DNA of 64,000 bases from an uncultured bacterium (GTDB lineage: Bacteria; Oederibacteriota; Oederibacteriia; Oederibacteriales; Oederibacteriaceae), in NCBI GenBank assembly GCA_965112635.1, contig OZ218778.1, positions 1,344,001-1,408,000 on the forward strand, read 5' to 3'. The notes beneath the pieces were generated by a model. The model was given only the letters and a program-made list of their open reading frames with translations. It did no database searches and was not told the DNA's origin. Both the position numbers and the translations under genes were made by a program. Positions 1 through 64,000 of the stretch are shown in pieces (positions within the stretch are counted from its first letter, which is position 1; each line of letters begins with the position of its first letter).

Positions 1-1
1 C

Positions 2-1258
2 GTGGCTTTGACGGGAAAGAATTTCAACGGCCACAGGTTCGTGGCGCAAGTCAGGCAGAAAGGCGCTTGCGGAGCCCTGATCTCTGAGCCTTTGCAGACT
101 AGCCTGCCCGCTTCCTTTGTGCTGATCCGGGTGGCCGACACTCTGCGGGCGCTGCAGGACCTGGCCCAGGGTTACCGTTTGTATTTCGCGGTGCCGCTTA
201 TCGCCATCACGGGCAGCTGCGGCAAGACTACGACTAAAGAAATGGCCAGCCATATCCTGGGTCAGAAAAAGAAAGTGCTCAAGAACGAAGGCAACCTGAA
301 CAACCAGATCGGCGTGCCTTTGACCCTTTTTAGGCTCAACGCCAGCTATGAAGCGGCTGTCCTGGAGCTGGCCATGAGCGCCAAGGGAGAGATCAGGAGG
401 CTGACCGAGGTTTCTTCTCCTGATGTCGGAGCCGTGACCAATGTGGCGGCGGCGCATCTGCAGTTCTTAAAAACTTTGGACGGGGTCGCCCAAGCCAAAA
501 GCGAACTTCCCCAAGCTTTGGAGGAGGGCAAGACCCTGGTCCTCAACCGGGATGACCCGAGGGTTTGGGAGATGAGGCGTTACAGCAAGGGAGAGTTGAT
601 CAGTTTTGGATTACAAAAAGATTGCCGGGTCAGGGGTGAACGATTAAAGCCCACCCGCGGGGGAGGGATCAGTTTCCAGTTAGTTACCGGCGGCGGGCTG
701 ACCATGGTCAACCTCCGGCAACCCGGAGCGCACCAGGTTTACAACGCCCTAGCTGCAGCGTCCTGCGCCATAGCTTTGGGAGCGACTTTGGCGGACATCA
801 AAAAGGGGTTGGAAACCTTCAAACCTGTCCTTTCGGGTCGCTGGGAGAGGGTGAAGCTTCAGGGGGTGAATTTCATCAACGATTCTTATAATGCCAACCC
901 GTTTTCCATGGGAGCCGCCCTTGCGGCTTTCCATCAGGAAAAAGCCAGGGGCGGACGCAAGATCGCGGTGCTGGGAGAAATGAAGGAGCTGGGTAAAGAG
1001 ACCAAGAAGCTCCACCGTGAAGTCGGTAAAAAAGCGGTCCAAGCCAGCCTGTTCGGACTGCTGACCGTAGGCAAGATGGGAAAAGAGATCGCCAGAGCCG
1101 CCCGGAGAGAGGGGCTGGCCAATACCTTATGTTTCCAAGACCCGCAAGAAGCTGGTTTGGCCCTGCGGGAATTGGCCAAAGCCAAAGATGTCGTGTTTTT
1201 AAAAGCTTCCAGGGCGGTAGGCCTGGAAAAAATCTTAGAGACATTCAAGGAACATTGA
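2..1258 (+). CDS. murF: UDP-N-acetylmuramoyl-tripeptide--D-alanyl-D-alanine ligase (5' end outside window)
   Basis: P-loop ITGSCGKTTTKE; NLNNQIGVP, NDSYNANP, LGEMKELG and KASR motifs; directly upstream of mraY. Confidence 0.96.
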   Translation: MALTGKNFNGHRFVAQVRQKGACGALISEPLQTSLPASFVLIRVADTLRALQDLAQGYRLYFAVPLIAITGSCGKTTTKEMASHILGQKKKVLKNEGNLNNQIGVPLTLFRLNASYEAAVLELAMSAKGEIRRLTEVSSPDVGAVTNVAAAHLQFLKTLDGVAQAKSELPQALEEGKTLVLNRDDPRVWEMRRYSKGELISFGLQKDCRVRGERLKPTRGGGISFQLVTGGGLTMVNLRQPGAHQVYNALAAASCAIALGATLADIKKGLETFKPVLSGRWERVKLQGVNFINDSYNANPFSMGAALAAFHQEKARGGRKIAVLGEMKELGKETKKLHREVGKKAVQASLFGLLTVGKMGKEIARAARREGLANTLCFQDPQEAGLALRELAKAKDVVFLKASRAVGLEKILETFKEH

Positions 1259-1276
1259 ACCGAAGGGGGGAGGAGC

Positions 1277-2362
1277 ATGCTCTATTACTGGTTATATCCC
1301 TTGCATGAGAAGCTGCACGTCCTGAACGTTTTCCGCTACATCACGTTCAGGTCCGTTTACGCAGCCATTACGGCGTTCTTGATCTGCCTTCTCTTGGGAG
1401 GATGGTTGATTAAGGTCCTTAGAAACGCGAAATTCTCCCAACCCATCCGTTCCGACGGACCCCAGGCCCATCAGGGCAAGCAGGGGACTCCCACGATGGG
1501 GGGGTTGTTGATCGTGATGGCGGTGATCTTTTCCTCGGCGCTATGGGGCAAGCTGCAGAACCCCATGCTTCTCCTGGTCTGTTTTGCCATGGTCTGGTTC
1601 GGCGGAGTAGGATTTGTCGACGACCTGCTTAAATTGATCTTCAAAGGGTCCAAGGGTCTTAGGGCCTGGCAAAAGATCGTGCTGCAAACGGTTGGGTCGG
1701 TCATCGTTGTCCTTTTGTACCTCAATTTTTTGCCGGCGGACTATCCCTATTCCACTTCTGTAATCTTCCCGTTCGTCAAAGAACCGGTGCGGCTGGAATG
1801 GACTTATTTTGCCTTTACGACGCTGGTCCTGGTCGGCGCCTCCAACGCCGTTAACCTGACCGACGGCCTGGACGGGCTGGCCATAGGCTCGTCGCTTTTA
1901 TCCACCCTGGCTTTTACCGTCATCACCTATCTCGTGGGAAATGTCAAATACAGCCAGTACCTGCACATCCTCTATGTCCCCAATTCCAGCGAGCTAACGG
2001 TCTTTTGCGCGGCCCTGGCCGGGGCGAGTTTGGGATTCCTCTGGTTCAACACTTATCCTGCCCAGGTTTTCATGGGCGATACCGGTTCCCTGGCTCTGGG
2101 CGGTGCGCTGGGGACGGTCGCGGTCATCGTCAAACAGGAAGCCTTATTGGTCATCGTGGGCGGCATTTTCGTGCTGGAGGCCTTGTCTGTGATCTTGCAG
2201 GTGACCTCGTTCAAACTGAGGAAGAAAAGGATCTTCCGGATGGCCCCGCTTCACCACCATTTCGAACTGGGTGGCTTGAGTGAGCCAAAGGTCATCGTCC
2301 GGTTCTGGATCATGGCGATCATTCTATCGCTTTTGACCCTGAGCACTTTAAAGCTGAGGTAG
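1277..2362 (+). CDS. mraY: Phospho-N-acetylmuramoyl-pentapeptide transferase
   Basis: KQGTPTMGG, NAVNLTDGLDGL, FMGDTGSLALG and MAPLHHHFE motifs; GGAGG RBS. Confidence 0.98.
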   Translation: MLYYWLYPLHEKLHVLNVFRYITFRSVYAAITAFLICLLLGGWLIKVLRNAKFSQPIRSDGPQAHQGKQGTPTMGGLLIVMAVIFSSALWGKLQNPMLLLVCFAMVWFGGVGFVDDLLKLIFKGSKGLRAWQKIVLQTVGSVIVVLLYLNFLPADYPYSTSVIFPFVKEPVRLEWTYFAFTTLVLVGASNAVNLTDGLDGLAIGSSLLSTLAFTVITYLVGNVKYSQYLHILYVPNSSELTVFCAALAGASLGFLWFNTYPAQVFMGDTGSLALGGALGTVAVIVKQEALLVIVGGIFVLEALSVILQVTSFKLRKKRIFRMAPLHHHFELGGLSEPKVIVRFWIMAIILSLLTLSTLKLR

Positions 2363-2389
2363 AAAGACGGTCACAAAAAGAAAGGGATA

Positions 2390-3763
2390 TTGATGCTGGA
2401 TGTAAAAAACAAAAAAGTGACGGTCATGGGGTTCGGCAGGAGCGGCGTGGCCGCAGCCAGGCTGCTTTTAGAGCAGGGCGCCAAAGTGACCATCAGCGAC
2501 ATCAAAAGCAAGGTGGAGCTGGCCGAAGGTCTGAAGACCCTGGCCGGTTTTGAGTTCGAATGCGAGACCGGAGGGCATAAAGAGGAGACCCTGCGCCAGA
2601 GCGACCTGATCATCGTGGCGCCGGGTATCCCCCTGTCTTTGCCGGTCCTGAAAAAGGCACGAGAGACGGGAGTGCCCATATTCGGAGAGATCGAGCTGGC
2701 TTACCACTTCTGCGCCGCGCCAATCCTGGCGGTCACCGGCACTAAGGGCAAAACGACCACCTGCTCATGGACCGGCGAAATGCTCAGGAAAAGCGGTATT
2801 GAAACGGCTGTGGCCGGCAATATTGGCAACCTGGCTTTCAGCGCGGTGGCAAGCAGAATGAAACCCTCGGGCTGGGTGGTGCTGGAGGTCAGCAGTTTCC
2901 AGCTGGAAGGCACCGTGGAGTTCAACCCCAAACTGTGCGCCATTACCAACATCACGGCAGACCATCTGGACCGTTACGAGAACATCCAGCAGTACGTGGA
3001 GGCCAAGGCCTTGATCCTGCGCAACCAAAAGAAGGAAGACGTGGCGCTTTTAAACCAGGAAGACAAGTACACACCGCTTCTGGCTTCTCAGGCCAAGGGC
3101 AAGGTGCTTTATTTCAGCCGTGAAAAGGAGGTCAGTGAGGGTGCCTGTCTCAAGGACAAGACCATGGTCCTGCGCTTGAAAGGCAAGGAATATAAACTTG
3201 TGCCTGCCGCTGCCCTGTCTCTGAGGGGACCCCATAACATCGAGAACGGTTTGGTCGCCAGCACCCTGGCTTTCCTGGCCAGCGCGGACCCGGCCTATAT
3301 CTGCGAGAGTCTGCAAACCTTTAAAGGGGTGGAGCACCGCTTGGAGTTCGTCAGCGAGGTCAAAGGGGTAAGTTTTTACAATAATTCCCAGGGCACGAAC
3401 ATCGACGCGGTTGCCAAATCCCTTTTGAGCTTTGAGGAGCCTCTGCACGTGATCATGGGCGGCAGGGACAAGGGCGCGGATTTCACTGCGTTGAGGGATC
3501 TAGTTTCGGCCCGCGTCAAGACGGTCCTGGTCCTGGGCGAAGCCAAGGAAAAGATCAGGCAGAGCCTCCAGGGTGCCACACGCCTGGAGGAGGTCCAGGA
3601 CCTGGCTGAAGCGGTCCGCAAAGCCTTTGGCTTGAGCCGGCCCGGTGAAGTAGTCCTTTTGTCGCCGGCCTGCGCGAGTTTTGACATGTTCAAAAGTTAT
3701 GAGGAGCGAGGACAGGTGTTCAAGCAGGAAGTTTTTAAGCTCAAAAAGGAAGAGGAAAGATGA
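2390..3763 (+). CDS. murD: UDP-N-acetylmuramoyl-L-alanine--D-glutamate ligase
   Basis: GFGRSG, TGTKGKTT, EVSSFQLE, DHLDRY, HRLE, GGRDKG and LSPACASFDMF motifs; dcw position. Confidence 0.96.
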   Translation: MMLDVKNKKVTVMGFGRSGVAAARLLLEQGAKVTISDIKSKVELAEGLKTLAGFEFECETGGHKEETLRQSDLIIVAPGIPLSLPVLKKARETGVPIFGEIELAYHFCAAPILAVTGTKGKTTTCSWTGEMLRKSGIETAVAGNIGNLAFSAVASRMKPSGWVVLEVSSFQLEGTVEFNPKLCAITNITADHLDRYENIQQYVEAKALILRNQKKEDVALLNQEDKYTPLLASQAKGKVLYFSREKEVSEGACLKDKTMVLRLKGKEYKLVPAAALSLRGPHNIENGLVASTLAFLASADPAYICESLQTFKGVEHRLEFVSEVKGVSFYNNSQGTNIDAVAKSLLSFEEPLHVIMGGRDKGADFTALRDLVSARVKTVLVLGEAKEKIRQSLQGATRLEEVQDLAEAVRKAFGLSRPGEVVLLSPACASFDMFKSYEERGQVFKQEVFKLKKEEER

Positions 3764-4863
3764 GGAAAGGTTTTCCGGATATCTCTTTGTTCCTGGCGGT
3801 CCTAGTCCTGGTGGGGTTCGGGATGGTGATGGTGTATTCCACCAGCGCTATCCTGGCCAATGACCGCTACCATGACAGCGCCTATTTTCTCAAAAGGCAG
3901 GTCGTTTGGACTTTCATCGGTCTGGCGGCAATGGCTTTTGGCATGGTCGTAGATTATTCCAAATGGAGAGTGTGGGTCAAATTCATGCTGATCGCCTCCT
4001 GCGTGCTCCTTTTAGCGGTGCTCATCCCCGGGATCGGCAAGCGCGTCGGCGGGGCGAGGCGCTGGATCGGTTTTGCGTCACTGACCTTCCAGCCCAGCGA
4101 GATCGCCAAGCTCGGTCTCATCTTTTTCACGGCCAGCTGGCTGTCTAAAAAGGACGACCAAGTCAGGGATTTCTGGCAGGGGGTCATGCCTCCGGTCCTG
4201 GTCCTGGGCCTGATGTCGCTTTTGCTGTTGCGGCAGCCTGACCTGGGAACCACGGTGGTCCTAGCACTCATCGTCCTGGTGCTGTTGTTCGCGGCTGGGA
4301 TCAAGATATGGCATCTGCTGCTGCCCCTGGGAGCGATCATCCCCGCGGTCTATCTGTTGATCCTACGTGTCCCTTACCGCAGAGCCCGTATCCTGGCCTT
4401 TTGGGACCCCTGGAGCGATCCCTTGAAAAAAGGTTTTCAGATCATCCAGTCCATGATCGCGCTGGGATCCGGGGGGATCATGGGCGTAGGGCTGGGCGAA
4501 AGCAAACAAAAACTTTTTTATCTGCCCGAACCGCACACGGATTTCATCTTCGCCATTTTGGGCGAAGAACTTGGCCTGGCCGGCACGGTTCTTGTGACTT
4601 TACTATTTTTCTTTCTAGCGCTTAAAGGTTTTCAGATCGCATCCCGGGCACCGGATATGTTCGGCTGCCTGCTGGCCTGCGGGTTGACCTGTCTTTTGGG
4701 TCTGCAGGCGCTGGTCAATATCGGCGTGGTGGTGGGGTTGTTGCCCACCAAGGGCATCACATTACCCTTCATCAGTTTCGGGGGGTCCTCGCTGGTCCTG
4801 ACCCTTTTTGCCGCGGGGATCCTACTGAACATTTCCAGGACCCAGGTCAAGAGCAGGTTGTAG
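3760..4863 (+). CDS. ftsW: SEDS peptidoglycan polymerase FtsW
   Basis: GARRWI, FQPSEIAK, QPDLGT, YLPEPHTDFIF and LPFISFGGSS motifs; polytopic membrane protein. Confidence 0.96.
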   Translation: MRKGFPDISLFLAVLVLVGFGMVMVYSTSAILANDRYHDSAYFLKRQVVWTFIGLAAMAFGMVVDYSKWRVWVKFMLIASCVLLLAVLIPGIGKRVGGARRWIGFASLTFQPSEIAKLGLIFFTASWLSKKDDQVRDFWQGVMPPVLVLGLMSLLLLRQPDLGTTVVLALIVLVLLFAAGIKIWHLLLPLGAIIPAVYLLILRVPYRRARILAFWDPWSDPLKKGFQIIQSMIALGSGGIMGVGLGESKQKLFYLPEPHTDFIFAILGEELGLAGTVLVTLLFFFLALKGFQIASRAPDMFGCLLACGLTCLLGLQALVNIGVVVGLLPTKGITLPFISFGGSSLVLTLFAAGILLNISRTQVKSRL

Positions 4864-4876
4864 AAAAAGAATTGAT

Positions 4877-5995
4877 ATGAAGGAGCGCAAGTTGAAATTG
4901 ATCGTATCAGGAGGCGGGACAGGAGGGCATATCTATCCCGCCATCGCCATTGCCAAGGAGGCCCAGCAGAGGCTCAAGGGCCTAGAGGTGGTTTTTGTGG
5001 GCACTTCCAAAGGCCTGGAAGCCTCGGTGGTCCCCAAGCAGGGGCTGGCTTTCAGGGCCATCACCGTGGAAGGGTGGCCCCGGGTGCTGTCCTGGAAGAT
5101 GGTGACCGCTTTTTTCAAGATGTTCAAGGGTTTTGGGGACTCCTGGAAAGTCCTCGGAGAGATCAAGCCCGATATCGTCATTGGCACGGGGGGGTATGTA
5201 TGCGGGCCGGTTGTGCTGGCCGCGATTTTGAGGGGTATCCCCACGATGCTGCATGAATCCAATCTTTCACCGGGCATGACCGTGAAGCTGCTTTCCCGGT
5301 TGGTCAGCAAGGTGCTGGTCTCTTTCGAGGAGACCAAAACAAAGATCGGCGGCTCAACTGTGCTGACAGGAACGCCTATCACCCCGGAGATCCTCAGGGT
5401 CCAGCGCCAGCGTTCTTACGAGGCATTCGGTTTCGACCCTGCCAAGCCCACGGTGTTCGTCCTGGGCGGGAGCCAGGGGGCGCACTCTATCAACCTGGCC
5501 ATGGTGGAAGCGCTGACCTTTTTGGCCGAGCACCAGCCGCCCCTGCAGGTACTTTTTATGACGGGGCTGAAGGATTACCAGTATGTGCTGGATGAATGCG
5601 AAAAAAATGCGCTCAAACCAGTGGTCAAATCGTTCCTTTATAACATGCCCGAGGCCTACGCGGTGGCAGACCTGGTGGTGTCCCGCGCCGGGGCCATGAC
5701 CGTGGCCGAGATTACGGCAAGGGGCATCCCGGCGGTGTTGATCCCTTACCCGCATTCGGCCAACCAGCACCAGGCCCGCAATGCGGAACTTCTGCGGGAC
5801 AAAGGGGCGGCTCAAATCATCGACGACAAAGATCTGTCCGGAGTGGTTTTGAGCAGGAAGATCAGCGAAATTTTGGGGAATGCCGAACAGCTTAAAAAGA
5901 TGGCCCAGGCCAGCAAGGCCCTGGGCAACCCCAAGGCCGGGGAAAAAATCGTGGCTGAGATCCAAAGTCTGTTGGAAGCGAGGAAAAAGAAGTGA
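4877..5995 (+). CDS. murG: Lipid II N-acetylglucosaminyltransferase
   Basis: GGGTGGHIYPA, GTGGYV, GGSQGA, SRAGAMT and HQARNA motifs. Confidence 0.97.
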   Translation: MKERKLKLIVSGGGTGGHIYPAIAIAKEAQQRLKGLEVVFVGTSKGLEASVVPKQGLAFRAITVEGWPRVLSWKMVTAFFKMFKGFGDSWKVLGEIKPDIVIGTGGYVCGPVVLAAILRGIPTMLHESNLSPGMTVKLLSRLVSKVLVSFEETKTKIGGSTVLTGTPITPEILRVQRQRSYEAFGFDPAKPTVFVLGGSQGAHSINLAMVEALTFLAEHQPPLQVLFMTGLKDYQYVLDECEKNALKPVVKSFLYNMPEAYAVADLVVSRAGAMTVAEITARGIPAVLIPYPHSANQHQARNAELLRDKGAAQIIDDKDLSGVVLSRKISEILGNAEQLKKMAQASKALGNPKAGEKIVAEIQSLLEARKKK

Positions 5996-7380
5996 AACCA
6001 GAACAGGCCATGTTCCAAAAGGTCAAAAAGCTCCATTTTGTGGGCATAGGCGGCACGGGCATGTGCGGCATCGCGGAGGTGCTCTTGACCATGGGCTATA
6101 GCGTCTCGGGCTCTGACCAGAAAGACAGCCCTGTCCTGGAGCATTTGAGGAGCATGGGCGGAGTGGTTTATGTGGGGCACCGCGCGGAACAGGTCAATGA
6201 CGCTCAGGCGGTAGTAGTCTCCAATGCCGTGCCCATGGATAACGTGGAGGTCGCCGAAGCCAAGGCCAAAAAGATTCCGGTCATTCCCAGGGCGGAGATG
6301 CTCTCCGAGCTGATGCGCATCAAATACGGGATCGCCATCTCAGGCACCCACGGCAAGACCACCACGACCTCCATGGTCTCGACCATACTTTTTGAGGCTG
6401 GATTTGACCCAACCTTTGTCATCGGAGGCAAACTCAACAGCATGGGCAAGCACGGTCATGTGGGGCAGGGCCCACACCTAGTCGTGGAAGCAGACGAGGC
6501 TTTTGGGTCGTTCCTGCACTTGAATCCCAGCCTGGCGGTCGTGACCAATATTGACAACGACCACCTGGATTTTTACAAAGACATGGATTCTTTGAAAAAG
6601 GCGTTCCTAACCTTTATCAACCGAGTTCCTTTTTACAGTTGCGCAATCCTGTGCGATGACGACCCGGTCGTCAAAAGCCTTTACCCATCCGTCACGCGGC
6701 GGGTGGTCACCTACGGCCTGGGCAACCAGTGCCAGCTCAAGGCGAAAAACATCACCCTATGCCAGGGCCGCACGACCTTTGAGGTCATTTACCAGGACAA
6801 AAAGCTTGGCGAGGCCTCCATCCTGGTGCACGGCGAACACAATGTCAGGAACGCGCTGGCCGCCACGGGCGTGGGCCTGGAAATGGATATCCCCTTTGAA
6901 AAGATCAGTAAAGGTTTGGCCTCGTTCACCGGCGTGGAAAGGCGGTTCCAGACCAAAGGAGAAAAGAAAGGTGTTTGGGTGGTGGATGATTACGCCCACC
7001 ACCCGTCAGAGATCAGCGCGACCTTAAAAGCCGCGAAAGCCCTGGCCAAAGGCAGGGTCATTGCGATCTTTCAGCCGCACCTTTTCAGCCGTACCAAGCT
7101 TCTGCATTGGGCGTTCGCGGAGGCCTTGCAGGAGGCCGATGTGGTCTATCTGACCGATATATACCCGGCCAGGGAACTGCCTCAGCCGGGGGTGACCACG
7201 GGATTGATCGTGGACGACCTAAAAACACTGAACAAACAGAACGTGAACTTCATTCCTGACCGGGCCAAGGTGGCCTCCACGGTGGCCCAGCAGGTAAAGG
7301 CTGGAGACCTTGTCTTGACCATGGGGGCCGGGAATATTTGGCAGACCGGCGAAGAAATACTCCAATGTCTGGGTGCTTGA
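5992..7380 (+). CDS. murC: UDP-N-acetylmuramate--L-alanine ligase
   Basis: HFVGIGGTGM, GTHGKTTT, EADE, DDYAHHPSEI and FQPH motifs; start may be the ATG at 6010. Confidence 0.97.
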   Translation: MKPEQAMFQKVKKLHFVGIGGTGMCGIAEVLLTMGYSVSGSDQKDSPVLEHLRSMGGVVYVGHRAEQVNDAQAVVVSNAVPMDNVEVAEAKAKKIPVIPRAEMLSELMRIKYGIAISGTHGKTTTTSMVSTILFEAGFDPTFVIGGKLNSMGKHGHVGQGPHLVVEADEAFGSFLHLNPSLAVVTNIDNDHLDFYKDMDSLKKAFLTFINRVPFYSCAILCDDDPVVKSLYPSVTRRVVTYGLGNQCQLKAKNITLCQGRTTFEVIYQDKKLGEASILVHGEHNVRNALAATGVGLEMDIPFEKISKGLASFTGVERRFQTKGEKKGVWVVDDYAHHPSEISATLKAAKALAKGRVIAIFQPHLFSRTKLLHWAFAEALQEADVVYLTDIYPARELPQPGVTTGLIVDDLKTLNKQNVNFIPDRAKVASTVAQQVKAGDLVLTMGAGNIWQTGEEILQCLGA

Positions 7381-7436
7381 CGCTGCTGCCCGGCAATGTC
7401 CGGACAGAAGATATTAGTGCTGAAGCGGAGAGTTTT

Positions 7437-8315
7437 ATGAAATTAGGAAAACTGGAAATAACGGAGAACCAGAGGCTGGCGCCTTTTACCTCCTACAAGG
7501 TGGGAGGGAAAGCGGATTATTTTTGCGAAGTGGAGGACACAGACGGTCTGAAGCAGGTCGTGGATTGGTGGCGCAAGGAAGGCAAACCGTTCTTTATCCT
7601 GGGCAAAGGCACCAACCTGCTCATCAGGGACGGGGGCATTCGGGGTTTGGTGATCAAACTCGGGGGCGAGTTCAAAAAGGTTGTGTTTACCGGCAGCACC
7701 GCGGTAGCCGGCGCAGGTCTGGAGATCGTCCTGCTGGCCCGGCATACCCAGGATCAGGGGCTGGCGGGTTTAGAATTTTTAAGCGGCATCCCAGGGTCGC
7801 TGGGCGGCGCGCTCATTATGAATGCCGGGGCGCATGGCCACTCCATTGGCGATTATGTGCAGAGCGTGCTGGTTTTGGAGGATAAGGGCGTTTTGAGGGA
7901 AATTTCCAAGGAAGAGGCGGGTTTTAAATACCGAGGCAGCGCTTTGGCAGGCAAAGTCATTTTATCGGCCACGCTTTTGCTGGCCAAAGGAGACCCGCGG
8001 GAAATAGGGGAAAGAGGGGTCAGTTTCAGCAGGCTCAGGGCACAAACCCAGCCGCTGGGACAGCCCAGCGCCGGGTCGGTCTTTAAAAATCCGGAAGGAG
8101 ACCACGCAGCCAGGCTTATCGAAGCTGCCGGGCTCAAGGGTTTAGCCGTGGGAGGCGCCCAGGTCTCGGAAAAACACGCGAATTTTATTGTTAACACGGG
8201 CCAGGCCACGGCCAGGGACATTTTGGTCTTGATCGACAAGATACAACAGGAAGTAAAAACAAAAACAGGCAAGGAATTAGAACTAGAGATCAAAGTCGTG
8301 GGGGTGGATGCATGA
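7437..8315 (+). CDS. murB: UDP-N-acetylenolpyruvoylglucosamine reductase
   Basis: LGKGTNLL, GIPGSLGGALIMNAGA, PSAGSVFKNP and SEKHANF motifs; ATG at 7437 preferred over the track start 7338, which overlaps murC. Confidence 0.95.
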   Translation: MKLGKLEITENQRLAPFTSYKVGGKADYFCEVEDTDGLKQVVDWWRKEGKPFFILGKGTNLLIRDGGIRGLVIKLGGEFKKVVFTGSTAVAGAGLEIVLLARHTQDQGLAGLEFLSGIPGSLGGALIMNAGAHGHSIGDYVQSVLVLEDKGVLREISKEEAGFKYRGSALAGKVILSATLLLAKGDPREIGERGVSFSRLRAQTQPLGQPSAGSVFKNPEGDHAARLIEAAGLKGLAVGGAQVSEKHANFIVNTGQATARDILVLIDKIQQEVKTKTGKELELEIKVVGVDA

Positions 8316-9223
8316 AAGCAAGACCCAGGGTCGCTGTTCTGATGGGCGGGGTTTCCGCGGAGAGACCTATTTCCCTCATGACAGGCCAGGCGGTGGCCAA
8401 TTCTATCAAGAAGGAACTCAGGTATCCCTGCGTGAGCCTGGATGTCAAGAACAAGAACGCCTTGAGAAAACTATTGACCGGAATGTTCGACGTGGTTTTT
8501 ATCGCCCTGCACGGCCCCTTCGGCGAGGACGGCCGCATCCAAGGATTTTTGGAAATGGCCGGCCTGCCTTATACCGGCTCCGGCGTGCTAGCCAGCGCCC
8601 TGGCCATGGACAAAGTAGCAGCCAAGCAGATCTTCGAAGCGCAGGGTGTTTTGACGCCCAGCTGGCAGGTCTTTAAAAAAGGTAAAGCCCAAAAACTTAC
8701 CCTGGCCCTGCCCGTGGTGGTCAAACCTTCGAGCCAGGGTTCGGCCATCGGCGTCACGATCGTCCGCGAGCGGCAGCAGTTCGCCCGAGCTTTGGCTAAG
8801 TCATTCAGATTCGGGCCCGTGGTCCTTGTCGAAAAATACATTCCGGCCAGGGAGCTTACCGTGGCCCAGCTCGGGGAAAAGAGCCTGCCGGTCATTGAGA
8901 TAAAACCCAAGACGAGTTTTTACGATTACACCGCCAAATACAAAAAGGGGATGTCTGTGCATGTCCTGCCTGCTCCGTTATCCACGGCAGTGGCACAGAG
9001 AGTACAGGCGGCAGCTAAAAAGGCCTACCAGGTCCTGGGCTGCCAAGGAGCGGCCCGCGTGGACATTCTATTGAGCAGGTCGGGCAAGGTTTATGTCCTG
9101 GAGGTCAACACCATCCCGGGTATGACCACCACGAGCCTGCTGCCGGAGGCGGCCAAGGCCATGGGTTTTTCATTCAGCCAGCTGGTCAAAAAAATGCTCC
9201 AGATGGCCTGCAGCGGCTCGTAA
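8312..9223 (+). CDS. ddl: D-alanine--D-alanine ligase
   Basis: LMGGVSAER, ALHGPFGEDG, PYTGSG, FYDYTAKY and LEVNTIPGMT motifs. Confidence 0.97.
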   Translation: MKARPRVAVLMGGVSAERPISLMTGQAVANSIKKELRYPCVSLDVKNKNALRKLLTGMFDVVFIALHGPFGEDGRIQGFLEMAGLPYTGSGVLASALAMDKVAAKQIFEAQGVLTPSWQVFKKGKAQKLTLALPVVVKPSSQGSAIGVTIVRERQQFARALAKSFRFGPVVLVEKYIPARELTVAQLGEKSLPVIEIKPKTSFYDYTAKYKKGMSVHVLPAPLSTAVAQRVQAAAKKAYQVLGCQGAARVDILLSRSGKVYVLEVNTIPGMTTTSLLPEAAKAMGFSFSQLVKKMLQMACSGS

Positions 9224-9239
9224 GCCGGAGAGGACAAGA

Positions 9240-10067
9240 ATGCAGCAATACGTTTTCTACACGGGAGAGCAGAGCAAAGGGTTCAAGGCTTTTTCTCCCA
9301 AAGAGACAGAAAAGGAAAGGACAGGACGTCGTTTCAGGATGGGCCGGTATGTGATCCTGGTCCTGGCGATGGCCATGGTCGGCCTATTGGTCACTTTTAC
9401 CAACCAGGAAGGGACGGGACACCGATGGATTTCCCGCATCGGGTTTTTCAAAGTAAGGTCGGTGGTTTTCCTGGGATGCCAGGGTCTGTCCAGCCAAGAA
9501 TTACTTAAGGCCGGCCAGGTGCCCGGCCTCAGTGGTTCCTTATGGGATTTCCCCGCAAAGCAGGTGCAGGCGAACTTGAACGATTTCGCCAGGCTGAAAA
9601 AAGCGAGTGTGTGGCGTGTACCTCCTCAATGGGTGGTTATTTTGATCAAAGAAAGGGAGCCGTTGGCGCTTATTCAGGCCGACGGGATCGAAGCGTTTGA
9701 CGCAGAAGGCCGGATCTTCCCGTTGTCCGGCAACGAAAGGGGGGTGGTCTTACCGTTGGTGACCGGCATTACGCTGAGCGGGACTGCACCCCAGGTCGTG
9801 GACAAGGCCTGCGTGAACAAATGCCGGGAGATTTTCAAAGCGGCCGGAGGGTTTCTTGACGAGATCTCGGAGGTCAACCTATCCGATGCAAAGAACGCGG
9901 TCCTATACACCAACAGCGGGATCAATGTCACGTTAGGAGAAGGGAATCTAGAGAACAAATTCGAACATCTCAGGGAGATCTGGGCGAAATTCCCCAGCCT
10001 GGGCAAAAAAGTGGAACGGGTCGACCTGCGCTGGAACGGGCAGGCCGCCGTAAAAGTCAAATCTTAA
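9240..10067 (+). CDS. ftsQ: Cell division protein FtsQ/DivIB
   Basis: Basic N-terminus, single TM, POTRA-like segment, KEREPLA and C-terminal VDLRW; lies between ddl and ftsA. Confidence 0.85.
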   Translation: MQQYVFYTGEQSKGFKAFSPKETEKERTGRRFRMGRYVILVLAMAMVGLLVTFTNQEGTGHRWISRIGFFKVRSVVFLGCQGLSSQELLKAGQVPGLSGSLWDFPAKQVQANLNDFARLKKASVWRVPPQWVVILIKEREPLALIQADGIEAFDAEGRIFPLSGNERGVVLPLVTGITLSGTAPQVVDKACVNKCREIFKAAGGFLDEISEVNLSDAKNAVLYTNSGINVTLGEGNLENKFEHLREIWAKFPSLGKKVERVDLRWNGQAAVKVKS

Positions 10068-10089
10068 AAGGAGGAAGGGGGGTGGAAAA

Positions 10090-11331
10090 GTGAGCAGAGA
10101 AGAGAAGGGGGAAATTTTAGTCGGGCTTGACCTGGGCACCACCAAGGTCTGCTGCGTCATCGCGGAGGCCATGGCCGCGGGCGCCGTGGATGTCATCGGC
10201 GTCGGGACGAGCCCGTCCAAGGGTTTGAAGAAAGGGGTGGTCGTGGACCTGGAGAGCACCATCGACTCCATCACCAAGGCCATCGTGGACGCGGAACGGA
10301 TGGCCGGGGTCAAGGTCTCTTCGGTGTACGTGGGCATCAACGGCGAGCACATCAAGGGTATCAACAGCAAAGGGATGATCGCCGTGTCGCGGGGAGACAA
10401 AGAGATCTCGGAAACCGACAAGCACCGCGTCATCGAGACCGCCCGTACCATCGCTTTCCCGTCGGATAGGGAGATCATCCATATCCTGCCACAGGAATAC
10501 ATCGTGGACGAACAGAAGGGCATCAAAGACCCCGTTGGTATGAGCGGGGTGCAGCTACAGGTCAATGTCCATATCATCACGGCCTCGCAGACGGCTTTGC
10601 AGAACATCATCAAGAGCGTCAACCGCGCCGGGTTCGGCGTGGACGGGGTCATCCTGCAGTCCCTTGCGGCCGCGGAAGCCGTGCTCACCCAGGACGAAAA
10701 GGAGATGGGTGTGGCGCTGGTGGACGTAGGCGGGGGAACCACGGACTTGGCCCTGTTCTTTGACGGTTCCCTGTATTCGACGAGCGTCATCGGGGTCGGG
10801 GGCATCCAGGTCACCAATGATCTGGCCATCGGTTTGCGGACCTCCAACCAGCAAGCGGAGGACATTAAGCGCAGCTACGGTTGCGCCATGATCTCCTCGG
10901 TCGAGGAAGGGGAGGAGATAGTCGTGTCGGGGATGTCAGGCAAGAGCAGGAATGTGTCGCGGCGTTTCCTGGCCGAGATCATTGAGCCGAGGCTGGAGGA
11001 GATCTTCGCCCTTATCGACCAGCAGATCAAAAAGGACGGTTATGAGGAAAGGATCGGCGCCGGTATCGTCTTGACCGGCGGGACCTGCCTTTTGACGGGA
11101 AGCTCCGAACTGGCCGAAAAGGTGCTCAATGTACCCGTGCGCATCGGGTCGCCCCAGAACATCGGGGGATTGAGCGACACGGTCAACAGCCCTTTTTACG
11201 CCACGGGAGTGGGCCTGGTCTTATCGGGTTTGAGGAACATCGCTTCTAAAAAAACGGGTGCAAACCAGGAAGGAGGAATCGTTTCCAACGTTTTTCAAAA
11301 GGCCAAGAAGTGGATGGAAGCCTATTTTTAA
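10090..11331 (+). CDS. ftsA: Cell division protein FtsA
   Basis: GLDLGTTKV, VDVGGGTTD and GIVLTGG actin-fold motifs; C-terminal amphipathic helix. Confidence 0.97.
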   Translation: MSREEKGEILVGLDLGTTKVCCVIAEAMAAGAVDVIGVGTSPSKGLKKGVVVDLESTIDSITKAIVDAERMAGVKVSSVYVGINGEHIKGINSKGMIAVSRGDKEISETDKHRVIETARTIAFPSDREIIHILPQEYIVDEQKGIKDPVGMSGVQLQVNVHIITASQTALQNIIKSVNRAGFGVDGVILQSLAAAEAVLTQDEKEMGVALVDVGGGTTDLALFFDGSLYSTSVIGVGGIQVTNDLAIGLRTSNQQAEDIKRSYGCAMISSVEEGEEIVVSGMSGKSRNVSRRFLAEIIEPRLEEIFALIDQQIKKDGYEERIGAGIVLTGGTCLLTGSSELAEKVLNVPVRIGSPQNIGGLSDTVNSPFYATGVGLVLSGLRNIASKKTGANQEGGIVSNVFQKAKKWMEAYF

Positions 11332-11381
11332 AAAACAGAACATTCAATTTTAACGCCCTACAGGGGCAGAAGGGGGTAGTA

Positions 11382-12539
11382 ATGTTCGAAATGGATGAAG
11401 ATCAACACCGAGGAGCCACCATCAAGGTGATTGGCGTGGGAGGAGGGGGTTGCAATGCCGTCGACCGGATGCTGAGCCAGATCGAAGGCGTGGACTTGAT
11501 CGCCTGCAACACCGACCTGCAGGTCCTCAATAAATCCCTGGCCATGAACAAGATCCAGATCGGGTCCAAAGTGTCCAAAGGCCTGGGGGCAGGTTCCAAT
11601 CCCGAGGTTGGACAAAAAGCCGCCGAAGAGGACAGCGAGAAGATTACGGCGGCCTTGGAAGGCGCCGACATGGTGTTCGTGACCGCCGGAATGGGCGGCG
11701 GGACCGGCACGGGCGCGTCTCCCGTCATCGCCGAGATAGCCAAAAAAATGGGCGCTTTGACGGTCGGCGTGGTGACCACGCCTTTCCTGTGCGAGGGCAA
11801 GCTTAAGATGCGCAAGGCCGAAACCGGCATCGCCAAGCTGAGACAGCACGTAGACAGCCTGATGGTCATCCCCAACGAAAAACTGATCGGCGCCGTGGCA
11901 CGCAACAGCACCATCACGGACGCTTTTCATCTGATGGACGAGATCCTGGTCCATGGGGTCCAGGGCATCACGGACATCATCAACAAGACCGGGATGATCA
12001 ACCGCGATTTCGCGGATGTGCGCACCACCTTATCCGACGCGGGTGTGGCCCTCATGGGCACGGGTTACGGAATCGGCGAAGGCAGGGCGCTCAATGCGGT
12101 CCAGCAAGCCATCCAACATCCCCTCATCGCGGACGTCAGGGTGGACGGAGCCCGGAGCATCATCGTCAATGTCGTGGGCGGGCCGGACGTCACCATGCAC
12201 GAGTTCGTGGAAGCGATCGCGGTGCTGGAAAAAGCGGCGCATCCGGACGTGGAACTTTTAACCGGTTTCAGGCAAGACCCCAACCTGCAGGACGAAGTAC
12301 GGGTCACGGTCATTGCCACCCGGTTCGGGAACAAGGAAAAGGAAAGCGAGAACGAGAGCGGTGAATCCAAGACCCTGGACCTCAAGGTTTTTTTGGAACA
12401 GCAGGGTTTCCGCTCAGGCCTAAAAAGACCCAAGGAAATCCAAGCCATAGACGAGGAGTCCCTGGAGAAGAAAAAGGCTTTTTTTGGAACTGACAACCTA
12501 AGCATTGATATCCCCGCGTTTTTAAGGAGGGGAAGGTAA
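11382..12539 (+). CDS. ftsZ: Cell division protein FtsZ
   Basis: IKVIGVGGGG, tubulin signature AGMGGGTGTGA, DFADVR and C-terminal DIPAFLR; ATG at 11382 follows AGGGGG RBS. Confidence 0.97.
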   Translation: MFEMDEDQHRGATIKVIGVGGGGCNAVDRMLSQIEGVDLIACNTDLQVLNKSLAMNKIQIGSKVSKGLGAGSNPEVGQKAAEEDSEKITAALEGADMVFVTAGMGGGTGTGASPVIAEIAKKMGALTVGVVTTPFLCEGKLKMRKAETGIAKLRQHVDSLMVIPNEKLIGAVARNSTITDAFHLMDEILVHGVQGITDIINKTGMINRDFADVRTTLSDAGVALMGTGYGIGEGRALNAVQQAIQHPLIADVRVDGARSIIVNVVGGPDVTMHEFVEAIAVLEKAAHPDVELLTGFRQDPNLQDEVRVTVIATRFGNKEKESENESGESKTLDLKVFLEQQGFRSGLKRPKEIQAIDEESLEKKKAFFGTDNLSIDIPAFLRRGR

Positions 12540-12550
12540 TTTAGGGAGCA

Positions 12551-12748
12551 GGGAGACCGGGGAAAGACAAGGGGCGAAGTGCCCCTTGGACCGGACACGG
12601 CCTCTTATGCTAGAGGTGTCTCAATCTCATTCCGGCCTCATCGGTGTTGGTTTGGGTGGGATAGTCGCTAGGGCTATCCCACAAACACTGATTGGAAAGA
12701 TCTAAAAAGTGTCCTGAATCTAAATAGGGCAAAAGGAGAGGTGTCTTG
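12551..12748 (+). other. Highly structured intergenic element, candidate cis-regulatory RNA or ncRNA (unidentified)
   Basis: Inverted repeats CAAGGGGC/GCCCCTTG (12568-12588), GACAC-gg-CCTCT/AGAGGTGTC (12594-12620) and GTGGGATAGT/GCTATCCCAC extended by ATCGGT/ACTGAT (12640-12692), plus a possible closing stem 12553-12639. Confidence 0.45.
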
Positions 12749-13498
12749 ATAAGGGTCTGTTCGCTATGTCTCCTCTGTGTGGGCTTGATCCTGGCAGGGC
12801 TGATTCCCTTAGCTGTACTGGGCTCGGCCGCAATCCGGCCTTTCCGGGTGGTCATTGACGCGGGCCATGGCGGCAGGGACAGCGGCGCCAGAAGCCGGGA
12901 TAACTACAAAGAAAAGCAGGCTGCCCTGGACATCGCGCTTACCCTGGGAAAGATCCTGGAAAGTAAAGAGGGGGTTGAGGTCGTTTATACGCGTAACCGG
13001 GACGTTTACATACCTCTGACCGAAAGGGTGCGCATCGCCAACGGGCAAAAAGCGGACCTCTTTGTCAGCATCCACATGAATTCATCGAGGAGCTCCCGCG
13101 CTTTTGGGACGGAGACCTATATCTACGGCAGGAAGTCCAGCAGTATGAGCGCTTCGGAGATCGCCGAACGCGAAAACGAGGGACAGAGCCTCAAGGAAAT
13201 CGTCCTAGACGGATTGCGGGCCGCGACCTATGAAACAAGGAGCCTGATGGCCGCCGAAGAGGTGGTCGCGGAACTGAAAAAAAGGCCGGTGGGCCTCACG
13301 GTCCGCAGGGTCGGCCGCATGCCGTTCTATGTGATCGCCAAAACCCAGATGCCGGCCATGCTCATCGAGGTCGCTTTCATTTCCAATCCCAGCGAAGAAG
13401 CCAAATTAAAAAATTCCTGGTGGCGGCAGGACGTGGCGCTGGCTATCTGCCAGGCCATCAATAACTACCGCGAACTCATCCAATCCAACAGACAGTAG
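12746..13498 (+). CDS. N-acetylmuramoyl-L-alanine amidase (Amidase_3), secreted or membrane-anchored
   Basis: IDAGHGGRD, KEK, LFVSIHMN and MLIEVAFISN zinc/catalytic motifs; hydrophobic N-terminus; TTG start after AGGAG. Confidence 0.93.
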   Translation: MIRVCSLCLLCVGLILAGLIPLAVLGSAAIRPFRVVIDAGHGGRDSGARSRDNYKEKQAALDIALTLGKILESKEGVEVVYTRNRDVYIPLTERVRIANGQKADLFVSIHMNSSRSSRAFGTETYIYGRKSSSMSASEIAERENEGQSLKEIVLDGLRAATYETRSLMAAEEVVAELKKRPVGLTVRRVGRMPFYVIAKTQMPAMLIEVAFISNPSEEAKLKNSWWRQDVALAICQAINNYRELIQSNRQ

Positions 13499-13507
13499 TC
13501 CTAAGTT

Positions 13508-13861
13508 TCAATGTCTTGTCAAAAATCCGAGTAAGTCCCCGGTCTGGACAGGAATTTTATCCAATGTTCCGGCAGGCAATTCCAAGACAGAAAAACATCT
13601 TGCCCAGGCGATCTTAAACAGGCCCAGATGAGAGATGGTCCTGACCACTCTCTGGCGGTTGTCTAAAAAGATCACGTCGATGGGGAACTGCATGCCAAAG
13701 GTGTGGATACTGGAGCAGTGGGTCAAATACAGTCCGTCACCCGGGGCAACCCGTTTTTTGCCCAGCCAGCCGATGAGCCGGCCTAACCAATGTACGGCGT
13801 AGACAGCCTTATCCGCCAAGACCTTTTTGCTAGCCATATGTTCTATATATATCAGGGTCAT
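13508..13861 (-). CDS. DUF192 family protein
   Basis: SIHTFGMQFPIDVIFLD and VLELPAG motifs. Confidence 0.85.
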   Translation of the reverse strand: MTLIYIEHMASKKVLADKAVYAVHWLGRLIGWLGKKRVAPGDGLYLTHCSSIHTFGMQFPIDVIFLDNRQRVVRTISHLGLFKIAWARCFSVLELPAGTLDKIPVQTGDLLGFLTRH

Positions 13862-13986
13862 TTGCAGGCCTTTTTGCTTAAAATATCCATCAAAAACCGC
13901 TATATTTCTTCAACCCATTTTACCTAGAACCTATGTTAAAATCCAAACTGTTTAGAAGACAGTAATTTTTCCAGGAGTTTCATGAG

Positions 13987-15366
13987 ATGACGACTCAACA
14001 TTCTCTAAGATTTACCAGTACTCTATTATTTGCCGTCCTTACCTTATTGGTCATACCCACCAGTTTAAAAGCCTCCAAGGCCGATGTTCTGGACCAGGAG
14101 ACCCAGGGAATAGACTACTATCTCAAAGGCGACCAAGAAAAAGCTATCCAATTTTTAGAGCAAGCCTGGAGTTCCGGCCAGAGTTCTCCCAAATGCAAGG
14201 CGTACTTGATCAAAGCCTACCTAGAAAAAGCCCATGATGATTTTTCTAACGAAGATTACAAATCATCCATGGCTGTCCTGGAGTCGGCCTTGAAGATAGA
14301 CCCGGACAACCGGGAGATCAAAGACGTTTACCTGATGGTGAAAAACGTCCTAGACCAACCCAAGGTCAAAACCGAATACCAGACCCACAAGACAAAATCT
14401 GCGGAAACTGAAAAGGCAGCTCCCCAGATCATCGAAAAAGTGGAGAAGCAGGTCTTTTATGTCAACGCAACGGCATCAGGAGTTTCCAAGGAGTCATTGG
14501 ATGCCATCGAACAGCAGTTCGTCAGCCTCAGGGGCTCGCAGCAAAAGGCCATAGACGATCTGGCCAACGCCCGCAGTTCAGCGCGCAAGATTGTTTTCGT
14601 CACCGTAGGTGTAGCCCTGGCTGTCATCGTGGTGCTGCTCCTCCTGATGGGTAGGCAACAGAGACATTTCAAGGACCAGGAAACGCGGCTCTTGGGCATT
14701 CTCCACGACCAGGAGAGCGCCCTGGCCCAGGGCAAAGCCATGCTGGCTTCTTCCCAGCTAAAGAACATGGAGAGGGTCACCACCAAGGACATGCTTGCTG
14801 ACAACAATCCCCGCATCAGGGCGAGGGGTATCGAATTGCTAGCCCAGGAACTTATACAACAAAAAGTGTCTGCAGATAACGCAGAGAAGATCCTGCGGCC
14901 GTTCAGCACCGACCCCAACAACCGTGTCCGCGGGAATGTGGCCTGGGAGCTTTATAAATTCAAACCAGAAAACGCGAAAAGGCTCATGCGCTCCATGCTT
15001 AGCGAGCCCGACGAATACATGCAGTTGTCCGCCATCTGGGTTTGTGGGGAAATTGGCGATCCGGAGACCGTGGACTGGCTGGTCCATTTTTCCCAAAAAA
15101 CCACTCCCCGTTTAAAGGTCAGTATCGCTCGCTCCTTGGAAAAAATATTGGCCTTGGACCATTCAGACCTGAAACAGCGTAAAACGGAGTTGCAGGACCT
15201 GGTCCACAAGCTATACCAGGAATCCAAGGTAGCGTCCAAAGGGGATTCCAGCCAGGAGACCATTCCCGTGGGCCATGAGTTAAAAGAGTTAGAAAAAGAG
15301 ATCGCCAGCATCAAGATGCGGGTGGACCAGTTGGATGAGAAGTTAAAAAGCCTCGGTAAAAAGTAG
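13987..15366 (+). CDS. Signal peptide + TPR + single TM + HEAT-repeat protein (paralog A)
   Basis: TPR-like helices (ALKIDPDN), TM IVFVTVGVALAVIVVLLLLM, HEAT-like DNNPRIRARG and DPNNRVRGNV; AGGAG RBS. Confidence 0.75.
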   Translation: MTTQHSLRFTSTLLFAVLTLLVIPTSLKASKADVLDQETQGIDYYLKGDQEKAIQFLEQAWSSGQSSPKCKAYLIKAYLEKAHDDFSNEDYKSSMAVLESALKIDPDNREIKDVYLMVKNVLDQPKVKTEYQTHKTKSAETEKAAPQIIEKVEKQVFYVNATASGVSKESLDAIEQQFVSLRGSQQKAIDDLANARSSARKIVFVTVGVALAVIVVLLLLMGRQQRHFKDQETRLLGILHDQESALAQGKAMLASSQLKNMERVTTKDMLADNNPRIRARGIELLAQELIQQKVSADNAEKILRPFSTDPNNRVRGNVAWELYKFKPENAKRLMRSMLSEPDEYMQLSAIWVCGEIGDPETVDWLVHFSQKTTPRLKVSIARSLEKILALDHSDLKQRKTELQDLVHKLYQESKVASKGDSSQETIPVGHELKELEKEIASIKMRVDQLDEKLKSLGKK

Positions 15367-15409
15367 ATTTCCTTTGGAATTTCCCCGGAATATTTTGCCC
15401 ACTTTTGTT

Positions 15410-16597
15410 TTAGCCGCGTTCAAGTCTATCCAAGAAAGCCTTGGCTGTAGCAGCCAGCAGAGCTGCGCCCACGGGTAAAACATCCTCGTCCATGTTGAAG
15501 TAGGGGCTGTGTAAGGGAGGCTCCCCATTTTTAGGTCTGGAACCGAGGAAAAAATAGACGGCTGGTTTTTGCCGGGCAAAACAAGAGAAATCTTCGCTCC
15601 CCATCTCGGGTTTGGCCTCGTGCAGGTGTCCTGGCCCCAAGAGGGAAACCGCTGTTTTTTGCAGTAGGGTGACCATCGCAGGATGGTTCCTGGTGGACGG
15701 ATAACCAGGAATGATCCTCAGTCGATAATCCCCGCCGAAATTTTTAGCCAGGTTGAAAGCATGGGCCAGTTCTGTGTGCAGGAGGCGGCGGATCCGGGGT
15801 GAAAAACTGCGGATGGTACCGCTTAGTCTAACCTCTGGAGGAATGATGTTGACAGCCGTGCCCGCGTGGATGGTCGTGACCGAGATGAGCCCTGGATCGA
15901 GCGGGTCAAGGCGGCGGGAAACGATGCTGTGGATAAGTCCGATGATCTGGGAAACTAGCCAAATAGGGTCTAAAGCTTTGTGGGGATAGGCGCCGTGGCC
16001 TCCGCGGCCGATGACCTCGGCTTCAAAGGCATCCATGGCCGCCATCACGGCGCCATGCCTGACCAAAACCTTTCCTCTGGGCGAAGTGCTGTCCAGGTGC
16101 AGGGCCATGACCGCGTCAATATTTTTTAGGACCCCTTCGTGAACCATGTAATATGCGCCTGACCTGCCGCTTGCGTCTGGATATTCTTCCGAGGGTTGAA
16201 AGATTAGGCGCACTTTGCCTTTTAGACGGCCTGCCTGCTTCTCTTTTTGTAAAAGCATGGCGGCGCCCAAAAGGCAGGCCACATGACCGTCGTGTCCGCA
16301 GGCGTGCATGACCCCTTTGTTCACGGAGCTGTAAGGGACCCGGTTCAGTTCCTGGATGGGCAGGGCGTCCATGTCAGCCCGGATAGCGATGCTGGGCCGG
16401 CCCTGGCCAATGTCCGCGACCAGGCCTGTCCTGGCTACCTTGGAATGAAAGGGGATCTTGAGACGGGAAAGATGGCTGGCGATCAGTCTGGCTGTGCGAA
16501 ACTCCTTGAACTGGAGTTCAGGGCGGCGGTGGATAGCGCGGCGAATGGAGATGAGCGTATTTTTTAACTCCTGAGCGCGTCGTAACAGGTCAGACAA
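15410..16597 (-). CDS. M20D family amidohydrolase
   Basis: RRAIHRRPEL, RADMDALP, MHACGHDGH, FQPSEE, GSEDF and LHSPYF motifs; TTG start at 16597 follows GGAGG (the track start 16708 lies inside tmRNA). Confidence 0.92.
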   Translation of the reverse strand: MSDLLRRAQELKNTLISIRRAIHRRPELQFKEFRTARLIASHLSRLKIPFHSKVARTGLVADIGQGRPSIAIRADMDALPIQELNRVPYSSVNKGVMHACGHDGHVACLLGAAMLLQKEKQAGRLKGKVRLIFQPSEEYPDASGRSGAYYMVHEGVLKNIDAVMALHLDSTSPRGKVLVRHGAVMAAMDAFEAEVIGRGGHGAYPHKALDPIWLVSQIIGLIHSIVSRRLDPLDPGLISVTTIHAGTAVNIIPPEVRLSGTIRSFSPRIRRLLHTELAHAFNLAKNFGGDYRLRIIPGYPSTRNHPAMVTLLQKTAVSLLGPGHLHEAKPEMGSEDFSCFARQKPAVYFFLGSRPKNGEPPLHSPYFNMDEDVLPVGAALLAATAKAFLDRLERG

Positions 16598-16634
16598 ATA
16601 ACCTCCAAAAGAAAGAAAATCTATTCTCCCTATG

Positions 16635-16678
16635 ATGATGTAGGAATGCCGACGCTCCGCTTGAGCGTCGGCCATCAT
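16635..16678 (-). terminator. Stem-loop immediately 3' of tmRNA
   Basis: GCCGACGCTC/GAGCGTCGGC perfect 10-bp stem (16648-16672), extendable by ATGATG/CATCAT; no immediate U-tract. Confidence 0.55.
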
Positions 16679-16680
16679 TA

Positions 16681-17027
16681 TGGTGGAGGCGGTGGGAATT
16701 GAACCCACGTCCGAGTTTCATTTCATCAAAGCATCTACAAGTTTGTCCTTTGATTTGGCCTCTCGCAGAATAAAGCTCCCAAAGGCAAGATCTTTATCCT
16801 ACCAGCCCTGTTCAATCTCGTTTTTGCTTGGGAAGGTACCCTTCAAAAACCAGCCTGCTCCGGTCACTTTTCTCCCCCCGCAGGCAGGAAAAGAAAGTGT
16901 AGCCGCTTTTAAGCGGCTAGTGCTAATTCTTGATTAGCAGTTATGTTTTTCCCACCTTTTAACGAGCGGATGGGTGCTCGACCTGCTTCTTTGATTGCCT
17001 GATACCCGTCGAAACCTTTTCGCCCCC
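16681..17027 (-). ncRNA. ssrA: tmRNA; tag reading frame 16938-16909 encodes ANQELALAA*
   Basis: Minus strand starts GGGGGCGAAAAGGTTTCGAC and ends GGACGTGGGTTCAATTCCCACCGCCTCCACCA; resume context ATAACT-GCT; tag ends ALAA-TAA. Confidence 0.97.
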
Positions 17028-17054
17028 TTTACCTAATAGATAGTAGCTTACTTC

Positions 17055-17084
17055 AGTATATCCTAATTTTAGGCCCGGTTTCAC
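17055..17084 (-). promoter_or_regulatory. Putative sigma70 promoter of ssrA
   Basis: Minus strand GTGAAA-N18-TATACT, about 27 nt upstream of the mature 5' end. Confidence 0.45.
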
Positions 17085-17183
17085 TACTAATCTCGGCTAG
17101 TTGGAATGATGGTTATTTTTTGTAATCTATTATTATATAATCAATCGATTTATGACCAGGCCAAAAAAGGACCGTTAACACTT

Positions 17184-19574
17184 ATGGGTATTTACCAAAC
17201 ATGCAACCGCATCAGACTGATTTGTTGTTTGCTGCTTTTCCTATTATTAATAACCGCTACAGGTTTATTTGCTGTTTCCTCCCTGGAAGAGCAAGGGCTC
17301 ACCGCCTACCTTAGCGGCGACTTGGTCCGCGCCACCCAGTACCTGGAAAAAGCCATTGCCACCAACCAAGCATCCCCAAAGGCCAGCGTCTATCTGATCA
17401 AGGTCTACTTAGAGCTGTCCCATGACTATTTTGACAAGAAACAGTACAGCCAAGCCCTGGGCGTCCTAAACAAAGCGCTCAAGATGAGCCCCGATAACAA
17501 AGACATTCAGGATATATACCGGTGGGTCAACGAGTCCTACCAGCAGGAAAAGAACCAGAAGCTGCTGGCGAAAAAGCCCCCAAAACCAAAACCGACGGCG
17601 AAAAAGAAGGTCAAAAAAACCGCAGCGAACGCGCTGGCCGCGCCGGTCACCCTGACGGCCGTGACGGTCGAACCGACCAAAGAAGCGGTCAATGTGGTCT
17701 CTTTGACCGCCACGGCGGCTTTGATAGAAGACCACTTCAAGGCTATCATCAAGACCCAGCAGAGCGAACTCCTTACCGAGCAAAGAGCCATCAACGAGAC
17801 CGTCAGCAACCGCGTGCAGAGCACGGTGAACACCTTGCTCATTCTGGGCGGGGCCGCGGTGTTGCTGATCCTTTTGATCTTCATGTTCATCATGAAGCGG
17901 CAGAGGCGTTTCTTTAAATCCGAGGAAGAACACTTCTTGGGTGTTCTCAACGATCAGAATACCGCGCTGGCCAAGGGGGCTGTCACCTTGGCGTCCAAAA
18001 AAGCCGGGGCTGGTGCCCAGATCTCCACGGGCGAGATGCTATCCGACCCTAATCCCCGGATCAGGGCCAAAGGGATCGAGCTTTTGGACCAGGAGTTCCA
18101 GCTGGAGAACACGTCCAAGGAGATCGCCCTTAAGGTCCTGAACCCGTTCGCCATGGATCCCAATAACCGGGTCCTGGGCAATGTGGCCAAGGCCATGTAC
18201 CGCTATGACCCCAACCGGGCCAAAGCCCTCATCAAGTCCATGCTGGAGAATTCCAATGTTTTTATGCGGCTTTCAGCCGTGTGGGTTTGCGGTGAGATAG
18301 GCGACCCCATAATCCTGGACATGGTCATTAACCTGGCCGAGGCTGTGCAGCCGCCATTAACTCAGCGGGTCAAGAAAACGCTGGAAAAAATTGCCGAGCT
18401 GAAAAACCCTGAAATTATCAAGCGAAAAGAGACCATTTTCCAGAAGATTCAGCACTTAGCGGCCAAGGAAAAAGAAGGGCTGGCCCAAGGTTTCGGAAAC
18501 TATCCCGCCTCTGAGGATGGGCGGGGACCATCTAAACCCAGCGCACCGGAGTTTGACCCGCTCCTGAGGGAGCGCGATATGGAGATCAAGGCTTTGAAAG
18601 AACAGATTAACAAGATCAGCGAACTTAAGATAGAGCTCCAGAACGACCTGTGTTCCTTCACGGAAGAACAGGAAAGGCTGAAGGAATCCCTAGATCGGTC
18701 TAAAAAAGAGGCGTTGGGACAAAAAAAATCCCTGGCCGAGAAAGAGAGCGAACTGCGGGAGGCCAGGGACGGGTTGTCTGAACTAGAGGAAAATCTAAAA
18801 ACCCTCAGCGAAGACCTGGCCAGGCAAAAAAAGATGAACGAGAAGGCCGAGAGCGAGAAGAAAGATATTTCCGCCCGGGAAAAGTCCCTGCAGGCGGAAC
18901 TCGTTAAGATGGGGCAGGAGGCTGTGGACGGCCAGGAACTGTCAAGTCAACTCCAAAAATTGGAGAAAGATTTAAAGGAAAAGCAGAAAGACGGAAGGGA
19001 AAAAGAGGCGAAACTGGACGAAATCACGAAAGAAATGGACCGGAAGGAAAAAGAGTTTGAAAAGCTGCTGCATAGCCACCAACAATTGCAGAAAAAACTA
19101 CTGGACAAGGAGAAAAGCAGCCAGGATAGCCTGGCCAATTTAAAGGAAGAGATGGAGCAGCAGGCCCAGGAGGCGCGCAAGGAGCGGGAACAGTTGAAGG
19201 AGAAGGCTGTCAAACTGGAGGAGCAGGTCAAAAAAGCAAAGGAAGATCATTTGCGGGAAATCCGGGAGATCAGGGTAGCTGGTGAGCAGGGCTCCCTGGC
19301 CACCAAAGAAAGTGAAATGCTCCGCCGAGAAAACGAGTCCCTGCAGCACGAGATCGATTTGCTCAAGATCAAGATCGAGAAGCTTTCACTGGAAGGTGAT
19401 ATCCAATCGCGGCGCCATGAAGAGGTCCAGGCAGGAATCAAAGAAAGCGCGGACAGCTTGACCAGGAGCAGGGAAGAGGTTTTGAGACTTCAAAAGGAGA
19501 ACGCAGAAATAAAAAAAGCCCTGGAATATAGTTTGCATAAGTTGCACGACCTGGAAAACGGAAAAACATCTTAG
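17184..19574 (+). CDS. Signal peptide + TPR + single TM + HEAT-repeat + long coiled-coil protein (paralog B)
   Basis: Colinear similarity to 13987..15366 (e.g. SAVWVCGEIGDP vs SAIWVCGEIGDP) plus roughly 330 aa E/K/L-rich tail; start uncertain (17106 or 17184). Confidence 0.75.
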   Translation: MGIYQTCNRIRLICCLLLFLLLITATGLFAVSSLEEQGLTAYLSGDLVRATQYLEKAIATNQASPKASVYLIKVYLELSHDYFDKKQYSQALGVLNKALKMSPDNKDIQDIYRWVNESYQQEKNQKLLAKKPPKPKPTAKKKVKKTAANALAAPVTLTAVTVEPTKEAVNVVSLTATAALIEDHFKAIIKTQQSELLTEQRAINETVSNRVQSTVNTLLILGGAAVLLILLIFMFIMKRQRRFFKSEEEHFLGVLNDQNTALAKGAVTLASKKAGAGAQISTGEMLSDPNPRIRAKGIELLDQEFQLENTSKEIALKVLNPFAMDPNNRVLGNVAKAMYRYDPNRAKALIKSMLENSNVFMRLSAVWVCGEIGDPIILDMVINLAEAVQPPLTQRVKKTLEKIAELKNPEIIKRKETIFQKIQHLAAKEKEGLAQGFGNYPASEDGRGPSKPSAPEFDPLLRERDMEIKALKEQINKISELKIELQNDLCSFTEEQERLKESLDRSKKEALGQKKSLAEKESELREARDGLSELEENLKTLSEDLARQKKMNEKAESEKKDISAREKSLQAELVKMGQEAVDGQELSSQLQKLEKDLKEKQKDGREKEAKLDEITKEMDRKEKEFEKLLHSHQQLQKKLLDKEKSSQDSLANLKEEMEQQAQEARKEREQLKEKAVKLEEQVKKAKEDHLREIREIRVAGEQGSLATKESEMLRRENESLQHEIDLLKIKIEKLSLEGDIQSRRHEEVQAGIKESADSLTRSREEVLRLQKENAEIKKALEYSLHKLHDLENGKTS

Positions 19575-19743
19575 GTATACATTGATTTTTCCGTCCTTTT
19601 AAACCCGCAAAATGGACTACCGACCCGGATCCTAAAATAAGAACGGAGAAAGTGTTGCAAAAAACAGCCATTTTTAAGCTTTTTTTAGGGTTTTTCGGGG
19701 TAGACACATTGGAAAAATGAGGAGAAAATAAATCAAGTTTGGT

Positions 19744-19771
19744 GGAACTTTTAGACCTCTTTTTTGTCTAA
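19744..19771 (+). promoter_or_regulatory. Putative ECF (sigmaE-type) promoter
   Basis: GGAACTT-N15-GTCTAA, i.e. GAACTT-N16-TCTAA, about 108 nt upstream of the SGNH gene. Confidence 0.45.
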
Positions 19772-19878
19772 TTTTACAACGATTTCGGGGCAATGGATTG
19801 CAATGAAAGTTCTTTGAACCAGAGTATAATGATAACAAATCGGCAGTACTTTTAGCTGAGAACAGGGAGGTTGTTCAT

Positions 19879-21438
19879 ATGTTTAAAAAAATCCAGTTTG
19901 TCTGTGCCCTGACAGCCTTGACGGTTTTTGGCGGAGCAGGATTTTTGTTTGGAGCTGGCCTAGGATACCCGCCAGCCAGTGTGATGGACGTTGAAAACTG
20001 GCAATGGATCTGCCACTGCCAAACCCTGCATACTGCCTATAAAGCGGCCTATGGAGACACCGGTATTGTGTGTCATTTTGGGGATTCCATCACCTACGCC
20101 AACCAGTATGGTGTTTGGGCCGACAGGTCCGGAGGACCCGGTTTTACGGCGGCTGACACTTTGGTCACGCAATGGATGCATGTGGGCGGGCCGGGTGACC
20201 CGAATCCAGTGAGTCCTTATTCATTGCCCGCTAATTGTGCAACGATCACAGGTTGGTGGCAAAAGGATGGGTTTAGTTTGCAACGCGTGGATATGACCTA
20301 CGACGGGTCATACACGGCGATGAGCGGTATTACAACGGACCAATATTTAAATGGGACAGATAACCTTCCCGTGCCCAGTGCGATGATAAATTGCTTTAAC
20401 CCTGAAATAATCGTAATTCTGCTGGGGACCAATGACGCGAAAACCGCGGTTCCAGTAGCGACAATGCAAGCCAATTTGAATTCTATCGTCCAGGAGTGCA
20501 TGGCCAAAAATGGCATCCCCATCCTGACCACTCTGCCTCCGAGCTGCGCGGGATTTGACGTAACGAATTACAACACGGCGATCATGACCGTAGCGCAGAA
20601 TAACCAAATACCGGTGATCGGGTTTAACCAGGCTATCATGTTTGAACAGCCCGGGGGGACAGAGACTGCAGGTCCTTGGTCATCGACTTTGATAAGTGCT
20701 GATTGTATCCATCCAAGCGGCACAGATGCCAGTAGCGACCCGACGGCGAACAATTACGCGGACCTACAGCAAGGAGGATATCTATTACGGACGTGGCTGA
20801 CTATAAAGAAGATCGAGGAGGTGTACGCGAATTGCGTGACCGGCACAGCCTGCGGGGCGAGCACCAATACTGCTACTGCGACCCCTGGTTTGCCCGCGAA
20901 TACAGCTACTGCTACAAACACAGCGACTTTCACGCCACCGCCTCCAGGTTCTACCAACACAAACACTTTCACGGAGACCGCGACCCCTATTCCTCCCACA
21001 CCGATACCGACCCCTATACCTCCCACACCGGTACCGACCAATACGTTGACGCCCACAGTGACCGCTGCGGGACCTACCAGCACCAATACGGCGACCTTTA
21101 CTATTTCCTATACCCCAACCATCACCGACACTCCGACCACGGTCCCCACGCCGCCGCAGCAGACCTACAGTTACCCCAACCCAATAGATTTCAACAAGTA
21201 TAACTATGTAACTATTGCGTTCCCCGCGGAACCGGATAATAACGTGACCATTTATGTGGTCAACATCGCCGGGGAAACGGTGGCCACGGTTCCTCTAGCC
21301 TCCATCCACGCCACGGAAGGATGGGCCAGGTGGGACGGCAAGGATAGCAGCGGCAAAATTGTGGCCACGGGCATGTATTTTTATTTTGTCAGGTCCAGCC
21401 ACATGAGGATGCGCCAGAAATTGACGCTTATTAATTGA
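19879..21438 (+). CDS. Secreted SGNH/GDSL hydrolase with Thr/Pro linker and C-terminal FlgD-Ig/T9SS-CTD-like domain
   Basis: FGDSIT, LLGTND and DCIHP catalytic blocks; TP-rich linker; tail YSYPNP...NIAGETVA...WDGKDSSGKIVATGMYFY. Confidence 0.85.
   Translation: MFKKIQFVCALTALTVFGGAGFLFGAGLGYPPASVMDVENWQWICHCQTLHTAYKAAYGDTGIVCHFGDSITYANQYGVWADRSGGPGFTAADTLVTQWMHVGGPGDPNPVSPYSLPANCATITGWWQKDGFSLQRVDMTYDGSYTAMSGITTDQYLNGTDNLPVPSAMINCFNPEIIVILLGTNDAKTAVPVATMQANLNSIVQECMAKNGIPILTTLPPSCAGFDVTNYNTAIMTVAQNNQIPVIGFNQAIMFEQPGGTETAGPWSSTLISADCIHPSGTDASSDPTANNYADLQQGGYLLRTWLTIKKIEEVYANCVTGTACGASTNTATATPGLPANTATATNTATFTPPPPGSTNTNTFTETATPIPPTPIPTPIPPTPVPTNTLTPTVTAAGPTSTNTATFTISYTPTITDTPTTVPTPPQQTYSYPNPIDFNKYNYVTIAFPAEPDNNVTIYVVNIAGETVATVPLASIHATEGWARWDGKDSSGKIVATGMYFYFVRSSHMRMRQKLTLIN
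20981..21039 (+). repeat. 27-bp tandem repeat (2 copies plus remnant) encoding TPIPPTP(I/V)P
   Basis: CGACCCCTATTCCTCCCACACCGATAC followed by CGACCCCTATACCTCCCACACCGGTAC. Confidence 0.85.
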
Positions 21439-21469
21439 AGAAAGCGGATGATATCGGCCTGAAGTTTAT

Positions 21470-21514
21470 AAACCGCCTAGGGCAGTCAAGATTAGCTCTA
21501 GGCGGTTTTGTTTT
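21470..21514 (+). terminator. Intrinsic terminator
   Basis: AAACCGCCTAGGGC/GCTCTAGGCGGTTT stem followed by TGTTTT. Confidence 0.85.
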
Positions 21515-21670
21515 GAGGGCAGCGTTCCTTATCAATTCTTGCTGGGTTTCTTCCGACGAAGCCCTTGGATATGTCTTGGGAAAATAGTTCGTCCGGCTTT
21601 ACAACCGCGCAACCATTTGGTATCTTTTTGTTACCAAAACGCAACTATTTTGAGGAAAGGGGAATCATCC

Positions 21671-22819
21671 ATGAAGAAAAAATATATCATGTCACCGGGG
21701 CCTGTCCCGATCCCGCCAACCGTGCTTTCCCTGGCGGCAGAGCCCATTATTCATCACCGCACTCCAGAGTTTCGGAAGGCTTTTGCGGAGGTTTGCGAGG
21801 GGTTAAAGGAAGTATTCAGAACAAAACAAGATGTCATCACTCTGGCGTCTTCAGGCACGGGCGGAATGGAATGCGCCTGCGTGAGCCTTTTGTCGCCGGG
21901 TGACACGGCTTTGGTCCTCGAAGTCGGGGTGTTCAGCAACCGTTGGGCCAAGATATTAGAAGCCTACGGCGTCAAAGCGGAAAAGCTTCCCTTTGAGTGG
22001 GGCAAGCCCGCTGACCCCAAAGCGGTGGCAGCCAAGCTCAAGGAGATGCCCCAAACCAAGGCCGTTTTCACGACCTTGAGCGAGACCTCCACAGGCGTGG
22101 AGAACGACATCAAAGCCCTGGCTGAGGTGGTCGGCAAGACCCCGGCTGTCCTGGTGGTGGACGCGGTGAGCGGCCTGGGGGCCATTCCTTATTACATGGA
22201 CGACTGGAAAGTGGACTGCACGGTGGTGGGGTCCCAAAAAGGGTTCATGGTGCCGCCCGGACTGGCTTTTGTGGCCATGAGCGACAAAGCCCAGGCCCTG
22301 GCCAAACAATCCAAATTGCCCAAGTTCTACTTTTCTTTCCTGACGGCCCTGGAAAAGCTCAAGGCCGAGAAGCTTCCTGACACGCCCTACACTCCGGCGA
22401 TATCCCTCATTTTGCAACTCAGGGAATCCCTCAGGCTGATCAAAGAAGAGGGCCTGGAGAATTGCTGGGCCAGGCACGCCAGGCTGGCCAAAGCCACCCG
22501 GGAGGCGGTCAAGGCCCTGGGCCTCAAGCTCTTGGCCCCGGACGCTCCGAGCAACGCGGTGACGGCTATCATCGCTCCGGAGGGGATCGACGGCACGGAG
22601 ATCAATAAAATATTCAGGGATAAATACGGCATTTCCATCGCGGCCGGACAAGGCAAGCTCAAAGGTAAGATCTTCAGGATCGGCCATCTGGGATACGTGG
22701 ACGAGACCGATGTGATCATGACCATCGGCATCCTCGAAATGGTCCTGGCCGAGATCAAATACCAGGTCGTACGCGGCCAAGGCGTGACCGCTGCCCAAAA
22801 AGTATTCCAGGGCTTGTAA
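21671..22819 (+). CDS. Class V PLP aminotransferase (alanine--glyoxylate/serine--pyruvate family)
   Basis: MSPGPVP, IHHRTPEF, SETSTGV, VDAVS, GSQKG (PLP lysine) and FRIGHLG motifs; ATG at 21671 after AGGGG. Confidence 0.93.
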   Translation: MKKKYIMSPGPVPIPPTVLSLAAEPIIHHRTPEFRKAFAEVCEGLKEVFRTKQDVITLASSGTGGMECACVSLLSPGDTALVLEVGVFSNRWAKILEAYGVKAEKLPFEWGKPADPKAVAAKLKEMPQTKAVFTTLSETSTGVENDIKALAEVVGKTPAVLVVDAVSGLGAIPYYMDDWKVDCTVVGSQKGFMVPPGLAFVAMSDKAQALAKQSKLPKFYFSFLTALEKLKAEKLPDTPYTPAISLILQLRESLRLIKEEGLENCWARHARLAKATREAVKALGLKLLAPDAPSNAVTAIIAPEGIDGTEINKIFRDKYGISIAAGQGKLKGKIFRIGHLGYVDETDVIMTIGILEMVLAEIKYQVVRGQGVTAAQKVFQGL

Positions 22820-22857
22820 GTAAATCACGCAGAATTAGACAGGGAATGAGGAGAAAA

Positions 22858-24363
22858 ATGGCTGAAAAAATGAAGATATTACTGGCAGCTTCAGAAGTGG
22901 TGCCCTTTGCCAAGACCGGCGGCCTGGCCGACGTGGCCGGGGCTTTGCCCAAGGCTTTGACAGCCCTGGGTCATGATGTCCGGGTCATCCTGCCGAAATA
23001 TAAAGCGGTCGATGACAAGAAGTTCAGCCTCAAGACGGTCATCGAGAAGATGGACGTCCCGGTGGGGGAGATGCTCTACGCCTGCAAGGTCAAATCCAGC
23101 GTGATCCCCAACACCTCCATTCCGGTCTATTTCATCGAAGAGAACTCTTTTTTCAACCGCGATGAACTATACCGCACCAAGGCCGGTGATTTTCCGGATA
23201 ATTTGGAAAGGTTCACCCTATACAGCCGGGGAGTTTTGGAACTGGTCAAACGGCTCAACTGGCAGCCGGATGTCATCCATTGCAACGACTGGCAGACCGC
23301 GCTTATCCCCACCTATATAAAGACCTTGTACTGGACAGACCCTTTTTACAAGGACATCGCCACAATATTCACCATCCATAACCTGGCCTACCAGGGGGTA
23401 TTCCACAGGGAAAGCTTGAGGGTGACTGGACTGGGCTGGGACGTTTTTACCCCGGACAAGCTGGAGTTCTGGGGCCAGATCAACCTGATGAAAGCGGGAC
23501 TGGTATACTCGGATATTTTGAACACCGTGAGCCAGCAGTACAGCAAGGAGATCCAGACCGGCGACGAGTACGGCCGGGGATTGGAAGGCGTCCTGAAATA
23601 CCGTTCCAACGACCTTTTCGGCATCGTCAACGGCATCGACTACGAGGAGTGGAGCCCGTCCGTGGACACGGTCCTGGCGCCCAACCATTATTCAGCTTCC
23701 AGCATCAGCAAAAAAGCGGTGATCAAAAAGATGCTGACTGAAAAGGTCGGCCTGCCCTTCCAGGAAAAGGTGCCGGTCCTGGGGCTTATTTCCAGGCTGG
23801 ACGACCAAAAGGGCCTGGACCTCATTGCGGCCATCACCAAGGACCTGATGAAATTGGACCTCCAGCTGGTCATTCTTGGCACCGGCGAGCAAAAATACCA
23901 CGATCTTTTTACCCAGCTTAAAAAAGACTATCCCGCTAAAGCCGGAGTCACCCTGGGGTTCTTTAACGACCTGGCCCATTTCATCTATGGCGGCAGCGAC
24001 TTTTTCCTCATGCCCTCGAGATTCGAACCGTGCGGGCTGGGGCAGCTGATCTCTTTGAGTTACGGGACCATCCCCATTGTCCGCAAGACCGGCGGTTTGG
24101 CCGATACCATCACGGAGTTCAACCCCAAGACCGGCAAGGGCAACGGGTTCGTGTTCAGCGAGTACGACCCCAAGGCCCTGCTGGCGACCGTCCAAAGAGG
24201 CCTGGCAGTCTATAAAAACGCTTCCCAGTGGACCAGCCTGGTCAAGGCGGCCATGCAGAACGATTTTTCGTGGAAAGTCTCGGCTCAGAAATACGCTGAC
24301 CTGTACCAAAAGGCCATCAACAAGCGCAGACACCCCCAGGCTGCCCCCAAGCACGACAAATAA
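22858..24363 (+). CDS. glgA: Glycogen synthase
   Basis: PFAKTGGLADV, HCNDWQT, TIHNLAYQG, SRLDDQKG and MPSRFEPCGL motifs; start one of 22846, 22858 or 22870. Confidence 0.96.
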   Translation: MAEKMKILLAASEVVPFAKTGGLADVAGALPKALTALGHDVRVILPKYKAVDDKKFSLKTVIEKMDVPVGEMLYACKVKSSVIPNTSIPVYFIEENSFFNRDELYRTKAGDFPDNLERFTLYSRGVLELVKRLNWQPDVIHCNDWQTALIPTYIKTLYWTDPFYKDIATIFTIHNLAYQGVFHRESLRVTGLGWDVFTPDKLEFWGQINLMKAGLVYSDILNTVSQQYSKEIQTGDEYGRGLEGVLKYRSNDLFGIVNGIDYEEWSPSVDTVLAPNHYSASSISKKAVIKKMLTEKVGLPFQEKVPVLGLISRLDDQKGLDLIAAITKDLMKLDLQLVILGTGEQKYHDLFTQLKKDYPAKAGVTLGFFNDLAHFIYGGSDFFLMPSRFEPCGLGQLISLSYGTIPIVRKTGGLADTITEFNPKTGKGNGFVFSEYDPKALLATVQRGLAVYKNASQWTSLVKAAMQNDFSWKVSAQKYADLYQKAINKRRHPQAAPKHDK

Positions 24364-24374
24364 AGGAAGTTTTC

Positions 24375-25470
24375 ATGGACCTCAAGGCTGAGCTGGACCA
24401 GCTCCAGCAAAAAATCATCGATTTGCGGAGGTTTCTTTGACCCTCCTTCGGCAGGCGAGGAGATCAAGGAGCTAGAAAAACAGGTTTCCCAGCCTGATTT
24501 TTGGAACGACAGCATCCAGGCCCAGAAGGTCTCCGGTCGCCTGCACCTCCTCAGAGAAGAACAGAAACTCTTCAGCGGATACAACCAAAAACTCCAGGAC
24601 CTGTTGGCAGCGCTGGAGCTGTTAAAGAATGAAACCGACCCGGCCCTGGAAAAAGAGATCACCGCTGACCTAGAATCCCTGCAAAAACAGGTGGGCCAGG
24701 AAGAACTCAAACGCCTGTTCACCCTGCCTTACGACATCAATAGCGCCATCATCAGCATCCATCCCGGAGCAGGGGGCACTGAGTCGCAGGACTGGGCCCA
24801 GATGCTTCTGCGGCTCTATCTGCGTTACTGCGAGCGGCGCGGCTGGAAAACCGAAGTGGTGGATATGCTCCCTGGAGAAGAAGCCGGGATCAAAAGCGTG
24901 ACCTTTACGGTGGAAGGCATCTATGCCTACGGCTACCTCAAGGCGGAAAAAGGGGTGCATCGCCTGGTGCGCATCTCGCCTTTTGACGCCAACAAGAGGC
25001 GCCACACCTCGTTCGCTTCGGTGGATGTGCTGCCGGAGATCGACGAGACTGTCGCGGTGGATATCAAAGAGGACGACCTGAGGATAGACACTTTTAGGGC
25101 CAGCGGCGCGGGCGGCCAGCACGTCAACAAGACCAGTTCGGCCATCCGCATCACCCACCTGCCCACCAACACCGTGGTGCAGTGCCAGAACGAGAGGTCC
25201 CAGTACAAGAACAAGGCCATGGCCATGAAGGTCCTCCGGGCCAGGTTGTTCCAGCTGGAGGAGGAAAAGCGCCGGGAAAAAATGAAAAAGATCCAGGGGG
25301 TCAAAAAAGACATTGCCTGGGGAAGCCAGATACGCTCCTATGTGTTCCAGCCCTATACCCTGGTCAAGGACCACCGCACCGAGGTGGAGGTCGGCAACGT
25401 GCAGGCGGTCATGGACGGGGATATCGACGTGTTTATCGAAGCCTTTCTTAAAAGCGGAGCCGCGGCCTAA
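24375..25470 (+). CDS. prfB: Peptide chain release factor 2 with programmed +1 frameshift at 24435-24441 (about 364 aa)
   Basis: ATG at 24375 gives 21 codons ending CGG AGG TTT CTT TGA C; the +1 frame runs into the ORF carrying [13 protein letters not shown] and GGQ. Confidence 0.97.
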
Positions 25471-25505
25471 GGCGATTTGGGGTACAATTTAGCCAGAGGA
25501 AAAGC

Positions 25506-26651
25506 ATGAACAAATATTTTTTGATTCCATTGCTGATGTTAGGCGCTTGCTTCAGTTTTGCCCGGGCTGAGGATATCCAGGAGATCACGCCGGTCGTTAA
25601 TTTTGGCTCTGAAACGCCGGTCTTTATCCCTATTGCCACCGAAACACCCTGGTCGGTACCGGTCAATCACAATGAAAATCCCGAGCTCGGCCTTACCCCG
25701 GAGAAAACGCCCAGCCTGACCCTGACACCGGTTATCCAGGAAAAAGACGAGGTCGTCAAAAATGACGGCGAAGTCCTGAGCGGGACCATCACGAAAATCG
25801 AACTCAATGACTATATCCGCATAAGAACGGCTGGAGGCAAGGTTTTTCAGGTGGATTGGAAGGATTTGAAACAACTGAACGGCAAATCTGTGGCCAGCCC
25901 CACCCTAACCCCCGTCTTGCCGGCTGTCAAGGTGACTGCCGTGCCCCATATCCAGGCGAGAGGCGCTTTTTACCTAGGGACCAATCTGGGTTGGCTGGCC
26001 AGTACTAATTCTGACCTAGGCCAATACACCGATCCTGACCCCAGCTATGCTTACCTGTCCAAAAACAAAATCGGCTCGAACTTTTTGACCGACCTGCAGT
26101 TGGGCTACCAGTTGGCCAGCCCCTTTGGCTTGGAACTGGGAGCGGAGTTTGGCCCGACCAGCGGGGTGAATGCCAGCGGGAATACGGTCCTGTCCTACTC
26201 TTCGTTCGCTGAACTATGGAAGTTTTACCTTATGCCCACTTACAGGGTTTCCGGCAGTGACGGACTTTTTTACGGGCTCTTTGTGCACACCCTGGGCCTG
26301 CGTTTAGGCTGGGATCTGCTGTTGGACAGCCAGAGCTATACCACGACCTTTGGAGCGGCCTCCATGAGCGGCAACAGCCAGACCGTCGAGGTGGGTCTGG
26401 TTTACCGGCTGGAACAATTCATAGACGAGAATTTCAGCGCGGGGCTGGATATTTCCTATAACTTCACTAGCTTTAACGGGCTGACCATCACCAACTCTAA
26501 TTCCTCCAACGGGGCCTATATTTATTTCAATCCGCCACCCGCGGCTGACCTTTCCGGGCTGTCCGCCAAAGCGAGCCTGAACTACTGGTTCAATATGCCG
26601 TTCTGTCGGGAGGCGCCTAGAAAACCACGGGCTTTGCCCGTGGATGAATAG
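25506..26651 (+). CDS. Secreted protein with small N-terminal beta domain and probable outer-membrane beta-barrel
   Basis: Signal peptide; TP-rich segments; alternating-hydrophobic strands ending ASLNYWF. Confidence 0.55.
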   Translation: MNKYFLIPLLMLGACFSFARAEDIQEITPVVNFGSETPVFIPIATETPWSVPVNHNENPELGLTPEKTPSLTLTPVIQEKDEVVKNDGEVLSGTITKIELNDYIRIRTAGGKVFQVDWKDLKQLNGKSVASPTLTPVLPAVKVTAVPHIQARGAFYLGTNLGWLASTNSDLGQYTDPDPSYAYLSKNKIGSNFLTDLQLGYQLASPFGLELGAEFGPTSGVNASGNTVLSYSSFAELWKFYLMPTYRVSGSDGLFYGLFVHTLGLRLGWDLLLDSQSYTTTFGAASMSGNSQTVEVGLVYRLEQFIDENFSAGLDISYNFTSFNGLTITNSNSSNGAYIYFNPPPAADLSGLSAKASLNYWFNMPFCREAPRKPRALPVDE

Positions 26652-26660
26652 GCGCAAGTA

Positions 26661-26777
26661 CTATAAATACATTCCTCTCCGAGAGGATTCCAAAGGAGGT
26701 TACTCCTTTGGTCAGTCCGCCGGAGGCGGACTGAATGTTTTGTGGTAGCCACGGGCGTGAGCCCGTGGTAGTTTATA
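26661..26777. repeat. Cluster of four palindromes (REP/MITE-like or structured RNA)
   Basis: TCCTCT/AGAGGA, CCAAAGGAG/CTCCTTTGG, TCAGTCCGCC/GGCGGACTGA and CCACGGGC/GCCCGTGG, the first three back to back. Confidence 0.7.
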
Positions 26778-26817
26778 ATTGGTCTAGCCAAATGCCTGTG
26801 GAAAAAAGGAAGGACCC

Positions 26818-27897
26818 ATGAAAAAGAGAGCTGCAAAAGTACGCAGGAAAAAGAAAAAAGGAAAAGGGCCGGATATTTTAAAATACCTCAAAAGCCCCCT
26901 GGGACTGGCCTGGGTAGGCTTGGTGGTAGTGGCCGTCATTTTTGAAGTTTGGATGACCAGCTCCGGGGACTTGGTCAAGGATTTTGTTTCCAAGAAAGAA
27001 AAAAACCGCCTGTATGCGTTCCAGAAATTGTCCAAAATGGACCCCAAGGAAAAAGCGGCTGTTTCCATGAAACTGGTCCCGTATTTAAAGAGCGATGATA
27101 AGAACGTGCGATTCTGGGCGCTGGACGCCGTCGGAAGCATGAGGGAAGATTCCGGCGGGGCCGTAGCCGCGGTGCTGAAAGTGCTTAAAGAAGATAAAGA
27201 CCCCGGTCTTCAGGAAAAAGCCGGGCGTACCCTGGGGTATATCGGCAAGCCGGCGGCCGTGGCCATCCCCGACTTAATCGCAGGGCTCAAGGACCGCAAT
27301 GACGGCATCAGAGCCGGAGCCGCGGCAGGCCTGGCTGGAATAGCCCCTGATGACCCCGCGATGATCCCGATCTTCACCGCAGCCTTAAAAGACGAAAACC
27401 CCGATGTCCGCGCCAGCGTGGCAGGCGCTTTTTGGGCCATGGGTGTCGGCGCGCGGCCGGCTTTAAAAGCGATCCTGGCCGCGTTAAAGGACGGTAATGA
27501 CCAGGTCAGGGCCTCAAGCGCACGGAGCCTGGCCAGCATGAAAGCCGACCCGGACAGGGTCGTGGGCCCCCTGATAGGTATGCTGACCACCGACCAAAGC
27601 AGGGATGTGCGGCGCGAGGCCGCGGTGGCGCTGGGAGAGATCGGGCCCGAGGCTAAAAGAGCAGTGCCTTCCCTGATGCTCTATGTGCAGGACAGCAGCT
27701 ATCCGTCTTTGCAGGTCAATGCCATCCAGGCCCTGGGCAAAATGGGTTCCTGGTCCAGGGACGCGGTGCCCAGCCTCATCAAAGTGATGAATGGCAGCGA
27801 TAAAGACCTGGCCCACGCGTCCATGGATGCCCTGGACAGGATAGGCGGCCCGCAAGCGCTGGATGCCGTGGCAGCGTACAGGGCCAAAAACAAGTAA
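26818..27897 (+). CDS. Membrane-anchored HEAT (PBS-lyase-like) repeat protein
   Basis: Lys-rich N-terminus, single TM, about 8 repeats of the type L..ALKD.N..VRA.AA..L.. Confidence 0.85.
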   Translation: MKKRAAKVRRKKKKGKGPDILKYLKSPLGLAWVGLVVVAVIFEVWMTSSGDLVKDFVSKKEKNRLYAFQKLSKMDPKEKAAVSMKLVPYLKSDDKNVRFWALDAVGSMREDSGGAVAAVLKVLKEDKDPGLQEKAGRTLGYIGKPAAVAIPDLIAGLKDRNDGIRAGAAAGLAGIAPDDPAMIPIFTAALKDENPDVRASVAGAFWAMGVGARPALKAILAALKDGNDQVRASSARSLASMKADPDRVVGPLIGMLTTDQSRDVRREAAVALGEIGPEAKRAVPSLMLYVQDSSYPSLQVNAIQALGKMGSWSRDAVPSLIKVMNGSDKDLAHASMDALDRIGGPQALDAVAAYRAKNK

Positions 27898-28007
27898 TAC
27901 CCCGCCCCGGGCTGTCCGTCAAAACGAGTTTAAACTACTGGTTCTCCATGCCGTTCCAAAAATAGCTGCGGAAAAAAGACCGGCCAACTCCCTGCATTCA
28001 GGGGCAG

Positions 28008-28646
28008 CTAGAGACCCAGAGGCCGGAGGAGGGCGCGGCAGGGAGCGCCTTCGCTATGCCAGACCCTCAGGGGCAGGCAAACCAGTTCGTAGCGACCGGG
28101 CTTGACCTGGGACAGGTCCAATCCTTCGATGATCCAGATGCCGGCTTTTAAAAGGGTCCGGTGGGTCAGGCAGCCATCCTTTTTGTAACCGCCCACGGAA
28201 AGGTAATCCACACCCAGGGTCATGATCTTCTTTTTCGCCAGGTAGGCGGCGGTGGGGCCGGGGATGTAGACAAAATTCTTTATAAAAGGACGCAGGGGCC
28301 ATCCGGACCTGGAGTTCTGGGTTTTGAGCAGGATGCGTTCGCCTTTTTTAACGCGGTATTTTTCCAGTTCTGCCACGGTCGCCGCGGTCCTGTTTTTGAG
28401 CTCCAAAACCCTGACCGGGCCAATGACCGCCTCAAAAGGCAGGCTGTCCATGTTCCTGCCGTTTTTCAAAAAATGAAAAGGGCTGTCCATATGGGTACCG
28501 GTATGGGTGCCCAGGCTGAGGCGGGAAAGATTGTCCGTGGAAACCCGGGATATCCTTTTTATCCAGTTAAATTTGAACGGAGCGTCACCGGGCCAATGCG
28601 CCAGGCCATTTTTGATAGGAACCGAAACATCAATCCATTTGGTCAT
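28008..28646 (-). CDS. Cyclase family (kynurenine formamidase-like) metallohydrolase
   Basis: HTGTHMDSPFH, GVDYLSV, IIEGL and EGAPCRA motifs. Confidence 0.92.
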   Translation of the reverse strand: MTKWIDVSVPIKNGLAHWPGDAPFKFNWIKRISRVSTDNLSRLSLGTHTGTHMDSPFHFLKNGRNMDSLPFEAVIGPVRVLELKNRTAATVAELEKYRVKKGERILLKTQNSRSGWPLRPFIKNFVYIPGPTAAYLAKKKIMTLGVDYLSVGGYKKDGCLTHRTLLKAGIWIIEGLDLSQVKPGRYELVCLPLRVWHSEGAPCRALLRPLGL

Positions 28647-28661
28647 AAAATCCTCCTTTGA

Positions 28662-30113
28662 TCAGATGACTTCCCAGCGGCCGTGTCCCTCGAGCAAGCG
28701 GTCGGCCTCCACGGGGCCCCAAGTGCCCGCTGGGTATAAATGAACGGGCTGGTTGTGCTGCAGTAACGGGGCATACAGTTTCCAGGACTCCTCGACTTCA
28801 TCGGACCGGACAAAAAGGGTCTGGTCCCCTTTGACCACTTCCAGCAACAGGGTTTCGTAGGCGTCGGCCAGGAACCCGGCGCATTCGTAGTGCATATGGT
28901 GCGTGTGGAGTTTGAACGGCTGGCCCGGGACTTTGACATGGACTGCCAGGTCCACGCTGTCCTCGGGCTGGATGGTGATATTCAAAACATTGGCAGGCAG
29001 GGTGTCCGTGCCGAAAGTATTAAAAATGGACAGGGGCGGTTTGCGGTAAGTGATGGCGATCTGGCTGGTGGCGCGGGCCAGGCGCTTGCCGGTCCTCAGG
29101 AAGAACGGCACGCCCTGCCAGCGCCAGTCGGCGATCTCCAGGCGCAGGGCAAAGAAGGTCTCTACTTTGGAATCCTTGGCCACGCCGGGCTCCTGGCAAT
29201 AGCCGGATACTTTTTCTTTCTGAACCTCGCCGGACGCGTACTGCCCAAAGACCGCGTCCTGGGACTTGATGGGCACTATGGAACGGAGGACCTTTAATTT
29301 TTCGGTGTGGATAGCCTCGGACTCAAAGGCGCTGGGCGGGTCCATGGCGATGAGGGTCAGAAGCTGGGTGAGGTGGTTTTGGAGCATGTCCCGGACCGCG
29401 CCGGCTTGCTCGTAATAGTTGGCCCGCGACCCCACGCCGAGCTGCTCCGCCACCAAAATTTGGACGCTGTCGATGTGGTCGCGGTTCCACAGGGGCTCAA
29501 AGATGCTGTTGCTGAACCTGAACGCCAGAAGGTTCTGCACGGTCTCTTTGCCCAAGTAATGGTCGATGCGGTAGACCTGCTCTTCGGTGAAATGTTCGTG
29601 GACCAGGCGGTTCAACTCCTTGGCCGAGGCTAGGTCGCGGCCAAAAGGTTTTTCGATGACCACGCGGACCCAGCCATGAGCGCGGTTGAGCCCGGCCTGG
29701 CTGAGATGGGCCACGACCCCGGGAAAGTCCGTCGGAGGCAAAGCCAGGTAAAAAACCCGGTTGCCGGGGAGATGGTATTTTTTCTCCAGTTCCTCGATGC
29801 GGGACCCCAGTTCTTTAAAGGCGCCGGGCTTATCCTCCTGCAGGCAATGGAAATGCAGATAATCCTTGCACCACCCTTTGATCTTGGGGGCGGCGATGAC
29901 CTTGTCTTTGGTGAGATTCTGGTTTATTTTGTCCCGGAAAGACTGTTCCGTAAGGCTGGGGTTGCGGGAAAGGCCCAGGACATGAAAGTTCTCCTTGATA
30001 AAACCCCGGACAAAAAGCCGGTACAGGGAAGGCAAAAGTTTGCGGGCCGTCAAATCACCTGTAGCCCCAAAAATAATGAATAAGCAGGGTTCTGTGGGTT
30101 TATTTTTAAACAT
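28662..30113 (-). CDS. zwf: Glucose-6-phosphate 1-dehydrogenase
   Basis: FGATGDL, EKPFG, RIDHYLGKE, RDMLQNH and LRTGKRL motifs. Confidence 0.97.
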   Translation of the reverse strand: MFKNKPTEPCLFIIFGATGDLTARKLLPSLYRLFVRGFIKENFHVLGLSRNPSLTEQSFRDKINQNLTKDKVIAAPKIKGWCKDYLHFHCLQEDKPGAFKELGSRIEELEKKYHLPGNRVFYLALPPTDFPGVVAHLSQAGLNRAHGWVRVVIEKPFGRDLASAKELNRLVHEHFTEEQVYRIDHYLGKETVQNLLAFRFSNSIFEPLWNRDHIDSVQILVAEQLGVGSRANYYEQAGAVRDMLQNHLTQLLTLIAMDPPSAFESEAIHTEKLKVLRSIVPIKSQDAVFGQYASGEVQKEKVSGYCQEPGVAKDSKVETFFALRLEIADWRWQGVPFFLRTGKRLARATSQIAITYRKPPLSIFNTFGTDTLPANVLNITIQPEDSVDLAVHVKVPGQPFKLHTHHMHYECAGFLADAYETLLLEVVKGDQTLFVRSDEVEESWKLYAPLLQHNQPVHLYPAGTWGPVEADRLLEGHGRWEVI

Positions 30114-30203
30114 AACACCTTTCTTTAATGATTTAATACAGGTTTATTATAAAATGAATGGCCTGAAATGAACATCCGAACTTAAAGAAAGAAGAGCTGA
30201 CTT

Positions 30204-33032
30204 TTGCCAAAGCGATCCAGTCAGAATGTGAAGAAGAATGCCAATAAAGACAAAAGGTCAGGGGCCACCCAGGCTGTTGTTTACAGCCTGGCAGGGGTTT
30301 TGTTCCTGTTGGGCCAGTGGTTCTTTTATAGCAACCGACTGGCCTTTGCTCTTGGCCTGACCTTGTGCAGCGCCCTTGTCCTTCTGTACACGCGGGCACG
30401 CTGGCAAAAGATGGTTTCCGCGATCAACCTGTGGATCAGAGACCTGACAAACCTTTCTTTTGTGGCCAAGCTGGTCCTGTTGGCCTTGGGACTGTTCTTA
30501 ACTTTTTTCTGCCAGTCCAGCCTGGTCGCGGGCCGTTTGCTGCAGGCGGTCTGGTCCATGCTGGGGTATTCGCTCCTGTTCCTCAGCGCGGTCTCTCTCT
30601 GGCCATGGCCGCACAAAAGCCGCGGCCCAAGGGACCTGGGGCCGGTCCATCCCGACCTGGCCAACGGCCTTTTCTTCCTCATTTTTCTGGTTGGAGTGTG
30701 GATGCGGCTTTATATGCTCAAGAGCATGCCGCCAGGGCACTGGTATGACGAAGCCAACAACGCCCTCATTGCCGTGAATATGCGCAAACAACCGCTCACG
30801 CCTTTTGTTCCCGCGCTGGCGCAGCCGTCCCAGTGGACTTATCTCCTTTCTTTCTTTATGTACTTCGTTAATTCCGAACCCTATCTGGTCAGACTCCTGC
30901 CAGATATTTTCGGGATGCTCACTGTCCTGGCTTTTTACGCGTTCCTCAAACAGAGGGTGGGGGTCCGGGCTGCCCTGGCCGGGTCCTTTTTGCTGGCCGT
31001 GTGCCGGTGGCATATCAATTTCAGCCGGATAAATTTTAATTCCATCCAAACGCCTTTTTTTGAGGTCCTGACGCTCTATTTCCTGGATAGGGGTTTCCAG
31101 CAAAAGAAGTGGTGGCCTTATGTTCTGGCAGGATTGAGCCTGGGTTTTCTGCTCAATTCTTACGTGCCGGGCAGGCTTTTTGTGCTGGTCCTGGTCGTTT
31201 ACCTGCTTTTAATGTGGGCCAGGCAGACCGATTATTTCAAGACCGAGTGGATAAGGCTGTGCCTTTTTGGAGGGGCCACTTTCCTGATGATGGTCCCAAC
31301 CCTTTTGTATCTCATCAAGAATTCCGCGGTATTTTTCCAGCGCACCAAGCAGGTGTGGGTCCTCAAGGATATCGCGTCGAACCAGGCGGGTTTAGTCCTG
31401 GCCTATACCCTGAAACATACCCTGCTGCAGTTCAGCGTATTGGGGGACGGCAACGGCAGGCACAACCTGCCCCTTGCTCCTATGCTGGACCCCTACACGG
31501 CTATGCTGTGCCTGGCCGGATTTGGTTTTGTCCTGGCCGCCAGTTTTATGCCCTGGGTGGCCTGGCCCATCAAACGGCGGCTGAGGATAAGTCCTGTTCA
31601 GGAGAACGCGCTTTTGTCCCTGTCCTGGTTCTTCGTGATGATCCTGCCGGGCATCCTGACCATCGAAACCCCCCAGGCTCTGCGGACTATCGGGTGCATC
31701 CCGGCTGTCCTGATGATCGGGGTCGTGTTCCTGGACAAGGCCTGGGAGTTCCTTTTCAGCAGTCTGCCCGCCTCCTGGGAAAAATACGGCGCCTGCCTCA
31801 GTCTCGCCTTTTTTGGCGCTGCCGGCCTGGCCAACTGCAACAGCTATTTCGTGGAGCAGGCCCAACACCGGGATGTCTATTACAGTTTCTCGCCGGCCGA
31901 GCACCTGATGGGCAAGTTTATCAGCCACGCGGACGACCACTGCCAACTCTACGCTGACCACGCGTATTATCCCCAGACCTATTTTTCGGAAAAACACATG
32001 GACAATATGCACTATTTCTCGGCTTACCAGCATATCCCCCTGACTGATCCCATCGAAAAGGATGTCCAGTACATGCTGATGCCCGTCTATGGGGCCTATC
32101 TCGACCTGCTCAGGTACTATTATCCGGGCGGGATCTTCACCAGAGTGAACGACCTTTGGGGAGAACCGTTGTTCTATATCTATACCGTCAAAAAAGGGGA
32201 GGCCCTGGGGCAACAGGGACTTCAGGGGGTCTTTTCCCAGGCCGGGCGGACGGTCAAAAAGATCGTGCCCGCGGCCCTCACCTGGAAGCAGCTGGGCCTA
32301 GCCTGGTCCGGGCCTTTCCGGGTAAAACTGACCGGATGCCTTGAGGCGCCGCGAACTTTGCTCTACAAAATGAGGTTGGAAAGCGCCTATCCCTATGCCA
32401 TCAAGATAGACGGCAAGAAGACCGTGTGGAGCGGCAAGCAGGGCATCGGCGTGCAATCCCTGACCGCCGGACTGCATGAGATCGAGATCACGACCCAGGG
32501 CGACGACCAGTCCGGATTGGTGCTTTCGATGGACTACGATGAAAAGCTCGCCCCTGTGCCGGCCCGCCTGGTCAATCCCAAGCCGCTCTTTGGCCACGGG
32601 CTCCTGGGAACCTATTTTAACAACGGACATTTTAACGGAATGCCGGAGTTCGAGATGGTGGACCCCGTGGTGGATATGCAGTGGTGTTACCAGCGGACGT
32701 CCTCCATCGGGGCCGTGGAGTGGAACGGGGAGATCTACGCGGACAAGGCAGGGTCCTATACCCTGGGCCTGGACGGAGTGGAAGCCGGGTCGATCATGGT
32801 CGATGGGCTAAAGTTCTGTTCCAATGCGGGGGACGGGGACAAATGCGCGGGGACGCGGAATTTGAACCGGGGATGGCACCTGTTGCAAGTCCGCTACGAC
32901 GCGGAGGACCCCTGCGCTTCGGTCCATCTATGGTGGATACGGCCAAGTTATCCCTACAAAGTGACCGTGGAGACCGCGTTTTTGAGGCCCAAACTGGGCG
33001 AGGCCGGTATTTCCGCCTCCCGTTTTCGTTGA
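30204..33032 (+). CDS. GT-C (ArnT/PMT-like) membrane glycosyltransferase with C-terminal PA14-like domains
   Basis: RLY.L..MPPG.WYDEA motif, many TMs, WHINFSR; tail HGLLGTYFNN...VEWNGEIYADKAGSY...GWHLLQVRY. Confidence 0.78.
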   Translation: MPKRSSQNVKKNANKDKRSGATQAVVYSLAGVLFLLGQWFFYSNRLAFALGLTLCSALVLLYTRARWQKMVSAINLWIRDLTNLSFVAKLVLLALGLFLTFFCQSSLVAGRLLQAVWSMLGYSLLFLSAVSLWPWPHKSRGPRDLGPVHPDLANGLFFLIFLVGVWMRLYMLKSMPPGHWYDEANNALIAVNMRKQPLTPFVPALAQPSQWTYLLSFFMYFVNSEPYLVRLLPDIFGMLTVLAFYAFLKQRVGVRAALAGSFLLAVCRWHINFSRINFNSIQTPFFEVLTLYFLDRGFQQKKWWPYVLAGLSLGFLLNSYVPGRLFVLVLVVYLLLMWARQTDYFKTEWIRLCLFGGATFLMMVPTLLYLIKNSAVFFQRTKQVWVLKDIASNQAGLVLAYTLKHTLLQFSVLGDGNGRHNLPLAPMLDPYTAMLCLAGFGFVLAASFMPWVAWPIKRRLRISPVQENALLSLSWFFVMILPGILTIETPQALRTIGCIPAVLMIGVVFLDKAWEFLFSSLPASWEKYGACLSLAFFGAAGLANCNSYFVEQAQHRDVYYSFSPAEHLMGKFISHADDHCQLYADHAYYPQTYFSEKHMDNMHYFSAYQHIPLTDPIEKDVQYMLMPVYGAYLDLLRYYYPGGIFTRVNDLWGEPLFYIYTVKKGEALGQQGLQGVFSQAGRTVKKIVPAALTWKQLGLAWSGPFRVKLTGCLEAPRTLLYKMRLESAYPYAIKIDGKKTVWSGKQGIGVQSLTAGLHEIEITTQGDDQSGLVLSMDYDEKLAPVPARLVNPKPLFGHGLLGTYFNNGHFNGMPEFEMVDPVVDMQWCYQRTSSIGAVEWNGEIYADKAGSYTLGLDGVEAGSIMVDGLKFCSNAGDGDKCAGTRNLNRGWHLLQVRYDAEDPCASVHLWWIRPSYPYKVTVETAFLRPKLGEAGISASRFR

Positions 33033-33073
33033 ACTTTTTCAGGGCAGAGCAAATGCCAGGAGGAGTTTCTACA

Positions 33074-34351
33074 ATGAAGTTTTTATCACCCCTTTTGCTA
33101 GGTGTGGTCCTGTTGAGCCAATCCCAGGTCTGGGCCGGGGAGGCCTTGACCCTTAACGACTGTTTTAAGGCCGCCCTAAAGAGAAGCGAAGTCCTGGCCA
33201 GCCAGCAGGAACTTGTCGTGCAGGCGGAAGAGCATTACAGCCAGGCCTGGGGCAGCATACTCCCCAGCTTTAACGGCTATTACTCCTACTTTAAGCAGGA
33301 TACTACCGGTCAGGACAGCACCTCGTCATCCCCGACGCAGACGACCCTGAAGATCACCGGGGATCAGCCCTTGTTCAGGGGTTTCAGGGAATACGCAGCC
33401 ATTGACCAGACCAAAAAACTGATCACGGCCCAAAAAGAGGCCAGGAACTGGGCTGGGATGCAGCTCTATATGGACACGACCAGGGGTTTTTATACGCTTT
33501 TAGCTGCCCAAAAAGACCTGCGGATCGTGGACGAAGAAATAGGCCTGTACCAAACAAGGATCCAGGATCTGCAGGACAGGGTGGACATAGGCCGTTCCAG
33601 GATCACCGAGGTGCTCACCGTAAAATCAGCCAAGGCTATCCTCAAGGCGCAAAGAGAACAAGTTTTAGGACAGATCAAGACGGCCAAAGAAGTATTTGCC
33701 TTTCTTACGGGCCTGGATAAAAACATCACTTTGGACGATACCGAGGATGTTCCTAGCCAAACCGACACACTGGACAGGTATTTAGCCAGGCTGGAATCAA
33801 GGCCGGATGTTATCGCAGCCAGGAGAAATGTAGAGGCGGCCAAATCCAATATTTCCGTGGCTAGCGGGGCGCATCTTCCCTCGGCCGACCTGCAGGGTGA
33901 CTATTATTTCCAGGGCTCGGGATTGACCCCAAACCCTTCCTGGGACGCACAGATTGTCGTGACCCTGCCTATTTTCCAGGGAGGCATTATTTCTTCCAAC
34001 GTCAAGATCGCGGAGTCCCAGGAAAGGCAATACGAGCAGGGTCTGAGCAGCGTCCTAAGGATAGCTGCAGAGGATATCGGCACTTATTATGGTGACCTGG
34101 AATCAGACCTGGCCCAAGTGGCAGCTCTGCAGGACGCCTATAATGCTGCGGAGAAAAACTATAAAGCCAACCTCGCCGATTACAACCTGGGATTGGTCAT
34201 CAACCTCGATGTGCTTCAGGCGCTGACCTCTTATAAGGATACGGAGCGGTCCCTGGAAAAAGCCCGATTTACCGCCAAGATCGACTTTAACCTCCTAGAG
34301 GCAGGGGCGGCCAAACGCCTGGATCTTATAGATGAGGGAACCAAGCCATGA
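33074..34351 (+). CDS. TolC family outer-membrane efflux protein
   Basis: Signal peptide, LTLNDCFKAAL, QPLFRG, RPDV and LPIFQGG; ATG at 33074 after GGAGGAG (track start 32681 overlaps the upstream gene). Confidence 0.9.
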   Translation: MKFLSPLLLGVVLLSQSQVWAGEALTLNDCFKAALKRSEVLASQQELVVQAEEHYSQAWGSILPSFNGYYSYFKQDTTGQDSTSSSPTQTTLKITGDQPLFRGFREYAAIDQTKKLITAQKEARNWAGMQLYMDTTRGFYTLLAAQKDLRIVDEEIGLYQTRIQDLQDRVDIGRSRITEVLTVKSAKAILKAQREQVLGQIKTAKEVFAFLTGLDKNITLDDTEDVPSQTDTLDRYLARLESRPDVIAARRNVEAAKSNISVASGAHLPSADLQGDYYFQGSGLTPNPSWDAQIVVTLPIFQGGIISSNVKIAESQERQYEQGLSSVLRIAAEDIGTYYGDLESDLAQVAALQDAYNAAEKNYKANLADYNLGLVINLDVLQALTSYKDTERSLEKARFTAKIDFNLLEAGAAKRLDLIDEGTKP

Positions 34352-37300
34352 TCCTGTCCGACCTGTCCATCAAAAAACCTGTTTTTGCTTGGATGCTCAT
34401 GGCCGGGCTGATCGTGTTTGGGGGCATTGCCTTTATGCGCATGGGGATCAGCCAGCTCCCGGACGTGGATTACCCGGTGGTGTCGGTCAATATCCGCCTG
34501 GAAGGAGCGGCTCCGGAAGTCATTGAAACCTCGGTCGTGGATTTTGTCGAAGACGCGGTAATGAGCATCGCCAGCGTGCGCAGTGTCACCTCCGAGTCTG
34601 AGGACAGCGAGGGGACGGTCACCATTGAGTTCGAACTGGACCGCAATATCGACCTGGCTGTCCAGGATGTCCAGGCCAAAGTGGACTCCATCCTGCAGAA
34701 ACTGCCCCGGGAGATCACGGCGCCCACCATCCGCAAATCAAATCCCGAGGACCAGCCCATCATGCTCCTGACCCTGGAAAGCGACAAGTATCCCCTCAAG
34801 GACCTGATGACCTACGTGAACGACCGCATCAAAGACCAGTTTTCGACCGTGGCCGGGGTTGGAGACATCACCCTGGGAGGCTACCGTGACCCCAACATGC
34901 GCATCTGGGTGGACGACAAAAAACTCAACCATTACAGCCTGGCGGTGGACGACGTCATCAATACCATTCAGAACGAACACCTGGAATCCCCGGCCGGCCA
35001 GCTCGTCAACGGGAAGCTACAGCTCAATGTCAGGACCATGGGCGAGGTCGCCACTCCCCAGGAGTTCAGCGACCTGATCATCAACCAGCGGGGGGGACAG
35101 CCGAACTACCTGCGCCTGCGCCTGGGGCAAGTCTGCCGGGTCGAGGAAGGCATGGCCGACGCCCTTCGAGTCAGCCGGGCCATGGGGACGCCCTGCGTGT
35201 CGCTCAACATCCTGAAACAGCGCGGTTCCAATGCCGTGGCGGTAGCCAAGGCGGTCCGGGCCAAGGTCAGCCAGATCCAAAAAGGACTTCCCGAGGGCAT
35301 GAAGCTGGAGATCAATTTTGATAGTACCCGCTACATTGAGCAAGCTGTCCGGGAACTCAACTTTACCCTGATCCTGTCCGCCCTGCTCACGGCACTGGTC
35401 TGCTGGATGTTCCTGGGTTCCTGGTCGTCCACCCTGAACGTGCTGCTGGCTATCCCTACCTCGGTGGTAGGGAGTTTCATCGTACTCTATTTCGCGGGAT
35501 TCACGCTCAATACCTTTACCCTGCTGGGCTTGAGCTTATCCATCGGGATCGTGGTGGATGACGCCATCATGGTGCTGGAAAACATCATCCGGCACCAGGA
35601 ACGGGGCAAGAGCAGGATACTGGCCGCCCTAGTCGGGTCCAGGGAGATCACTTTCGCGGCCATGGCCGCGACCATTTCCATCGTGGCCATATTCCTGCCC
35701 GTGGCTTTCATGAGCGGGGTCATCGGCAAGTTCTTTTTCCAATTCGGGGTGACCATTACCGTGGCGGTCCTGCTTTCCCTATTGGAAGCTTTGACCTTGA
35801 CTCCCATGCGCTGTTCACAGTTCGTGGAGGCGGGGGAGAGAAAGACCCGTTTGGGCAGGCTGATGGAAATGATCATGGGGACGACTACCCGCGTTTATAC
35901 CCGGACCCTGGGCTCAGCCCTGAACCATCGCCGTACCGTCATTATTGGGGCGCTGATCATATTTGCCCTGAGTTTTTCGGCCCTGTGGCGGCTCAACAAG
36001 GAGTTTATACCGCCCGAGGACCAGAGCCGGTTCAATATCCGTCTCTATACCCCGGTGGGCTCGGCGCTTTCTTATTCAGACCTCAAATTCAGCGAAGTAG
36101 AAAAGTTCCTGGCTAGCCGGCCGGAGGTAGACCGCTATGTACTCCAGGTCGGCGGAGGCTCTCCCGGTGATTCCAATTCCGGGTCGGTGCTGGTCACCAT
36201 GAAGGACCGGGGAAAAAGGGGCGTCGATCCCAGCTCAGGGCACGAACTGAGCCAGCAGGAACTGATGGATGTGTGCAGAAAAAATATCAAAAAAATACCG
36301 GATGTGCGAGTGGTGATCCAGGACCTTTCCACTAAAGCTTTCACGGCTTCGAGAGGTTTTCCCGTGGAGTTCCTGATCCAAGGCCCGGATTGGGGCAAGT
36401 TGGCAGATTATTCACAGAAGATGATGGACGAGCTAGCCAAGACAGGCCTGGTCACCGACCTGGACACCAATTACTCCCTGGGCCAGCCTGAGCTGCATGT
36501 GGTGCCTGACCGGCAAAAGGCCGCGGCGCGCGGGGTGAGCATTGCCAGTATCGCGGAAACGGTCAATGCCATGATCGGCGGAGTGCAGATCGGCACCTAC
36601 CAGAAGGGAGGCCACCGTTATGATGTCCGGGTCAAACTGGAAGAGAGCCAGGAAAACCCCCTGGCCAAGATAAAGAGCCTCTTTGTCCGCAATAACCGCG
36701 GCGAACTGATCCGCTTATCCGAATTGGTGAGCATGGAAGAGAAAAAGGCCATGGTGTCTATCTGGCGCAGCAACCGGGAGAGGTCTATCTCGGTTTACGC
36801 CAATGTGAAGGCAGGAGAGTCCCAGCAAAAAGCCCTCCAGTCAGTTCAGGATATTGCCAAGTTCATCCTGCCGCCTGATTATCACATTACCCTGACCGGC
36901 AGTTCCCAGACCTTTTATGAATCTTTGCAAAGTCTGATTTGGGTGCTTATCCTCGGTATTTTCGTGGCTTATATGGTTCTGGCTTCCCAATTCAACAGCT
37001 TTATTGATCCCTTATCCGTACTCATGGCCCTGCCTTTCAGCGTCTCGGGCGCGCTGGTAGCCCTGTATGTTTTCCACCGGTCAGTCAATATCTACAGTGT
37101 CATCGGCCTGATCCTTCTTATGGGCATAGTCAAGAAAAACTCGATTTTGCTTGTGGATTTTACCAATCAAGTCAGGGCCAAAGGGGAGCCGTCAGTCCGC
37201 AAGGCGCTCCTCACCGCCTGCCCGATCCGGCTGAGGCCGATCCTGATGACCTCCGTAGCTACCGTGGCCGGTGCTGTCCCTTCGGCCTTGGCCCTGGGCC

Positions 37301-37494
37301 CGGGGGCAGAGAGCCGGATACCGATGGCTATTGCCGTCATCGGCGGAGTCATCTTTTCTACCCTGCTGACTTTATATGTGGTGCCCTGTTTCTACAGTGT
37401 GATGTCACGTTTTGAGAAGCGCAGGGAATATGAAAATTTTCTGGCAGAAGCGGTCAGGGAAGAAACAAAGCTCATGGAAGAGAGCCGGAAGTAG
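34348..37494 (+). CDS. RND efflux permease (AcrB/AcrD/AcrF family)
   Basis: IVVDDAIMVLENI, GIVKKNSILLVD and RLRPILMTS proton-relay motifs; 1048 aa. Confidence 0.96.
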   Translation: MILSDLSIKKPVFAWMLMAGLIVFGGIAFMRMGISQLPDVDYPVVSVNIRLEGAAPEVIETSVVDFVEDAVMSIASVRSVTSESEDSEGTVTIEFELDRNIDLAVQDVQAKVDSILQKLPREITAPTIRKSNPEDQPIMLLTLESDKYPLKDLMTYVNDRIKDQFSTVAGVGDITLGGYRDPNMRIWVDDKKLNHYSLAVDDVINTIQNEHLESPAGQLVNGKLQLNVRTMGEVATPQEFSDLIINQRGGQPNYLRLRLGQVCRVEEGMADALRVSRAMGTPCVSLNILKQRGSNAVAVAKAVRAKVSQIQKGLPEGMKLEINFDSTRYIEQAVRELNFTLILSALLTALVCWMFLGSWSSTLNVLLAIPTSVVGSFIVLYFAGFTLNTFTLLGLSLSIGIVVDDAIMVLENIIRHQERGKSRILAALVGSREITFAAMAATISIVAIFLPVAFMSGVIGKFFFQFGVTITVAVLLSLLEALTLTPMRCSQFVEAGERKTRLGRLMEMIMGTTTRVYTRTLGSALNHRRTVIIGALIIFALSFSALWRLNKEFIPPEDQSRFNIRLYTPVGSALSYSDLKFSEVEKFLASRPEVDRYVLQVGGGSPGDSNSGSVLVTMKDRGKRGVDPSSGHELSQQELMDVCRKNIKKIPDVRVVIQDLSTKAFTASRGFPVEFLIQGPDWGKLADYSQKMMDELAKTGLVTDLDTNYSLGQPELHVVPDRQKAAARGVSIASIAETVNAMIGGVQIGTYQKGGHRYDVRVKLEESQENPLAKIKSLFVRNNRGELIRLSELVSMEEKKAMVSIWRSNRERSISVYANVKAGESQQKALQSVQDIAKFILPPDYHITLTGSSQTFYESLQSLIWVLILGIFVAYMVLASQFNSFIDPLSVLMALPFSVSGALVALYVFHRSVNIYSVIGLILLMGIVKKNSILLVDFTNQVRAKGEPSVRKALLTACPIRLRPILMTSVATVAGAVPSALALGPGAESRIPMAIAVIGGVIFSTLLTLYVVPCFYSVMSRFEKRREYENFLAEAVREETKLMEESRK

Positions 37495-37553
37495 AAGTGG
37501 CGCGGCCAAGGCGGCTGTCTGTGGAAAACACTCATGGAGGAGGGGGTCCACCA

Positions 37554-38501
37554 ATGAAGATTAAAAACATTTTAGTCACCGGCGCCAGCGGCAAAATAGG
37601 CCGCAACCTTATTCTCAGCCTGGTCCAGGCCGGCTACCGGGTCAGGGCAGTGCAGTTCAGGACACCCCTGCATTTCAAAAAAGTTGAGGTGTTCAAAGGC
37701 AGGGTCGAGGATGAGGCGTTCATCAAAAAAGCCGCAAAAAATATGGACGCCATCTGCCATCTGGCCTCCTGCAAGGAAGACAGGGAGCATTTTATTGAGG
37801 TCAGTTTGCGGGGGACTTTCAATCTTTTAGAAGCCTGCCGGAACAATCCCATCCAGCAGTTCATTCTGGCCGGAGGAGACGCCAGCCTGGGTATTTATTA
37901 TTATCCCCATCCCAGACCCCTGGACGAGCAAGCACCTCTGGCCGCTTATCCCGGATATTATGCTTTTTCCAAAGCTATGGAAGAAACCATGTGCCGCCAG
38001 TATGAGATCCAATATCATGTAGCCGTTACCATCCTGCGTTTTTCGTGGATATTGGAAAAGGATGAATTCTTACGGCATCTTTCCGTCCAGGAACACTGCG
38101 GAGTTCCCCATTGGAGGTCTTTAGCCAAAACCCCAGCCCAAAAATCGTTCCTGGCCTCCGGCAAACCCGGGGTAGCCTGCCTGATGCACCCCAGCGGCAA
38201 GCCATATCTCAGGCATGTGGTGGACATCCATGACGTGGTGCAATCTTTTTTGCTGGCCCTGGGAAACCGAAAAGCGCTTGGACAGACCTTTAATATCGCC
38301 GCGCCAAAACCTTTTGCCTACGACCAGGCTGCCGAATATATTTCTAAAAAATTGGGTTGGCCAGTCGTGAAATTCACCCAAGGAACCTACCATGACTTTT
38401 GCATCAACATAAACAAGGCCAAAAGGGTCCTGGGTTATAATCCGCAATACGATTTTCGCAGGATGTTGGACGAAGCCATGGAATTCCGAACAAAAGGATG
38501 A
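37554..38501 (+). CDS. NAD-dependent epimerase/dehydratase (extended SDR)
   Basis: VTGASGKIG and YAFSK motifs; ATG at 37554 after GGAGGAGG. Confidence 0.88.
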   Translation: MKIKNILVTGASGKIGRNLILSLVQAGYRVRAVQFRTPLHFKKVEVFKGRVEDEAFIKKAAKNMDAICHLASCKEDREHFIEVSLRGTFNLLEACRNNPIQQFILAGGDASLGIYYYPHPRPLDEQAPLAAYPGYYAFSKAMEETMCRQYEIQYHVAVTILRFSWILEKDEFLRHLSVQEHCGVPHWRSLAKTPAQKSFLASGKPGVACLMHPSGKPYLRHVVDIHDVVQSFLLALGNRKALGQTFNIAAPKPFAYDQAAEYISKKLGWPVVKFTQGTYHDFCININKAKRVLGYNPQYDFRRMLDEAMEFRTKG

Positions 38502-38669
38502 AGGTTACCCTAGGCTTATGCAAAAGCGGATGGGGTAGGAGAAGAGCAGCAGAAAACCGGACGGGGGGCGACTATTATTATCCGTCCAAGATCCTTTTAG
38601 CGGACACCATCAAACAAACCGGGCAGGTCCCGCCTGTGCCTTAAAAAGTTACTAGGCGAAAGAGAAAAA

Positions 38670-41510
38670 ATGAGGAACGGGTCTGATATTTTAAAAGGTG
38701 AAAACAACATCCCCAGGGAAAGCGCGAAGGTTTGGACCGTTTTCATGCTTTATTCAATACTGGTCCTGGGCTATTTCAGCTATTCAATTTTTCACGGCCT
38801 GGTCCTGGCCCCGGGTGACGCGGTTGATTACTACTATCCGCCCAGGATATTTTTATCCGATACCATCAAGGACTCGGGAACCTTTCCTTCATGGAACCCC
38901 TATATATTCAGCGGATGCCCAACCCTGGGAGACCCTATCCTGACCCATTTTTATCCCTTTTCCATTATTTTTATCTTTCTTTCCTATCCCGTGGCCATGA
39001 ATACCGCGATCATTCTGCACTATGTTTTATGCGCGTTTTTTACTTTTCTTTATTGCCGGGCTATCCGGTGCACGGTCTTCGCTTCTTTTTTCGCAGGGCT
39101 GGCTTTCGGCCTGGGCGGATTTATGACAGCCCGAATTTACTATCCCAACCTTATCCAGGCCTGCACCTGGTTCCCCCTACTGTTATTTTTGCTGGAAAAA
39201 ATGATATCGGAAAAACGAGCGGTATATTTCGGCCTTGGCGCGGCCGTATTAGGATTGTTCCTCCTGTCTTCTTTTTTGCAGATATTTACCTACGGAACAC
39301 TGTTTTTGATCTTTTATTTTATTTTTTTCCGCCGACCCCGGGAGCTGTGGTCCCGAGAACAGAGAAGAGGGTCCCTTAGTTTATTAGGAGGTTTTTTAAT
39401 CGGCATCTTACTCTGCGCGGTGTGGCTGGTGCCCCTTTATGAATATCTTTTCAGCCAGGAGGTGAGAAAAAACATTGATTACGCTTATTTTACCTATTTT
39501 AGTTTTGCTCCCCAACAGCTTTTGACCCTCATCTTCCCGTATTTGTTCGGGGCTTACGGACCCAACCCCCTTTATAAAGAATTGTTCAGCGGTTCCCATA
39601 CCAGTTTCGTGGAAACGGCCTGTTACGCGGGCTGGCTGCCGCTCATCCTGGGAACGGTAGCCATGACCTATTGGAGGAAGAACAGACGAGCCGTGTTTTG
39701 GACCCTGGCCCTGCTGGGGGTTCTCCTTCTGGCTTTCGGAAAATACGATCCCCTGACCAAGGTTCTTTACCATATTCCCATTTATAACCGTTTCAGAGCC
39801 CCAGGAAGATGGCTTTTCATTTTCAGTTTTGCTTTGGCGGTACTTTCGGCCCTGGGGCTGACCCGTTTAAAGACCGATCCCGGCTGCAGTCGCCGTGTCC
39901 GGATCGCGGCTGGTTCGCTGGTCTTACTGACAACCGCAGCGGTAGTGGTCATGGAGGCGGGATGGGCCAAGGCGGGGAGATGGAGCCAGCCGGCTATTCT
40001 CATTCCTGTGGTCATGGCGGTTATCAGTGGAGGAGGACTATGGCTGTATCTTAAATCCGACCATTTTTTCTCCAAGATCGTTCTTATCCTGATCCTTTTT
40101 CTTGACCTCAACCTTTACGGACAGTTCCATGGCTGGCAGTCCATGAGTCCCGATAAATATTTCATCAACCAAGTCAGGCTGGAAGGAAGGACCCTGGTCC
40201 AACGGATCTGCAAACAAGACCCCCGGAGTCCCGGGGAGTTCCGGATGTTCAGCCCCAATTTTTTACAGGAAAATTACGGGTTCGTCAGCCGTATTGAAAG
40301 CGTCAATGGTTACGGGGCGCCCCTTTCGCGTTACTCTAAAATTAACCCAGACCTGGTCTACCATTTCTACAACCAATATTACTCCAGCCTTTTGCTGGAC
40401 TTTCCATGGATCTTGGACATGTTGAACTGCCGGTATATGGTCAGCCGGACGGAAGGGCAAAGGATACAAGAAGGGAATTTTCAGTTCGCTGAATGGGAGC
40501 TACCGTGGGTGCTGGGAGATGACAAGAAAGAATTCTTCGTGGACCTTGGTAAAAGCACGGCTGCCAACCATCTGGGAATCGTCTCCTCCATGCTGCAATC
40601 CACTTCACTTCAGGACGGAACCCCGGTGGCCGGGATCACATTGGTCACGGAAAAGGGAGAGGTTGTTTATAAAGAGCTTGTCGCTGGCCGGGATACCTCG
40701 GAATTCGCCTATCAAGAAAAGGCCCAGGAAGGATTTGTCAGGCACCGCCAGGCCCGTATCGTAAGCACCCAAGCGACTGCCGAGAGCAGGGGAAATTATT
40801 ATTTTACTGACTTGTCCTGGGGCGCCGGGAAAAAGATCAAAAGCCTTTCCGGCCGTCTCCTGGTCCCGGGAATCTATTTGAAGATCGAGGGTATGAGCCT
40901 TCTGGACAGCAGTACAGGCCGGTCCAGCCCGGTCCCTTGCGGACTGTTGACCCTGGACAAAAATCGGTGGAAACCCCTGGGCCGGTTTTACCAGGCTGAA
41001 GTTTATCAAAACAAGAAAGCCCTTGCCAGGGCCTGGCTGGTGAGCGAGGTCAGGTCTTTGCCGGAACCCGCCCTTTATCACACCCTGCGCACAGGGCGCC
41101 TTCCGGAGGGAGGATCTTTTGAGCCAGGGCGGACGGCCCTGGTCGAACAGGGAGGCAATCAGGTCTGGAAAAAAGACCCCCAGGCCGGAATAAAGATGCA
41201 GTCGTATCATCCTGATGACATAGAAATGGAGGCGTATTCCCGGGCTCCCAGTTTTTTGGTCCTCAGCGAAATATATTATCCAGGCTGGAAAGCTTTTCTG
41301 GACGGACAGGAGACCAAAATCATTCCCACAGATTATCTTCTGAGAGGGTTGCCGCTTCCAGCCGGCTCACACCGGGTGAAGTTCATCTACCGTCCTTTTT
41401 CCTTGATCCTAGGTATCGTAGTGTCAGCCCTGACCCTAATTTTATTGGGAATCCTGGCCGTCCTGATCCGTATAAAAGTTTTGAAACATGATCTTCCCAG
41501 GGTGCCGTAA
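38670..41510 (+). CDS. YfhO-family GT-C-like membrane protein
   Basis: GDAVDYYYP, PSWNPYIFSG, FRAPGRW, LVLSEIYYPGWKA and YRPFSL motifs; polytopic. Confidence 0.85.
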   Translation: MRNGSDILKGENNIPRESAKVWTVFMLYSILVLGYFSYSIFHGLVLAPGDAVDYYYPPRIFLSDTIKDSGTFPSWNPYIFSGCPTLGDPILTHFYPFSIIFIFLSYPVAMNTAIILHYVLCAFFTFLYCRAIRCTVFASFFAGLAFGLGGFMTARIYYPNLIQACTWFPLLLFLLEKMISEKRAVYFGLGAAVLGLFLLSSFLQIFTYGTLFLIFYFIFFRRPRELWSREQRRGSLSLLGGFLIGILLCAVWLVPLYEYLFSQEVRKNIDYAYFTYFSFAPQQLLTLIFPYLFGAYGPNPLYKELFSGSHTSFVETACYAGWLPLILGTVAMTYWRKNRRAVFWTLALLGVLLLAFGKYDPLTKVLYHIPIYNRFRAPGRWLFIFSFALAVLSALGLTRLKTDPGCSRRVRIAAGSLVLLTTAAVVVMEAGWAKAGRWSQPAILIPVVMAVISGGGLWLYLKSDHFFSKIVLILILFLDLNLYGQFHGWQSMSPDKYFINQVRLEGRTLVQRICKQDPRSPGEFRMFSPNFLQENYGFVSRIESVNGYGAPLSRYSKINPDLVYHFYNQYYSSLLLDFPWILDMLNCRYMVSRTEGQRIQEGNFQFAEWELPWVLGDDKKEFFVDLGKSTAANHLGIVSSMLQSTSLQDGTPVAGITLVTEKGEVVYKELVAGRDTSEFAYQEKAQEGFVRHRQARIVSTQATAESRGNYYFTDLSWGAGKKIKSLSGRLLVPGIYLKIEGMSLLDSSTGRSSPVPCGLLTLDKNRWKPLGRFYQAEVYQNKKALARAWLVSEVRSLPEPALYHTLRTGRLPEGGSFEPGRTALVEQGGNQVWKKDPQAGIKMQSYHPDDIEMEAYSRAPSFLVLSEIYYPGWKAFLDGQETKIIPTDYLLRGLPLPAGSHRVKFIYRPFSLILGIVVSALTLILLGILAVLIRIKVLKHDLPRVP

Positions 41511-41640
41511 CTAGGAACTTTTTTTTGCTTTTTTTGTGCGCGCACGTTGGAAAATAGCAATTTGTATTATTAGACTTTGACTAAGGAAGATAGATAGGCT
41601 AAAGTTTTACTGTTTATTTATTAAAGAAAATGGAGCGGAC

Positions 41641-43116
41641 ATGACAGATATCGCGGACTTGATGGGACAGCGCCGGCAAAAGGCGCAGGAACTCAAGGAC
41701 AAAGGCGTTAATCCTTACCCTTACCGTTTTGAGCCAACCCACCATGCCAAGGACATACTGGACAAGTACTCTTCCCTGGAAACAGGCGCCAAAAGCGGGG
41801 TCAAGGCCAAGGTCGCCGGAAGGGTCATGACCGTCCGGGACCACGGCAAGTCCGGTTTCGCCCATATCCAGGACGCGACCGGCAAGATACAGGTCTATTT
41901 CAAGCAGAGCGACATGCCGGCCGAGGAATATTTCGTTTACCAAAAGCTGGACCTGGGAGATTTCGCGGGGGTGGAAGGGGAGATCTTTAAAACCCGGACC
42001 GGCGAAGTCACCCTCCACGCCACCCACCTGACCCTTTTGTGCAAGGCCCTAAGACCCCAGCCGGAAAAATGGCACGGTCTGCATGACGTGGAGCTGCGCT
42101 ACCGCCAGAGGTATTTGGACCTGGTGGTCAACGAGCCGGCCAGGGACACCTTTGTCCTGCGGAGCAAGGCCGTCAAAATGATACGGGAGTTCCTGGACAG
42201 CAGAGGTTATCTCGAGGTGGAGACACCCATGATGCAGTCCATCCCAGGAGGCGCCGCGGCGCGGCCTTTCATCACACACCATAACGCCTTGGGGATAGAC
42301 CTGTACCTGCGGGTGGCCCCGGAACTTTATTTGAAAAGGCTGCTGGTGGGCGGGCTGGAAAGGGTTTATGAGATCAACCGCAATTTCAGGAACGAAGGTA
42401 TTTCCATCAAGCATAATCCCGAGTTCACCATGCTGGAACTTTACCAGGCCTACGCCGATTATCAGGACATGATGGCTATCACTGAGGAGATGGTCTGCAC
42501 CCTGATGCTAAGCCTAAGAGGTTCACTTAAGGTCACCTACCAGGGGCAGGCGGTCGATTTTACCCGTCCCTGGAAAAGGGTTTCCGTGACCGACGCGGTC
42601 AAGGAATGCACTGGATTGGACGTGGAAAAAGTCCCGGAAAAGGAGCTCGCCAAAATGATCAAAGGCTACGGCCTGGAGATCAAGGGCTCCCCGAGCCGGA
42701 ACGAGATGATCTTCATGATATTCGAGGAAAAAGTGGAGTCCACGCTGATCCAGCCGACTTTTGTGGTGGACTACCCGATCGAGGTGTCACCTCTAGCCAA
42801 AAGCAGCCGTAATAAACCCGGATTTACCGAGCGTTTTGAGCCAATCGTGTGCGGCAGGGAACTGGGTAACGGGTTTTCCGAGCTCAATGACCCCGACGAC
42901 CAGCGCCGGAGATTTGAAATGCAGCTCAAGGCCAGGGAATCCGGCGACGAGGAGGCTCAGCGCATGGACGAGGAGTTTCTCAAGGCCCTGGAATACGGCA
43001 TGCCGCCAGCCGGGGGCCTTGGTATAGGCATCGACCGGCTCATCATGTTATTGACCGACCAGCCTTCCATCCGGGAAGTGATCTTTTTCCCCCAGCTCAA
43101 GCCCCAGGCAGATTAA
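41641..43116 (+). CDS. lysS: Lysine--tRNA ligase (class II)
   Basis: [30 protein letters not shown] and GLGIGIDRL motifs. Confidence 0.98.
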
Positions 43117-43119
43117 ACC

Positions 43120-44343
43120 ATGCTCCCTTTTCCCATTTTTGTCAGCCTCCGATATTTAAGGGCCAAACGAAAGCAGTTTTTCATCTCCATCATCACCGTC
43201 ATCTCCATCGCCGGGGTGACCCTGGGCGTGGCTAGCCTGATGGTGGTGCTGTCCGTGATGAACGGGTTTGACCGGGACCTCAAAAACAAGATCTTGGGGA
43301 CCCGTTCCCATCTCCATATCGGGGCTTACAGCGGCGGGATTAGTCAGGTCGACCAGGTTTTACAGACCATCGGCCAGGAGCCCGGCGTTGTGGCGGCCTC
43401 GCCCTATGTCACGGAGCAGGCCATGCTGCGCAGCAAATACGGGGCCTCCGGGGCAGTGGTGACGGGGCTGGATTTCCAAAAATTCGCCAAGATCACCGAC
43501 ATCCCCAAGATGATCACCCTGGGAAAACGGAACGTGAGCGACGCCGACGGCAAAGATTGCCTGGTCCTGGGCGTGGACCTGGCGGCGAGGCTGGGGGTCA
43601 GCTTGGGCGACCCAATCACCCTGATCACGCCGCATTTCATCGACACGGCCAGCGGGCCGATGCCGCGCATGGCGGTCTTTAAGGTTGCCGCCATCTTTGA
43701 CGCGGGGATGTACGAATACAACTCCACTTTCGTCTATTTGCCCCTGGGGGCCATGCAAAAGGTCATGCAGCTTGGGCAAAAAGTCCAGGGGATCGAGATC
43801 AAGGTGGAGGATGTTTACAAAGCCAAAGAGATCGGCAGCAAACTGATCGCCAAACTGGGGACCTCTTACTGGTACCAGGACTGGATGTCCATTAATCGCA
43901 ACATTTTTTCGGCCCTCGCGCTGGAAAAGGTCGTGATGTTCCTGATCATGACCATCATCATCCTCGTGGCTGCCTTCAATATCCTGAGCTCGCTGGTCAT
44001 GGTGGTCATGGAAAAGACCAAGGAGATAGGCATCCTTAAGGCCCTGGGCGCGACCCACCGCCAGGTCATGGGGATCTTCATTTTCAACGGGTCCGTGATC
44101 GGGGCCGCCGGGACGCTGCTGGGAGTGATTTTGGGCAGCGGCCTGTGCTGGGCCCTGGACAAATACCAGTTCATCAAATTGCCGGGGGATGTCTACTACC
44201 TGACCACCCTGCCCGTCTATATGAAATGGGAGGACACCCTGGTCATCATCCTCTCTGCCCTGGTCCTGAGCTTTGTAGCCACCATTTATCCGGCCTGGCA
44301 GGCGTCCCGGCTGGACCCTGTGGAGGCGATCCGCTATGAATAA
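43120..44343 (+). CDS. Lipoprotein-releasing ABC permease (single LolC/E-type)
   Basis: VLSVMNGF, VAAFNI, KEIGILKALGA and YPAWQASRLDPVEAIRYE motifs. Confidence 0.92.
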   Translation: MLPFPIFVSLRYLRAKRKQFFISIITVISIAGVTLGVASLMVVLSVMNGFDRDLKNKILGTRSHLHIGAYSGGISQVDQVLQTIGQEPGVVAASPYVTEQAMLRSKYGASGAVVTGLDFQKFAKITDIPKMITLGKRNVSDADGKDCLVLGVDLAARLGVSLGDPITLITPHFIDTASGPMPRMAVFKVAAIFDAGMYEYNSTFVYLPLGAMQKVMQLGQKVQGIEIKVEDVYKAKEIGSKLIAKLGTSYWYQDWMSINRNIFSALALEKVVMFLIMTIIILVAAFNILSSLVMVVMEKTKEIGILKALGATHRQVMGIFIFNGSVIGAAGTLLGVILGSGLCWALDKYQFIKLPGDVYYLTTLPVYMKWEDTLVIILSALVLSFVATIYPAWQASRLDPVEAIRYE

Positions 44344-45016
44344 CCATTTTCTGATCAGCGCCAAGGGGATGGACAAGTCCTTTATCCGGTTCAAGCAGGT
44401 GTGCCCGGTCCTGACCGGGATCGACTTGAACGTCAAACAGGGCGAATTCCTGGCGGTGGTCGGCCCTTCGGGTGCGGGGAAGAGCACCCTCCTCAATGTG
44501 CTGGGAACCCTGGCCATCCCTACGGCCGGCCAAGTCCTCTGGGAAGGCCAGAAGGTTTTTGAGCTGTCGAGCGACGACCTGGCCCTTTGGCGCAACCGCA
44601 AGATCGGTTTCGTATTCCAGTTCCACCACCTGCTCCCGGAATTCACAGCTATGGAAAACGTGCTGATGCCCAGCCTGATCTGTCCGGTAAGTCCGGAAAG
44701 CGTGCTGCAAGACAAGGCCGCCGGCCTTTTGAAAAAGGTGGGACTGGGACACCGGTTGAATTACCGGCCCATCGAATTGTCCGGCGGGGAACAGCAAAGG
44801 GTGGCCATCGCCAGGGCCCTGATGAACGACCCTCTGGCCCTGCTGGCGGACGAACCGACCGGCAACCTGGACCGCCATACCGCAGAAGAAGTTTTTGAAC
44901 TCATCGAAGAATTGCATCGTGAAAAGGGGCTTACCGTCATGTTGGTTACCCACCAAGAATCTTTTGCCAAAAAGGCCCAAAGAATGGTATATATGGAGGA
45001 CGGAAAAATAGTTTAA
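44336..45016 (+). CDS. lolD: Lipoprotein-releasing ABC ATPase
   Basis: GPSGAGKST, GFVFQFHHLLPEF, LSGGEQQR and DEPTGNLD motifs. Confidence 0.92.
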   Translation: MNNHFLISAKGMDKSFIRFKQVCPVLTGIDLNVKQGEFLAVVGPSGAGKSTLLNVLGTLAIPTAGQVLWEGQKVFELSSDDLALWRNRKIGFVFQFHHLLPEFTAMENVLMPSLICPVSPESVLQDKAAGLLKKVGLGHRLNYRPIELSGGEQQRVAIARALMNDPLALLADEPTGNLDRHTAEEVFELIEELHREKGLTVMLVTHQESFAKKAQRMVYMEDGKIV

Positions 45017-45028
45017 CGGGAGGATTCG

Positions 45029-45898
45029 GTGGGCCTTAAGGTCAATCTGAACGGCAAACTGGTGGATAAATCCAAGGCGGTTTTACCTGTTTTTGACCAT
45101 GCCGTGCTTTACGGGGACGGCGTGTTCGAGGGGATCCGCGCTTATAACGGCAAGGTTTTCAAGCTGGACGAGCACATCAAGCGATTGTACGATTCAGCCA
45201 GCGTGTTGATGCTGAAGCCCACTCTTTCACCGAAACAATTCAAACAGGAAATCCTCAGGACCCTGCGCGCTAATAAAATGAGGAACGCCTATATCCGGCC
45301 GGTCATCACCCGAGGCGCGGGAGACCTCGGGCTTAACCCCAAGAACTGCCCCAGGTCTTTTTACTTCATCATCACCGACAAGCTGACCCTGTATCCCAAA
45401 GAGTTCTATAACAAGGGTCTGGCGGTGGTCACGGTCCCGACCCGCGTGGCCCCGGCCAAAGAACCCAGGGCCAAATCGTGCAACTATCTGAACAATATAT
45501 TCGCCAAGATCGAAGCGAATAACGCCGGTGTCTTGGAGGCCATCATGCTCACCGACCAGGGTTATGTCGGGGAGTGCACAGGGGACAATATCTTTTTTGT
45601 CAAAAACGGTAAACTGGTCACCCCTCCGCTTTATTTGGGTATTTTGGAGGGGATCACGCGGGACACCGTCATGGAGCTAGCCACTTTGAGCGGAATGAAA
45701 GTAAAGGAAGTGCCTTTTACCAGGTACGATCTCTATACGGCTGATGAATGTTTTATGACCGGAACCGGCGCAGAGATCATCCCAGTGGTCAAAGTGGATG
45801 ACCGGACGGTCGGTAGCGGCAAACCTGGTCCGTGGACCAAGATGCTTATTAAAGATTACGCCGAGTTGACCAGGACCACCGGAATCCCGATTTACTGA
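45029..45898 (+). CDS. ilvE: Branched-chain amino acid aminotransferase
   Basis: YGDGVFEGIRAY, KSCNYLNN, LEGITR and TGTGAEI motifs. Confidence 0.94.
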   Translation: MGLKVNLNGKLVDKSKAVLPVFDHAVLYGDGVFEGIRAYNGKVFKLDEHIKRLYDSASVLMLKPTLSPKQFKQEILRTLRANKMRNAYIRPVITRGAGDLGLNPKNCPRSFYFIITDKLTLYPKEFYNKGLAVVTVPTRVAPAKEPRAKSCNYLNNIFAKIEANNAGVLEAIMLTDQGYVGECTGDNIFFVKNGKLVTPPLYLGILEGITRDTVMELATLSGMKVKEVPFTRYDLYTADECFMTGTGAEIIPVVKVDDRTVGSGKPGPWTKMLIKDYAELTRTTGIPIY

Positions 45899-45918
45899 GC
45901 CTACCTTAGGAGAAGCCT

Positions 45919-46545
45919 GTGCAGGAAGCTGGTTTTGTAAAAAGATACTGCCATTACAGATTGCTTGTTTTTGAAAGGCGGGAACACCTCGTTATTGCCC
46001 ATAAGCTGGGTTTGGTCCTGACCATGGCCTGTTTGACCGGTGTGTTGGCCCAGGTGAGGTTTGTACTGCCCTGGACGCCGGTGCCTTTGACCGGCCAGAC
46101 CTATGCCGCCCTGATCGCAGGGGTTCTATTGGGCCGTAGATGGGGAGGTCTCAGCCTTGCCTTGTATGTCTTGCTGGGCATGATGGGGATGCCCTGGTTC
46201 AACGGCGCTCAAGGCGGGCTGGCGGTGGTTTTGGGTCCCACGGGAGGATACTTATTGGGTTTTGTTCTGTCGGCCTTTGTGATAGGCAGCTTGGTTGACC
46301 ATCATGCCAAGATGCGTGGTTTTCTTCCCATGCTGGCGATCATGACGCTGGCTAATTTTATCCTTATTTACGGACTCGGCCTGCTTCAGCTGGGATTGTG
46401 GTCAGGGATGGTCAAAGGTTCGGCCTTTTCCCTGCGCCAACTCCTATGGATGGGAGCTGTTCCCTTTGTTCCCGGCGACCTTTGCAAGATCGTTCTGGCA
46501 GCCGCCACAGCCGGGTTGGTCACCCCCAAAGAAAAATATCTTTAG
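45919..46545 (+). CDS. bioY: Biotin transporter S component
   Basis: PWTPVPLTGQT, GPTGGYLLGF and PFVPGDLCK motifs. Confidence 0.93.
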   Translation: MQEAGFVKRYCHYRLLVFERREHLVIAHKLGLVLTMACLTGVLAQVRFVLPWTPVPLTGQTYAALIAGVLLGRRWGGLSLALYVLLGMMGMPWFNGAQGGLAVVLGPTGGYLLGFVLSAFVIGSLVDHHAKMRGFLPMLAIMTLANFILIYGLGLLQLGLWSGMVKGSAFSLRQLLWMGAVPFVPGDLCKIVLAAATAGLVTPKEKYL

Positions 46546-46630
46546 GCTGTTCATCCAGCTAGAAATCATTTGGTTTCCCTTGCCGATAGCAGCTTTACTA
46601 AACCGTTGTTAAAAACGCCTGTTTTCATAT

Positions 46631-46662
46631 TATAATAAAGAGAGGAGAGGAATATCCTCTCC
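46631..46662 (+). promoter_or_regulatory. -10 box and leader hairpin upstream of clpC
   Basis: TATAAT at 46631-46636; GGAGAGGA/TCCTCTCC inverted repeat at 46644-46662. Confidence 0.4.
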
Positions 46663-46696
46663 CCGATCGTTGAAAATGGACGGGAAAGAGAAAACT

Positions 46697-49183
<2,487 letters not shown>

Positions 49184-49226
49184 ACGGCTAATTTATGACA
49201 AAAACAGGTTGAAGCAAGCGCCTATG

Positions 49227-49270
49227 AAGAGACGTTGTTCCTGGAGTTAAAAGGAAGCGTCTCTTTTTTT
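49227..49270 (+). terminator. Intrinsic terminator after clpC
   Basis: AAGAGACGT..TTCCT/AGGAA-GCGTCTCTT stem followed by a T run. Confidence 0.75.
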
Positions 49271-49316
49271 GTGGGTTATAATTGAAGACATCTATGGGTC
49301 AAAGGAAATCCGGCTG

Positions 49317-52300
49317 ATGAAAACAAAAAATTTGATCTTAGAAGTGTTGGGCATCCTGTTGTTCATCGCTGCGTTAGTTGGTTTGAGTCTGCGTTTTGGG
49401 TTACTCACCGCGCCTTTAAAGGCTTCTATCCAGTCCGAACTGCAAAAAGAACTCCACAGGGAAGTTTCCATCGGGATCGTAGAAGGCGGTTTTATCCATC
49501 CCCTGGTCTTGAGGAATTTCAAAATCAGCCAGGGCCAAAAATTGTCCGGTGGGTTATGGGTCAGCGTGGATACGGTGATGCTGGATTTCTCCTGGTGGGA
49601 CCTTTTGACGGGCCGGGTGAGCCTCAAAAAAAGCTTGAAACAGATAAGCCTGATCAACCCGACCCTTTACTTAAAGTCTTACGACCTTCAGGGAGTCCTC
49701 AGTCCTGGTTCCTCTTCGCCTTCATCGTTTTTTGGCTTAACCACGCACTGGGTCGTCGTGGGCGGCAAAGTTTTTGTGCAGGATAAGGTCAAACCCTACC
49801 CCTATTCCCTCCAGGCCGTCAACGGCACCGCTCAGATCCGCGGGCAAAAGGTCAGCGTGCAGCTTTCCAGCAAGGTGTCGGGCAGTAACCTCCAGGTCCT
49901 AGAGGGACAGCTGTCCTATGATCTTCTGACCAAGCAGGGAGAGGCGAGGGTGTTAGGGAAGAGGCTGGACGGAAGGATCTTCAACTCTTTTATGCCCTTC
50001 AGCTCTCCGTTCCCGGTCAAGGCGACCGTTACGGCCGGATCCGTTGACTTGGCCCTATATTGTCCCCTTGAACCAGACAAAGCGTTGTCTCCTGTGGTCA
50101 ATTTTTCATTGACCAAAGGCGAGATCCTGATCCCTTCCTTGCCTAAACCCCTCTCGCAGGTCGAGCTTCAAGGTGTCTACCGGGACCGCGGAGTCATGGT
50201 CGAACAGGCCAAAGCCCTTTTTATGGACAGCACCTGGTCCGGCGCCTTCCGATTGACGCTGACCCCCAAGATCTATTTGCAGGGAGAGTTCACCTTGGAG
50301 GAAGGCCATGTAGACCAGTTGGCCGGCCTCATTCCGGCCTTGCGAAAATTTCATCCGATGGGAAAGGTATCGGGGCATTTGACGGCCAGTGGGTTTCTTC
50401 CCGATTTCAGCATTTCCGGGAAAATAATTGGCCAGGATGTCGGTCTAGGGCTTGTGGCGAGCGACCAGCTGGACTTTTTATTCAAATGGGACCACTCGTC
50501 CAAAAAGGATGACCTAGACCTTTCGAACATCCAGGGAAAGTTTTGGGGAGGAGGGTTGAGCGGCAAAGCCAGGCTCAAAGGGGGAGCCCTTGAAGGGGAG
50601 TTAAAAGCTCTGGCGTTCTCTCTTTCCAAAACCGCAGGCCTTTACGGCTGGGACCAGATCGGAGGCTGGGGAAGCGCCGAGGCAACGCTGGGCGGGTCCC
50701 TGAACGAACCCAAATGCCAGGTGACCCTGCGGGGATATAACATCACCTATCAAGAACGCCCCATCCCTGACTTGTTCGTCCAGGGAAGCTGGTCCAAAGA
50801 AGCGGTGAATTTAAAGATCGACTCGTCCAATTCAATGATACAGGGCAGGGGAAAATTGAGGCTGTCCCCTAAAGGGCAGGAAATCGAAGGCAGGATCTCG
50901 CTCAAAAAGGCTGATTTGGCCACCCTGGGTTCTCTGGTCCCTCTTCCGCCGAGCCTATCTGGGGAGGTCTGGGGCAGTACAGAGTGGTCGGGCACCTTGG
51001 CATCCCCGCGCGTGGAAGGGAGTTTTACCGTCAAACCCTTTTTATGGAGAGGACGGCCGCTGCAGGAGGTCCAGGCCGGGTTCAGTTACGCAGAACACCA
51101 ATGGTCGATTAGAGATGGATCGGTCAGCGGGATAGGGTCCGGACGGATCGATTACAGCGGGACCATACAGACGCAGGGTGACCATTACGCTTTTAAAGCT
51201 GTTTTTAAAGGGTCTGATTGGGATGCCGGTTATGTGCCGGGCCTCATCGACCTGTATCCGCATGCGCAGGGGAAACTAGCCCTTTCAGGACAGGTCCAGG
51301 GTAACTGGGATGATCTTACCATTGCCGCAGATATTTTCTCGGACTCTTTCGTGTTCGACAAGGGTGTGGAGTCTCCACTCTCCACCCGACTGGTCTGGAG
51401 CAAGGATAGGCTCAAGATCAGCTCGGTCTCTTTGGGCGGAAAGATCCTGGGTTCGGGTGAGGTCAACTGGAAAAAGGACCTTATCCTGGATGTCAAAGCC
51501 GAGAGTAAAGCGGCTCCGCTGCCGTTGTGGTTGGCTCTGCTGAGGTCGAGTCCAGCGGGAAGCCCCGCGACCGGTACCGTGGACGGCGAAGCGTCTTTGA
51601 ACGGTTCCTTGGACAAGCTCCAAGGCAAAGGACGCATCCGGATCAAGGACGGGAAATGGGGAGGGTTGGCGTTCCAAAAAGTGACCCTGGAAACCTCAGG
51701 CGAAGAAGGCCGGTTCCCCTTCACCGGCTTGGTCCAGCAAGACCAGGGCTTGTTGAAAATAACGGGTGAAGGCGGGGTCGCTGCTGGAGAAAAAGAGATC
51801 AGCCTAAAAAAACTTAACGTATTGTTTGGGGGCGACCATTTTATTTATGCCGACAATTCTTGGAGCGGGCAGCTGGACCTGGTCAGCAACGGGAACTGGA
51901 GCTTGGCCAGAGGGCTGGAATACAGCGCTGAGGGAAAAATGAAAGGCTGGTCGCTGAACACCCACAAGGGCCCGGACCTGGACTTTTCCTTCCAGTTGGA
52001 CCGGAATGAGTATGTTCTAAACTACCTCCATTACGGGAACGTGCTGCAGGCCGAGGGGCGCTGGGACGCGAAGGAGAACGCGCTGACCCGTTTGCAGTTG
52101 GCGACCGACGGCCTGGACCTGGAAAAGGAATGGACCCTGTTCATGAAGGACAACCCGCCTTGCCAAGGAGTATTGCGCTGCCGTATCTCCTTTGAAGAAG
52201 GCCTGTGGAAGGGAAACGGAGCGATCGTCTCGGGCCAGTGGGGAAATATTCCTTTCAGAGTGGCTTCGGTGAATTTTTCGGGGGATACCAAGGTGATCCA

Positions 52301-54800
52301 CCTTGACCAAGTCAGGGTCCAGCAGGAGGAAGGGACGCTACTCTTACAGGGAACCCTGCGCCAGCAGCCAGAATGGCTAAATTCCAGTTTGCAGCTGGGA
52401 GGGTCGGTTTACAGCCTTCCTTTGAAAAGCCTGCTGGAAGTCTGGATAAAGTCTCCAGAAAAAAGGCCGTCCCTGGATGGCAGGCTGAGCGGAAGCGTCC
52501 TGGTCACGGGCACCCTTTTGGAACCACAGTGCAAGATCTTTGCCACCTTGAACAACCTATCCTTGGGACAAGAGCTGGAAGGGGAGGCCAGCGGAAGCCT
52601 TTATTTAGAAAAGAACAAGATCGAGATCACGGATTTTAAATGGAGGAAAAACGAGGGGGTGGTCCTGTTCGGGGTGGAGGCCCAAAGAGGCGGAGAGCAG
52701 GCCTGGGCCGTCACCACGACCGGCCAAGTGCAATCCTGGGGGGTCGCGAACGGTTCGCTCAGCGGTTCCTGGAGTTATCAGGGCGCCCTATGTCTGTCCG
52801 GAGACAAGGAGAACGGTTGCGGGGACGGTCTTACGGCGCAGGGGTTGTTGACCTTGCAGAATATCACCTATAACGACCTGGTCCTGCTGTCCAGCAGGGT
52901 CAACCTATCGCTCAAGGACCGTGAACTGGAATTTTTACCCAATCCCGATGAGGAATCCAAGAAAGCCGACGATTTTTGGAAAGGCAAAGTCTCCTGGGAT
53001 GAGACTGGCAACGTCACTTTTAACAAATTCGTGCTTCCATGGGGGAGCGGAACCTTGCTCATGGATGGACAGATAGGAGGCCAGTCAATAAGACCTTTGG
53101 TGGTCGAAGGCAAAGACATTGGCGCCGACAAATTGCTCGGTTTATTGCTGCCCAAACTTTCTCCCCATAAAGGCAGCAGCAGCTTCCACCTGATCTTAAG
53201 GAGCAGTGGTGAAAATCCGGGTTTCCAAGGTTCCTTTAAGGTGGTCCAGGGAAGCTTTAGCAGCATCCCCTATGACCTTTTGACCGGATGGGTCAGTTGG
53301 AGCAAGAATGCTTTGGAGTTGAAAGAGTTCCGCGTCAATCAGGTCAAAGAATATGAGATTGACATGAAAGGCTCCATCCCTCTGACTCTGCCTTATCTTT
53401 TCAGCCATATCCAAGGGAACCTGGAGCGGGAATATCACTTGTCGGCGAGCGTCAAGGGAAAAGCTTCCTATCTGTCCCTGATCCTGCCGGTCAAGGCGGT
53501 CCAAGGTGAGGGAAACGGTGATTTCAGGATCACGGGCACTTCCCAATATCCAGTGCTCAATGGTTCTTATGTCTTGGACCAGGGCAGTTTCGACACCGAC
53601 TGGCCTTTCAAGCATTATAGCCAGGTCCAGGCGAGCCTCTTGATCCACGATAACCATGTGCTCATCAGCCGTGCGGTGGGACAAGTGGAAGGCAAAGAGG
53701 TCACCCTGAGCGGGGAAGTGCTTTTAAAGAAATTACAGGTGGATGGGTGGAACATAAAATTTGCCAGCCAGCCAGGGACTTTTATCACGGTCGACCAGTG
53801 GCCGGAGGTGTTCTCCCGCGGCGCCGCCGCTTTTACGGTCTCTCTGACGGGCCCGGCTTACCAACCCCTGGTGCAGGGAGAGGTGACCCTCACCCAGGCT
53901 GACGTGAGTTATCAAGCCCAGAGCAGCCAGGAGGTCTCGCCGTTCAAAGATTTCAGGTGGCAAGTCAAAGTGACCGCCGGCAGGAGCGTCCGGTATTACA
54001 GAGGCAATATGGTGGATATCGAAATACCCGAGAACAGCAGCCTTGTTTTCGAAGGGCCCACCGAGGATCTCCAGATCAACGGCGCTATCGACTGCAACCG
54101 GGGTACTTTTGATTATCTTAACACCACTTTTGATGTCAGAGAGATACTTCTGAAATTCAGCCGCCATAAGGTCCTGGTCGACGCCCTAGGTCAGGCCACG
54201 GTCATCGAGACAGACCGGCAGGGCCAGGAGAACCAGATCCAAGTGCGGGCCAAGGTCGAGGGGGAGCTGCCCAACCCCGTTGTCACCTTAAGCTCTGTTC
54301 CCGAACGGGACCAGCGCGAGATCGCTTCCCTTCTGATGGTGGGAGATGATATCACCCAGATGTCCGAAAATGACCTGCAGAAGAGGCTGGTCATGGAGGT
54401 TCTCAAATACCTGGGTTTCAACAACCTTCTTCCGGTGCTCAAGGAAGCAAAAAAGAAGACCGGTCTGGACGTGCTGAAGATAGGCAGCAGCAGGCAGGCC
54501 ACCACCAATAACAACCAGGGCAACAATGCGCACGGCGTGGCGCAGGTCGACTTGGGCAAATATCTTTATCCGAACCTTTATCTTGATTACAGGACCACTT
54601 TGGGTAACCGAGGAGATACTTCCCTGGGTCTGGGTGTGGCCCAGGAGCTGGGCCTGGAATACCAGCTCACCGAGAGCGAGAGGTTAAAGTTGAGATACCG
54701 CGGCATCAACGGTGATTTTTTTGGCGGCATCGAGACCCAGTTCCCCATGAATTGGGGTTCGCCCCTTTCACCTACAGCCACACCGGAGCCGGCTGAATAA
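49317..54800 (+). CDS. tamB: TamB/AsmA-like translocation and assembly module protein
   Basis: N-terminal TM, repetitive Gly-rich beta-strands (G.L..P...G), C-terminal DUF490-like LSSVP...EIASLL and GKYLYPNLYL; upstream of bamA. Confidence 0.8.
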   Translation: MKTKNLILEVLGILLFIAALVGLSLRFGLLTAPLKASIQSELQKELHREVSIGIVEGGFIHPLVLRNFKISQGQKLSGGLWVSVDTVMLDFSWWDLLTGRVSLKKSLKQISLINPTLYLKSYDLQGVLSPGSSSPSSFFGLTTHWVVVGGKVFVQDKVKPYPYSLQAVNGTAQIRGQKVSVQLSSKVSGSNLQVLEGQLSYDLLTKQGEARVLGKRLDGRIFNSFMPFSSPFPVKATVTAGSVDLALYCPLEPDKALSPVVNFSLTKGEILIPSLPKPLSQVELQGVYRDRGVMVEQAKALFMDSTWSGAFRLTLTPKIYLQGEFTLEEGHVDQLAGLIPALRKFHPMGKVSGHLTASGFLPDFSISGKIIGQDVGLGLVASDQLDFLFKWDHSSKKDDLDLSNIQGKFWGGGLSGKARLKGGALEGELKALAFSLSKTAGLYGWDQIGGWGSAEATLGGSLNEPKCQVTLRGYNITYQERPIPDLFVQGSWSKEAVNLKIDSSNSMIQGRGKLRLSPKGQEIEGRISLKKADLATLGSLVPLPPSLSGEVWGSTEWSGTLASPRVEGSFTVKPFLWRGRPLQEVQAGFSYAEHQWSIRDGSVSGIGSGRIDYSGTIQTQGDHYAFKAVFKGSDWDAGYVPGLIDLYPHAQGKLALSGQVQGNWDDLTIAADIFSDSFVFDKGVESPLSTRLVWSKDRLKISSVSLGGKILGSGEVNWKKDLILDVKAESKAAPLPLWLALLRSSPAGSPATGTVDGEASLNGSLDKLQGKGRIRIKDGKWGGLAFQKVTLETSGEEGRFPFTGLVQQDQGLLKITGEGGVAAGEKEISLKKLNVLFGGDHFIYADNSWSGQLDLVSNGNWSLARGLEYSAEGKMKGWSLNTHKGPDLDFSFQLDRNEYVLNYLHYGNVLQAEGRWDAKENALTRLQLATDGLDLEKEWTLFMKDNPPCQGVLRCRISFEEGLWKGNGAIVSGQWGNIPFRVASVNFSGDTKVIHLDQVRVQQEEGTLLLQGTLRQQPEWLNSSLQLGGSVYSLPLKSLLEVWIKSPEKRPSLDGRLSGSVLVTGTLLEPQCKIFATLNNLSLGQELEGEASGSLYLEKNKIEITDFKWRKNEGVVLFGVEAQRGGEQAWAVTTTGQVQSWGVANGSLSGSWSYQGALCLSGDKENGCGDGLTAQGLLTLQNITYNDLVLLSSRVNLSLKDRELEFLPNPDEESKKADDFWKGKVSWDETGNVTFNKFVLPWGSGTLLMDGQIGGQSIRPLVVEGKDIGADKLLGLLLPKLSPHKGSSSFHLILRSSGENPGFQGSFKVVQGSFSSIPYDLLTGWVSWSKNALELKEFRVNQVKEYEIDMKGSIPLTLPYLFSHIQGNLEREYHLSASVKGKASYLSLILPVKAVQGEGNGDFRITGTSQYPVLNGSYVLDQGSFDTDWPFKHYSQVQASLLIHDNHVLISRAVGQVEGKEVTLSGEVLLKKLQVDGWNIKFASQPGTFITVDQWPEVFSRGAAAFTVSLTGPAYQPLVQGEVTLTQADVSYQAQSSQEVSPFKDFRWQVKVTAGRSVRYYRGNMVDIEIPENSSLVFEGPTEDLQINGAIDCNRGTFDYLNTTFDVREILLKFSRHKVLVDALGQATVIETDRQGQENQIQVRAKVEGELPNPVVTLSSVPERDQREIASLLMVGDDITQMSENDLQKRLVMEVLKYLGFNNLLPVLKEAKKKTGLDVLKIGSSRQATTNNNQGNNAHGVAQVDLGKYLYPNLYLDYRTTLGNRGDTSLGLGVAQELGLEYQLTESERLKLRYRGINGDFFGGIETQFPMNWGSPLSPTATPEPAE

Positions 54801-55021
54801 CTCATCGTGGGGCGATACGATTGAGTTAAAAAGCTCCTTTCGCTGCATCCTTGTTCTTCTTCTGCGCTTGAGAAATCAAGGGTTACCATAAATACAATAA
54901 ATCGTTTGTAACTCCCCCTTTGCCTAAGGATATATCCATATTAAGCCATTTCTTTACTTTAATAATAAAACATGCTATTTTTATCTTCTATTTTCAGCAA
55001 AAAGTAATATTCGGAGACCTG

Positions 55022-57343
55022 GTGATTTTAAAAACTTTAAAAATCTTCCTAAAAATATACCTGCTTATCGCTTTGCCCTTGTTTTTGGCCCCGGCCCTGC
55101 AGGCTGCCAAGCAGGCGCCAAGCTTGCCGGTCCTGACCAGGAACGCGGCAACGAGCAGCAATGTTCTGGTCAAAGAGGTAAAGGTCAAAGGCAATAAAAA
55201 TACGAACAAAGATATCATCCTGTCCATCATCCAAACCAGGCCTGAGGAACCCCTGAGCAACGCCTTGATCACCAAAGACGTTAAATCCGTCTATTCGTTG
55301 GGTTATTTTGACGATGTTTCCGTGGACAGGGAAGATGTGGCCGGTGGGTGCATTATTACTTTCATCGTGTCTGAAAAGCCCCAGATCAAAGAGATTAAAT
55401 TTGTGGGCAATCATGATTATCAGGAAAAAGACCTTTCGGAAGCCATCCGGATGGCAGTCGGGCAGGCTTATGACGAAAAGGTTTTAAGCGACACGGTTGT
55501 CACTTTGAAGCAATTTTATATAGATAAAAGTTACAACAATATAGCAGTTAAGGCCGACCACAAGCTGTCTCCTGACGAAGGCAAGGTGTCCGTCACGTTC
55601 ACCATTTCTGAGGGGGAACGCATCCATATCAAAAAGATAGCCTTTAAGGGCAATAAGATTTTCAGCGAAGGACAGCTCAAAGGGCAGATGGAGACCCAGG
55701 AGGCTGGATGGCTGGGAGGCGGGGTTTACAAAGAGGATGTTTTTAAAGAGGACCTGGATAAGATCACGGAATTCTACCATACCGAGGGATATGTCAAGGC
55801 CAAGGTGGTTTCCCACGATGTATCCATGGAGCCGGACGGTAAAAGCATGGATATCACCATCACGGTGGAGGAAGGCCAGCAGTTCAAGATGGGCAAGATC
55901 ACGGTTTCCGACAACCTGGTGTTTACCAGTTCCGACATCATGGACCGTGTTTCTTTCAAAGAGGGCGATGTTTTCAATACGAAAAAATTCTCGGAAGACC
56001 TGCGCAACGTCCAGGAGCTATATGGTGAAAAAGGGTACATCTATACGTCCGTCAACCCCCTGACAGAATTTCATTACGATACAAACAAGGTGGACGTCAA
56101 TCTGCAGGTCGTCGAAGGCCCGTTGGCCTATATCGAGGACATCAGGATCGAGGGGAACACCCGCACCAAGGATAAGGTCATCCGTCGTGAACTTTTGGTC
56201 CAACCGGGCGATATTTTCGACAGTATCAAGGTGCAGCGGAGCCGCGAAAAGGTATATAACCTCGGGTTTTTTGACGAAGTGAACGTCGACACGGAACCGG
56301 GGAGTGAACGGGGCAAAGAGACCCTGGTCCTCTCGGTCAAAGAAAGATTGACGGGGACCCTGAGCCTGGGGGCCGGGTTCAGTTCAGTGGACGGGTTGCT
56401 GGGCTTTTTGGAGATTTCCGAGAACAATCTTTTTGGCAACGCCCAGCGCATCAGTCTGAGCACTCAGTTCGGCCAGCGAGCCCTCAATTACAATATTGGT
56501 TTTGTGGAACCCTGGCTTTTTGACACTCCCACCTCCCTGGGGCTGGACATTTACGATACCCAAAGGACGGACCTCAATTCCTACTACACTGAAACCCATA
56601 TCGGGGGCGATATCAGGCTGTCGCGAAGGTGGAGCGACTATTACAGCAGCGGTATCACCTATCGTTTTGAACAGATCAATATCTCCGATGTTTCGTCCTT
56701 GGCCACGAATATCATAGCCGGGACCAACACTGTCAGCAGCATCACTTTGACCCAGACCTACGATTCCAGGGACAATGTTTTTGATGCCAACCGCGGAATC
56801 TACACTTCTTTGTCCAATGAGTTGGCCGGAGGATGGCTGGGTGGTGACACCAGTTTTACCAAGCATGTTTTCGACTTCAGCAGATATTATCCGACCATAT
56901 GGAATGAGGCTTTGGGTCTGCATTTGAGGTTAGGATATGCCTCGGGTTTTGGCGATACCCCTGAAATCCCCATTTATGAGGCGTTTTTCATGGGAGGTAC
57001 GGATACGGTCCGGGGTTATAATGAGAGAGATATCGGGCCCAAAAACCCTTACGGGGTGCCTTTGGGTGGCTCGGTCATGGCCTTGCTCAACGCGGAGTAT
57101 AAATTCCCCATCGTTCCGAATATCCTGAAATGGATATTTTTCTACGACTCAGGGGATACATGGACGGATGTGTCGAGCGCTTTAAGTGAAAGCCTGCCGT
57201 ATCCCGACAGCCTTGGGACCGGTTTCCGGGTTTCCATCCCGGGCATGGTGATCGTGATCAGACTGGATTACGGCTGGGCCCTCAGGGCGCCGATGGCCGT
57301 TCCAGGCGGGAAGTTCCATTTCAATATCGGAAGCATGTTCTAA
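55022..57343 (+). CDS. bamA: Outer membrane protein assembly factor BamA
   Basis: POTRA repeats (GNTRTKDKVIRRE), ENNLFG, VRGY motif and C-terminal FNIGSMF; start uncertain (GTG at 55022 after GGAG). Confidence 0.96.
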   Translation: MILKTLKIFLKIYLLIALPLFLAPALQAAKQAPSLPVLTRNAATSSNVLVKEVKVKGNKNTNKDIILSIIQTRPEEPLSNALITKDVKSVYSLGYFDDVSVDREDVAGGCIITFIVSEKPQIKEIKFVGNHDYQEKDLSEAIRMAVGQAYDEKVLSDTVVTLKQFYIDKSYNNIAVKADHKLSPDEGKVSVTFTISEGERIHIKKIAFKGNKIFSEGQLKGQMETQEAGWLGGGVYKEDVFKEDLDKITEFYHTEGYVKAKVVSHDVSMEPDGKSMDITITVEEGQQFKMGKITVSDNLVFTSSDIMDRVSFKEGDVFNTKKFSEDLRNVQELYGEKGYIYTSVNPLTEFHYDTNKVDVNLQVVEGPLAYIEDIRIEGNTRTKDKVIRRELLVQPGDIFDSIKVQRSREKVYNLGFFDEVNVDTEPGSERGKETLVLSVKERLTGTLSLGAGFSSVDGLLGFLEISENNLFGNAQRISLSTQFGQRALNYNIGFVEPWLFDTPTSLGLDIYDTQRTDLNSYYTETHIGGDIRLSRRWSDYYSSGITYRFEQINISDVSSLATNIIAGTNTVSSITLTQTYDSRDNVFDANRGIYTSLSNELAGGWLGGDTSFTKHVFDFSRYYPTIWNEALGLHLRLGYASGFGDTPEIPIYEAFFMGGTDTVRGYNERDIGPKNPYGVPLGGSVMALLNAEYKFPIVPNILKWIFFYDSGDTWTDVSSALSESLPYPDSLGTGFRVSIPGMVIVIRLDYGWALRAPMAVPGGKFHFNIGSMF

Positions 57344-57372
57344 TCCTAAAAACAAGATCAAGAGGAGGTTTT

Positions 57373-57903
57373 ATGAAAAACATTCTGAGAATCGGGGCAG
57401 CGGTTTTGGCGCTTTTGTGGCTGGCGGTGCCGGCTCTCCACGCCAGGGCCAAGTCCACAGTTTTTAAGGTCGGATTTGTGGACGGCAAGAAGGTGATCTC
57501 CCAGTATTCTGGGAGCAAGGACGCCCAGAAGGCCATGGCCGAAGCGGAGAGCAAGGGTGTGGCTGAATTGAAAGAAAAAGACGCCGACTTAGAGAAGCTC
57601 AAAGAAGAGTTCAAAAAGAAAAAGCTCATGATGAGCGATGAACAGAAAAAGAAAGCCATGGACGAGATCGAAACCAAGACCCTCGAGCTGGAGCAGGCAA
57701 AGCAGAGCATCCAGCAACAGCTGGCGAACAAAGAAAACATCCTTTTGGAAAATCTGGTCAGCAAGATCAATGCCGCGGCCAGCGTCGTGGCTGACGCCAA
57801 AGGGTACGATCTGATCCTGGACAAGAGCGCCGCTTATTACGGGGCGGACGACCTCACGGACGACGTGATCAAGGCGCTGGAAAACCAGAGCACCTCCAAG
57901 TAA
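57373..57903 (+). CDS. skp: Skp/OmpH periplasmic chaperone
   Basis: Signal peptide, KVGFVD, coiled coil, GYDLILD and DLTDDVIK; follows bamA. Confidence 0.9.
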   Translation: MKNILRIGAAVLALLWLAVPALHARAKSTVFKVGFVDGKKVISQYSGSKDAQKAMAEAESKGVAELKEKDADLEKLKEEFKKKKLMMSDEQKKKAMDEIETKTLELEQAKQSIQQQLANKENILLENLVSKINAAASVVADAKGYDLILDKSAAYYGADDLTDDVIKALENQSTSK

Positions 57904-57941
57904 CAGCTCAATAAAAGCGGTGATTCCATAAGAGGCTCGCC

Positions 57942-58985
57942 ATGGGAATGACATTAGGGGAATTGGCCCGTATCGGGGACGGCACTTTGGTCGGAAACGC
58001 CAGCCTTGTGATCAAGGGCGCAGCAGCTCTCCAGGAAGCGGGCCCGACGGACATTTCGTTCCTGGCCAAGGAACAGATGAAAGACCACCTGGAAAAAACA
58101 AAGGCCGGGGCTGTCGTGGTCCCCAAGACCATTTCGTCCGGCCCCTGCGCCCTGATCCAGTGCGACAACCCACCCCTGGCATTTGCCATGATTGTGAACT
58201 CCCTTATGCCCGATTCTGTCCCGGTGCCGGGCATCCACCCGACTGCAGTTATCGAAAAAGGCGCTGTTTTGGGAAAGAACATTACGGTTTCGGCCTTTTG
58301 CTATGTCGGCAGCCGGACCATCCTGCACAACGGAGTCGTGCTTTATCCCAACGTCTATATTGGGGAAGATTGCGAAGTGGGAGAAAAGACGGTCGTCTAC
58401 CCGCAGACGGTCGTTCTGAACAGGATCAAGATAGGACAACGAGTGATCCTGCATCCGGGGGTGATTTTGGGATGCGACGGATTTGGTTTTACCAGCGACG
58501 GCAAAGTTCCCTATAAAGTACCTCAGGTGGGTACCGTGGTCATTGAAGATGAGGTTGAAATTGGGGCCCATTCCACGGTGGACCGGGCCGCTTTGGGGGT
58601 CACTCTGATCAAAAAGGGCAGCAAGCTCGACGACCAGGTGCACATCGGCCACAACACCCAGCTTGGCCAGAGCTGCCTCATAGCCGGGCAGACCGGAGTT
58701 TCCGGCAGCGTTACGGTCGGGGACGGCGTGATCATGGGCGGACAGGTCGGCATCGCGGACCATGTCAAGATAGGCTCGGGGGCGATGATCGGGGCCCAGT
58801 CCGGGGTGATGAAGGATGTCGAGCCAGGCGCCGCGGTTTCGGGCTATCCCGCCAGGCCGCACCACGACACTATGAAGAACTGGGTGCTCCAGGAAAAATT
58901 GCCGGAGATGAGAAAAGAGATCAAGGCGCTTCAAAACAAGATCAAGGAATTGGAAGAGCGCCTGGGTAAAAAAGGCAACCCCTAA
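57942..58985 (+). CDS. lpxD: UDP-3-O-acyl-glucosamine N-acyltransferase
   Basis: Hexapeptide repeats; GCDGFGF, KVPQVG, VEIGAHSTVDR and KLDDQVHIGHN motifs. Confidence 0.96.
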   Translation: MGMTLGELARIGDGTLVGNASLVIKGAAALQEAGPTDISFLAKEQMKDHLEKTKAGAVVVPKTISSGPCALIQCDNPPLAFAMIVNSLMPDSVPVPGIHPTAVIEKGAVLGKNITVSAFCYVGSRTILHNGVVLYPNVYIGEDCEVGEKTVVYPQTVVLNRIKIGQRVILHPGVILGCDGFGFTSDGKVPYKVPQVGTVVIEDEVEIGAHSTVDRAALGVTLIKKGSKLDDQVHIGHNTQLGQSCLIAGQTGVSGSVTVGDGVIMGGQVGIADHVKIGSGAMIGAQSGVMKDVEPGAAVSGYPARPHHDTMKNWVLQEKLPEMRKEIKALQNKIKELEERLGKKGNP

Positions 58986-59045
58986 AAGACCCGCGTTAGC
59001 CCCTGCCTTTGGTTCATCCAGGGAATATCATTGAACGAGGAAGCC

Positions 59046-59882
59046 GTGGATAATAATTACCAACGGACATTAGCCGGGGAAGCCGCCTGTTCAGGGGTCG
59101 GCATTCACTTGGGGAAAAAGGCCACAGTCAAGATAAAACCAGCACCGGCCGACCAGGGCATTTGGTTCGCCCGGGTGGACCTGGGCCCGAAAGCCCTCAT
59201 CCCGGCGAGGTCCGGTTCCGTGTTCTCCACGGCCCGAGGCACCCATTTGGCCAAAGGCAAGGCCAGCGTCCACACGGTAGAACATCTGCTGGCCAGTCTG
59301 TCCGGCCTGGGGGTGGATAATGCCCTAGTCGAGATCAGCGGCCCGGAGGTGCCTGTTTTGGATGGCAGCGCCGAGCCATGGTGCCGGTTGATCCAAAAAG
59401 CCGGATTAAAAGTACTGCCAGGTCATCTTCGGAGAACCCTGGTCCTGAAGCGCTCTGTTCTTTTGACGAGAGGGGAAGGGAGCCTGCTGGCCATGCCCTG
59501 TAACCGGTTAATCCTGTCCACGGTCATCGGGTATAAACACCCTTACCTTTTGCAGCAAACGGTGTCGGTCGAGGTCAGCCCTTCAAATTTCCCGCACCAA
59601 CTGGCCAGGGCCAGGACCTTTGGTTTTGCCGAAGAGGTGGAGGTGTTGCGCAAAAGGGGCCTGGGCCTGGGAGGCAGTTACAAAAACGCTCTGGTGATCG
59701 GCCCCAAAGGGATTTTGCATAACACCCTGCGTTATCCGGATGAATTCGCCCGGCACAAAGCCCTTGACTTACTGGGCGATCTGGCGCTGTTGGGAAGGCC
59801 TTTGCAGGCCCACGTGATCGCCGTCAAATCCGGCCATACCAGCCATGTGGCGCTTGTTAAAAAGCTAGAAAAGCTATTTTGA
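59046..59882 (+). CDS. lpxC: UDP-3-O-acyl-N-acetylglucosamine deacetylase
   Basis: QRTL, GVGIHLG, TVEHLL, ARARTFGF, RHKALDLLGDL and SGH motifs; start uncertain (59031 or 59046). Confidence 0.95.
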   Translation: MDNNYQRTLAGEAACSGVGIHLGKKATVKIKPAPADQGIWFARVDLGPKALIPARSGSVFSTARGTHLAKGKASVHTVEHLLASLSGLGVDNALVEISGPEVPVLDGSAEPWCRLIQKAGLKVLPGHLRRTLVLKRSVLLTRGEGSLLAMPCNRLILSTVIGYKHPYLLQQTVSVEVSPSNFPHQLARARTFGFAEEVEVLRKRGLGLGGSYKNALVIGPKGILHNTLRYPDEFARHKALDLLGDLALLGRPLQAHVIAVKSGHTSHVALVKKLEKLF

Positions 59883-59933
59883 TTTTTGGGCCAACAATGT
59901 TAAATTAATTGATATTCTTTTTTTGGGGGGACC

Positions 59934-60377
59934 ATGGACAAACCGCTATTGGACGTCAACCAGATCATGGAATTGCTGCCGCATCGTTTCCCGATGCTGC
60001 TAGTCGATAAGATCGTCAAAATGGAACCGGGAAAGAGCGTGACCGGCATCAAATGCGTGACCTACAATGAGCATTTTTTCCAGGGGCATTTTCCCGGACG
60101 GCCCGTGATGCCGGGCGTGCTGATCCTTGAAGCCATGGCCCAGACCGGCGGCATCCTGCTGTTGAGCACTTTCCCGCAAGCCAAGGGAAAGCTGATCTTT
60201 TTTATGGGCATTGACGCGGCCAAGTTCCGCAGGCCGGTTGTTCCAGGAGATGAATTGAGGATGGAACTGACCGTCCTCCGCTTGAAGGAAAAGGTTTCCA
60301 AGATGGCCGGCAAGGCCTATGTCGGCGAAGAACTGGCCGCAGAAGGCGAGTTCACCTGCATGGTCGTGGATAGTTGA
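59934..60377 (+). CDS. fabZ: 3-hydroxyacyl-ACP dehydratase
   Basis: LPHRFPMLLVD and FQGHFPGRPVMPGVLILEAMAQ motifs. Confidence 0.98.
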   Translation: MDKPLLDVNQIMELLPHRFPMLLVDKIVKMEPGKSVTGIKCVTYNEHFFQGHFPGRPVMPGVLILEAMAQTGGILLLSTFPQAKGKLIFFMGIDAAKFRRPVVPGDELRMELTVLRLKEKVSKMAGKAYVGEELAAEGEFTCMVVDS

Positions 60378-60400
60378 TAATTTTGAAAGTGTAGGAAATA

Positions 60401-61183
60401 ATGACTTCTTTGATCCATCCAACGGCGATCATCCATGAAAAAGCAAAGATAAGCGAGGGGACCCAGGTGGGACCCTTTGCCGTGATCGGTGAACATGTCA
60501 CGGTAGGGTCCCAATGCGTGGTGGGGCCCCATGTCGTCCTGGATGGTTGGACCACTGTAGGCGACAACACAGAGCTCGGCGTGGGAGCCGCGATCGGTGG
60601 CAAGCCCCAGGATTACCACTACCTGGGCGAGGAGACCCGCGTCGAGATCGGCAGCCATTGCGTCATTCGAGAGTACGCCACGGTGCACCGCGGGACCGTC
60701 AAGGGTGGCGGGGTGACCCGCATCAGCGACAAATGTTATATCATGGCCTATGGCCATGTGGCCCATGACTGCCAGCTCGCCGAAGGGGTGCTTATCGCCA
60801 ACGGTGTGGCCATGGCCGGGCATGTGACCCTCGAAAAGTACGCCAATATCTCGGGTCTGGTGGTGATCCACCAGTTCGCCCGGATCGGGGAATACTCCAT
60901 GGTCGGCGGAGGCGGTAGGGTCAGTAAGGATATTGTGCCCTACGCTATGGCGGTGGGCAGCGATAATATGCACATCGTCAATGTCAATCTGGTGGGGCTG
61001 CAAAGGCACGGGTTTACCAAAGATAAGATCAACGCTTTAAAACAGGCGTTTAAACTGCTCTTCCATTCAGAATTGAACGTGACCCAGGCCCTGGAAAAGA
61101 TCAAAAAAGAATTAACCATGACCCCGGAGATAGCGCATTTGTGCGAGTTTATTGATAATTCCACGAGGGGCATCATCGTTTAG
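60401..61183 (+). CDS. lpxA: Acyl-ACP--UDP-N-acetylglucosamine O-acyltransferase
   Basis: IHPTAII, PQD, IREYATVHRGT, HVAHDC and IHQFARIG motifs. Confidence 0.97.
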   Translation: MTSLIHPTAIIHEKAKISEGTQVGPFAVIGEHVTVGSQCVVGPHVVLDGWTTVGDNTELGVGAAIGGKPQDYHYLGEETRVEIGSHCVIREYATVHRGTVKGGGVTRISDKCYIMAYGHVAHDCQLAEGVLIANGVAMAGHVTLEKYANISGLVVIHQFARIGEYSMVGGGGRVSKDIVPYAMAVGSDNMHIVNVNLVGLQRHGFTKDKINALKQAFKLLFHSELNVTQALEKIKKELTMTPEIAHLCEFIDNSTRGIIV

Positions 61184-61261
61184 GGTGGTCGATGGAAGGT
61201 AGAACAGAAAGTTCTACATAAATTCCCTGGCAAGGATAAGCATTATTAAATAAGGTCTGGT

Positions 61262-61298
61262 GGCGGCGTAGCCAAGCGGTAAGGCAGAGGTCTGCAAA
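61262..61298 (+). pseudogene. 5' half of tRNA-Cys(GCA), truncated at the end of the anticodon loop
   Basis: GGCGGCG-TA-GCC-AAGCGGTAA-GGC-A-GAGGT-CTGCAAA gives acceptor strand, D arm, anticodon stem 5' strand and loop. The next bases are TTCTT rather than ACCTC; no T arm or 3' acceptor strand follows. Confidence 0.85.
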
Positions 61299-61378
61299 TT
61301 CTTAAAGCCATTTTTTGATAGTCTCAGGAGATTAAGCCTTTTTGTTTTCCTGTCTAATCTTTATGCGATTTTTCTCGT

Positions 61379-61418
61379 ACACCAAGAGACACCAAAAAAC
61401 ACCTACCGGTGCCAGGAG
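61379..61418 (+). repeat. Four phased 10-bp imperfect direct repeats
   Basis: ACACCAAGAG-ACACCAAAAA-ACACCTACCG-GTGCCAGGAG. Confidence 0.65.
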
Positions 61419-61661
61419 ATGGCAATTTTTGGACACTGAAATTTCATTTCCTTAACTAATAAGATTTATCCGTCAAATGTAGAAGACCTAGATAAGACCA
61501 TTCATTTTATCCCTGTAAAATAAGAAAAAAGGTACCTGTTTTTCAGGGTCTGCTAATTGAGAATTAACTTGCTATAAGGATAATACGGGAATAAACTTCC
61601 TTTATCTTTTAAAAGAGACAAAATGGCAGTTTCAAAACTAAAAGAGATCGGGTTTTAGCCG

Positions 61662-63362
61662 ATGCGGAAAATGGAAAAAGTCTTTTCTGGAAAATATCTT
61701 TCCCCAAAAAATCCCACCAACAAACAACTTTTCTTTTTTGGTTTTGTAATTTTTTTTCTTTTGCAATTTACCATCCTTAATATCTTCGCCGATATAGCCA
61801 CTCCCACACCTATCTATATCACTGCAACAGCAACAATAGCACCGACAAATAGCAATACGTTCACAGTTTCCTATACCTTTACAAATACGCCCACGCTGTC
61901 TGTCACGTTTGCGCCTCTGCCTATAAAAATTTCTATAAAAGGGGAAACTTCGGAAATCACGGGGACAACCAACGGTTCAATTGTTAATCCCTCGGTAGGA
62001 CCAGTTGGAACGCTTGTTGTGAATGGCACAGGTTCGGTTAATTTCGCTCCAGCCCAGGTAGGAGATGGAGTTTACTTTACTCAGGGTGGCCAGCAAAACA
62101 GTAATACCGCTTATTATAAATGGACCGGGGCCCAAATTGGAGATATCTTTAATTTTAATATGGACCCGGGGGAAATAAATTTTTATTTAAAATCCAATTA
62201 CAGTTTTGCCCAAAGGCAGGCGCTGCCTAGACATAATAGAAGAACCGTTTTTACGGTCAAAGATGATAGTCAGATTTTATTTACTTTCAATACTGAAGCG
62301 GATCCAGAAGTTGGGAGATTGGTTTTAACTTACCAAACTGGGGGGACAAGTCAGCAAACTTATTATATTCCTGCAGGGCAAGAAGACGCATTGTTTGGAC
62401 AGGGAGTAATTTTAAAAGTAACTTTGGATTGGAATGGGTCTAACAATAATTTATATTTAAATGATAATTTAGTCAGCTCCCAGTCCTATTCCATTGCGAC
62501 GAGTAACTGGACTGCGAACTCAATGTTTTGTTTTGGCGCTGATATTGACCCAAATTATGGCCCGGGTTGGTCCTCTTGTGATGATATAGTGGATGAGTTT
62601 AATTTAGCTATATTTAAAACACCAAAATATTTTATGGATCATGTAGCAGTCGAGTTTCAAAGTTCAGCAACCGAAGCGCAAATGGCTCAAGTTGCCGCCG
62701 CTCATCAATGTGAACTTGAACCAGTCCCGGACTCAGTTGTTCAATATAACATCAGAAGACTCAAGCTATTATCTCCCCAAGATATTCATACTCTGGTTGA
62801 TCAGCTAAAAACAGACCCCTTGGTTCTATATTCAAGTCTTGATTATATGGTTGAGTCTTATTTAACACCTGATGACCCATGCTTCAATTCACAGTGGGGC
62901 TTAAATAAAATTAAAGCACCAAATTCTGGCTGCGGCTGGGAAATTTTAGGGACCGGAGATTCAAATGTAACTATAGCAATTGTAGATACTGGTGTTGATC
63001 CCAACCACCTTGATCTAACGCCTAATCTAATCATGCTTCCTGGAGCAAATTTTGTACCATCCGCTCTTAAAACACCTCCGTATACCACTAGTTTTGCAGT
63101 TGATGATAATGGTCATGGTACGCATGTTGCCGGAATTGCTGCAGGGGTGGGAAATAATCATAATGGAATTGCTGGGACTGCATGGAATTGCAAGATATTA
63201 CCAGTAAAAGTGCTTCCAGCAAGTGGTGGATACCCTATTGGTTATCAATCTGTAAGCCATACATTAGTTTGTCAAGCAATAAAATTTGCGGCTGATCAAG
63301 GGGCAAAAGTTATCAATTGCAGCTTGGGATGTGTAGTGCCCACGATATTTCTTCCGGCTTAG
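61662..63362 (+). pseudogene. S8 subtilisin-family peptidase, C-terminally truncated by an IS
   Basis: Signal peptide, Thr-rich linker, beta-rich domain, prodomain, then IAIVDTG (Asp) and HGTHVAG (His). The ORF ends just after VINCSLG and lacks the GTSMA (Ser) motif. Confidence 0.82.
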
Positions 63363-64000
63363 CCAGCTAGGGAAGTCGACCGCAGAGGGGTTTGTAACCC
63401 ATATGCTACGACTTGCCGGACAGCAGTAACGCCATCCTTGAAAACAACTAGAGCCTTTCTGACGCCGTTTGACGCCTCCAATGTATCCCTTTGCATCTCA
63501 GAATGCAAGACGCTCATCTTTGGTCTGATGACTTGTGCCAGGCCGTACGCCTCAAGTAGGTCGTAGACGGCGATGCGCCAGGCATAATGCAACTGCCTTT
63601 TAGTCATACCGGGACGCTCAACATCACGCATGGCAGCCTTAGCGCGTGCGTAGAACTCATCCCTTGTGACGCGTTCTTGCCAGTGAGGCATCGTGCGGTG
63701 GAGACATGAGGCGGTTTGATATCCCTTAGATGCGCGCAAGCGACCATCGTCCAGCGTGTGGATGGCCTGGAACAGCCTGGTTTGCGCTTCCAAGAGATTC
63801 GTGAATATCACCCCCTTTCCGAGTTGGGATTCGGCTTTGAGTTCGCCGAAATATCTTTCAACAGCGCCGTTGTCCTGGGCGCAGTAAGGCCGGGACGGCA
63901 GGGCAATGACCTTATGCCTGGCCAAGTAGGACAGGACAGCATCACTGCGATACGCTGAGCCGTTGTCAGTCATCCAAACCAGAGGCAGGCCGTTCGTCTG
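63332..64000 (-). mobile_element. Insertion sequence with DDE (rve-type) transposase, IS481/IS3-like; continues beyond window
   Basis: Junction at TGTAGTG (63332, or 63330) coincides with loss of subtilase similarity and a rise in GC. Confidence 0.7.
63359..64000 (-). CDS. Transposase, integrase core domain (5' end outside window)
   Basis: LVWMTDNGSAY and RPYCAQDNGAVERYFGELK carry the second Asp and the Glu of a DDE triad; frame is open to the window edge. Confidence 0.85.
   Translation of the reverse strand, partial: QTNGLPLVWMTDNGSAYRSDAVLSYLARHKVIALPSRPYCAQDNGAVERYFGELKAESQLGKGVIFTNLLEAQTRLFQAIHTLDDGRLRASKGYQTASCLHRTMPHWQERVTRDEFYARAKAAMRDVERPGMTKRQLHYAWRIAVYDLLEAYGLAQVIRPKMSVLHSEMQRDTLEASNGVRKALVVFKDGVTAVRQVVAYGLQTPLRSTSLAG

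Follow-up and report, generated by a model that had tools for sequence, protein, structure and literature searches.

A truncated tRNA-Cys gene and its intact counterpart

The stretch of DNA analysed here (the window, 64,000 nucleotides, positions 1344001-1408000 of C1, the only contig of a 2.88-Mb genome) contains, close to its end, the beginning of a tRNA-Cys(GCA) gene on the plus strand that stops after 37 nt (61262..61298), exactly where the 7-nt anticodon loop CTGCAAA (61292..61298) ends, and this raises the question of where the missing half is and what interrupted the gene. The half gene lies outside coding DNA and other tRNA genes, 78 bp past the stop codon of lpxA (60401..61183, plus strand, NCBIfam lpxA equivalog over cut-off) and 363 bp ahead of the next long ORF. 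Directly 3' of it TTCTT is followed by AT-richer DNA, the GC content passing from 0.61 to 0.37-0.41 across the junction. TTCTT had been described as an imperfect mirror of GAGGT, which at the DNA level is poor, with 2/5 Watson-Crick pairs, or 4/5 when G-U pairs are counted; the pentamer has CTT in common with the true 3' strand of the tRNA, ACCTT. Within the 78 bp that separate lpxA from the half gene is a 7-bp hairpin lacking a U tract (61200-61218). As previously reported, the last 2.7 kb of the window held no tRNA-Cys 3' half, and ARAGORN called no tRNA in the whole window, its sole result being a tmRNA gene on the minus strand (16681-17027, tag ANQELALAA).

The intact gene is located past the window end. 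A tRNA-Cys(GCA) recognized by both ARAGORN and Rfam (67.8 bits) occupies genome positions 1427047-1427121, on the same replicon and strand as the half, which corresponds to positions 1-37 of its 75 and is 100% identical to them (BLAST E 5e-13), confirming the view of a clean 5' half ending after CTGCAAA. The first 15 nt and the last 15 nt of the half each occur at these two sites only in the 2.88-Mb genome, and together with one upstream T at 61261 the direct repeat measures 38 bp, at a spacing of 21,785 bp. The two copies cease to match immediately after the loop, as in anticodon-centred (A) sites. Tyrosine integrases acting at such sites use the anticodon loop as strand-exchange overlap, on which basis CTGCAAA would be the 7-bp overlap of the left att core. 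The preliminary description had foreseen a matching 3' half downstream, found almost letter for letter, and an adjoining integrase, and a tyrosine integrase is indeed encoded next to the intact tRNA-Cys.

With default settings this is the one tRNA-Cys among 48 tRNA genes in the genome, and no unlinked second copy, as had been envisaged, was found; a BLAST of the intact gene against the genome returned only the gene itself and the half fragment at E below 0.4. An intron-containing tRNA-Cys at 483342, called only with the intron search on, and two further tRNA-Cys calls, obtained only at a relaxed threshold giving 120 genes, were discarded, as they had no BLAST match to the real gene. When the flanks were joined in silico to mimic excision, a whole tRNA-Cys and a tRNA-Val were recovered, and the closed island circle held no tRNA. 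The tRNA-Cys is whole in both the integrated and the excised state, so that there is no on/off recombination switch. Two of the earlier proposals fail on these results: the gene is not left unrepaired, since ARAGORN and Rfam detect it whole while the island is integrated, and it is not intact only after excision, being whole also in the in-silico excised chromosome. The proposal that stood is that of a reversed polarity in which the element provides a 5' half at its far end, the intact gene being 21,785 bp downstream and beside the integrase.

Islands in tRNA genes usually carry the 3' half of the gene. Here the host-side fragment is instead a 5' half, with the complete gene standing at the integrase end, which implies that attP carried a 5' half; the half after lpxA is the displaced host original, and the other 5' half was supplied by the island. 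We therefore describe the locus as a 21,785-bp integrase island bounded by two identical tRNA-Cys 5' halves, an anatomy to which we assign a probability of about 0.93, and likely inserted in reverse orientation. Read directly from the sequence are the 38-bp repeat, the uniqueness of the intact gene, host genes on either side of the island and a predicted integrase/excisionase/repressor module at its tRNA end. In the mechanism that we propose, the attP of the circular form would consist of a promoter, the tRNA-Cys 5' half and the loop, and the integrase would exchange strands across the 7 bp of the anticodon loop, the element entering in the orientation opposite to the usual one. Integration would strand the host 5' half after lpxA and rebuild the sole tRNA-Cys at the integrase end, where the gene, probably together with tRNA-Val(GAC), would have constitutive transcription from a modest promoter located in the 102 bp that follow the integrase gene. 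Loss of repressor activity would turn on expression of xis-int and lead to excision of the island, which would restore the order lpxA-tRNA-Cys-tRNA-Val-thrS with a whole tRNA. With the step of the local promoter included, the account is probable.

Island content and state of the integrase

The island runs from window positions 61299..64000, its first 2.7 kb, on to genome position 1427083, and its GC content is 0.484 (0.456 without the insertion sequences), whereas the 10-kb flanks have 0.532 and 0.537. On the right, the intact tRNA-Cys is followed by tRNA-Val(GAC) (1427202-1427278) and thrS (1427359-1429137). We consider this flank host DNA because tRNA-Val(GAC) precedes thrS in other loci of the phylum as well (4/29, one of the four having also a tRNA-Cys). 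The interval between tRNA-Val(GAC) and thrS contains a strong long hairpin (-33 kcal/mol in a 60-nt window, 1427275-1427330), a possible terminator or repeat element.

The first cargo gene encodes a secreted S8 (subtilase) peptidase (61662..63362, plus strand), whose 3' end is cut off by an insertion sequence ending at 63320, the Pfam PF00082 match covering only profile positions 2-119 of 288. The insertion sequence is the first of two IS481-like copies (window 63320..64000, genome 1407320-1410545, minus strand; genome 1414521-1417746), 3.2 kb long and 92% identical, with three overlapping ORFs that include two rve-type transposases of 611 and 387 aa, the longer scoring just under the NCBIfam cut-off. 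Both copies are inside the island, the rest of the genome having none. With 4 kb of cargo between them the pair resembles a composite transposon, no target duplication was seen at either, and besides the S8 peptidase gene a sortilin/BNR-repeat gene is broken by insertion. Further on is cargo for secreted and outer-membrane proteins, with an SBBP-repeat protein that has a sorting domain and a PorV-family gene (1418424-1421815), which look derived from the host lineage, judging from paralogous DNA (65-83% matches) at several other sites of the genome, and two pairs of genes that we read as toxin-antitoxin-like (1422282-1424048). Two ORFs of the island (222 and 323 aa) gave no match in Pfam, NCBIfam or PHROGs.

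The integrase end contains an XRE repressor and an M78/IrrE-like protease (1424133-1425367, minus strand), divergent from an excisionase-like gene of the HTH_17 type, xis (1425524-1425838), which is on the same strand as the integrase gene. A promoter-like site with perfect sigma-70 consensus precedes xis (1425435-1425462) and is bracketed by a 7-bp inverted pair (1425421-1425479), a possible repressor operator. The ImmR/ImmA-type module of ICEBs1-like elements comprises an XRE repressor and an M78/IrrE-like metalloprotease transcribed away from the excisionase gene, an arrangement that the island pair shares. Unlike ICEBs1-like elements, the island has no identified conjugation genes, and its xis and int are on one strand with one predicted promoter. 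No conjugation/relaxase, replication or phage structural gene was found among the island ORFs scanned (17 with Pfam, 13 with NCBIfam and 10 with PHROGs, small ORFs being only partly covered), so that by the genes of these ORFs the island is neither an ICE nor a prophage and its movement between cells would need a helper.

The integrase (369 aa, 1425835-1426944, plus strand) matches PF00589 with 84 bits against a cut-off of 27, while the best Xer and integron models reach 45-76 bits against cut-offs of 220-371; its stop codon is 102 bp ahead of the intact tRNA-Cys, on the same strand. The full catalytic set of tyrosine recombinases is R-K-H-R-H/W-Y. R207, K234 or K236, H314, R317 and Y349 are present in the protein, and Asp340 occupies the H/W position; the activity of the enzyme is uncertain because of this replacement of the second catalytic His. 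Across 151 integrase proteins this position holds His in 114, Asp in three and other residues in six, 28 being unparsed. The alignment scans returned almost only relatives of 21-34% identity, with just two above 45% (one of 50% and a 216-aa piece of 47%), both without genomic context, and a single-protein scan of genome contigs for close relatives found nothing.

The His-to-Asp change, together with the insertion sequences in two cargo genes and the lack of identified transfer genes, would be expected if the island were a grounded relic, with a dead integrase and an integrase end kept solely because an essential tRNA takes its promoter and 5' half from it. The frames of int, xis, repressor and protease are nonetheless all intact and the att repeat is 100% identical, and the same Asp in the relative of 50% identity (P0002) suggests a trait of the subfamily rather than decay. 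We thus hold it unlikely that the island is such a relic.

The inner ends of the island have two sequence features in common. A 14-bp word at 61331..61344 recurs as an inverted copy 37-24 nt upstream of the intact tRNA-Cys (genome 1427010-1427023), a length reached in 0/300 shuffles; such sharing is expected if the two ends once formed one attP, and the word is a candidate site for an accessory (DNA-bending) protein. Three HU/IHF-family genes are present in the genome, and the two copies show 0 and 1 mismatch to a loosened IHF consensus. The reading as an IHF site was set aside and is now a guess, matches to the consensus being common (11 in 3.2 kb vs 8 by chance; 63 in 20 kb vs 50 by chance). 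A spaced motif, ATGGCAA-N4-TGGACACT, at 61419..61437 (plus strand) recurs as a direct repeat immediately behind the int stop codon (genome 1426953); the genome has only these two matches, an equal 15-of-19 match arising in 17/300 shuffles, which is marginal, and it is a candidate arm-type integrase site. Word and motif would both fit leftover attP arms.

Transcription of the rebuilt tRNA-Cys

The sole tRNA-Cys is severed from its native upstream DNA, and the promoter that now serves it likely belongs to the island. The 102-bp gap between int and the tRNA contains two weak promoter candidates, with -10 boxes ending 65 and 16 nt ahead of tRNA-Cys, the better being mid-range among the tRNA upstream regions of the genome and not exceeding shuffles (p about 0.19). 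The native region upstream of the stranded half scored lower (p 0.67), with no convincing site; the matrix behind these scores derives from 19 tRNA upstream regions of this same genome and is a rough guide. Control of the tRNA by the element, as proposed earlier, is hypothetical, although the DNA ahead of the gene is that of the island.

Transcription could also come from further away. According to a second account of the same island, the sole tRNA-Cys would sit behind the island's switch, as the last part of an xis-int transcript under repressor control, and be read mainly by read-through from that promoter or from a promoter overlapped by arm sites, its supply following induction or being tuned by integrase binding; jointly with this, arm sites and the site of the DNA-bending protein would overlie the local tRNA promoter. 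The perfect-consensus xis promoter, predicted to be strong, is 1.6 kb upstream, the better of the two local candidates coincides in part with the spaced arm-like motif, and read-through is possible because no hairpin below -18 kcal/mol (60-nt windows) was found between the xis promoter and tRNA-Cys. Against it, one weak terminator-like site is present within int, and read-through from the xis promoter would normally be repressed; an essential single-copy tRNA would need a high and steady output, and xis would have to stay off for the island to persist. Moreover, in 3/10 same-strand relatives a near-consensus promoter, absent in the other 7/10, ends 8-10 nt ahead of the tRNA, and these dedicated promoters sit downstream of the arm-like repeats. 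Although we find this second account of tRNA supply improbable, were it true the integrase end could be deleted only by clean excision. A local constitutive promoter is favoured for the rebuilt tRNA-Cys, a step that we infer. Our literature search on element-supplied tRNA promoters gave no paper, a result bounded by the search wording that does not imply absence from print.

Reversed islands in relatives and in the same genome

Among 185 loci of distant integrase relatives, which are nearly all of 21-34% identity, include many near-copies and are not independent, a tRNA gene was found just past the integrase stop in 81, on the opposite strand in 62 and on the same strand in 19, the present island included; it was upstream in one locus and absent in 73, and 30 loci were too short. 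In 5/11 same-phylum same-strand cases (three tRNA-Ser, one Gly and one Met) a 5' fragment was located 20-37 kb upstream on the same contig; in 4/11 it was on another contig, one of these four being weaker as it was found with a different Gly query, and in 2/11 there was none. The DNA retrieved around the remaining seven same-strand loci contained no 5' fragment. In a quick tree of 66 integrase proteins the layout label, taken from the gene layout and mostly unverified, changes eight times, at least six of them forced by well-supported branches, which suggests that elements switched repeatedly between supplying one side of the tRNA and supplying the other, the whole gene staying at the integrase end. 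One clade of the tree comprises five genera of a single family whose reversed islands occupy tRNA-Ser(TGA), with a 5' fragment of 39-40 bp and no clear sigma-70 promoter ahead of the rebuilt tRNA.

The same genome harbors a second reversed island, of 57.5 kb, at tRNA-Pro(TGG) (C1:961335-1018867). Its 39-bp 5' half, with one mismatch, precedes the whole gene by 57,456 bp, its integrase ends 11 bp ahead of the whole tRNA, and a 21-bp repeat is present at both inner ends. The integrase is 25% identical to that of the tRNA-Cys island and falls elsewhere in the tree.

The genomes of relatives offered no empty site among those examined: none of 40 belonged to the same family, no lpxA locus had a tRNA within 1.5 kb (0/29), and no non-self tRNA-Cys/Val locus had lpxA, thrS or the integrase within 1.5 kb (0/19). 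In four public sequencing runs, each holding 5-13% of the sampled words and with no RNA run among those listed, no read or contig crossed 61298, and contigs identical to the genome were about 3x deep. The pieces that cover the half tRNA-Cys differ from it at one base and, if of sufficient length, continue upstream into foreign DNA, likely deriving from other organisms. The absence of crossing contigs would suit a misassembly at 61298, an assembler jump across the tRNA repeat, which we regard as very improbable: the genome is a single contig, 96.9% complete and 0.1% contaminated, the break is exactly at the loop end and the inner ends have sequence words in common, host flank and island both have 100%-identical pieces in one and the same run, and the same anatomy recurs in five relatives. 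A decayed tRNA-Cys duplicate unrelated to integration would account for the missing 3' half only and is scarcely credible given zero mismatches over 37 nt, the sharp end at the loop and the correct Islander configuration with an integrase within the interval.

Relation to known islands and significance

The layout had been presented as rarer than it is, since the island is a further member of a known, catalogued minority class, the reversed or 5'-fragment one. Table 1 of the Islander article (Hudson, Lau, Williams; PMC4383910) counts a 5' fragment in 159/3,919 islands, about 4%, and that article places 2,083/3,919 islands at the anticodon-centred site A. As far as the article defines the class, members have a whole tDNA and a same-strand end fragment, the 5' fragment being upstream, a tyrosine integrase inside and a length within 2-200 kb (PMC4383910). 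Applied by hand, fragment and strand, upstream position, integrase and length (21.8 kb) all agree for the tRNA-Cys island, and relative to that definition nothing differs in kind, the particulars being the sole tRNA-Cys as target and a divergent integrase with Asp. Recombination with the 5' side was termed "considerably less frequent" in a passage of PMC6563490 citing Zhao and Williams (2002), where CalSub-E1 of "Ca. C. subterraneum" is given as the lone exception among 39 tRNA-targeting elements. In that element, too, recombination involved the 5' part of a tRNA gene, the differences being the archaeal host and the tRNA-Ser target (PMC6563490).

The tRNA-Cys island hence adds one case, mapped with precision, to an integration mode that is rare yet catalogued, with a divergent integrase targeting tRNA-Cys, and two distantly related integrases produced reversed islands in one genome. 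Its significance would be greater only if tRNA-Cys output followed the regulatory state of the island. For the host, having its sole tRNA-Cys cut from the native upstream DNA means that the integrase end is likely indispensable as long as the island stays integrated.
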